Positions 1-39,133 of a DNA stretch of 39,133 bases are shown one piece after another (the stretch's first letter is position 1; every line of letters begins with the position of its first letter). Under the pieces are notes generated by a model. It was not told the origin of the DNA, searched no databases, and saw only the letters and a program-made list of their open reading frames with translations. The DNA lies in sequence record KT321314.1. One strand, given 5' to 3'. This stretch comes from Enterobacter phage phiEap-1. The position numbers and the translations under genes were made by a program.

Positions 1-195
1 TATCTCATAGTTTAACTGAACGTAACTCCCCCCGGTACCCCCATTAGTCCACCCTAAGAGAGGGTACCCCTGTGGATAACTTAAGGATACCTGTGGATAA
101 CTTTAGGTGTTCCTGTGGATAACCTAAGGTGTTAGGGCTATCTTGTGGATAACTTGAGGTGAACCTGTGGATAACTATTGGTGCCTATGTGTTCC
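1..195. repeat. Left direct terminal repeat (DTR); identical copy at 38939-39133
   Basis: Bases 1-195 are exactly repeated at the right end of the window (38939-39133). The window edges coincide with the repeat edges, as in a complete T7-type genome with terminal redundancy. The true repeat length could be longer if the window truncates it. Confidence 0.9.
71..175 (+). repeat. Array of five direct repeats with core TGTGGATAAC inside the terminal repeat (starts 71, 92, 114, 144, 166), each followed by a T7-SRL-like [ct]t[at]agg element
   Basis: Seen directly: cctgtggataacttaagg / cctgtggataactttagg / cctgtggataacctaagg / cttgtggataacttgagg / cctgtggataactattgg, at 21-30 bp spacing. The same array sits in the right DTR (39009-39113). 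It is analogous in position to the short-repeat arrays of the T7 terminal repetition. Confidence 0.85.
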
Positions 196-235
196 TATCT
201 GTTAGTCACTCTCAAGGTATCACCTGAGGTAACCA

Positions 236-258
236 CTCAAGGACTCACTATAGGACTC
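236..258 (+). promoter_or_regulatory. Weak or degenerate phage-RNAP promoter-like element (phiOL-like position)
   Basis: aaggactcactataggactcac contains the CTCACTATAGG core. It diverges from the genome consensus at the -17 to -9 specificity region. Confidence 0.2.
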
Positions 259-574
259 ACCATTAGTGACCATTTGTAGCGCTATCTATTAGTCTACCGA
301 CAGAAGACCATTAGTAGACCATTAGATGACACGTGGCTATTGTCATAGCGTTGTCTCGACCTGTGGTTACTATCGTTTAGCAGTGACTGACAGTAGGTCA
401 CAAAGGGTAAACACTTCTACTCTCGTTTAGCAGTCTCGGAGAGTGAGGAGACATAAGGAATAACAGGTGAGCCATTACTATAGGTATTATCCTTATGCCT
501 TGTCAATAGTCTTTATCATCATTGATTGATGGTCATCACATACTTAGAGGTCACTTAAAGATAATCATAAATTA

Positions 575-625
575 ATTTAAAATAAGTGTTGACAAGGGTA
601 TCGACCGTAGATATTATAGCTCTCG
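575..625 (+). promoter_or_regulatory. Strong sigma70-type early promoter (T7 A1 analogue) with an AT-rich UP-like element
   Basis: TTGACA at 589-594, a 17-bp spacer, and TATTAT at 612-617, preceded by attaatttaaaataagtg. It points into the early genes and gene 1. Confidence 0.65.
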
Positions 626-665
626 TTCCAGCAACAACGCTACTACGGTAGCAACGGAACACGAG
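622..665 (+). promoter_or_regulatory. 5' leader stem-loop of the early transcript (possible RNase III site, R0.3-like position)
   Basis: ctcgttcc...ggaacacgag outer stem with an inner gctac-tacg-gtagc hairpin and an internal loop, immediately downstream of the predicted start site of the 575-625 promoter. Confidence 0.25.
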
Positions 666-712
666 GAGGAGGCGCAACGGTCGATTTAAGGGCAACAAAG
701 TAGGAATATTCT

Positions 713-892
713 ATGTCGCAACGCATTGACAACCGCGTGTACCGAGATAAGCATGGATTCATTATCGCGTACATCATAAAGGACGACTGCTACGTATACG
801 CAGACACTTGCGAGACGCTAGCGTATTACCCGAGCGCAAACACTCTGAAGACGTGGAAGCACGTAGGCAATAACCTGAAGTTCACCGATTGA
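713..892 (+). CDS. Hypothetical 59-aa early protein (MSQRIDNRVYRDKHGFIIAYIIKDDCYVYADTCETLAYYPSANTLKTWKHVGNNLKFTD)
   Basis: ATG at 713 with AGGA 6 nt upstream. It is below the 60-aa cutoff of the ORF track. It is the first ORF downstream of the early promoter. Confidence 0.3.
   Translation: MSQRIDNRVYRDKHGFIIAYIIKDDCYVYADTCETLAYYPSANTLKTWKHVGNNLKFTD
726..753 (+). promoter_or_regulatory. Possible second sigma70 promoter (T7 A2/A3-like GTTGACAAC -35 element)
   Basis: cattgacaac matches the T7 A2/A3 -35 context. The -10 candidate is TAAGCA with a 16-bp spacer, which is weak. Confidence 0.25.
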
Positions 893-914
893 TTAACATT
901 AAGGACACACCGCG

Positions 915-1154
915 ATGAAACGTACCACAACTCTCAACCTCACCACCAATTCTAAAGGCCTCCTGAAGGCACTGAGTGTGCCACTTGCAGAGCTTGAAGA
1001 GCGCATGCAGGCCAACTTTGTGAGGCTGGCACAGCTTGGCTACGAGCTCACAGAGATACACCAAGACGCTTTCCACTGGAGCAGGTCTGAAGGCTTACCC
1101 GTGGCTAACCGCGAGGAACTCATTAAGAATGCAATGGTCGTTTACGGCGACTAA
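915..1154 (+). CDS. Hypothetical 79-aa early protein (class I region, upstream of the RNAP gene)
   Basis: ORF with AAGGA 9 nt upstream. It occupies the position where T7 encodes 0.3-0.7. No recognised similarity. Confidence 0.55.
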   Translation: MKRTTTLNLTTNSKGLLKALSVPLAELEERMQANFVRLAQLGYELTEIHQDAFHWSRSEGLPVANREELIKNAMVVYGD

Positions 1155-1183
1155 TCACCACCACCACTTTAAGGAATCACAAT

Positions 1184-3865
1184 ATGTCTCTTATGAACTC
1201 CATCGAACGTAATGACTTCAGTGACATCGAGCTGGCTGCAATCCCTTACAACATCCTCAGCGAGCACTACGGGGCGTCCCTTGCGAAAGAGCAATTAGCG
1301 CTTGAGCATGAGGCCTACGAGCTGGGCGAACAGCGTTTCCTGAAGACCTTCGAACGCCAGATGAATAACGGTGAACTGGCTGACAACGCAGCGGCGAAAC
1401 CTTTGGTGCTCACTCTTCTACCGCGCTTAGTGTCTCGCATCAACCAATGGCGTCACGAGCAGGTCTACAAGTTGAACGATAAGGGCGAGGAAGTCTTGCG
1501 CGGTGGTAAGAAGACCATCATGTTCAATCTGACCGCAACGCTCACCGCTGAGGCAGTAGCACTGGCAACCATCAAGACTGTACTGGCGTCTCTGACGTCA
1601 ACCAATGCGGTCACCATTCAGGAAGCTGGCAGTGCCATTGGACGCGCTATCGAAGATGAGGCACGTTTTGGGCGCATCCGAGACCTCGAAGAGAAGCACT
1701 TTAAGAAAAACGTCAAGGAACAGTTAGAGAAGCGCGTGGGTACCGTGTACAAAAAGGCATTCATGCAAGTGATCGAGGCGGACATGCTGAGTAAGGGACT
1801 AATGGGCGGTCAGGCGTGGGCCTCATGGTCCAAAGAAGACTCCATTCACGTTGGCATACGCTGCATTGAGTTACTTATCGAGGCAACCGGAATGGTCGAG
1901 GTGGTCCGCCACGGTGCAGGCATCGCTAAGTTGGATTCTGAGAACCTCCAGTTAACCAAAGAGTACGCCGACCTGATTACCAAACGTGCCGGAGCGCTGG
2001 CGGGTATCAGCCCAATGTTCCAACCTTGTGTAGTCCCTCCGAAACCTTGGACGGAAATCACTGGTGGTGGCTATTGGGCTAACGGTCGCCGTCCGCTGGC
2101 ACTGGTGCGTACCCACGGTAAGAAGGCCCTCATGCGCTATCAGGACGTTTATATGCCTGAGGTGTACAAGGCCATCAACATTGCACAGTCAACGCCGTGG
2201 AAGATTAACCAGAAGGTACTGAAGGTAGCAAACGAGATTGTGAACTGGAAGAACTGCCCGGTCGAGGACGTCCCGGCAACCGAGCGTAAGGAACTCCCGG
2301 TCAAACCTGATGACATCGACACGAACCCTGAAGCACTGAAGGCGTGGAAGAAAGCCGCATCGACCATCTACCGCAACGATAAGGCACGAGTGTCTCGTCG
2401 AATCTCAATGGAGTTCATGCTGGCCCAAGCCAATAAGTTTGCCAACAAGAAAGCCATTTGGTTCCCGTACAACATGGACTGGCGTGGACGTGTATACGCT
2501 GTCCCGATGTTCAACCCTCAGGGCAATGACCTCACTAAAGGACTCCTGACGCTTGCTAAAGGTAAGCCGATTGGTCTCGACGGTCTGTACTGGCTGAAGA
2601 TTCACGGTGCCAACTGTGCAGGTGTCGATAAGGTCCCATTCCCTGAGCGCATCAAGTTCATCGAAGAGAACCACGACAACATTATGCAGTCTGCCGCAAA
2701 TCCTATTGAGTTCGATTGGTGGGCTAAGCAAGATTCACCGTTCTGCTTCTTAGCGTTCTGCTTTGAGTATGCAGGCGTTGAGCATCACGGTTTGAACTAC
2801 AACTGCTCTCTGCCGCTGGCGTTCGACGGGTCTTGCTCGGGCATTCAACACTTCTCTGCGATGCTTCGTGATGAGATTGGTGGACGCGCGGTCAACCTGT
2901 TGCCGTCTACCGAAGTGCAAGACATCTACCGCATCGTTGCCGATAAGGTCAACGAGATTCTTAAAGTGGACGCTGTGAACGGTACCGCTAACGAGGTGGA
3001 ACTGATTACCGATAAGACCACTGGCGAAATCAAAGAGCGCCTGAAGGTTGGCACCTCAGTGATGGCTCAAGAGTGGTTGGCTTTCGGGGTCACTCGTAAG
3101 GTCACTAAACGTTCCGTAATGACGCTGGCCTATGGGTCCAAGGAGTTTGGATTTCGTCAGCAAATCCTTGACGACACTGTGCAGCCTGCAATCGACAACG
3201 GTTACACCGGGTTCACTAACGGCAACCAATCGGCTGGCTACATGGCTAAGCTGATTTGGAATGCTGTGAGTGTAACCGTGGTAGCTGCTGTGGAAGCGAT
3301 GAACTGGCTTAAGAGCGCCGCTAAGCTGTTAGCCGCTGAAGTTAAGGATAAGAAGACCAAAGAGGTCCTACGCGCTCGCTGTGCGGTACATTGGGTAACT
3401 CCTGATGGGTTCCCGGTATGGCAAGAGTATCGTAAGTCTAAGCAAGTGCGTCTTGACTTGATTTTCCTTGGAAGTATCCGCCTGCAACCTACGGTAAACA
3501 CCAACAAGGACACCGGAATTGACGCTCACAAGCAAGAGTCCGGCATCGCTCCTAACTTTGTCCACTCACAGGATGGCAACCACTTAAGGGCGACCGTAGT
3601 ACACGCTCACGAGAAGTACGGTATCGAGTCCTTTGCACTCATCCACGACTCCTTTGGGACCATTCCGGCAGACGCCGCGAACCTCTTTAAGGCAGTCCGT
3701 GAGACAATGGTCGAGACCTACGAGTCTAACGATGTACTCGCAGACTTCTACGAGCAGTTCGCAGACCAGCTACACGAGAGCCAACTGGAAGACATGCCAG
3801 CGCTTCCTAAGGCTGGTAATTTGAACCTTCAGGACATCCTTAAGTCTGACTTCGCGTTTGCTTAA
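1184..3865 (+). CDS. 1: Single-subunit T7-type DNA-dependent RNA polymerase (893 aa)
   Basis: Collinear with T7 RNAP as recalled: NDFSDIELAAIP N-terminus, RAGALAGISPMFQPCVVPPKPW, DGSCSGIQHF, SVMTLAYGSKEFGF, FALIHDSFGT, and a C-terminal FAFA. RBS is AAGGA. Confidence 0.98.
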   Translation: MSLMNSIERNDFSDIELAAIPYNILSEHYGASLAKEQLALEHEAYELGEQRFLKTFERQMNNGELADNAAAKPLVLTLLPRLVSRINQWRHEQVYKLNDKGEEVLRGGKKTIMFNLTATLTAEAVALATIKTVLASLTSTNAVTIQEAGSAIGRAIEDEARFGRIRDLEEKHFKKNVKEQLEKRVGTVYKKAFMQVIEADMLSKGLMGGQAWASWSKEDSIHVGIRCIELLIEATGMVEVVRHGAGIAKLDSENLQLTKEYADLITKRAGALAGISPMFQPCVVPPKPWTEITGGGYWANGRRPLALVRTHGKKALMRYQDVYMPEVYKAINIAQSTPWKINQKVLKVANEIVNWKNCPVEDVPATERKELPVKPDDIDTNPEALKAWKKAASTIYRNDKARVSRRISMEFMLAQANKFANKKAIWFPYNMDWRGRVYAVPMFNPQGNDLTKGLLTLAKGKPIGLDGLYWLKIHGANCAGVDKVPFPERIKFIEENHDNIMQSAANPIEFDWWAKQDSPFCFLAFCFEYAGVEHHGLNYNCSLPLAFDGSCSGIQHFSAMLRDEIGGRAVNLLPSTEVQDIYRIVADKVNEILKVDAVNGTANEVELITDKTTGEIKERLKVGTSVMAQEWLAFGVTRKVTKRSVMTLAYGSKEFGFRQQILDDTVQPAIDNGYTGFTNGNQSAGYMAKLIWNAVSVTVVAAVEAMNWLKSAAKLLAAEVKDKKTKEVLRARCAVHWVTPDGFPVWQEYRKSKQVRLDLIFLGSIRLQPTVNTNKDTGIDAHKQESGIAPNFVHSQDGNHLRATVVHAHEKYGIESFALIHDSFGTIPADAANLFKAVRETMVETYESNDVLADFYEQFADQLHESQLEDMPALPKAGNLNLQDILKSDFAFA

Positions 3866-3904
3866 GTAAATCAAGTAGTTACAGGGTGGCGCTCGGTAGC
3901 CGCT

Positions 3905-3928
3905 GAGCAATACCCTCACTACTAGGAG
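3905..3928 (+). promoter_or_regulatory. Phage-RNAP promoter, variant (phi1.1-like position): caataccctcactactaggaga
   Basis: Matches the genome promoter consensus through -5. It diverges at -1 to +3, as class II promoters do in T7. Confidence 0.55.
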
Positions 3929-4024
3929 ACGACACTTAGAGTCCTCTTAAAGAATACTTAAAGTGTTTATTAAAGATTTAAATTAAAGATATTTAACTTA
4001 AAGATAACTTAAAAGGTAAACATT
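3929..4024 (+). other. AT-rich tract with six phased TTAAAG repeats; candidate primary origin of replication
   Basis: TTAAAG at 3947, 3958, 3970, 3983, 3998 and TTAAAAG at 4008, at 10-15 bp spacing, directly downstream of a phage promoter after gene 1. T7 oriP is the AT-rich region after phi1.1A/B at the same map position. Confidence 0.45.
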
Positions 4025-4561
4025 ATGATTATCGCACTTAGCGCTTCACTCGTCTTTGCGGCACTGGCCTTAGCGATGGCTGCAAGTAAACTTAAAGCAC
4101 TTAGAGACGACAATGAGTCTTTCCACCAGCAACTACGCAAGGCCAGTCTCGACCTTACGTACTACAGCAAGTACGCTGAGCGCAAGATTCTTGAGGAGAG
4201 CGACCTACGCGAGAGGCTTAACAGCGCTGAGCGTGACGTCATATCAGTCAATAACGCTAACAGGACGTTAGTCCAACACAACATTGAGTTAGCTTGTCGT
4301 ATCCAAGAGCTCGAAGCGGCTTCCCTTGAGAACTCATCATTATTGCACATTAAGTTCACCGCACGTATGCCGAATGGTGACCTTGAGAAGACCGTATTCA
4401 AACTCGGAGTAGGTCCTTGCGGCCTCACCGTGAAGGCCCTTAAGTGGACCGAGTACGATGACCATTACATCCTCGAGCAGCTCTGCACTAACGGAGAGAT
4501 TAAGCGCTTCAAGTATGACCGAGAAGACGTACTTGGACGCATCGAACAGCGCCTCAAATAG
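4025..4561 (+). CDS. Hypothetical 178-aa protein with an N-terminal hydrophobic signal/anchor and a central coiled-coil region
   Basis: ORF with AAGG RBS. N-terminus is MIIALSASLVFAALALAMAAS. Heptad-like charged region at residues 30-100. It occupies the T7 1.1/1.2 locus but is unrelated in length and sequence. Confidence 0.75.
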   Translation: MIIALSASLVFAALALAMAASKLKALRDDNESFHQQLRKASLDLTYYSKYAERKILEESDLRERLNSAERDVISVNNANRTLVQHNIELACRIQELEAASLENSSLLHIKFTARMPNGDLEKTVFKLGVGPCGLTVKALKWTEYDDHYILEQLCTNGEIKRFKYDREDVLGRIEQRLK

Positions 4562-4584
4562 CAATACCCTCACTATCAGGAACA
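4562..4584 (+). promoter_or_regulatory. Phage-RNAP promoter, variant (phi1.3-like): caataccctcactatcaggaaca
   Basis: Consensus through -1, divergent initiating region. It directly follows the stop codon of the preceding gene. Confidence 0.5.
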
Positions 4585-4590
4585 CATAGC

Positions 4591-4633
4591 GTTAAACTCA
4601 AGGTCATCTACACAGGTGGCCTTCATGATTAAC
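4591..4633 (+). promoter_or_regulatory. RNase III-type processing hairpin (R1.3-like), member of a three-copy family
   Basis: gttaaactcaaggtcatc-tacacag-gtggccttcatgattaac is an imperfect hairpin with an internal bubble. Near-identical elements occur at 11364-11406 and 35976-36019, at the positions of T7 R1.3, R4.7 and R18.5. Confidence 0.5.
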
Positions 4634-4657
4634 ACTAACAACCGGAGATTAAACACT

Positions 4658-5740
4658 ATGCAACCTATTAAGACCAACCCTTACAAGGCAGTTAGTTTCG
4701 TAGAGTCTTCCGTGGAGAAGGCCCTTGAGCGAGCTGGCTACCTAATCGCAGACACTAAGCACGATGGCGTCCGTGGGAATATCGTTGTGGACAACACGGC
4801 GGATTCCATCTGGCTATCACGTGTAGGAAAGACCATCCCGGCCCTTGAGCACCTTAACGGGTTCGATAAGCGCTGGCAGAAGTTACTGCAAGATGACCGT
4901 TGGATTTTCCCGGATGGCTTCATGCTGGATGGTGAACTGATGGTCAAAGGCGTAGACTTCAACACCGGGTCTGGCCTGCTGCGTACCAAGTGGCTTAAGA
5001 CAACCAACATGCAGTTTGATGTCGGCGGCCCGTATGAAGAGTTCTCACCAGAACTTAAAGGTCTCCCATTTGCACTTCACCCGCAGTATCTGAAAGTTGT
5101 CCTTTACGACATCGTTCCGCTTGACGTTATCGAATCTGGTAACGACTACGAGGTGATGACCCTGCTCCGCCTTGAGCACGTTAAGATTATCCTCCCGATT
5201 CTTCGCGAACACTTCCCGGAAATCGAATGGTGCCTCTCTGAGTCTCATGAAGTTTACGACATGACCGAACTCAATGCACTGTACGAATCCAAACGAGCCG
5301 AAGGGCACGAGGGGTTAGTCGTGAAGGACCCTATGGACATCTACAAGCGTGGCAAGAAGACTGGCTGGTGGAAGATGAAGCCTGAGTGTGAGGCTGATGG
5401 TGTCGTTGTGGGTCTCCTGTGGGGAACTTTAGGTCTCGCCAATGAAGGCAAAGTGATTGGCTTTGAGGTTCTCCTTGAGAGTGGTCGAGTGGTCAACGCT
5501 ACGAACATCTCACAGGAACTGATGGATGAGTTCACGGCGGAGGTGAAGCGGAACTCATTGGATGCAACTGGCTTATTCATGCCGTACGGGTTGGGAGACA
5601 ACGCACCGTACAACCACAACCCTTACGAGGGCTGGCAGTGTCAAATCAAGTACATGGAGGAAACTCGAGACGGGTCTTTACGTCACCCATCGTTCGACAA
5701 GTGGCGCGGTACTGAGAGCGACCCTACAGTGAAGATGTAG
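4658..5740 (+). CDS. 1.3: ATP-dependent DNA ligase
   Basis: Collinear with T7 ligase as recalled: KTNP[YF]KAVSFVES, KxDGVRG adenylation motif, GLLRTKW, KRAEGHEGLVVKDP, WWKMKPE. Start placed at ATG 4658 (GGAG upstream, matches the T7 N-terminus) rather than the in-hairpin GTG at 4616. Confidence 0.95.
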   Translation: MQPIKTNPYKAVSFVESSVEKALERAGYLIADTKHDGVRGNIVVDNTADSIWLSRVGKTIPALEHLNGFDKRWQKLLQDDRWIFPDGFMLDGELMVKGVDFNTGSGLLRTKWLKTTNMQFDVGGPYEEFSPELKGLPFALHPQYLKVVLYDIVPLDVIESGNDYEVMTLLRLEHVKIILPILREHFPEIEWCLSESHEVYDMTELNALYESKRAEGHEGLVVKDPMDIYKRGKKTGWWKMKPECEADGVVVGLLWGTLGLANEGKVIGFEVLLESGRVVNATNISQELMDEFTAEVKRNSLDATGLFMPYGLGDNAPYNHNPYEGWQCQIKYMEETRDGSLRHPSFDKWRGTESDPTVKM

Positions 5741-5763
5741 CAATACCCTCACTACTAGGAACA
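5741..5763 (+). promoter_or_regulatory. Phage-RNAP promoter, variant: caataccctcactactaggaaca
   Basis: Same variant class as 3905-3928. It immediately follows the ligase stop codon. Confidence 0.5.
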
Positions 5764-5782
5764 ACCAACCGGAGACAACATT

Positions 5783-5884
5783 ATGATGACCATTAACGTC
5801 ACACTAATCGTTGTCTTCCTGATAGCCGCCTTTGCGTGGACTATTGGGGACGACGATAACACTAACGGACCAAAAGGAGCATAA
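5783..5884 (+). CDS. Hypothetical 33-aa single-pass membrane peptide (MMTINVTLIVVFLIAAFAWTIGDDDNTNGPKGA)
   Basis: ATG 5783 with GGAG 8 nt upstream. Hydrophobic core. Its stop codon lies within the AAGGAG RBS of the next gene. T7 has tiny genes 1.4/1.5 here. Confidence 0.35.
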   Translation: MMTINVTLIVVFLIAAFAWTIGDDDNTNGPKGA

Positions 5885-5887
5885 CGA

Positions 5888-6151
5888 ATGCGCTTACACT
5901 ACAATAAATCTAACGGTATCTTCTCGGTTCGCCGAGCAGACCGAAGCACCATAGCGGCAACTGAGCGAAACGGTAAGTTACCTCGCATGTTCGATACCTT
6001 CGAGCTGGCACCTAGCGTCCACATCATTGTAACCCGCGGTCTCTACGAAGCAGCGACTGAAAAGTCCAGACCTTTCGTACCCGTGGTGGTTACCAAGTGG
6101 CCCAACGTGCGTGGATTCTTTATGCGTCTGAAGGAGATTATCAATGAATAA
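5888..6151 (+). CDS. 1.6: gp1.6 homologue (87 aa)
   Basis: Similar to T7 gp1.6 as recalled (RLHYNKS...VRRADRS...LAPSVHIIVTRG...). Strong AAGGAG RBS. Confidence 0.85.
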   Translation: MRLHYNKSNGIFSVRRADRSTIAATERNGKLPRMFDTFELAPSVHIIVTRGLYEAATEKSRPFVPVVVTKWPNVRGFFMRLKEIINE

Positions 6152-6539
6152 CTCCAAGCCAATACTACTGCATCAAAGCTGGTGCAACACCATTAAGTTC
6201 GGAGGACTGTGTGATTGCGGTAAAGGCAACCTTGTGACCGAAGTTCCACGATGCCCCAATGGGGCCAAAGCTATCCCTGAGGTTTTCGAACCAGCAGACG
6301 ATGGTGTTAAACAGCCCAGCCACTATCAACTGTTCGAAGGTGTAGAGGCTATCGAGGTTATTGCTCGCAGCATGACCAAAGAGATGTTCATGGGGTACTG
6401 CCTCGGGAACATCCTAAAGTACCGCCTACGGGCCGGAAAGAAGTCCGAGCTGGCAACCTTAGAGAAGGACCTAGCGAAGGCTTCGTTCTACTCTGAGCTG
6501 TACGAGAAGCACAAGGCGCTATGCTATGACGCCAAGTGA
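6144..6539 (+). CDS. 1.7: gp1.7 nucleotide kinase homologue, N-terminally shortened (131 aa vs 196 in T7)
   Basis: The C-terminal ~75 aa match T7 gp1.7 closely (KPSHY.LF..IEAIEVIARSMT...GYC.GNILKYRLRAGKKSELA.LEKDLAKA.FY.EL.EKHK). ATGA overlap with the gene 1.6 stop. Confidence 0.88.
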   Translation: MNNSKPILLHQSWCNTIKFGGLCDCGKGNLVTEVPRCPNGAKAIPEVFEPADDGVKQPSHYQLFEGVEAIEVIARSMTKEMFMGYCLGNILKYRLRAGKKSELATLEKDLAKASFYSELYEKHKALCYDAK

Positions 6540-6622
6540 ATGGTGCGAACGTAAATTCGAGGAGACCGGGAACACCGATTACCTCGAAATGTATAACCTT
6601 TGGAAACAGAGAGGCATGTAAC

Positions 6623-6829
6623 GTGAGTAACGAGAAAACCGTAAGAGTCATGGTGTTCACTGATTCAGCCTGTGATATGGCGGACTTTGAGTGGTTATCG
6701 TATCCAGACGGGTCCGTTAAGGTTCACCGGGTGGGTGTTGAGGTATATGAACCATCAATAGTCACACACCGTGAGCTACACAGCCCTTATTTCAAGTTTA
6801 AGGAGTTACGAGATGTCCCAGCAGTTTAA
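6623..6829 (+). CDS. Hypothetical protein (1.8-like position). The maximal ORF runs 6536-6829; start uncertain.
   Basis: Open frame between 1.7 and 2. GTG 6623 has GAGAGG 8 nt upstream; the maximal GTG 6536 has no RBS. It overlaps the gene 2 start by 17 nt. Confidence 0.4.
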   Translation: MSNEKTVRVMVFTDSACDMADFEWLSYPDGSVKVHRVGVEVYEPSIVTHRELHSPYFKFKELRDVPAV

Positions 6830-6971
6830 AGTAACCGTAGAAGGCGCTACGATGTCCGTAGAGTTACCCATTGAGGCCGACTCTTTGGAACACGCGCTGG
6901 AACTGGCGGAAGCTGAATATGAGTCTATCGGTATGGTCACACGGGTTCGCCCGGTGGTTCACTCCGAGTAA
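6813..6971 (+). CDS. 2: gp2 homologue, inhibitor of host RNA polymerase (52 aa)
   Basis: MSQQFKVTVEGATMSVELPIEADSLEHALELAEAEYESIGMVTRVRPVV resembles T7 gp2. AAGGAG sits 7 nt upstream of ATG 6813. Confidence 0.85.
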   Translation: MSQQFKVTVEGATMSVELPIEADSLEHALELAEAEYESIGMVTRVRPVVHSE

Positions 6972-6990
6972 GACATAATGTAGGAGACTA

Positions 6991-7013
6991 GCTATACCCT
7001 CACTATTGGGGAT
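6991..7013 (+). promoter_or_regulatory. Phage-RNAP promoter variant (phi2.5-like): gctataccctcactattggggat
   Basis: Consensus with -1 A>T. It sits upstream of the SSB gene, as phi2.5 does in T7. Confidence 0.55.
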
Positions 7014-7050
7014 ACTTCCCGAGACTTAATCGACACAAGGAGATACACAA

Positions 7051-7743
7051 ATGGCAGTAATCGCACGTAACAAAATCGTAACTTCCGGCGTTGGTACCGT
7101 TGAACCATACGCCTACCTGACCAAACCCGACTACGGTAACGAAGAGAAAGGCTTCGGTAACCCTCGTGGTGTCTACAAGGCAAGCTTAACGTTGCCAAAC
7201 ACTGACCCAATGTGTCAGCGCATGGTGCAAGACATCGTGGACACCCATGAAGCTCACTACGCTGAGCGCGTGGCTGAGTACAATGAGAACCCGCCTCAGG
7301 TCCAGCGCGGTAAGAAACCTCTGCTGCCGTATGAAGGCGACCTTCCGTTCATCGATAACGGTGACGGTACGACTACCTTTAAGTATTCTTGCTATGCGTC
7401 CTATCAGGACAAGAAAACCAAAGAGACCCGCCACATCAACGTGATGATTGTGGACTCTAAGGGCAAGAAGATTACTGGTGAAGCGGTCCCGCTGTTCATC
7501 GGTGGTGGCTCTAAGATTCGCATCAAGTACAAGCTGGTGCCATACTCTTGGAACCCGACCGTAGGCGCTTCCGTTAAGCTGCAAATCGATTCCTTCCAGT
7601 TAATCGAGCTGGCTACCTCCGGTGGCGGTGAGAGCGAGTGGGATGAAGTCGAAGGCGGCTACGAAGCACAGCAGGAAGACAACGGCGGCTGGACTGAGCA
7701 CGATGAGTCTGGTGCAGCCTCTGACGATGACGAAGACTTCTAA
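7051..7743 (+). CDS. 2.5: Single-stranded DNA-binding protein gp2.5
   Basis: Collinear with T7 gp2.5 as recalled (AEPYAY..KPDYGNEE.GFGNPRGVYK, acidic C-terminal tail ending DDDEDF). Confidence 0.97.
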   Translation: MAVIARNKIVTSGVGTVEPYAYLTKPDYGNEEKGFGNPRGVYKASLTLPNTDPMCQRMVQDIVDTHEAHYAERVAEYNENPPQVQRGKKPLLPYEGDLPFIDNGDGTTTFKYSCYASYQDKKTKETRHINVMIVDSKGKKITGEAVPLFIGGGSKIRIKYKLVPYSWNPTVGASVKLQIDSFQLIELATSGGGESEWDEVEGGYEAQQEDNGGWTEHDESGAASDDDEDF

Positions 7744-8198
7744 TGGCAGGCTATGGGGCCAAAGGGATTCGGAAGGTTGGGGCCTTCCGTTCTGGCCTTG
7801 AGGACAAGGTGTCCAAGCAGTTAGAATCCAAGGGCGTCACTTTCGATTACGAATTGTGGCGCATCCCTTACGTGATTCCTGCAAGTGACCACCTGTACAC
7901 CCCGGACTTCTTGTTACCTAACGGTATCTTCGTGGAGACTAAGGGTCTCTGGGAGGCTGACGACCGCAAGAAGCACCTGTTGATTCGAGAGCAACACCCG
8001 GAGTTAGACATTCGGTTGGTCTTCTCTTCGAGTCGCACCAAGATTTACAAAGGGTCGCCCACCAGTTACGCTGAGTGGTGCGAGAAGAACGGCATTAAGT
8101 TTGCCGATAAGTTAATACCTGTGGACTGGCTGAAGGAGCCTAAGCGTTCCGTACCGTTCGACAGGTTCAAACAGAAGAAACCTAAAGGAGCAAAGTGA
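7743..8198 (+). CDS. 3: Endonuclease I (Holliday junction resolvase)
   Basis: Near-identical to T7 gp3 as recalled (MAGYGAKGIRKVGAFRSGLEDKVSKQLESKG...). TAATG overlap with gene 2.5. Confidence 0.97.
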   Translation: MAGYGAKGIRKVGAFRSGLEDKVSKQLESKGVTFDYELWRIPYVIPASDHLYTPDFLLPNGIFVETKGLWEADDRKKHLLIREQHPELDIRLVFSSSRTKIYKGSPTSYAEWCEKNGIKFADKLIPVDWLKEPKRSVPFDRFKQKKPKGAK

Positions 8199-8422
8199 CC
8201 ACTATGGAAATCATTAAGGAGCAATCTCCACAAGACAAATTGCTGACCATTAACGATGTACCTGTCGGCAAGACCTTCGTCATTGACGGTTGGAATAGTG
8301 TCCACCTGCGCATTAATGACGGCATCGTCAACATGGACGAGAACACCTTCCGTGGGCCGGGAGAGTGGCGTACAGACGTCTGTGCACGAATTGTCCAGTC
8401 AGAACTGAAGGTGACTTTGTGA
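8195..8422 (+). CDS. Hypothetical 75-aa protein inserted between endonuclease I and lysozyme
   Basis: Start is GTG 8195 (AGGAG 4 nt upstream, GTGA overlap with the gene 3 stop) or ATG 8204. Its stop overlaps the lysozyme ATG (tgATG). No counterpart in T7. Confidence 0.55.
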   Translation: MTTMEIIKEQSPQDKLLTINDVPVGKTFVIDGWNSVHLRINDGIVNMDENTFRGPGEWRTDVCARIVQSELKVTL

Positions 8423-8877
8423 TGGCTAAAGTTCAATTCAAACCTCGCAAAGAGACCTCTCAGATTTTCGTCCACTGCTCAGCTACCAAGGCAACCATGG
8501 ACATTGGTGTCCGTGAGATTCGCCAGTGGCATAAGGAGCAAGGCTGGCTGGACATCGGGTATCACTTTGTGATTCGTCGTGACGGTACGATTGAGACTGG
8601 TCGTGACCTTGGGGCCGTTGGGTCGCACGTTAAGGGATACAACGAGACCTCTGTAGGTGTCTGTCTGGTTGGTGGTATCGACGCTAAAGGAAACCATGAG
8701 GCAAACTTTACGCCTCAGCAGATGGCCTCACTAAAGAACGTGCTGACGACACTTAAAGGTGAATGGCCTAACGCTGTTATCATGGCGCATCACGATGTAG
8801 CACCTAAGGCGTGCCCGAGCTTCGACTTGTCGCGCTGGCTGAAGACTGGAGAGCTGGTCACTTCGGACCGAGGCTGA
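8422..8877 (+). CDS. 3.5: Lysozyme / N-acetylmuramoyl-L-alanine amidase (T7 gp3.5 type, also an RNAP regulator)
   Basis: MAKVQFK...IFVHCSATK...GVREIRQWHKEQGWLDIGYHF...HHDVAPKACPSFDL...LVTSDRG is collinear with T7 lysozyme. Start placed at ATG 8422, not the maximal 8365. Confidence 0.95.
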   Translation: MAKVQFKPRKETSQIFVHCSATKATMDIGVREIRQWHKEQGWLDIGYHFVIRRDGTIETGRDLGAVGSHVKGYNETSVGVCLVGGIDAKGNHEANFTPQQMASLKNVLTTLKGEWPNAVIMAHHDVAPKACPSFDLSRWLKTGELVTSDRG

Positions 8878-8879
8878 TA

Positions 8880-8902
8880 GCAATACACTCACTATAGGGA
8901 CG
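8880..8902 (+). promoter_or_regulatory. Phage-RNAP promoter (phi3.8/phi4-like): caatacactcactatagggacga
   Basis: Consensus with one upstream substitution. The transcript start folds into a GGGACGAC-ataac-GTTGTCCC hairpin. Confidence 0.6.
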
Positions 8903-8943
8903 ACATAACGTTGTCCCTGTTGTTTCGTTTAGGAGATTACTTT

Positions 8944-10787
<1,844 letters not shown>

Positions 10788-10885
10788 ACATGACGAGTGG
10801 TGCTCCTGTAAGCACTGCTGTCCAACACTCGAAGCATTCCGAGCGAGAATGTATCGAGACTTCAACCGAAAATAAGGAGAATCAA

Positions 10886-11095
10886 ATGTTTAAACTTATC
10901 GAAGCATTGGGCCGACTGGTCGTATCACTGTATGTCCGCGAAGCCAAGGCACTGGACAAACTGTCTAAGGTGGAGGCCGAGGCCGCCGCTAAGCTGGCTA
11001 AGAAAGCAGACGAAGCACGTCAGGCGTCACTGGACGCAACCGCAAGTGCCGCTAAGGTAGCACTTAAAGCTCAGAAACTTAAGGAGTTCTTCTGA
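10886..11095 (+). CDS. Hypothetical 69-aa Ala/Lys-rich helical protein (4.3-like position)
   Basis: Strong TAAGGAG sits 6 nt upstream of ATG 10886. The maximal ORF starts at 10790 but lacks an RBS. Confidence 0.75.
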   Translation: MFKLIEALGRLVVSLYVREAKALDKLSKVEAEAAAKLAKKADEARQASLDATASAAKVALKAQKLKEFF

Positions 11096-11096
11096 T

Positions 11097-11360
11097 ATGT
11101 CCAAGCACAATACCATTCGCTTATCCGACACCGTAGACCAGTGGTCTCGTCGAGTTCACGTTAACGTTCGAGGTGAGAAAGTCACAACTGTGTACCGCTG
11201 GAAGTCACGAGATGGTCGCGACCACACTCAGCGCATGACGCTTAACGATGACCAGACGTCTCGACTATTAGCGGCGCTACTAAGCGCTCAGAGTACTGTA
11301 ATGGAAGGAGATGACGTGCGCATCAAGTCGTTCCTTACCAAGCTCAGTAAGTCAATCTAA
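11097..11360 (+). CDS. Hypothetical 87-aa protein (4.5-like position)
   Basis: ORF track entry with AGGAG upstream. It is followed by an RNase III-type hairpin. Confidence 0.7.
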   Translation: MSKHNTIRLSDTVDQWSRRVHVNVRGEKVTTVYRWKSRDGRDHTQRMTLNDDQTSRLLAALLSAQSTVMEGDDVRIKSFLTKLSKSI

Positions 11361-11363
11361 CAG

Positions 11364-11406
11364 TGATAAACTCAAGGTCATCCAAGTGGCGGCCTTTATG
11401 ATTATC
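11364..11406 (+). promoter_or_regulatory. RNase III-type processing hairpin (R4.7-like)
   Basis: gataaactcaaggtcatc-caagtg-gcggcctttatgattatc. Same family as 4591-4633. Confidence 0.5.
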
Positions 11407-11431
11407 ATTAATACAAATGGAGATATTACCA

Positions 11432-11863
11432 ATGCGTAAACCTGAAGAAATTCGTGCAGAAATCGACAAGCTGGTCAAAGAGCTTGACGCTGTGAAGGTT
11501 CATGAGTCCAAGCGAGACGCTGCGTGCCACATCCTGACTAACTTGGGGTGGACCCATAGTCCACAGAAGGGTTGGCAGAAGCCGGAGCCTAAGCGTGACT
11601 GGAAGGAGTTCGATAGTAACTCAATGACTCACATCAAGGCTGGCGATTGGGTACTAATTGACGCCCTCGTGCCAACCCTTGGTGGTAACGTTAAGTGTGG
11701 CGCGTATGTCCGCAAAACATCAGGGAACAGGGTAGTCGTGTCTCCAGTCGTTGGGGCGAGCACACGTGGCGCTCATGTTTCGGAGATGCGAATCGAAGTA
11801 TCCACATCAAACTGTCGAGTTGTTCCAATGACCATCGCCGCTGGTAGATTATTCACTCGATAA
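11432..11863 (+). CDS. Hypothetical protein (4.7-like position, 143 aa)
   Basis: ORF 11417-11863. Start placed at ATG 11432 (GGAGA 8 nt upstream) rather than 11417, which has no RBS. Confidence 0.7.
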   Translation: MRKPEEIRAEIDKLVKELDAVKVHESKRDAACHILTNLGWTHSPQKGWQKPEPKRDWKEFDSNSMTHIKAGDWVLIDALVPTLGGNVKCGAYVRKTSGNRVVVSPVVGASTRGAHVSEMRIEVSTSNCRVVPMTIAAGRLFTR

Positions 11864-11879
11864 CAATAGGAGGGCATCA

Positions 11880-14006
11880 ATGCTCGTAACCGATATCGAA
11901 GCAGACAACCTTTTAGAGCACGTTACGCAGTTCCACTGTGGAGTCATTTACGACTACTCTACCGATGAGTACGTATCGTATCGACCGTGGGACTTCTCAG
12001 CGTATCTCGATGCGTTGGAGGCAGAGGTGGCACGTGGTGGACTTATCGTCTTCCACAACGGTCACAAGTATGATGCCCCGGCGCTGACCAAACTGGCTAA
12101 GCTACAGTTAAACCGAGAGTTCCACCTGCCGCGAGAGAACGTGATAGACACCTTGGTCCTCAGTCGTTTGCAGTACGCGAACATTAAGGACACCGATATG
12201 GGCCTGCTGCGTTCCGGCAAGTTACCCGGTAAGCGCTTCGGGTCTCACGCTCTGGAAGCATGGGGCTATCGTCTCGGTGTGATGAAGGGTGAGTACAAGG
12301 ATGACTTCAAGAAACTCCTTGAGGAGCAAGGCGAGGAGTACACTCCGGGTCTCGAATGGAAATCCTTCAACGAGCCAATGATGGATTATAACGTTCAGGA
12401 CGTTGTGGTAACCAAGGTGCTACTTGAGAAACTACTAAGTGACAAGCACTACTTCCCGGACTCGGAGAGGCTCCTTGAGGAGTGGTGCAACGCAGATGCA
12501 AGCCTGTTCTGGACAACCGCCTGTGAGGCTGTGTGGCTGGAACACCGGGCCGCTTGGTTACTCGCTAAGCAGGAACGAAACGGATTCCCGTTTGACACAA
12601 AGGCCATCGAGGCGCTTTACGTTGAACTTGCGGGTCGTCGTTCGGAACTCCTTCAGCAACTTACAGAGACCTTTGGGACTTGGTATCAGCCGAAAGGTGG
12701 CACCGAGCCGTTCCTCCACCCGCGCACCGGGAAGCCACTCCATAAGTATCCACGAGTGAAGACCCCGAAGCAGGGCGGTGTCTACAAGAAGCCGAAGAAC
12801 AAAGCGCAACGTGAGGGTCTGGAACCATGTGAACTAGATACGAGAGACTACATGGCAGGCGCTCCGTATACACCAGTAGAGCACGTTGTGTTCAACCCAA
12901 GTAGCCGTGACCATATAGCACTGAAACTTCAAGAGGCCGGATGGGTCCCTACGGAATTTACCGACAAGGGCGCACCTAAGGTTGACGATGAGGTCCTCGA
13001 ACACGTTCGTGTAGATGACCCTGAGAAGCAGAAGTGTATCGACCTCATTAAAGAGTACCTGATGATTCAGAAGCGAATCGGTCAGGCGGCTGAGGGAGAC
13101 AAAGCGTGGTTACGCTACGTAGCAGAGGATGGAAAAATCCATGGAAGTGTTAACCCTAATGGTGCAGTTACAGGGCGAGCGACGCATAGCTTCCCTAACC
13201 TCGGTCAGGTTCCGGGCGTTCGTTCGCCGTATGGTGAACCTTGTCGAGCAGCGTTCGGAGCAGAGCATCACTTGGACGGACTTACCGGAGAGCCTTGGGT
13301 TCAAGCGGGTATCGACGCCAGTGGACTCGAATTGCGTTGTCTGGCACACTTCATGTCTAAGTACGACAACGGGGCGTACGCTGATGTCATTCTCAACGGT
13401 GATATCCACACAGTCAACCAAGAAGCGGCTGAGCTACCAACACGCGATAACGCCAAGACATTCATCTACGGTTTCCTCTATGGGGCTGGAGATGAAAAGA
13501 TTGGTCAGATTGTGGGAGCAGGTAAAGAGCGCGGAAAAGAACTTAAGCGCAAATTCCTTGAGAACACTCCAGCAATCGCAGCGTTGCGTGAAGGAATCCA
13601 GCAGACCCTCGTCGAGTCATCCAAATGGGTCGGTGGAGAGCAACACGTCAAGTGGAAGCGTCGTTGGATTAAAGGTCTTGATGGGCGCAAGGTCCACGTC
13701 AGGTCTCCACATGCCGCCCTTAACACTCTCCTTCAGTCAGCGGGTGCGCTCATTTGTAAGCTCTGGATTGTCGAGACTGAAGAGTTACTTCTCAAAGCTG
13801 GCTTAAAGCATGGCTGGGATGGAGACTTTGCGTACATGGCGTGGGTCCACGACGAAATCCAAGTGGGTTGTCGTACACCGGAGATTGCACAACAGGTAAT
13901 AGACATTGCGCAGCAGGCTATGCGTAACGTTGGGGACCACTTTAAGTTCCGTTGCCGTCTGGACACAGAAGGTAAGATGGGTCCTAATTGGGCCGTATGT
14001 CACTAA
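11880..14006 (+). CDS. 5: DNA polymerase (family A) with 3'-5' exonuclease domain
   Basis: Near-collinear with T7 gp5 as recalled (DIEA.NLLE..T.FHCGVIYDYST, thioredoxin-binding region, RDNAKTFIYGFLYGAG, VHDEIQ). Confidence 0.98.
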   Translation: MLVTDIEADNLLEHVTQFHCGVIYDYSTDEYVSYRPWDFSAYLDALEAEVARGGLIVFHNGHKYDAPALTKLAKLQLNREFHLPRENVIDTLVLSRLQYANIKDTDMGLLRSGKLPGKRFGSHALEAWGYRLGVMKGEYKDDFKKLLEEQGEEYTPGLEWKSFNEPMMDYNVQDVVVTKVLLEKLLSDKHYFPDSERLLEEWCNADASLFWTTACEAVWLEHRAAWLLAKQERNGFPFDTKAIEALYVELAGRRSELLQQLTETFGTWYQPKGGTEPFLHPRTGKPLHKYPRVKTPKQGGVYKKPKNKAQREGLEPCELDTRDYMAGAPYTPVEHVVFNPSSRDHIALKLQEAGWVPTEFTDKGAPKVDDEVLEHVRVDDPEKQKCIDLIKEYLMIQKRIGQAAEGDKAWLRYVAEDGKIHGSVNPNGAVTGRATHSFPNLGQVPGVRSPYGEPCRAAFGAEHHLDGLTGEPWVQAGIDASGLELRCLAHFMSKYDNGAYADVILNGDIHTVNQEAAELPTRDNAKTFIYGFLYGAGDEKIGQIVGAGKERGKELKRKFLENTPAIAALREGIQQTLVESSKWVGGEQHVKWKRRWIKGLDGRKVHVRSPHAALNTLLQSAGALICKLWIVETEELLLKAGLKHGWDGDFAYMAWVHDEIQVGCRTPEIAQQVIDIAQQAMRNVGDHFKFRCRLDTEGKMGPNWAVCH

Positions 14007-14027
14007 TACTATACAGGAGATTTAACC

Positions 14028-14315
14028 ATGGCGATGACTAAACGTGTACGTGTGAGTTTTGATGCTAAGCTGGTACTGTCCACTAAAGATGTTGAGGCAA
14101 TCACTAAGAACCTCGTAGATACCTCAAAGGGATTCCTAGAGGGTAAACAAACAGACGGTCGTAAACTTGCTGGTATCGAGGCCGCTGCCACCAAGGGACC
14201 GGAAGCAGCCATCGAGCTTGCCATCAAGGGTCTCATCACGAGCAATCTTAAGGAATTGCTGCAAGAGATGGACTTCAGTTCCTTCGGTAACTTCCGAGTG
14301 GAGATTAAACAGTGA
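14028..14315 (+). CDS. 5.5: gp5.5 homologue (H-NS-binding protein in T7)
   Basis: N-terminus MAMTKRVRVSFD matches T7 gp5.5 (MAMTKKFKVSFD) as recalled. Confidence 0.8.
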   Translation: MAMTKRVRVSFDAKLVLSTKDVEAITKNLVDTSKGFLEGKQTDGRKLAGIEAAATKGPEAAIELAIKGLITSNLKELLQEMDFSSFGNFRVEIKQ

Positions 14316-14521
14316 GTGAGTATCTCAAAGTACTGGCGGCCCTCAAGGGCTGCCCTAAGTCATTCCAATCGAACTACGTACGGAACAACGCTGCGTTAGT
14401 CGCTGAGGCTGCGAGCCGTGGTCACATTTCATGTCTGACCATGAGTGGTCGTAATGGTGGCGCTTGGGAGATTACCAGTGCCGGGGTGAAATTCCTTAAG
14501 ATTCACGGAGGTTGTTTATGA
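14312..14521 (+). CDS. 5.7: gp5.7 homologue (69 aa)
   Basis: MSEYLKVLAALKGCPKSFQSNYVRNNAALVAEAASRGHISCLTMSGRNGGAWEITSAG is near-identical to T7 gp5.7. GTG start with GTGA overlap with 5.5. Confidence 0.9.
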   Translation: MSEYLKVLAALKGCPKSFQSNYVRNNAALVAEAASRGHISCLTMSGRNGGAWEITSAGVKFLKIHGGCL

Positions 14522-14901
14522 GTAAGTTGTCCGATAACGTTAAAGGCTACGTAAAGGAGCTTGGCGAGCGTGAGACCGAGCACCGTAAGTATTCTTCGTT
14601 CTACCTGACGATATCCTTGAAGGTTACCGAGCGTGATGCTGAGTACGAAGAAGAACTCCGCCCGTACGTTGGTAAAGAGATTGTCGCTACCGGAATGTGG
14701 GACGACACTTGGGGTGATGAGATTTACGACTGGCGAGTATTCTCTGTGGAGACCTCTGAGGAAGATACAGAAGCCCGTTCAGAGTTCCGCGAGTTACTCT
14801 CTCACCTCAACGCCGAGGATAACAGCATGGCCCTAGACTTCCTTGAGAAGCACCTTAAGCCTAAACTAGTGGAGAATCGCGTGGAGGTTCACCATGAGTA
14901 A
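14518..14901 (+). CDS. Hypothetical strongly acidic 127-aa protein at the gp5.9 (RecBCD-inhibitor) locus
   Basis: ATG 14518 (GGAGG 8 nt upstream, ATGA overlap with the 5.7 stop). About 33 Asp/Glu versus about 17 Lys/Arg. It overlaps the gene 6 start by 8 nt. Confidence 0.75.
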   Translation: MSKLSDNVKGYVKELGERETEHRKYSSFYLTISLKVTERDAEYEEELRPYVGKEIVATGMWDDTWGDEIYDWRVFSVETSEEDTEARSEFRELLSHLNAEDNSMALDFLEKHLKPKLVENRVEVHHE

Positions 14902-15829
14902 GCATACTTTGTTATCCTTCAGTGACTTCCGGGCAACCCAACCGAGAGCCAAAGGCGTCCTTGTGATGGATGGTGACTGGCTGGTCTTTCAGGCCATGAG
15001 TGCCGCTGAGTTCGATGCCTCTTGGGAGGAGGAGATTTGGCACCGTTGCTGCGACCACGCTAAGGCTTGGGAGATTCTGCAAGGTTCCATTGAGTCCTAC
15101 AAGTCCCGTAAGAAGGCTTGGAAGAATGCCGACGTAGTCCTAGCGTTTACCGACCGTGTCAACTGGCGCAAGCTGTTGGTGGACCCAACGTACAAAGAGA
15201 ACCGCGCTGTCACTAAGAAGCCTGTAGGTTACTTTGAGTTCCTTGAGCGTGTCTGGGAACACTACACGAGCATCCTTGAGCCTCAACTGGAAGGCGATGA
15301 CGTTATGGGAATCATTGGGTCTAACCCTCTGGTCTACGGTTACGACAAGGCCGTTCTTGTGTCATGCGATAAGGACTTCAAGACCATCCCTGATTGCGAC
15401 TTCCTCTGGTGCACCACTGGTAACATCCTCGTGCAGACCCAAGAGACCGCTGACTGGTGGCATGCCTACCAGATGGTCAAGGGTGACATGACGGATGGCT
15501 ACGGAGGCATTCCAGGGTGGGGTGATACCGCTGAAGGGTTCCTCAATGAACCTCACGTTGTGGAGCCTGTAGTGTCCGTATTGAAGTCCGGTAAGAACAA
15601 GGGCCAAGAGGTCACCAAGTGGGTGAAACGTGCTCCTGAGCCGGGAGAGACGCTCTGGGACTGCATTAAGTCCATCGGTGCTAAAGCCGGGATGGAACCT
15701 GAGGACATCATTAAGCAGGGCCAGATGGCTCGCATCCTGAGGTCTGACGAGTACAACATTGAAACAGGAGAGATTACTTTATGGGACCCGTCTCTGTCGG
15801 AGAAGCTGCTGCTGTCATCCTTATCGTAG
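14894..15829 (+). CDS. 6: 5'-3' exonuclease
   Basis: Collinear with T7 gp6 as recalled (GILVMDGDWLVFQAMSAAEFDASWEEEIWHRCCDHAKA..., KPVGYFEF, SCDKDFKTIP.CDFLWCTTGNIL). Confidence 0.97.
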   Translation: MSKHTLLSFSDFRATQPRAKGVLVMDGDWLVFQAMSAAEFDASWEEEIWHRCCDHAKAWEILQGSIESYKSRKKAWKNADVVLAFTDRVNWRKLLVDPTYKENRAVTKKPVGYFEFLERVWEHYTSILEPQLEGDDVMGIIGSNPLVYGYDKAVLVSCDKDFKTIPDCDFLWCTTGNILVQTQETADWWHAYQMVKGDMTDGYGGIPGWGDTAEGFLNEPHVVEPVVSVLKSGKNKGQEVTKWVKRAPEPGETLWDCIKSIGAKAGMEPEDIIKQGQMARILRSDEYNIETGEITLWDPSLSEKLLLSSLS

Positions 15830-15900
15830 GACCGATTGCGCGCTTGCTGTGGGTGCTGGCGTATCACAGCCGTAAGTCACTGAAAGACAACACTAAGTAG
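15781..15900 (+). CDS. Hypothetical 39-aa membrane peptide (MGPVSVGEAAAVILIVGPIARLLWVLAYHSRKSLKDNTK), 6.3-like position
   Basis: +1-frame ORF overlapping the 3' end of gene 6. ATG 15781 has AGGAG 10 nt upstream. One hydrophobic helix. Confidence 0.35.
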   Translation: MGPVSVGEAAAVILIVGPIARLLWVLAYHSRKSLKDNTK

Positions 15901-15922
15901 TATGTTCGAGTATGCATCAGGA

Positions 15923-15945
15923 GCAATCCCCTCACTATAGGGGAG
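15923..15945 (+). promoter_or_regulatory. Phage-RNAP promoter (phi6.5-like): gcaatcccctcactataggggag
   Basis: Consensus with a -13/-12 substitution. It is followed by an AT-rich attactttaag x2 tract (15948-15996), a candidate secondary origin as in T7. Confidence 0.6.
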
Positions 15946-15996
15946 ATGTATACTCTATAGATATTACTTTAAGATTACTTTAAGAGGAGCATCTTT

Positions 15997-16242
15997 ATGA
16001 TTAAAAGTATTCACAACGTATTCCTAGCACCTATGGAAGCACCAGTAATCTCCAAGGCAGCTATTGAGTTCCTCCAGAACCGCCTTAACATGGCGCAGGT
16101 TGCAGCTAACGGTGACCTAGACAGGTTCCGTTCAGGTAACAGTGAGGCCGCTACTTTAGGTTTCCTCATGGGCCTACAGTACGCCTGTGACGTTTTGGAT
16201 GACCTTACGGAATACCGTGAGCAGACACGTGAAGAGGAGTAA
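15997..16242 (+). CDS. Hypothetical 81-aa protein (6.5-like position)
   Basis: ORF with GAGGAG RBS. Confidence 0.8.
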   Translation: MIKSIHNVFLAPMEAPVISKAAIEFLQNRLNMAQVAANGDLDRFRSGNSEAATLGFLMGLQYACDVLDDLTEYREQTREEE

Positions 16243-16247
16243 TTATT

Positions 16248-16478
16248 ATGTGCTTCAGTCCAAAGGTGAAGACACCAAAGGTGGACACCGCTCAGGTAGT
16301 ACCACCAGCTCCACTAACGGAGCAACCAACTGGCGTGGTCTTCGGTGGTAACGATGAGGACAACTCAGCGGATACCACCGCGAACGCTACTGGTCGCAAG
16401 AGCGTCACCGTTAAGAAAGACCCGGCGAAGGCTACAAATGCCTCTAAGTCAATCACAAACAAGGCGTTCAATCAATGA
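16248..16478 (+). CDS. 6.7: gp6.7 homologue (virion/ejected protein)
   Basis: N-terminus MCFSPKVKTPKVDT matches T7 gp6.7 MCFSPKIKTPKMDT. Confidence 0.9.
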   Translation: MCFSPKVKTPKVDTAQVVPPAPLTEQPTGVVFGGNDEDNSADTTANATGRKSVTVKKDPAKATNASKSITNKAFNQ

Positions 16479-16879
16479 TACTACGAAGAACGGGTGCAGA
16501 CATTGTGTTGCGCGAGCAGGCTATCCTATGGACATGGGAGCGCCTTAAGACACCTAAAGGGTTCTGTACGTTCGATGAGTGGGCGGACCACGTTAACGTT
16601 GTGATGGACCAATCAGGCTACAATGAGTCGGTCCTCAGGGTTTACCCAGAGGGAGTCTCTGTGGCGTACTTTGCGTGGCAGGTTGGTCAGTGCATCCACC
16701 ATCGTGGTGATGTATTCGACTTGGGCTTCATGGTGATCAACCCGTCCTTCAAGGACACCAGAAGTGTCTGGATGGCTATCCTAGCGCTTGCCCGTCTGAA
16801 AGGCTGCTCATGGATTGCCCGTAAGCAGCACCAACAAGATGGGTCCATTAAAACTATTTACTCGGAGGTGAAAATCTAA
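16475..16879 (+). CDS. 7: gp7-like virion protein (134 aa)
   Basis: Position and size match T7 gene 7. ATGA overlap with gene 6.7. Confidence 0.75.
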   Translation: MILRRTGADIVLREQAILWTWERLKTPKGFCTFDEWADHVNVVMDQSGYNESVLRVYPEGVSVAYFAWQVGQCIHHRGDVFDLGFMVINPSFKDTRSVWMAILALARLKGCSWIARKQHQQDGSIKTIYSEVKI

Positions 16880-17127
16880 TGGGCAGTATCGTAAAGAAAA
16901 TCACTAAAGCAGCCAATAAGCTGACTGGTGGATTGCTCGGTAAAGACCCTGCGATGCCACAGGCAGTAGCCCCAGAGCCTGTCGCCCCGGCCCCGGTGGA
17001 AGCACCTAAGGTCGAACAGGTAGAGGACAATTCGACTGACACTGAGTCAGACAAGAAGCGTGTCCGGGCGACTGGCAAGAAGTCTCTTAGCGTATCCCGT
17101 AACTCTGGCGCTGGTATCAACGTATGA
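16879..17127 (+). CDS. 7.3: gp7.3 homologue (tail/adsorption protein)
   Basis: C-terminal GKKSLSVSRNSGAGINV matches T7 gp7.3 GKKSLSVARSSGGGINI. Basic N-terminus. Confidence 0.88.
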   Translation: MGSIVKKITKAANKLTGGLLGKDPAMPQAVAPEPVAPAPVEAPKVEQVEDNSTDTESDKKRVRATGKKSLSVSRNSGAGINV

Positions 17128-17150
17128 TTGGTTATGGGGAGGGCTAATAG

Positions 17151-18758
17151 ATGGCTACTGTAAAACGTACAGGGTTCGGTGAGGAATCCGCAAAGGCTGT
17201 GTACGACCGTTTAAAGAACGACAGGCAACCTTACGAGACCCGTGCAGAGAACTGTGCGCAGTACACGATTCCCTCACTGTTCCCTAAGGACTCCGACAAC
17301 TCCTCTACGGACTACACAACCCCGTGGCAGGCTGTAGGAGCTCGAGGGTTAAACAACCTTGCGTCCAAGCTGATGCTGGCGTTGTTCCCTATGCAATCGT
17401 GGATGAAGTTGACAATCAACGAGTATCAAGCGGAAGCCCTAACAGGTGACCCTGAGGCACTCGCTCAGATTGACAAGGGTCTCTCGAAGGTGGAGCGAAT
17501 CCTGATGAACTTCATCGAAACCAACAGTTACCGTGTGACCATGTTTGAGGCCCTTAAGCAGCTCATCGTGGCAGGTAACGTTCTACTGTACATCCCGGAG
17601 CCTGATGGCCCGTACAACCCACTGAAGCTGTTCCGATTGAACTCCTACGTGGTGCAGCGAGATGCCTACGGGAACATCTTGCAGATTGTCACGCTGGACC
17701 AAATCGCGTTCGGTGCGTTACCTGAAGACCTCCGCTCGGAAGTTGAGAAGTCCGCTGGCGACAAGAAGCCGGATGACCTCGTTGACGTATACACTCATAT
17801 CTACCTTGACGATGAATCTGGAGACTACCTCAAGTACGAGGAAGTCGAAGAGGTTGAAGTCCAAGGGTCAGACGCCAGTTACCCAGCAGATGCCTTACCG
17901 TACATTCCGGTCAGAATGGTTCGCCTTGATGGTGAATCCTATGGTCGTTCTTATGTCGAAGAGTATCTGGGTGACCTGCGTTCCCTTGAGAACCTCCAAG
18001 AGGCCATCGTTAAGTTCGCTATGATTAGCGCCAAGGTTATCGGTCTGGTCAACCCAGCAGGTATTACCCAGCCGCGACGTCTCTCAAAGGCTCAGACTGG
18101 TGATTACGTTCCGGGCCGGAAGACTGACATTGAGTTCCTCCAACTGGAGAAGTCTCAGGACTTTACCGTAGCGAAGAACGTAAGTGACGCCATTGAGGCT
18201 CGCCTCGCGTATGCCTTCATGTTGAACTCAGCAGTGCAGCGTACAGGTGAGCGCGTGACAGCCGAAGAGATTCGGTACGTTGCCAGTGAACTTGAAGCAA
18301 CCTTAGGTGGAGTCTACTCGATTCTGTCACAGGAGCTACAGCTACCGCTGGTCCGTGTACTCCTCAAGCAACTTCAAGCCACCCAGAAGATTCCTGATTT
18401 ACCTCAGGAAGCCGTCGAGCCAGCTATCAGCACAGGTCTCGAAGCTATTGGTCGTGGTCAGGACCTTGAGAAACTCAACCAGTTCGTGCAGGCGCTCGGT
18501 ATGCTGTCTCCGTTGTCTCAGGACCCGGATATCAATATGGCTAACGTTAAGCTTCGTGTGGCTAACGCTATCGGTATCGACACTACGGGCATGCTGATGG
18601 ACGACGACATGAAGAACCAGAAGATGGGCCAAGAGGCTGTACGCGAAGGCGCTATGGCAGCAGCTCAAAGTGCAGGCTCAGGTATGGGTGCTGCGGCTAC
18701 TTCAAGTCCTGAAGCGATGCAAGGAGCGGCTGACCAAGTACAGGCGGCAGCAGGTTAA
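17151..18758 (+). CDS. 8: Head-tail connector (portal) protein
   Basis: Collinear with T7 gp8 as recalled (YERLKNDR.PYETRA.NCAQYTIPSLFPKDSDN.STDY.TPWQAVGARGLNNLASKLMLALFPMQ...). Confidence 0.98.
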   Translation: MATVKRTGFGEESAKAVYDRLKNDRQPYETRAENCAQYTIPSLFPKDSDNSSTDYTTPWQAVGARGLNNLASKLMLALFPMQSWMKLTINEYQAEALTGDPEALAQIDKGLSKVERILMNFIETNSYRVTMFEALKQLIVAGNVLLYIPEPDGPYNPLKLFRLNSYVVQRDAYGNILQIVTLDQIAFGALPEDLRSEVEKSAGDKKPDDLVDVYTHIYLDDESGDYLKYEEVEEVEVQGSDASYPADALPYIPVRMVRLDGESYGRSYVEEYLGDLRSLENLQEAIVKFAMISAKVIGLVNPAGITQPRRLSKAQTGDYVPGRKTDIEFLQLEKSQDFTVAKNVSDAIEARLAYAFMLNSAVQRTGERVTAEEIRYVASELEATLGGVYSILSQELQLPLVRVLLKQLQATQKIPDLPQEAVEPAISTGLEAIGRGQDLEKLNQFVQALGMLSPLSQDPDINMANVKLRVANAIGIDTTGMLMDDDMKNQKMGQEAVREGAMAAAQSAGSGMGAAATSSPEAMQGAADQVQAAAG

Positions 18759-18759
18759 G

Positions 18760-18782
18760 GCAATACCCTCACTATAGGGAGA
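18760..18782 (+). promoter_or_regulatory. Phage-RNAP promoter, full consensus (phi9-like): gcaataccctcactatagggaga
   Basis: Perfect match to the genome consensus, immediately after the gene 8 stop. Confidence 0.7.
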
Positions 18783-18885
18783 GATGGAACACTACGTTTG
18801 GCGGTTACCAATTTATGATTGGGCATCTGGCTGCCGAGGCTTGGCGTAGTGGTGCCCTTTAGTCTATAACAATATGGAGAACAAT

Positions 18886-19812
18886 ATGTCCGGTGAATCT
18901 AACGCTGACGTTTATGCGTCTTTTGGTGTGAACTCTGCTGTCGTGACTGGAGGTAATCCGGTAGAGCACGAGCAGAACATGGTTGCGTTGAACGTAGAGA
19001 CTCGTGATGGTGATGACCTGATTGAATCCCACGAGGAGCAACCTGAAGACCTGTACAACATCGAGGACAAGTTCGCTGACGAACAAGACCCGAACCGTAT
19101 GCAGGTCCGTATCGGCGAAGAGGCTTCTGAGGATGCCAACGCTGAAGAAGGTGCGGGTGAGGAAGAACCGAGCGAAGACAGCGAGACTCCTGAGGAGTTC
19201 GTGCCGCTTGGTGATGCCCCCGCAGACCTGACGGAAGTCACTAAGCAAATCACAGAGCACGAGCAGGGATTCCAAGAGATGGTGGCAGACGCCATCAACC
19301 GTGGGATGTCTCAAGAGGACCTAGCGACTATCGAAGCGGAATACGCTGGCGATGGTATTAGCGATGCGTCCTACGAGAAGTTGAAAGCCATTGGTTACTC
19401 CAAGGCGTTCGTTGACTCGTACATGCGCGGTCAAGAGGCACTGGTCAACCAGTATGTCGCTCAGGCCAAAGCGTACGCAGGCGGTGAGGAGCGCTTCAAC
19501 GCTCTCCATGCGCACCTGAAGTCAACCAACCCGGAGGCCGCAAGTGCCCTTGAGACAGCTTTCGGTAACCGTGATTTGGGTACCATGAAGGCAATCATCA
19601 ATCTGGCTGGCTCCTCGTTCACCAAGAAGTTCGGCAAACCTGCTGAGCGTTCAGTGACCAAGCGTGCCATTCCGGTGAAACCTCAAGCCGCCAAAGCGGA
19701 AGGCTTCCAGACTCGTGACGAAATGATTAAGGCAATGTCCGATAGTCGTTACCGTTCCGACGCTGCGTACCGCCGTGAGGTTGAACAGAAGGTAATCAAT
19801 TCGGCCTTCTAA
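18886..19812 (+). CDS. 9: Capsid assembly (scaffolding) protein
   Basis: ESNADVYASFGVNSAV...EHEQNM.AL and the C-terminal RREVEQKVI.S.F match T7 gp9. Acidic central region. Start placed at ATG 18886 (GGAGA RBS), not 18874. Confidence 0.95.
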   Translation: MSGESNADVYASFGVNSAVVTGGNPVEHEQNMVALNVETRDGDDLIESHEEQPEDLYNIEDKFADEQDPNRMQVRIGEEASEDANAEEGAGEEEPSEDSETPEEFVPLGDAPADLTEVTKQITEHEQGFQEMVADAINRGMSQEDLATIEAEYAGDGISDASYEKLKAIGYSKAFVDSYMRGQEALVNQYVAQAKAYAGGEERFNALHAHLKSTNPEAASALETAFGNRDLGTMKAIINLAGSSFTKKFGKPAERSVTKRAIPVKPQAAKAEGFQTRDEMIKAMSDSRYRSDAAYRREVEQKVINSAF

Positions 19813-19814
19813 GA

Positions 19815-19837
19815 GCAATACCCTCACTATAGGGAGA
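19815..19837 (+). promoter_or_regulatory. Phage-RNAP promoter, full consensus (phi10-like), with a conserved 5' leader stem-loop GGGAGAC...GTTTCCC
   Basis: Consensus promoter. The transcript 5' end can form the same GGGAGA/UUUCCC stem as the T7 gene 10 leader. Confidence 0.7.
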
Positions 19838-19936
19838 CTGAAAGGAAGTTTCCCTTTAGTTACACATTGAGAACCAACTCGATTCAAGTAGTAACATACA
19901 CCTTTATCTTTAATTCATGAATAGGAGATTTACATT

Positions 19937-20977
19937 ATGGCAGATATGAAAGGCGGTCAGCAGATTGGTACTAACCAAGGTAAAGGCCAGAGCGCAGCAG
20001 ACAAACTGGCGTTGTTCCTTAAAGTGTTCGGTGGTGAAGTCCTGACCGCGTTCGCTCGTACCTCTGTGACCACTAACCGTCACATGATTCGTTCCATCGC
20101 TAACGGTAAGTCCGCACAGTTCCCGGTTCTGGGCCGCACCAAGGCAGCTTACTTGCAGCCGGGTCAGTCTCTGGATGACAAACGTAAAGATATCAAGCAC
20201 ACTGAGAAGACCATCAACATCGATGGCCTGCTGACTGCTGACGTTCTGATTTACGACATCGAAGACGCAATGAACCACTATGACGTTCGTGCAGAGTACA
20301 CTGCTCAGCTCGGTGAGTCTCTGGCAATGGCGTCTGATGGTGCTGTTCTGGCTGAGCTGGCTGGTCTGGTTAACCTGCCGACCACCACTGACGAGAACAT
20401 CGCGGGTCTGGGTAAACCGTCCCTGCTGACCCTGCCGACTATCACCGCAGCTACCTCTGTGACTGACGTTGAGAAGTACGGTCAGGAAATCATCGCGATG
20501 CTGACCCAGGCTCGTGCGAAGTTCACCAAGAACTACGTTCCGGCTTCTGACCGTACCTTCTACTGCACCCCGGAAGCGTACTCTGCGATTCTGGCTGCAC
20601 TGATGCCGAACGCTGCAAACTATGCGGCTCTGATTGACCCTGAGCGCGGTTCTATCCGTAACGTTATGGGCTTCGAAGTTGTAGAGGTTCCGCACCTGAC
20701 TGCTGGCGGCGCTGGCGATGACCGTGAAGACGAGACCACCAACCAGAAGCACTCCTTCCCGGCAACTGGCAACGTCAACGTTGATAACGTGGTTGGTGTA
20801 TTCCAGCACCGTTCCGCCGTTGGTACCGTTAAGCTGAAAGACCTTGCGCTGGAGCGTGCGCGTCGTCCTGAGTATCAGGCTGACCAGATTATCGCTAAGT
20901 ACGCTATGGGTCACGGTCAGCTCCGCCCGGAAGCGGCTGGTGCAGTAGTTTTCAAAGCGGCAGCATCGGGGGAGTAA
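19937..20977 (+). CDS. 10: Major capsid protein 10A (346 aa)
   Basis: Collinear with T7 gp10A (M..MKGGQQIGTNQGKG...DKLALFLKVFGGEVLTAFARTSVTT.RHM.RSI..GKSAQFPVLGRT). Confidence 0.98.
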   Translation: MADMKGGQQIGTNQGKGQSAADKLALFLKVFGGEVLTAFARTSVTTNRHMIRSIANGKSAQFPVLGRTKAAYLQPGQSLDDKRKDIKHTEKTINIDGLLTADVLIYDIEDAMNHYDVRAEYTAQLGESLAMASDGAVLAELAGLVNLPTTTDENIAGLGKPSLLTLPTITAATSVTDVEKYGQEIIAMLTQARAKFTKNYVPASDRTFYCTPEAYSAILAALMPNAANYAALIDPERGSIRNVMGFEVVEVPHLTAGGAGDDREDETTNQKHSFPATGNVNVDNVVGVFQHRSAVGTVKLKDLALERARRPEYQADQIIAKYAMGHGQLRPEAAGAVVFKAAASGE

Positions 20978-21087
20978 CACTCAGCCAGCCGACTGTTGCC
21001 ACCCTTAGTGTTGACTTAACGCCAGCACAAAAGGCTGCACAAACACGTGCTCGTAATCGTGCGCTCAAAGCTGCACAATCGGAGTAA
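20946..21087 (+). other. 10B: Predicted -1 ribosomal frameshift site (A GTT TTC) and 44-codon 10B extension (minor capsid protein, ~383 aa)
   Basis: A heptamer equivalent to T7's G GTT TTC lies 9 codons before the 10A stop. The -1 frame is open to TAA at 21085-21087 and encodes QSGSIGGVTLSQPTVATLSVDLTPAQKAAQTRARNRALKAAQSE, which resembles the T7 10B tail (LTPAQEAARTRAANKAR...). Confidence 0.6.
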
Positions 21088-21096
21088 CGTTTAGCC

Positions 21097-21134
21097 AAAC
21101 CCCATGGGGCCTTCGGGTCTTGTGGGGTTTTTTG
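21097..21134 (+). terminator. T-phi-like terminator for phage RNAP (also intrinsic-terminator-like)
   Basis: aaccccatggggccttcgggtcttgtggggttttttg is a GC hairpin plus a U-run, strongly similar to T7 T-phi, located after gene 10 as in T7. Confidence 0.85.
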
Positions 21135-21151
21135 CTTTAGGAGATAACCAA

Positions 21152-21730
21152 ATGTCTAACCTTCCGTTTACCGGGGAACTCGACGCCATTAACGAAATGT
21201 TAGCGGCGATCGGGGAAGCCCCTGTTGTAACGTTGGATGATGAGAATAACGTAGACGTGGCTAACGCTAGACGAATCCTCAATAAGATTAACCGACAGAT
21301 TCAATCGAGAGTCTGGACGTTCAACCTTGAGGAAGGCGCAACGTTAACCCCGGACACTATCACCAAGTTAATCCCGTACAGTCCAGACTACCTGTCCCTA
21401 ATGAATAACGGCGGGGCAAGCGTATACGTTAACCGTCAGGGTTGGGTGTATGATAAGTCCGCCAATAGTGACCAATTTGATGGGCCGATTGCGGTGGACA
21501 TCGTGAGACTCAAAGATTACAACGAGATGCCTGAATGCTTCCGCTCTTGGATTGTCGCTCGGGCAAGCCGCCAGTTTAACTCTCGGTTCTTCGGTGCTGA
21601 GGATGTTGCACAGGACCTCGCAGAAGAGGAACAGGACGCCGCTATGCGTTGCTTCGAGTACGAGCTGGACTACGGCAAGTATAACATGTTGGACGGTGAC
21701 GCCTTCGTTGGTGGTCTACTGAGCCGATAA
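21152..21730 (+). CDS. 11: Tail tubular protein A
   Basis: [53 protein letters not shown] and YNMLDGDAF match T7 gp11. Start is ATG 21152 (AGGAG 8 nt upstream). Confidence 0.95.
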
Positions 21731-21747
21731 TTCATAAGGAGGACCTA

Positions 21748-24108
21748 ATGGCCCTTGTAAGCCAAAGCATTAAGAATCTGAAGGGTGGCATCAGTCAACA
21801 GCCAGATATCCTTCGGTACCCGGACCAAGGGGAAGCCCAAGTCAATGGGTGGTCCTCCGAGACTAACGGTCTACAGAAGCGAGTACCTACTGTCATTGAG
21901 CGAGTAGTTTCCAGCGCGGGTGACCTAGGACCAGCACCATTCATCCACCTGATTAACCGAGACGAGAGCGAGCAATATTACGCTGTGTTCACTGGTAGTC
22001 GCATCCGTGTGTTCGAGCTAGATGGGACCGAGCGGCAAGTCCGTGGTTCCTTCGACTACGTGATGACTGGCAACCCTCGGAACGACCTTCGGATGATTAC
22101 GGTGGCGGACTATACGTTCATCGTTAATAAGTCCGTAGAGGTCCGAGAGAATCGTGGCGACCTGTCCAACGGTGGCACCTTCAAGGACAACAAGACGGCC
22201 CTCATCAATGTGCGTGGTGGTCAGTACGGTAAGCTACTCAAGGTCAACCTCAACGGTACTTGGGTGGAGCATCAACTCCCTGATGGTTCGGACCCGAAGC
22301 AGTCCCCTCAGACTGACGCTCAGAACATTGCGGCAGCACTGAAAGACAAACTTGCAGCAGCATTCCCATCGTGGTCATTCAGTGTTGGCACCGGGTTCGT
22401 GTACATTGAGGCACCTTCCGATGCTACCATTGACATCTTACAGACCGCTGATGGTTACGCTGACCAGCTAATCAGTCCTGTGACCCACTACGTCCAGACG
22501 TTCTCTAAGTTGCCTCTGAATGCACCCAACGACTACATCGTCAAGATTGTCGGGGATACCTCAAAGTCTGCTGACCAGTATTACGTCAAGTACGACGAGA
22601 AACAGAAGGTCTGGAAGGAAACCATCGGATGGAACGTACCGACTATGATTGTGTACGAGACGATGCCCTACACGTTGGTACGAGCGGCTGACGGTGAGTT
22701 TGACTTCGGGGCCCACAAGTGGGAGCCACGTAAGGCAGGCGATGAGGACACCAGCCCGATGCCATCGTTCGTTGGTAGTAAGATTACTGATGTCTTCTTC
22801 TGGCGGAACCGCTTAGGATTCCTTAGTGGCGAGAACGTGGTGTTGTCCCGTACTGGTAAATACTTTGACTTCTTCCCACCGTCTGTGGCTAACCTGAGCG
22901 ACGATGACCCGATTGACGTGTCTATTAGCCACAACCGTGTGTCTATCCTTAAGTACGCCGTACCGTTTGCTGAGGAGCTCCTGCTGTGGTCCGATGAGGC
23001 TCAGTTCGTTATGAACGCTGCCGGGGTACTCTCTGCGAAGTCCGTAGAGTTGAACCTGACGACTCAGTTCGATGTTCAAGACGGAGCGAGACCTTATGGC
23101 ATCGGTCGGAATATCTACTTCAGCGCTAAGCGAGCGACCTATAGTTCAATCTATCGGTACTACGCTGTAGGCGATGTAAGTGAGGTTAAGAACGCCGAGG
23201 ACATCACAGCGCACGTCCCTGAGTATGTACCCAATGGGGTCTTCAGCATCAACGGCTCTGGTGTTGAGAACTACGCCTCAGTGTTGACAACTGGTGCAAA
23301 GAACCGAGTGTACATCTACAAGTTCCTTTACGTTGACGAGCAGATTGCTCAGCGCTCTTGGAGTCATTGGGAATTCCCTTCGGACGTCGAAGTGTTGGCA
23401 GCAGATTGTATAGGGTCCACGATGCACCTCATTATGCGTAACGGTTCGCAGGCTTGGGTTGCCAGAGCGGAGTTCACAGAGGACACTCTGGATGTAGACG
23501 GTGAGCCTTACCGTGTCCACTTGGACCTGAAGAAGACCTACTGGATTCCTCAGGGTAAGTTCAACATGGACACCAACCTGACGACCATCCAGTTAGCTGA
23601 GGTGTACGGCATCGCGTTTCCTGACGGAATCAAGGTAACCGTAGTGGAGCCTGACGGACGACTGACAGAGTTCACCACAGGTGAACCTATCGAGTTCGTA
23701 GGTGACGTTACAGAGCGTCTGATTATCATCGGGCTGAACTATTCGTTCCGTTATGAGTTCTCTAAGTTGCTCATTAAGAAGACCGACCAAGATGGCTCAA
23801 CGTCCACAGAGGACAGCGGCAGGTTACAGCTTCGCCGCGCTTGGGTGAACTATAAGGACTCTGGTCAGTTCTTCGTCCACGTTGACAACGGTAGCCGAGT
23901 GTTCACTTATAACGCTGGTTACGGGAAGGTAGGTACCGTTAGTGTGACCTTGGGTAAACCAGTGCTCCGTGACGGTCAATACAAGTTCCCGGTAGCAGGT
24001 AACGCTCTGCGTAACGCAGTGACCATCGAGTCTTCCGCTCCGACCCCTTTAAGTATCATTGGGGCAGGTTGGGAAGGTAATTACGCTCGGAAATCTTCGG
24101 GCATCTAA
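21748..24108 (+). CDS. 12: Tail tubular protein B
   Basis: MAL.SQSIKNLKGGISQQPDILRYPDQG and a C-terminal GWEGNY.R.SSGI match T7 gp12. Confidence 0.97.
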   Translation: MALVSQSIKNLKGGISQQPDILRYPDQGEAQVNGWSSETNGLQKRVPTVIERVVSSAGDLGPAPFIHLINRDESEQYYAVFTGSRIRVFELDGTERQVRGSFDYVMTGNPRNDLRMITVADYTFIVNKSVEVRENRGDLSNGGTFKDNKTALINVRGGQYGKLLKVNLNGTWVEHQLPDGSDPKQSPQTDAQNIAAALKDKLAAAFPSWSFSVGTGFVYIEAPSDATIDILQTADGYADQLISPVTHYVQTFSKLPLNAPNDYIVKIVGDTSKSADQYYVKYDEKQKVWKETIGWNVPTMIVYETMPYTLVRAADGEFDFGAHKWEPRKAGDEDTSPMPSFVGSKITDVFFWRNRLGFLSGENVVLSRTGKYFDFFPPSVANLSDDDPIDVSISHNRVSILKYAVPFAEELLLWSDEAQFVMNAAGVLSAKSVELNLTTQFDVQDGARPYGIGRNIYFSAKRATYSSIYRYYAVGDVSEVKNAEDITAHVPEYVPNGVFSINGSGVENYASVLTTGAKNRVYIYKFLYVDEQIAQRSWSHWEFPSDVEVLAADCIGSTMHLIMRNGSQAWVARAEFTEDTLDVDGEPYRVHLDLKKTYWIPQGKFNMDTNLTTIQLAEVYGIAFPDGIKVTVVEPDGRLTEFTTGEPIEFVGDVTERLIIIGLNYSFRYEFSKLLIKKTDQDGSTSTEDSGRLQLRRAWVNYKDSGQFFVHVDNGSRVFTYNAGYGKVGTVSVTLGKPVLRDGQYKFPVAGNALRNAVTIESSAPTPLSIIGAGWEGNYARKSSGI

Positions 24109-24140
24109 CGTTAGGAAACCCTATGGTGAGCGGATATACA

Positions 24141-24163
24141 GCTTTACCCTCACTATAGGGGAG
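24141..24163 (+). promoter_or_regulatory. Phage-RNAP promoter (phi13-like): gctttaccctcactataggggag
   Basis: Consensus core with a divergent -17 to -13. Confidence 0.6.
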
Positions 24164-24196
24164 CCTAAATGAAAACCTAAGAGAGGTTACTTTAAG

Positions 24197-24607
24197 ATGT
24201 ACATTAGGAAAACTATCAGTAATGACTTTGAGTTATTCACCCCGGCCTACCATGACCTACTTGAAGCAAAGGCTATGGGGATTGAACCATCGTTCCCTGA
24301 GGCATCCGAGTGTGTCACGTTAGACCACGGTGGTTTCCCTCTGGCGATTGGTGGTAATCAGGGTGACCAAGTGTGGTTCGTGACGAGCGACCAAGTGTGG
24401 CGACTTAATAGAGCACTGAAGGTTAGATTCCACAGGACTATCTGCGAGTATCGCGATAAGATGCTGGAGTCGTACCCTGTGTTATGGAACTTCGTCTATG
24501 TAGGTAACACCCCACACATTAGGTTCCTTAAGTCCATCGGTGCGGTATTCCATGAGGAGTACACACGGGATGGTCAATTCCAATTATTCACAATCACTAG
24601 GAGGTAA
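24197..24607 (+). CDS. 13: Internal virion protein A
   Basis: Position and size match T7 gp13. RBS is AGAGAGG. Confidence 0.85.
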   Translation: MYIRKTISNDFELFTPAYHDLLEAKAMGIEPSFPEASECVTLDHGGFPLAIGGNQGDQVWFVTSDQVWRLNRALKVRFHRTICEYRDKMLESYPVLWNFVYVGNTPHIRFLKSIGAVFHEEYTRDGQFQLFTITRR

Positions 24608-24609
24608 CT

Positions 24610-25158
24610 ATGTGCTGGATGGTGGCAATCCCGATGGCTATCGCAGCCGCTGGGTCCCTCATGAAGTCCAACTCTGAGAACAAAGCTATCGGTGCTCAAA
24701 ACGATGCCATGCGTCGCCAATCCATGGAGCAACTGAAGGCAACCAACATTGCCAACGCTGACGACACCCTCAAGGCCCGAGCGGCTCTTGAGGACGCTTC
24801 AAGTGAACTATCGACCCGCAACCTCAACAAGGTACAGGCGATGGGTACGCTACGGGCGGCAATCGGTGAGTCTGGTCTCGAAGGTAACTCAATGAACCGA
24901 ATCAGCCGGGTAACCGAAGGTCAATACATTCGGGAAGCCAATAGCGTGACCGAGAGTTACAACCGAGACTACGCAAGCATCTTCGCTGGTCAGGTAGGGC
25001 GTACCGAGTCCACCAAGTCTCAGATTGAGGCAAGCAACAAGGGTGAACTCAAAGGTAAGTCGGGTATCGAAACGGCACTTGATGCAGGACTGTCGGCTGG
25101 CTCTGCGTGGGCTGGTAGCTCAGCTTCAGGTGGTCTATTAGCCAAGGGAGGTAAGTAA
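24610..25158 (+). CDS. 14: Internal virion protein B
   Basis: MCW...AIP.AI..A...; KVQA.G..RAAIGES.LEG.SM.RI.RVTEGQ.IREAN.VTE.Y.RDY matches T7 gp14. Confidence 0.95.
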   Translation: MCWMVAIPMAIAAAGSLMKSNSENKAIGAQNDAMRRQSMEQLKATNIANADDTLKARAALEDASSELSTRNLNKVQAMGTLRAAIGESGLEGNSMNRISRVTEGQYIREANSVTESYNRDYASIFAGQVGRTESTKSQIEASNKGELKGKSGIETALDAGLSAGSAWAGSSASGGLLAKGGK

Positions 25159-27398
25159 TGGCAAGTAAAGTTTATAGCGCTTTAGGTAACATGGCGACTC
25201 CCGGAATGTCTCGACTGAGGGGCTTCCAAGGGCAAGGCTATCAGGCCGCTACGGTCAAACCTGAAGACACCCGTCAGTGGGATGGCATCATGCGATTCGC
25301 TGAGCTGGCTGGTGACGTTTATCAAAAGGTAGACCAGCAGAACAAGGACAAGGCCGATGAGCGGTCCAACGAGATTATCCGTAAGTTGACTCCTGAGCAA
25401 CGTCGAGAGGCCATTAAGAATGGTACCCTGCTGTATCAGGATGACCCTTACGCGATGCAGGCGTTACGCTTTAAGACTGGTCGCAATGCGGCCTTCCAGA
25501 TTGATGATGACGTCATGCAGAAGGTTCGCGAGGGACAGTTCCGTAGCCGCCAAGAGCTCGATGAGTATCGCCACTCCCGGTTACAGGAAGGGGCCAAGAA
25601 GTTCGCTGAGGAGTTCGGTCTTAACGAGGCCGATGAAGACTTCCAGCGTGGATTCAACGATAACATCACCGAGCGTAACATCTCGCTGTACGGTACCCAC
25701 GATGCGTTCCTGAGCGACCAAGCCCAGAAGGGTGCCTTAGTGAACGCCAAGGTGGAACTCAACGGCGTCCTAAATGACCCGGATATCCTCAGGTCTCCTG
25801 ATGGTGCTGAGTTCTTCCAGAAGTATATCGACAACGGTCGCATCACTGGCTCCATTCCGTCAGACGCTCAGGTCTCACAGTTAATCTCTGCGTCTCTTCA
25901 GGACGTGGTACAACGTGAGGGTGGCGCTCAGTTCCTGATGAACCTTGAAGATAAGAAGGTGACCCTTAACGGGACCACTAGTACCTTCAGGGAACTTCTG
26001 GGTGACGAACAGTGGAACATGATGAAGGTGAATGCTCAGCATACCGAGTTCACCCTCAACGCTAAGCGATTCGAGAAGTTCTCCTTGGGTATCAACAATG
26101 CGTTGAACCAAGCGGACCCATCGAAGGGCTGGGAGCAACTTCAGGCAATCAAGGAGCAACTCGACGGTATCCAACCGGGCGAGGAGATGACCCCAGAGCG
26201 CCAGCAGTTAATCAACGCTCAGCAGCAGCTCCAGAACGTATTCGCTCAGAAGTCAGCAGCTACCGCTAAGGAGCTGGACAAGCAACAGAAGACCATGAAC
26301 AAGCAACAGGTCATCGAGCAGCAATTCAACAAGCGCCTCTCTGGGGAATACGTCTCCACTGCGTTTGCCGATATGCCAACCAATGAGAACACTGGTGAGT
26401 TCACCCATAGTGATATGGTCAACTTTGCGAACAACAAGTTGCAGCAGATTGAGCAGATGGACCTTACGGATGAACAGAAGGACGCCATGAAGTTGAAGTA
26501 CCTTCGGGCAGACTCTAAGGATGGTGCCTTCCGTACCGCTGTGGGCCAGATGGTCTCTGACGCTGGTAACGAATGGGCCGCTGCGATTATCAACGGGAAA
26601 CTCCCTGAGAGCACCGTAGCGATGGACAACCTTCGACGTCTTCGCAATACCGACCCAGACCTTGTAGCAGCGCTGTATCCTGACAAGGCTGACCTCTTCG
26701 TGACCATGGATATGATGGATAAGATGGGCGTCAACCCTCAGATGCTCATTGATGGTGAGAAGTATCGCCGGACGATGACCAAAGAGATGCAGTACGAGGA
26801 CGATAAGTCTTGGGCTTCCCTGAAGAACAACTCTGAGTCCCCCGAGCTATCCCGGTTGCCGTCAAGTCTGGACGCTATGGCGCGTAAGGTTTACGACGCT
26901 GTGAAGTACCAGACAGGTAACGCTGACATGGCGATGCAGCAGGTCGATAAGTTCCTCAAGGACTCCACCACGACTTTCACTTCTGATGACGTGGACGGTA
27001 GCACCATCGGTGTTCTTCCGAAGAGTTCCCTACAGGTCACCGACGACCCGAAGAGCTGGGAGCAAGGTCGTGATATTCTGGACGCTGCTCGTAAGGGTAT
27101 CATTCAGACCAACCCTTGGATTACCAATAAGCAGCTTACTGTTGTCCAATCGGGAAATGGGTTCCGAATGATTGACACCACTGGTAACGTCAATATCTAC
27201 TACGATAACGACATCCTTCGCCGTGAGTATCAACGTACCACCCAAGCAGCCGAGCAGAAGGCGCGAGATGAGGCCATTAAGAATGCCAATAAGAGAGCAC
27301 CTATCGCAGCCGCTACGAAGGCACGAGAGGCCGCTGGCGAGCGTGTGAGAGCCAAGAAGAAGACCGTACCGAAGTTCATCTACGGAGGCGGTGAGTAA
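25158..27398 (+). CDS. 15: Internal virion protein C
   Basis: Size (746 aa) and position match T7 gp15. TAATG overlap with gene 14. Confidence 0.93.
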   Translation: MASKVYSALGNMATPGMSRLRGFQGQGYQAATVKPEDTRQWDGIMRFAELAGDVYQKVDQQNKDKADERSNEIIRKLTPEQRREAIKNGTLLYQDDPYAMQALRFKTGRNAAFQIDDDVMQKVREGQFRSRQELDEYRHSRLQEGAKKFAEEFGLNEADEDFQRGFNDNITERNISLYGTHDAFLSDQAQKGALVNAKVELNGVLNDPDILRSPDGAEFFQKYIDNGRITGSIPSDAQVSQLISASLQDVVQREGGAQFLMNLEDKKVTLNGTTSTFRELLGDEQWNMMKVNAQHTEFTLNAKRFEKFSLGINNALNQADPSKGWEQLQAIKEQLDGIQPGEEMTPERQQLINAQQQLQNVFAQKSAATAKELDKQQKTMNKQQVIEQQFNKRLSGEYVSTAFADMPTNENTGEFTHSDMVNFANNKLQQIEQMDLTDEQKDAMKLKYLRADSKDGAFRTAVGQMVSDAGNEWAAAIINGKLPESTVAMDNLRRLRNTDPDLVAALYPDKADLFVTMDMMDKMGVNPQMLIDGEKYRRTMTKEMQYEDDKSWASLKNNSESPELSRLPSSLDAMARKVYDAVKYQTGNADMAMQQVDKFLKDSTTTFTSDDVDGSTIGVLPKSSLQVTDDPKSWEQGRDILDAARKGIIQTNPWITNKQLTVVQSGNGFRMIDTTGNVNIYYDNDILRREYQRTTQAAEQKARDEAIKNANKRAPIAAATKAREAAGERVRAKKKTVPKFIYGGGE

Positions 27399-27425
27399 CG
27401 CTAACAGAAACCATAAGGAGGCCAC

Positions 27426-30400
27426 ATGGCTAAGTACGATAAGTCAATTCCAAGCGCCTATGACGCTGTGTTCCAACAAGCGGCTGATGAGGCCGGGGTC
27501 TCCTATGACCTGCTGCGTAAAGTAGCCTTCAATGAATCCTCATTCAACCCTAAGGCCGTCTCTAAGACTGGCCCTGTGGGAATCATGCAGTTCACCAAAG
27601 CTACCGCCAAGGCCATGGGGCTCAACGTTACAGGTGACGATAAGGATGACCGTTACAACCCGGCGCTGGCTATCCCTGCTGCCGCTAAGCATCTTGCGTC
27701 CCTCGTTAATAAATTCAACGGGGATGAGCTCAAAGCTGCCTTAGCGTACAACCAAGGAGAGGGACCTGCTGGTGCCCCTCAGCTTGAAGCGTATGACCGT
27801 GGGGACTTCTCCGCGATTAGCCCTGAAGGTGTAGGCTACATGCGTAAGCTGACGGACGTAGCTCGAAGTGACCGTAAAGGTCTCCTTGAGGAGTTCGGAG
27901 GCATAACCCCAAAGGCTAAAGGTATCCCCGCTGAGGACGCCTTTGCGGGTCTCCAAGCGCAGTCTAAGGTAGGCGATACCTTACCGCAGTCCACTGGTTT
28001 CTCCATCAAGGGAACCGAGCAGGAGGCACCTAACGAGCCCTTTGCGAAGACCTTCTGGGAGACCCACGGCACCACTCTGGATGAGTACAATCAGCGCTCT
28101 ACGTTCTTCGGGATTGGCGATGCCACTAGCGCAGAGTTACAGAACTCAGCATTAGGTGTTGCGTTCCGAGCGGCCCGAGTGGATGACTCCTATGATGTCT
28201 TCAAGGATACCATGACGCCAACCAAATGGAACAGCACCACATGGTCACCGGAAGACCTTGAGCGTATCCGCAACGAAGTGAAGAACCCGAGCTACATCAA
28301 CGTAGTAACTGGTGGTTCCCCTGAGAATCTGGATGCTCTCATTAAGATGGCTAACGATAACTACGAGGCTGACCGTAAGGCTGGTGACGCTGGCCTTGGT
28401 GCCAAGCTGACCGCTGGTATCATTGGCGCTGGTGTTGACCCGCTGAGCTACGTACCGATGGTTGGTGTAGCCGGGAAGGGACTCAAGGTCGCCAACAAGG
28501 CTCTTATCGTCGGTACCCAATCGGCAGGACTCAACGTAGTATCTGAGGGATTCCGTACGTCCATCGCTGGCGGTGAAGCACATTACGCTGACGCAGCCTT
28601 AGGTGGCCTTATGTTCGGTTCTGGTATGTCTGTCCTCGGTGATGCAATCGCTAAGGGTCTCGGTCGGACTGACTACAAGAACGACTTTGCGGGTCCTTCG
28701 ATGCGCTTAGAGGCCCGAGAGTCCAACTTCAACGCTGGCGGTTCTGACCCAACGCTGCACCCTGTGGATAACTTAGAGTTCACCGGGAGCCGTGGGGCCG
28801 TTCAGTTCGCTGAGCACCCAGCAGAGGAAGGAGCCGTGGTCTTACCGTCTGGTTTAATCCTGAGCGAGACCAACCCGGTCAACCCTAAGCTGCGTAATGA
28901 GTTCGAGCAGATTGACCCTGAGCGTGCATCCAAAGGTATCTCTCTTGGTGGGTTCACTGAGATTGGCCTGAAGACTCTCCGCTCGGAGGACGCTGAGGTT
29001 CGTGGCTTAGCGGCTGACCTTGTGCGTTCCCCTACTGGCATGGAGGGAGGTTCTAACGGTAAGTTCGGTGCCACCGCATCTGATGTCCACGAGCGACTGC
29101 ATAATACCGACCAGCGCATGTACAACCAGTTGTATGACGCTATGCGTAAAGCCATGGATGACCCAGAGTTCTCCACTGGAGGCCAGAAGATGTCTCGCGA
29201 AGGTATCCGTCAGGAAATCTATCGACGTGCAGCTCTGGCTATTGAACGTCCTGAGCTACAGAGTGGGCTGACCAAAGGTGAACGTAAGGTCATGGACCTG
29301 ATGAAGGAACACTTCGACACCAAGCGTGAGCTGATGGAGAACCCCGGTATGTTCGGTCGAATGGATGCCACAAGTATCTTCCCCGGAAGTCGTCATAAAG
29401 GGACCTACGTTCCTAACGTGTACGACCGGGCGACCAAGCAGATGTTCATCCAGCAGTACGGCGAGGAGGGCCTTCAGAATGCCATTGCGACTAGCTGGCT
29501 GACCTCTTATCGTTCCCGCCCAGAAGTCAAGGCGCGTGTCGATGAGTATCTATCAGAGCTTAACGGCGGCGCTGAGGTGACCCCCGAGATGGTCAAGAAG
29601 CACGCTATGGATAAGGCGTACGGTATCAGTCACACCGACCAGTTCAACGCTTCCAGTGTCATTGACGACAACATTACGGGTCTTGTAGGTATCGAGAACA
29701 ACTCATTCCTAGAAGCTCGTAACTTGTTCGACAGCGACATGCCTATCACCCTTCCTGACGGTCAGACGTTCTCTGTGAACGACCTGAGGGATTACGATAT
29801 GTTCCGCATCATGCCAGCGTATGACCGCCGTATTAACGGTGACATTGCAATCATGGCGGGTACCGGGAAGACCACCAAGGACCTAAAAGATGCTATTATG
29901 GCACTCGATAAGAAGTCCGAAGGTAACGGTAAGCTCAAGGGTGAAGTGGAGGCGCTTAAGGACACCGTTAAGATTCTCACCGGGCGAGCTCGACGCAATA
30001 ACGATACGGTATTCGATACAGCTCTACGCTCATTGAACGACCTCTCGTTCTTCGCTAAGAACGCCTATATGGGTCCGCAGAACCTTACGGAAATATCTGG
30101 GATGCTCGCCAAGGGCAACGTTGGGGCCATGCTGAATAACATCCCGATTCTTAACGACATGGTTAAGCAGGGAGGTATGAAGGGTTCCGAAATCAAGGAA
30201 CTACACGGTGTGCTGTTCGGTCGTGAGTTTGACCAGCTTGTGCGTCCGGGTCGTGCGGATATCATCCAGCGTCTCCGTGAGGCCTCCGATACGTCTGCCG
30301 GAGTGGCTAACGTTGTAGGGACCATTAAGTTCGGTACTCAGGAGCTGGCGGCTCGCTCTCCGTGGACCAAGGTTCTTAACGGTACCGCTAACTACATTCT

Positions 30401-31373
30401 GGACACTGCCCGTCAGGGTGTGCTGGGTGATGTAGCTAACGCAGCGCTCTTAGGGAAATCCGCTAAGTTCGGTAAGGACAACTTCCTGAAGTCCGCGAGT
30501 ATCTCTAAGGAACAGTGGGCTGGCATTCAGCAACTCTTTAAGGACCACGCTAAGGTTAACGAGGATGGTTCTTTCAGCATCATCGACAAGAAGAAATTCT
30601 CTCAGGACCCACGCGCTATGGACCTCTGGCGGTTAGCCGATAAGGTTGCCGACGAGACCATGCTTCGTCCGCATAAGGTTTCCAATCAGGACTCCAAGGC
30701 GTACGGTGCAGGTGTGAAGATGGCGATGCAGTTTAAGAACTTCGTCATCAAGTCGCTAAACGGTAAGTTCGTCAGGTCTTTCTATGAGGCCACGAAGAAC
30801 AACCGAGCGATTGACCAAGCTCTCACTCACGCTATCTCTCTGGGTCTCGCGGGGACTTACTTTGCGATGCAGGCTCACGTTAAAGCCCTTGGTCTACAGG
30901 AAGACCAACGTAAGGATTACCTGAAGCGTGCCTTGAACCCGACCATGCTGGCCTACGCAGCGGTGTCTCGAAGCTCCCACTTAGGGGCTCCTCTTGGTAT
31001 CGCTACGATGGTTGGAGGTGCCTTAGGGTATCAGGATGCACAGATGCTCCGCTCTACCATTCTGCCCAAAGGTGTCGAAGAGAAACGTAAGGGTACCAAC
31101 GAGGTCAAATCTCGGGATGTCCTTGCGAATCTCGGTGGAAACCTCGCGGCTCAGGTACCAGCTCTTGGGTATGTGGCGTCCGTTGCGTCTACCGCGATGA
31201 ACGCCACAGGTGTCCTGACGGCCCCGAACAAGCCAACCGAAAGGGACTTCATGACGGGCCTGATGAACGCTACTCGTGAGATTGTACCTAACGACCCACT
31301 AACCCAGCAGCTCATCATGAAAATCTATGAGGAGCAGGGAGTGCGCATCAAGGAACCCGCTAAGCAGGGCTAA
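27426..31373 (+). CDS. 16: Internal virion protein D with an N-terminal lytic transglycosylase domain
   Basis: 1315 aa. N-terminal SLT-like motifs (AFNESSFNPKAVSKTGPVGIMQF) as in T7 gp16. Confidence 0.97.
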   Translation: MAKYDKSIPSAYDAVFQQAADEAGVSYDLLRKVAFNESSFNPKAVSKTGPVGIMQFTKATAKAMGLNVTGDDKDDRYNPALAIPAAAKHLASLVNKFNGDELKAALAYNQGEGPAGAPQLEAYDRGDFSAISPEGVGYMRKLTDVARSDRKGLLEEFGGITPKAKGIPAEDAFAGLQAQSKVGDTLPQSTGFSIKGTEQEAPNEPFAKTFWETHGTTLDEYNQRSTFFGIGDATSAELQNSALGVAFRAARVDDSYDVFKDTMTPTKWNSTTWSPEDLERIRNEVKNPSYINVVTGGSPENLDALIKMANDNYEADRKAGDAGLGAKLTAGIIGAGVDPLSYVPMVGVAGKGLKVANKALIVGTQSAGLNVVSEGFRTSIAGGEAHYADAALGGLMFGSGMSVLGDAIAKGLGRTDYKNDFAGPSMRLEARESNFNAGGSDPTLHPVDNLEFTGSRGAVQFAEHPAEEGAVVLPSGLILSETNPVNPKLRNEFEQIDPERASKGISLGGFTEIGLKTLRSEDAEVRGLAADLVRSPTGMEGGSNGKFGATASDVHERLHNTDQRMYNQLYDAMRKAMDDPEFSTGGQKMSREGIRQEIYRRAALAIERPELQSGLTKGERKVMDLMKEHFDTKRELMENPGMFGRMDATSIFPGSRHKGTYVPNVYDRATKQMFIQQYGEEGLQNAIATSWLTSYRSRPEVKARVDEYLSELNGGAEVTPEMVKKHAMDKAYGISHTDQFNASSVIDDNITGLVGIENNSFLEARNLFDSDMPITLPDGQTFSVNDLRDYDMFRIMPAYDRRINGDIAIMAGTGKTTKDLKDAIMALDKKSEGNGKLKGEVEALKDTVKILTGRARRNNDTVFDTALRSLNDLSFFAKNAYMGPQNLTEISGMLAKGNVGAMLNNIPILNDMVKQGGMKGSEIKELHGVLFGREFDQLVRPGRADIIQRLREASDTSAGVANVVGTIKFGTQELAARSPWTKVLNGTANYILDTARQGVLGDVANAALLGKSAKFGKDNFLKSASISKEQWAGIQQLFKDHAKVNEDGSFSIIDKKKFSQDPRAMDLWRLADKVADETMLRPHKVSNQDSKAYGAGVKMAMQFKNFVIKSLNGKFVRSFYEATKNNRAIDQALTHAISLGLAGTYFAMQAHVKALGLQEDQRKDYLKRALNPTMLAYAAVSRSSHLGAPLGIATMVGGALGYQDAQMLRSTILPKGVEEKRKGTNEVKSRDVLANLGGNLAAQVPALGYVASVASTAMNATGVLTAPNKPTERDFMTGLMNATREIVPNDPLTQQLIMKIYEEQGVRIKEPAKQG

Positions 31374-31391
31374 ACCCTCACTATAGGGAGA
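31369..31391 (+). promoter_or_regulatory. Phage-RNAP promoter (phi17-like) overlapping the gene 16 stop codon: ggctaaaccctcactatagggag
   Basis: Consensus core. The TAA stop of gene 16 (31371-31373) lies inside the -17 to -13 region. Confidence 0.65.
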
Positions 31392-31437
31392 GACCTAATA
31401 AGTCCTCCCTTAAAGTCTAACTAAAAGGAGAAACAAT

Positions 31438-33882
31438 ATGGCATCACCTACTGTGGTTCGCACAGTTAAGCGTTACCCGTTAGACGGTAGTAACCGAGAC
31501 TTTAACATTGAGTTTGATTATCTGGCCCGTAAGTTCGTCGTCGTGTCTCTCGTGGATACCACTGGTTCGACCGAGCGTCGTCAATTGGTGAACGTTACTG
31601 ATTACCGATTCACTACTAAAACGAGCATTCAAACCACTCTTGCTCACGGTGGCGATGGCTTCAACGAGATTGAGATTCGCCGTGTCACCTCTACGACTGA
31701 ACGTGTGGTGGACTTTGCGGACGGCTCCGTGTTACGTGCGGCAGACCTTAACGCCGCTCAGGTACAGGCCATGCATATTGCTGAAGAGGGACGTGACCAA
31801 GCGTTGCTGTCTATCTCCGTGACCGACTCTGGGCAACTGGATGCTCACGGCATGCAAATCATTAACGTGGCTCCCGGTACTGATAAGACCCATGCGGTCA
31901 ACAAGGACCAACTGGACACAACCCTCGGTGAAGTGGGTGGCGTTCTGGGAGAGGTCGAAGAGATTAAGCAGTGGATTAAAGACTACATTGATAACTTCGT
32001 GAACGATACAGCTAACCTAAAGAACGTCCTGTGGGTCTACAACGGTGGACTGGCTAACGGTGGCGAGACTGAGTTCAAGCTGGAACGTGAAGGCTCCATT
32101 GTGTCTGTCCCGGCGCTGTACATCAACGGCAACCGTCAGGAGCGTGGCTGGCAGTTCGACTATTCGTCTAACGATAAGATGGTCCGACTGGCACAACCTC
32201 TGAAGGCTGGCGACTTTGTGGCCCTGCTGACCGCTGAAGGTTCTACCCCATTGCTGGACCTTCTGGCCTCCAGTGAGGGAGCCGGATGGGTTGGTACCAA
32301 GAATGACGGTAAGAATGTCCAACAGGTTATTGACGACCTGTACGGGCGTATCGACGCTGTCCCTACAAAGGTCCCTTACCTCGACCCGTTCACCTTTGGT
32401 GCTAAGGGCGGTGATGCCGATGACCGTGTAGCCATTCAGGCGGCAATTGACCAAGCGGCTGAGAACTACATCTCGGGCAACGGTCCGACCACTGTGGTGA
32501 TTAGCGCTAAGCATAACGTGTCGCTTAACCCACTGTCTGGAGGTATCCCCGGTGAAATCTCAGCAGGACGCGCTGTGTTCAACATGCGGTCTGGTGTTAC
32601 GGTAACTGGCAACGGTTCAATCAACCTGATTAAGAACTTCACGGGAACCACCAGTGGCGCTGTGTTCACCAACTGGACTGGCCCTGCGAACAACATCCGA
32701 ATCCACAACATCACGATTGACTGTGGTTACGTTAAGGGTGACGCGATGCGTGGTATCTCAGCGGTTAACATCGTGGACTCTTGGTATCCAGACTTGTTCA
32801 AGGTCAAGGCCTACCGTGTGTCCAACAACGGGTTAACTCTTCGTAAGGCTTACGGTGTCGATGGGTCAGACTATGGGTGTGCTCATGGTCGAATCGAGAG
32901 CTGTGTGGTTGACTCTACGTACTACATCGGGATTCAGTGTGAGCGCCCTATGGGTGTCCTCATTACGGCTAACACCGTGTTGAACACCGGAGACAACGCA
33001 ATCGACGTTGAAGGTAACCAAGCGGGTGTGACCTCTGGTGGCTTCGGTGCTAACGTTCTCATCACGAATAACGAACTGTACAACTCTAAGAATGGTATCT
33101 TTGTGGAATCCATGGGTAACACCAAGGTTGACCATAACTATATCTACGGGGCTGGTATCGGCATTATCTTCAACCGAATCAACTCAGGGTCGTTCTACAA
33201 CTCCTGCATCGGGAACTCTATCGAAGGGACCACGGCAGATGCTGGTTACGGTATCCGATTCATCAACCAGATTGGTCGAATCACTGTATCCGATAACTTC
33301 ATCCTTCGCCGTAAGTATGGCATTGCGTTCGCTGACCGAATTGACCGTATGACCATCGGTGTCAATACGTTCGCTGGTATCGGCGACACCATTCTGTACT
33401 TCGACAAGGTACCTTCGGGTAACTCTCTGATTCGCTCCACGATTGCCCGTCAGAACTACCAAGGCGGTCAGACCTCGGGTATTCCTTATCCGACCTCTCC
33501 GCGCGGCTGTCCATTCAACTATCCGAACCGAATGGCCTCTACGGTAGACTACGTGGACGTACACTTCCTTGACTACAACAGTCCGGGTGAGGTGAACTAT
33601 AAGCGCTCTGAGAGTGACATCTCTCCGATTGTGGCGTGGGGTAACAAGTACGCTCGCTACGGAGCGTTGACTCCGGGCTATACGTCCATCGGAGGTAACC
33701 ACGGGTTCGTCGGTGAGTACCTCGAAATCAACAACAAGCTGTACCAAATTTACAACGTTACGGCTTCCATGACGGAAGTGACCAAGTGGGACGGTGCGTC
33801 TTTCACTTCTGGTAACTTCACGACTGACTTCCCTACTGGCGGTCACGTGGTAACTCGCCGTGTTCAATGGGGAACCTTATAA
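31438..33882 (+). CDS. 17: Tail fiber / tailspike: T7 gp17-like N-terminal tail-attachment domain fused to a right-handed parallel beta-helix (depolymerase-type) body
   Basis: The first ~150 aa match the T7 gp17 N-terminus (LDGSNRDFNI.F.YLARKFVVV, EIRRVTSTT.R.VDF.DGS.LRA.DLN.AQ). The rest shows serial beta-helix rungs (NITIDCGYV, DSTYYIGIQCE, NTGDNAIDVEGN, ITNNELYNSKNGIFVE, VDHNYIYGAGIGIIF). Confidence 0.95.
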   Translation: MASPTVVRTVKRYPLDGSNRDFNIEFDYLARKFVVVSLVDTTGSTERRQLVNVTDYRFTTKTSIQTTLAHGGDGFNEIEIRRVTSTTERVVDFADGSVLRAADLNAAQVQAMHIAEEGRDQALLSISVTDSGQLDAHGMQIINVAPGTDKTHAVNKDQLDTTLGEVGGVLGEVEEIKQWIKDYIDNFVNDTANLKNVLWVYNGGLANGGETEFKLEREGSIVSVPALYINGNRQERGWQFDYSSNDKMVRLAQPLKAGDFVALLTAEGSTPLLDLLASSEGAGWVGTKNDGKNVQQVIDDLYGRIDAVPTKVPYLDPFTFGAKGGDADDRVAIQAAIDQAAENYISGNGPTTVVISAKHNVSLNPLSGGIPGEISAGRAVFNMRSGVTVTGNGSINLIKNFTGTTSGAVFTNWTGPANNIRIHNITIDCGYVKGDAMRGISAVNIVDSWYPDLFKVKAYRVSNNGLTLRKAYGVDGSDYGCAHGRIESCVVDSTYYIGIQCERPMGVLITANTVLNTGDNAIDVEGNQAGVTSGGFGANVLITNNELYNSKNGIFVESMGNTKVDHNYIYGAGIGIIFNRINSGSFYNSCIGNSIEGTTADAGYGIRFINQIGRITVSDNFILRRKYGIAFADRIDRMTIGVNTFAGIGDTILYFDKVPSGNSLIRSTIARQNYQGGQTSGIPYPTSPRGCPFNYPNRMASTVDYVDVHFLDYNSPGEVNYKRSESDISPIVAWGNKYARYGALTPGYTSIGGNHGFVGEYLEINNKLYQIYNVTASMTEVTKWDGASFTSGNFTTDFPTGGHVVTRRVQWGTL

Positions 33883-33891
33883 GGAGGTACA

Positions 33892-35502
33892 ATGCAGTTA
33901 AGTAAACTGGCCCAAGCTATGGGCTCAACCATCGGCATCTTTGACAACGGCATGGATGTCCAAACGTACACTTATGGCATCGCAGTGACCCCGGAGCGAT
34001 TCGGGGCCAAGGGTGACGGTAAGGCTGATGATACGGTCGCTATGCAGAAGGCTTTCGACTACATCCGCGATAATCCGACAGGTCGCCTAATTGCAGCCAA
34101 TCGCTACGCTATTAGTGACACGCTGTACATCGATAACTTCTCTCAAGGTTGTCGCATCGAAATCGCCCAGCTCACCCTCCACCCTTCGTGGGTCAATACG
34201 GGTGACAAGTGGTTGAACGCTAAGGCGGCTATTGAGGTTGGCGCTAAGTCCAACGGTTCCATGGTGGGCCTGTATGTCGGCGTCCAGTATTTCCATGGGT
34301 CCGACAAGGCTACCCTGTATCGCCTGACTGGATTCGGTGCTGGTGGCTCTCGCTTCCACGGTGGTCGTGTACGTAACGTAATCGGTGTGTACCAGTGTGA
34401 TAGTGCATCTAGTGCTAACTCTGCGTCTAACTACATCTCTGGTGAATACTGGTATCAAGGTACCTTCGGTATTCGCGTACGCCGTAACGGTGCGTTCATC
34501 TCGGAAGGCCTGAACATTCAGGTGGGCTTCCTGACCAACTTTAAGTACGGTGGCATCCAGCTGTTCAATGGTGCGCAGTATTGGAAGATTACGAACACTG
34601 ACGTGGACTTCTGTGGTCAGTGGTTGGCAGAGCTTCAGGTAGACCGTTTGCCTGCCTCAGACATCCGAACGCAGAACATCCAGTACAATGATGCCGAGTA
34701 TGAGGTGCTGGACTACTACGAGCAACCTCGTGGTACCTATAAGTTACTAGTCATCGATAAGCAACTGACTACCGACAACAAGTCATCCTTCAGTACCAGC
34801 GTATCGACAGCTATTAGCGACGGCACCACTGCGTACACCCTTCAGGCCGTTGTGACTCCTAAGACAAACAATGCCTACTTCGACTTTATCCATGGGTTCC
34901 AAGGAGCCCCATTCAGTCGCGGTAAGGGTGACTTTGGGTACCTGTCACGTGCTGTGGGTGGTAACTGGAATGGTTCCACAATCTTCTTTAACAACTCATT
35001 CCAAGAGGTGACCAACTCCATCAACAACGTATGGATTCGAAACCAAGGGAACCGAGTGTCCATTGTGGACCGTTGGACCGGGACGTCTATCCTAGCGGTA
35101 AATACCCAAGGTGACATGGCGTGTACACTACCGGGTGGCTTCATCACCAAGGGTGTGTCCACTCTGGGTGGCGCAATGTTCACTGGTAGTCACCGTGTGT
35201 ACGGCAGCGAGGTTGCTACGACTCTCGTGAAGTCTACCGCTAAGACTATCCGAACGTTCTCCAAACAGAACGATGGCACTGAGACTCGTGTGGCTGAGAT
35301 TTATGATGTCCACGTGACCGGGCCAGACGGTCTGGAAGGTGTCGGAGGGTTCTGCCAAGTGATTGTCCACTCATCGAAGATTGAGGTGCGTAGCGCTTCA
35401 GGTGTCGCTGGGATGACCTTGAGTGTCTCTGGGATGTCCCTTCAGGCCACCCAAGGTACTCAGGATAGCATGCTCGTGCTGTTCATGATTGAGCGTAAAT
35501 AA
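33892..35502 (+). CDS. Second tailspike with a pectate-lyase-type beta-helix (putative polysaccharide depolymerase), lacking the gp17 N-terminal adapter
   Basis: N-terminal FGAKGDGKADDTVAMQKAFDY motif typical of pectate-lyase-3-type tailspikes. Strong TAAGGAGG RBS. No counterpart in T7. Confidence 0.9.
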   Translation: MQLSKLAQAMGSTIGIFDNGMDVQTYTYGIAVTPERFGAKGDGKADDTVAMQKAFDYIRDNPTGRLIAANRYAISDTLYIDNFSQGCRIEIAQLTLHPSWVNTGDKWLNAKAAIEVGAKSNGSMVGLYVGVQYFHGSDKATLYRLTGFGAGGSRFHGGRVRNVIGVYQCDSASSANSASNYISGEYWYQGTFGIRVRRNGAFISEGLNIQVGFLTNFKYGGIQLFNGAQYWKITNTDVDFCGQWLAELQVDRLPASDIRTQNIQYNDAEYEVLDYYEQPRGTYKLLVIDKQLTTDNKSSFSTSVSTAISDGTTAYTLQAVVTPKTNNAYFDFIHGFQGAPFSRGKGDFGYLSRAVGGNWNGSTIFFNNSFQEVTNSINNVWIRNQGNRVSIVDRWTGTSILAVNTQGDMACTLPGGFITKGVSTLGGAMFTGSHRVYGSEVATTLVKSTAKTIRTFSKQNDGTETRVAEIYDVHVTGPDGLEGVGGFCQVIVHSSKIEVRSASGVAGMTLSVSGMSLQATQGTQDSMLVLFMIERK

Positions 35503-35511
35503 GGAGGACCG

Positions 35512-35718
35512 ATGCTGTCTTTAGACTTCAACAATGAGGTCGTGAAGGCAGCTCCTATTGTGGGGACGGGTGTGGCTGATGGTGCCGCCCGTCTCTTCTG
35601 GGGGCTTAGCCTAAACGAGTGGTTCTATGTAGCCGCTATTGCCTACACAGTGGCTCAGATTGGTGCCAAGGTAGTGCAGACTATTATCGACTGGAAGAAA
35701 TCCAATAAGGAGGGTTAA
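35512..35718 (+). CDS. 17.5: Class II holin
   Basis: MLSLDFNNE..KAAPIVGTGVAD..ARLF.GLSLNEWFYVAAIAYTV.QI is near-identical to the T7 gp17.5 N-terminus. Confidence 0.92.
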   Translation: MLSLDFNNEVVKAAPIVGTGVADGAARLFWGLSLNEWFYVAAIAYTVAQIGAKVVQTIIDWKKSNKEG

Positions 35719-35719
35719 G

Positions 35720-35977
35720 ATGGACTTGAAGAAGTTCCTTGAGATGCTCGACACCAACATGGCTCAACAGATGCTTGTTGACTTAACGGACCCAGAGAAG
35801 TGCACCCCACAGCTCTACAACGCAATCGGCAAACTACTGGACCGCCATAAGTTCCAAATCTCCAAGATTCAACCTGACGCCAACATCCTTGGCGGACTGG
35901 CTGACTCTCTAGAGGAGTACAATAAGCGCGTCAGTCCTGATGGTCTATCGGATGACGACATCTACACCATTCAGTAA
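35720..35977 (+). CDS. 18: Terminase small subunit
   Basis: FLEMLDT.MAQ.ML.DL.D.E...PQLYNAI.KLLDRHKFQI.K.QPD..ILGGLA..LEEY and DDDIYT.Q match T7 gp18. Confidence 0.92.
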   Translation: MDLKKFLEMLDTNMAQQMLVDLTDPEKCTPQLYNAIGKLLDRHKFQISKIQPDANILGGLADSLEEYNKRVSPDGLSDDDIYTIQ

Positions 35978-36019
35978 CATACTCAAGGTACTACTATATG
36001 TGGTGCCTTTATGGATGTT
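35976..36019 (+). promoter_or_regulatory. RNase III-type processing hairpin (R18.5-like)
   Basis: aacatactcaaggtact-actatat-gtggtgcctttatggatgtt is the third member of the actcaaggt...gtgg.gcctttatg family. Confidence 0.45.
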
Positions 36020-36073
36020 ATTGCACTACGCGAGGCGTCCCTACGTGAAATCTACGAAACAGCGGGAGGCATT

Positions 36074-36514
36074 ATGCTGGAATTTACAAAGAGAGTCGTC
36101 CCGTATCTTGTGGTAATCATGGTGTTCGCCTTCGGGTGGCACTTTGGGTCACAGTCTACGGACAACAAATGGAAGGAGGTAGTACACAATGAGTATGTAC
36201 AGAAAGTTGAAGCTACAGCGGCTACTAGCAAAGCGGTCGCAGCGATTAGCTCCAAGTACCAAGCGGACCTCGAAGGGCTTGAAGGCAGCACTGATAGGAT
36301 TATTGATGATTTGCGTAAGCGCAACCAGCGCCTGCTCGTCCAAGTCAAGCCTACCACCGGAACCCCAACAGGTGACGGTAGATGCCTCGTTGATGGTCCC
36401 GTCGAACTACACGAAGCAACTTCTCGACGTCTTATCGAAATAACGCAGAAGGCTGACCTGAAGGAGCGAGCATTGCAAGATACAATCAGAAAACTACAAG
36501 GAGGGACTAAATGA
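36074..36514 (+). CDS. 18.5: i-spanin (Rz-like), 146 aa
   Basis: N-terminal TM ([18 protein letters not shown]), then KWK.VVHNEYV..VEA and [17 protein letters not shown] match T7 gp18.5. Start is ATG 36074 (GGAGG upstream); the maximal ORF start 36011 lies inside the RNase III hairpin. Confidence 0.85.
36189..36443 (+). CDS. 18.7: o-spanin (Rz1-like lipoprotein) embedded in the +1 frame of the i-spanin gene
   Basis: [16 protein letters not shown] lipobox-like signal, then a Pro-rich periplasmic segment ([19 protein letters not shown]). Resembles T7 gp18.7 (GALIGLFLICVATISGC...LPEPP.VSVDSSLMV). Confidence 0.8.
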   Translation: MSMYRKLKLQRLLAKRSQRLAPSTKRTSKGLKAALIGLLMICVSATSACSSKSSLPPEPQQVTVDASLMVPSNYTKQLLDVLSK

Positions 36515-38271
36515 GCGACTCGCAGAATGCGCGTAACGCTCTCATTGTGGCACAACTGAAGGGCGACTTTGTTGCCTTTCTGTTTGTCCTATGGAAAGCG
36601 TTGAATCTACCGCCACCGACCAAGTGTCAGATAGATATGGCTAAATGTCTTGCTGACCCGAGTAACAAGAAGTTTATCCTTCAGGCTTTCCGTGGTATCG
36701 GGAAGTCGTTCATCACGTGTGCGTTTGTTGTGTGGACCTTATGGAAAGACCCTCAGCTAAAGATTCTGATTGTCTCTGCGTCCAAGGAACGTGCTGACGC
36801 TAACTCCATCTTCATCAAGAACATCATCGACCTGCTACCGTTCCTCTCTGAGCTTAAGCCTCGACAGGGGCAGCGTGACTCCGTGATTAGCTTCGATGTA
36901 GGCCCTGCTCGGCCTGACCACTCTCCTTCGGTGAAGTCCGTAGGTATCACTGGTCAGTTAACTGGTAGTCGTGCCGATATCATCATCGCGGATGACGTTG
37001 AGGTCCCTGGTAACTCCGCCACTCAGTCGGCCCGTGAGAAGCTCTGGACATTGGTCCAAGAGTTCGCCGCACTGTTGAAACCTCTGGACACCTCTCGTGT
37101 TATCTATCTGGGTACCCCTCAGACCGAGATGACCCTGTATCGAGAGCTTGAGGACAACCGTGGCTACACTACCATCATCTGGCCTGCTCAGTATCCGAGG
37201 ACTCGTGAAGAGGACATGTACTACGGTGAGCGTATGGCCCCGATGCTACGTGAGGAGTACAACGAAGGCTTTGAGATTCTAGCTGGTCAACCAACCGACC
37301 CGGTGCGGTTCGATAATGAGGACCTTCGAGAGCGTGAGCTTGAGTATGGCAAAGCTGGCTACACCCTACAGTTCATGCTTAACCCGAACCTCAGTGACGC
37401 CGAGAAGTACCCTCTACGGCTCCGTGACGCTATCGTGTGCGGTGTTGACAGTGAGAAGGCCCCAATGCATTACCAGTGGCTACCGAACCGTCAGAACCTC
37501 AATGAGGACCTCCCTAACGTTGGCCTTAAGGGTGATGATTATCATAGCTATCACACTGCCTCGAACAACCATGGGTTATACCAAGAGAAGATTCTTGTAG
37601 TGGACCCTAGTGGTCGCGGTAAGGATGAGACTGGTTGGTGTGTCTTATATACGCTAAATGGCTACATCTACCTGATGGACGCTGGCGGTACCCGAGGATA
37701 CGAAGAGAAGTCCCTTGAGTTCCTCGCTAAGAAAGCCAAGCAGTGGGGCGTACAGACCGTTGTGTTCGAGTCTAACTTCGGTGATGGCATGTTCGGTAAG
37801 GTATTCGCTCCGGTCCTCCTGAAGCACCACAAGGCGGCTCTCGAAGAGATTCGTGCACGTGGTCAGAAGGAGCTCCGCATCTGCGATACCCTTGAGCCTG
37901 TCATGGCGAGCCATCGTCTTGTCATCCGTGACGAGGTCATCAGGAACGACTATCAGACCGCTCGTGACGTTGACGGCAAGCATGCCCTGAAGTACAGCCT
38001 AATGTACCAGCTCACCCGCATGACTCGTGAGAGAGGCGCTGTGGCCCACGATGACCGTCTGGATGCCTTAGCGTTAGGCGTTGAGTTCCTGCGCAACCAC
38101 ATGGAGCTGAACAGCCAAGTAGCCGAACAAGAGGGTCTTCTGGAGTTCCTAGAGGAGCACATGGAGAAACCTTTGGTTGGCGGTGAGTCTCTCATGGAGA
38201 TGACCTACGGTGGCGTGACGATTGGCTGGGAAGATGACGACCTGAACATCGGAACGTTCATTGAATGGTAA
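36511..38271 (+). CDS. 19: Terminase large subunit
   Basis: 586 aa, the same length as T7 gp19. Walker A-like GIGKS; ATPase/nuclease organisation. Strong AAGGAGG RBS. Confidence 0.98.
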
Positions 38272-38349
38272 TGCATTAATAGTGCATAAGGAGGCATTAT
38301 GACCACGGAAGGTCACGTTTAGAGAAACCTAATGAAATCAGTCATTTAG

Positions 38350-38372
38350 GCAATACCCTCACTATAGGACAG
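38350..38372 (+). promoter_or_regulatory. Phage-RNAP promoter near the right end (phiOR-like): gcaataccctcactataggacag
   Basis: Consensus through +2, with +3 G>A. It is preceded by two small hairpins (38274-38290 and 38328-38348) and followed by an AT-rich ttaaag-containing tract. Confidence 0.6.
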
Positions 38373-38510
38373 AGAGGGGACTTAAAGCATTATTATAGGT
38401 ACTTTAAGTATTCATTCAGTCACCTTAAAGTGCATAAGATGACCCTAGAGTATGGTGATTCTTATCATCAGATAATCACCTAACTATTAGACAACCTAAG
38501 GAGGACACTC

Positions 38511-38663
38511 GTGTTCAAGCTACTAGTTACGCTACTGAGACACCGAGTGACCTATAGGTTTCTTCTGGTACTTGCTGGTGCCTGTGGTGCTTCATTGGTC
38601 ACTCAACAGCAACTCGGTGGACTGGAGGCTCTCCTGTGCACTGTACTCACTTGTAGCGATTAG
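38511..38663 (+). CDS. Hypothetical 50-aa hydrophobic protein (19.5-like position)
   Basis: GTG 38511 with a perfect TAAGGAGG 6 nt upstream. Translates to MFKLLVTLLRHRVTYRFLLVLAGACGASLVTQQQLGGLEALLCTVLTCSD. Confidence 0.5.
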   Translation: MFKLLVTLLRHRVTYRFLLVLAGACGASLVTQQQLGGLEALLCTVLTCSD

Positions 38664-38938
38664 AATCCTGCTAGACCCGTAGAGGCTCAACGCAGAGTGA
38701 TTCCGTGGATATGATTATCATCATACACCACTCCATCACTGTAGAGTCAATACCCAAAGTATAACCTTAAGACTCACCTGTAGGCATCAGGAGGGTCTCT
38801 AAGGGTCTCTCCTGAGGTCTACCTTTAGTAGGCCGTGTACCATTAGTGATACCATTAGAACCTCTTAGAGGGCCTTATAGAGGCCTTTGTGACTACCTGT
38901 AGTAACCTTTAAGAATACACCACAAAAGTCTGAGAGTA

Positions 38939-39133
38939 TATCTCATAGTTTAACTGAACGTAACTCCCCCCGGTACCCCCATTAGTCCACCCTAAGAGAG
39001 GGTACCCCTGTGGATAACTTAAGGATACCTGTGGATAACTTTAGGTGTTCCTGTGGATAACCTAAGGTGTTAGGGCTATCTTGTGGATAACTTGAGGTGA
39101 ACCTGTGGATAACTATTGGTGCCTATGTGTTCC
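38939..39133. repeat. Right direct terminal repeat (identical to 1-195)
   Basis: Exact 195-bp identity with the left end. Confidence 0.9.

Follow-up and report, generated by a model that had tools for sequence, protein, structure and literature searches.

Phased R-type DnaA boxes in the terminal repeats of the T7-like Enterobacter phage phiEap-1: a putative landing pad for host DnaA

The genome ends of phiEap-1

The window analyzed in this study, the whole 39,133 bp stretch of Enterobacter phage phiEap-1 (KT321314.1), is a complete T7-like genome. Its closest relatives in GenBank are K11/KP32-like Klebsiella phages (Przondovirus), with about 80% identity over approximately half of the query, and its tail spike points to a host among the enterobacteria, near Serratia or Klebsiella aerogenes. 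The large terminase subunit shows 75-84% identity to TerL from 80 Studiervirinae loci, and is 79% identical to a protein of Shigella phage A7 that is annotated as "DNA packaging protein". The features at and near the genome ends are the following:

1-195, + strand: left direct terminal repeat (DTR), 195 bp, 100% identical to 38939-39133
3-70, + strand: terminal segment without boxes, typical of the lineage and resembling the left ends of T3 and NJ2
196-203, + strand: concatemer-junction element TATCTGTT at the right repeat boundary; "concatemeric junction" is annotated at the same relative place in K11
204-345, + strand: left flanking short-repeat array (CTCAAGG, CCTGAGG, CCATTAG and others), without DnaA box
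589-617, + strand: host sigma-70-type early promoter (TTGACA-17-TATTAT), like T7 A1; host promoters are annotated at 581-617 in K11
35720-35977, + strand: terminase small subunit, gp18 (phrog_1351, E = 2.4e-39)
36511-38271, + strand: terminase large subunit, gp19
38350-38372, + strand: phiOR-type promoter for the phage RNA polymerase (GCAATACCCTCACTATAGGACAG), one of eight CACTATAGG sites with a common consensus
38764-38913, + strand: right flanking short-repeat array (ACCTTAAG, ACCTGTAG, ACCTTTAG and others), without DnaA box
38939-39133, + strand: right DTR, a copy of 1-195, with boxes at 39009, 39030, 39052, 39082 and 39104

These ends have the organization of the T7 group, in which exact direct repeats of approximately 150-250 bp are found. 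Shared with T7, T3 and K11, where the exact repeats are approximately 160-240 bp long, are the TCTCATAG-type left terminus, TATCTGTT immediately after the right repeat boundary, a phiOR promoter toward the end, and short CCTNNRG repeats (CCTAAAG/CCTTGGG-type) with a phasing of about 11 bp, inside the repeat as well as in both flanks. The DTR of phiEap-1 contains seven forward matches to the short-repeat pattern, four of which are plain repeats while three are the CCTGTGG starts of the boxes described below, and members of the same family are present in both flanking arrays. The left terminus fits the conserved T7-group sequence TCTCA[TC]AG..., with which the ends of T3, T7 and K11 agree. The sequence TCTCATAGTT, with which the ends of T3 and phiYeO3-12 start, begins at base 3 in phiEap-1, and by analogy with T3 the true left end is probably located there. 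The segment from this base to position 70 presumably carries the left cut site.

The early promoter at 589-617 defines the leading end of the genome, which enters the host cell first. At the opposite end, the phiOR-type promoter fires rightward and would thus, in a concatemer, transcribe into the repeat and its array. No promoter was predicted inside the repeat, and there was no match to Rfam in the whole window.

An array of DnaA boxes confined to the terminal repeat

The 9-mer TGTGGATAA is present in five copies per DTR, starting at positions 71, 92, 114, 144 and 166 of the + strand. All five copies have the same orientation and are spaced by 21, 22, 30 and 22 bp, which corresponds to about two, and in one case about three, helical turns. 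This arrangement had been described in an earlier note on the sequence, and our search confirms it. The five units and the short repeats between them are:

70-81, + strand: unit 1, cTGTGGATAACt, the 12-mer of oriC R4; 9-mer box at 71-79
91-102, + strand: unit 2, cTGTGGATAACt; box at 92-100
113-124, + strand: unit 3, cTGTGGATAACc; box at 114-122
143-154, + strand: unit 4, tTGTGGATAACt; box at 144-152, with the 5' flank as in oriC R2
165-176, + strand: unit 5, cTGTGGATAACt; box at 166-174, the last one, with the junction element 21 bp further on
79-159, + strand: T7-type short repeats alternating with the boxes, ACTTAAGG at 79, ACTTTAGG at 100, ACCTAAGG at 122 and ACTTGAGG at 152

In total, 11 matches to TGTGGATAA were identified in the genome as compared to 0.28 expected, and none of 100 shuffled sequences reached 11 matches; the array is therefore confirmed, far beyond chance. 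Ten of the 11 copies are located inside the DTRs. The only exact copy elsewhere, at 28763-28771 (+ strand) within a gp16-like ORF, is probably a chance occurrence and lies outside the feature. This answers the question of background frequency raised in the note, and shows that the array is confined to the terminal repeat. Relaxing the search to the consensus TT[AT]TNCACA added one genomic site only, at 24584, and the nine sites with a single mismatch are scattered singly. For comparison, the adjacent coding DNA of related phages contains four exact boxes per 437 kb.

Identity between the five copies in the window amounts to 100% for the 9-mer, as compared to 64% for the remaining positions of the units (spacers). 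Each unit of 21-22 bp consists of two short repeats of about 11 bp, of which every second one is a DnaA box, and each alternating short repeat overlaps the AAC flank of the box before it. The alternating repeats belong to a family that is also present in the terminal repeats of T7, T3 and K11. Moreover, the 5' part of the unit, (A)CCTGTGG, fits the short-repeat family of the phage itself, with ACCTGTAG occurring twice in the right flank and ACCTGTGGTTAC at position 359, so that part of the motif comes free. The composition of the unit from two short repeats suggests a route by which boxes could have evolved from ordinary short repeats. A change from TGTGGATAA to TGTGGCGAA is one example of a substitution that keeps the CCTNNRG pattern and is predicted to kill DnaA binding.

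Some details of the earlier description have to be revised. The pattern that it gave for the 3' half of the unit holds for copies 1-3, but not for copies 4 and 5 (CTTGAGG and CTATTGG). It also compared this half to the reverse complement of the T7 short repeats; the match is in fact direct (ACCTAAGG and ACTTGAGG versus CCCTAAGG and ACCTTGAGG in T7), and no reverse complement is needed. Finally, neighboring genomes in T7 concatemers have one terminal repeat in common, and since a single repeat is shared, each junction contains five boxes rather than the ten that had been counted.

Similarity to the DnaA boxes of oriC

We compared the units to the boxes of oriC taken from an E. coli chromosome, in which R1 reads cccTGTGGATAACaagg, R4 reads acTGTGGATAACtctg and R2 reads tTGTGTATAACc. 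The five exact copies per repeat match the high-affinity R1/R4-type 9-mer TTATCCACA, in agreement with the earlier assignment of the core to the R1 type. The similarity extends further than had been noted, since the 11-mer CTGTGGATAAC, which is common to R1 and R4, is present in four of the five copies and the 3' flanking C in all five, as in the flanking bases of R1 and R4 (GTTATCCACAG). The array also has in common with oriC the 12-mer CTGTGGATAACT of R4, the single orientation and the spacing by whole helical turns. Judged by sequence and with the flanks included, these results support the core as a genuine top-affinity DnaA box. R-type boxes of high affinity bind DnaA whatever its nucleotide state.

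The same picture emerged when nine array-bearing phages were examined together. Their 64 units give the consensus C-TGTGGATAA-C-T, identical to the R4 12-mer. Most boxes follow each other at 11/12 or 21/22 bp, and a few at 26-34 bp. When units were counted without filtering, 39 of 62 proved to be exactly TTATCCACA.

The two-box unit TGTGGATAAC-N4-GG-N4/5-CTGTGGATAAC is frequent in the genomes of bacteria from many phyla. Of 120 two-box matches, at least 48 were located no more than 8 kb from hallmarks of dnaA or dnaN, and a neighboring ORF in one case was identified as DnaN with Pfam, which indicates that the arrangement exists at real chromosomal origins. Scans of metagenomes and bacterial genomes for the two-box unit mostly recovered bacterial origin-like regions and unrelated phages, and yielded neither a source locus nor a relative.

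The locus around the array differs from oriC. Windows with at least 80% A+T are found only at 551-590, neither GATC nor an IHF consensus was identified in 1-700, and no Fis-like pattern in 1-300. An oriC-type origin has a DNA unwinding element (DUE), a GATC cluster and IHF and Fis sites, and its strong anchor boxes flank 11-bp arrays of weak sites, whereas the strong boxes of phiEap-1 are themselves 21-22 bp apart and lie at the end of a linear genome with phage-encoded replication machinery. The chromosomal loci datA and DARS, by which DnaA is titrated or recycled, resemble the array in being clusters of boxes outside the origin that bind DnaA, as is predicted here, but datA needs an IHF site and the core of DARS has oppositely oriented boxes, and the array of phiEap-1 has neither. 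With the DUE, GATC, IHF and Fis elements absent, the locus lacks the defining features of an oriC-type origin, of datA and of DARS, and these identities were ruled out.

Distribution of the array among phages

No DnaA box of the form TTATNCACA was found in the terminal regions of T7, T3, phiYeO3-12, K11, SP6 and K1-5, whereas every second interior repeat of phiEap-1 is a perfect R-box. A sample of 80 Studiervirinae contigs was retrieved by terL, and in 78 of them the DNA downstream of this gene is free of exact boxes, the exceptions being L205 and L207. The earlier note had proposed a comparison of the repeat cores of related phages, with divergent cores to count against a role of DnaA. It follows from the comparison that a DnaA core is unnecessary for the function of a terminal repeat, which does not in itself refute DnaA binding in the phages that carry the array.

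Arrays were identified in several separate groups. In Berlinvirus they are present in a subset consisting of A7, P483, nasanit and NJ2, and BLAST searches detected a partial array in two Przondovirus records, 175002 and cmc355D, of which the sequence of 175002 was inspected. At least 21 Klebsiella and Proteus phages of the Molineuxvirinae with genomes of approximately 45 kb have an array of the 12-mer (Kp7, ZK1, PmP19, VLCpiA2a, H01 and others), while the other repeat sequences of these phages are SP6-like. In A7, an exact DTR of 177 bp contains all eight exact boxes of the genome; in Kp7, an exact DTR of 238 bp contains all five end boxes; and in P483, nasanit and NJ2 every exact box is located at the end junction. 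The distance from the last box to the junction TATCTGT is 14-21 bp in all array-positive lineages, and the boxes have a single orientation in these phages except for two inverted boxes in 175002.

Boxes also occur in other contexts. In the interval from terL to the early genes, a T7-like lineage with a TerL that is about 52% identical (L019/L109) has triplets of gTTATCCACAgg with a spacing of 11-12 bp and the opposite orientation, located just downstream of sequences that resemble sigma-70 promoters. Since these boxes are inverted and adjacent to promoters, the use of boxes differs among phages. Arrays were likewise found at non-terminal places in many viral contigs. Those in IMG/VR were located near contig ends in 21 cases as compared to 11.1 expected (P about 0.001), but this enrichment may be an assembly artefact because repeats break assemblies.

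The RecBCD inhibitor gp5.9 is present in P694, which has no array, and missing from A7, P483 and nasanit, which have one. However, K11 has neither the array nor gp5.9, and 175002 has both, so that the pattern is not clean. A link between the array and the loss of gp5.9 is at most a lead, because the three concordant phages are close kin, and the pattern probably reflects a single event. In NJ2 and phiEap-1 the gp5.9 slot is occupied by unrelated ORFs, which in phiEap-1 encodes an acidic protein of 127 amino acids (14518-14901).

Exchange of the repeat interior between phages with the same terminase

The comparison of Shigella phage A7, which has the array, with E. coli phage P694, which has no box anywhere in its genome, was particularly informative about packaging. 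Their small and large terminase subunits are 98.9% and 99.5% identical, and their DNA is near-identical from terL to the left repeat boundary. The counterpart of the terminal segment without boxes is kept in both phages, and the interior of the repeat alone differs: in P694, short repeats of the CCTTATG type replace the array of DnaA boxes. Both phages have the junction sequence ...ctatctgt at the far end, although the alignment did not bring the two copies into register. Thus, the motif does not covary with the terminase in this pair, as would be expected of a pac-type signal. The swap of the interior between phages with the same terminases indicates that it is an exchangeable cassette and that the boxes are not the terminase target. 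Based on these comparisons, the array is an accessory, exchangeable cassette and not a recognition signal for the terminase.

The proposal of the earlier note that the array is a concatemer-processing or packaging repeat, read by a phage protein such as the terminase, has thus lost most of its ground. It was suggested by the location of the array inside the repeat, between the two cut sites and adjoining the TATCTGTT junction element. Against it, phages with and without the array use terminases that are 99% identical, the terminase subunits of phiEap-1 are closest (76% for TerS and 84% for TerL) to those of array-negative phages, and the very different terminases of Studiervirinae and Molineuxvirinae go together with the same 12-mer. 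Also, T7, T3, K11, SP6 and K1-5 package their DNA without the array. The A7/P694 pair and the absence of boxes from the classical phages of the T7 group largely refute this explanation, which we regard as highly improbable. A comparison can be made with the IHF site of cosB in phage lambda, which is also a site for a host protein within the region where the genome ends are made; the protein is a different one, however, and in the phages studied here terminase type and array are uncoupled.

Conservation of the boxes

No close relatives of phiEap-1 for a direct comparison of box and spacer conservation were found in GenBank or in IMG/VR, where the best TerL identity was 84%, and conservation was examined in two other groups. 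Among five repeats of the Kp7 clade, only 1 of 54 box columns varies as compared to 39 of 157 non-box columns (Fisher P = 4e-5), and the number of units changes by whole units. In three Berlinvirus phages, by contrast, the boxes vary like other positions of the repeat (8 of 72 versus 12 of 102); an individual unit may be exact in one of them and near-exact in another, but the total of exact boxes remains four or five.

The variation does not simply follow what DnaA is known to tolerate, since 60 of 62 units have C at the "N" position, where DnaA is tolerant, and the commonest box variant, TTACCCACA, does not conform to the classical TTATNCACA consensus. The same pattern of variation would also result from selection for maximum affinity. 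Taken together, the comparative data point to the box itself as the selected feature.

Discussion

The best reading of these results is that the array serves as a landing pad for host DnaA at the genome ends. We estimate the probability that DnaA binds the array in vivo at roughly 75-80%, and we are equally confident that this binding is a selected property.

An alternative explanation is that the units are simply the T7-type short repeats of this lineage and function as such, their resemblance to the DnaA box being a by-product, whether DnaA binds them harmlessly or not. This is consistent with the membership of (A)CCTGTGG in the short-repeat family of the phage, with the interchangeability of cassettes with and without boxes, and with the lack of excess constraint on the boxes in the three Berlinvirus phages. 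Nevertheless, the identity to oriC R4 is exact over 9 to 12 bases in two subfamilies that differ in their other short repeats, a single sequence of the highest affinity accounts for 39 of 62 units, the boxes of phiEap-1 are invariant where the alternating repeats and spacers drift, and those of the Kp7 clade are significantly more conserved than the rest of the repeat. The flanking short-repeat arrays outside the repeat, moreover, never take the form of a box. An incidental resemblance therefore appears unlikely to us. We consider it similarly unlikely that the boxes act as a sink, five per end on hundreds of replicating genomes, that titrates DnaA and thereby blocks new rounds of host replication or changes DnaA-regulated transcription, with their position being irrelevant. 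The sites are of the high-affinity R type, their location in the repeat doubles the number of boxes per genome, and arrays at non-terminal places are seen in many viral contigs, all of which would suit such a role. However, titration does not need a location exclusive to the repeat, a stop 14-21 bp before the junction, a single orientation or helical phasing, and the IHF site on which datA depends is missing. What would be gained by titrating DnaA is unclear, since it takes T7-like phages only minutes to shut off and degrade the host chromosome.

It has also to be considered whether a DnaA oligomer on the array could unwind the terminal 70 bp or so, with the result that replication is initiated close to the end or that the ends anneal more readily into concatemers. 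In oriC, the left half of the origin unwinds the DUE upstream of R1, and the layout in phiEap-1, with the end, 70 bp and then boxes reading TGTGGATAA, has the polarity of DUE-R1-R5M. Bases 1-30 have 63% A+T, and T7 has secondary origins near its left end. But there is no AT-rich unwinding element of the 13-mer type, and the segment 31-70 that adjoins the first box has only 38% A+T. Close relatives replicate without the array, and replication in the T7 group, which relies on a phage helicase-primase and on origins primed by the phage RNA polymerase, is independent of dnaA. An origin or end-opening function is for these reasons very unlikely, and less probable than either the by-product or the sink.

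According to the landing-pad reading, host DnaA would bind the five R-type boxes through its DNA-binding domain. With a phasing of two helical turns, the bound molecules would be aligned roughly on one face of the DNA and could together build a compact complex, flanked by the left cut site on one side and by the TATCTGTT junction element on the other. Such a complex would be formed on the DNA that enters first as well as wherever an end is free or two genomes are joined in a concatemer, and may act as a cap, an anchor or a roadblock, in that ends are protected or tethered, or polymerases that approach the end or junction are stopped. Functions of this kind are favored because the repeat enters first and is present at all ends and junctions, and they are supported by the exclusively terminal location, the helical phasing, the recurrence in separate lineages and the independence of the terminase. 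As to this specific role, an end-associated nucleoprotein complex, we judge the chances to be slightly below even. Most relatives have no boxes, so any benefit must be conditional or small. A function at the end or during entry does not by itself explain why the boxes are confined to the repeat and do not extend over the whole non-coding leader of approximately 600 bp.

The closest parallel comes from T5-like phages, whose long terminal repeat has been reported to contain DnaA boxes in its injection-stop (iss) region (Heusterspreute 1987, as cited in Davison 2020, bioRxiv 10.1101/866236). T5 has eight boxes, in pairs 3 bp apart, within the large inverted repeats IRC and IRD, several kb from the end of a repeat of approximately 10 kb (bioRxiv 10.1101/866236). 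It was hypothesized that membrane-bound DnaA holds the DNA (bioRxiv 10.1101/866236; PMC10644984), a proposal that was still called untested in 2023 and 2026. T5 injects its DNA in two steps. Like the array of phiEap-1, the iss region has consensus boxes, in its case mostly TTATCCACA, which are conserved in a non-coding part of the terminal repeat at the end that enters first. Unlike those of T5, the boxes of phiEap-1 are direct repeats with spacings of 21-30 bp, without pairing and without inverted partners: within a repeat of 195 bp, five phased boxes lie at 70-175 bp from the end, and the two phage families are unrelated.

A broader and more tentative version of the landing-pad reading, which we think will more probably fail than hold, is that a mobile cassette of phased R4-type boxes has spread among, or has arisen repeatedly in, the DTRs of podoviruses, making DnaA a structural part of their genome ends. 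It would cover Berlinvirus, the Przondovirus-like phiEap-1 and the Molineuxvirinae clade, with the differently organized boxes of T5 as an analogous case. The DnaA oligomers could in this version protect against exonucleases, tether the ends to the membrane, pause DNA entry or halt polymerases at the junction.

In a full-text search of the literature, subscription-only papers excepted, the work on T5 was the only precedent retrieved; the terminal repeats of T7-like phages were nowhere described as containing DnaA boxes, and nothing was found on titration in connection with DnaA boxes of phage genomes. The components, namely T7-type terminal repeats, DnaA boxes and the boxes of T5, are all known; what appears to be new is the phased R4-type array as a swappable cassette of terminal repeats in the T7 supergroup. 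The established roles of DnaA are those of an initiator and of a transcription factor, and apart from the suggestion for T5 (1987/2020) we know of no phage that uses it at its genome ends.

Should DnaA binding prove irrelevant, the array would be a warning against reading host-factor motifs into the repeat arrays of phages. The near-isogenic E. coli phages P483 or A7 versus P694 are natural pairs with and without the array. If the array is functional, it would show a possible use for the variable interior of T7-type repeats, would bear on how linear phage DNA is protected or organized while it enters and replicates, and would provide a simpler system than T5 for the injection-stop question of whether DnaA acts on phage ends. 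The broader reading of a shared cassette, if true, would amount to a general and so far unrecognized use of DnaA by phages, beyond the initiation of replication.

Early region and the gp5.9 position

The terminal repeat of phiEap-1 is followed by an early region (600-1184) that looks very short. The RNA polymerase open reading frame (ORF) starts at position 1184, as compared to 3050 in K11, in which it is preceded by the 0.3, 0.4, 0.6 and 0.7-kinase genes, and there seems to be too little space for gp0.3- or gp0.7-type early genes in the window. The following features were identified to the left of this segment and further downstream of it:

506-477, minus strand, strong sigma-70-like promoter match (TTGACA-18-TATAGT, 11/12)
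14518-14901, plus strand, acidic 127-aa ORF (phrog_4382)

The predicted promoter faces left, towards the junction element at the right boundary of the terminal repeat, the array of DnaA boxes and the end of the genome, and is reminiscent of promoter A0 of T7 and T3, which is also directed leftward. The phrog_4382 ORF is flanked by gp5.7 and the gene 6 exonuclease, a position that in T7, T3 and P694 is taken by the gene for the RecBCD inhibitor gp5.9. No homolog of gp5.9 was identified in the window, and gp5.9 is also absent from the array-positive phages A7, P483 and nasanit. Exceptions to this pattern of array presence and gp5.9 absence are K11 and 175002.

Dam sites, capsid and tail-spike ORFs

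T7 itself is known to avoid Dam sites. Only 3 GATC sites are present in the whole phiEap-1 genome (1-39133), as compared to about 153 expected, and none was found in positions 1-700. The ORFs concerned are the following:

19937-20977, plus strand, major-capsid gene
19910-20980, minus strand, 356-aa antisense ORF spanning the entire major-capsid gene
33892-35502, plus strand, second tail-spike ORF

The antisense ORF is probably an artefact of codon composition. Because the best matches of the second tail-spike ORF, which are spikes from a myovirus of Serratia rubidaea and from a phage of Klebsiella aerogenes, are only about 49% identical to it, the host of phiEap-1 may be other than Klebsiella pneumoniae, in contrast to most of its genomic relatives.

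DnaA boxes in other phages and a plasmid

Environmental podovirus-like contigs (L027, L036, L063, L073, L081, L085, L098, L122, L341 and L408), the primase-helicase or DNA polymerase of which is 30-36% identical to that of phiEap-1, carry arrays of 3-8 exact DnaA boxes, with the primase-helicase gene following 2-6 kb downstream. These arrays are frequently found at the contig end. Among all 56 whole-contig IMG/VR hits, 21 arrays were located no more than 700 bp from a contig end, as compared to 11 expected, an excess that may simply reflect assemblies broken by repeats.

The very small (3828-bp) plasmid pSOE2 of the symbiont Candidatus Pantoea edessiphila (L251) contains four successive matches to the two-box unit at 3416-3607, with a period of about 33 bp, and this segment may be a DnaA-dependent plasmid origin.

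Most of the Przondovirus contigs (L136-L179 and L214) contain exactly one relaxed DnaA box (TTATNCACA) at most 1.5 kb downstream of terL, the terminase large subunit gene. Triplets of gTTATCCACAgg in reversed orientation and with 11-12 bp spacing were identified in two T7-like IMG/VR contigs with a terL identity of about 52%, L109 (6874-7244) and L019 (9345-9649). Two of the three triplets in L109 (7136 and 7221) are situated immediately 3' of a sigma-70-like promoter sequence that is present in duplicate (ttgacatcc...taaact), and both triplets with their promoter-like duplicates are located between terL and the early genes. This arrangement looks like early promoters under the control of DnaA, or like another use of the boxes.
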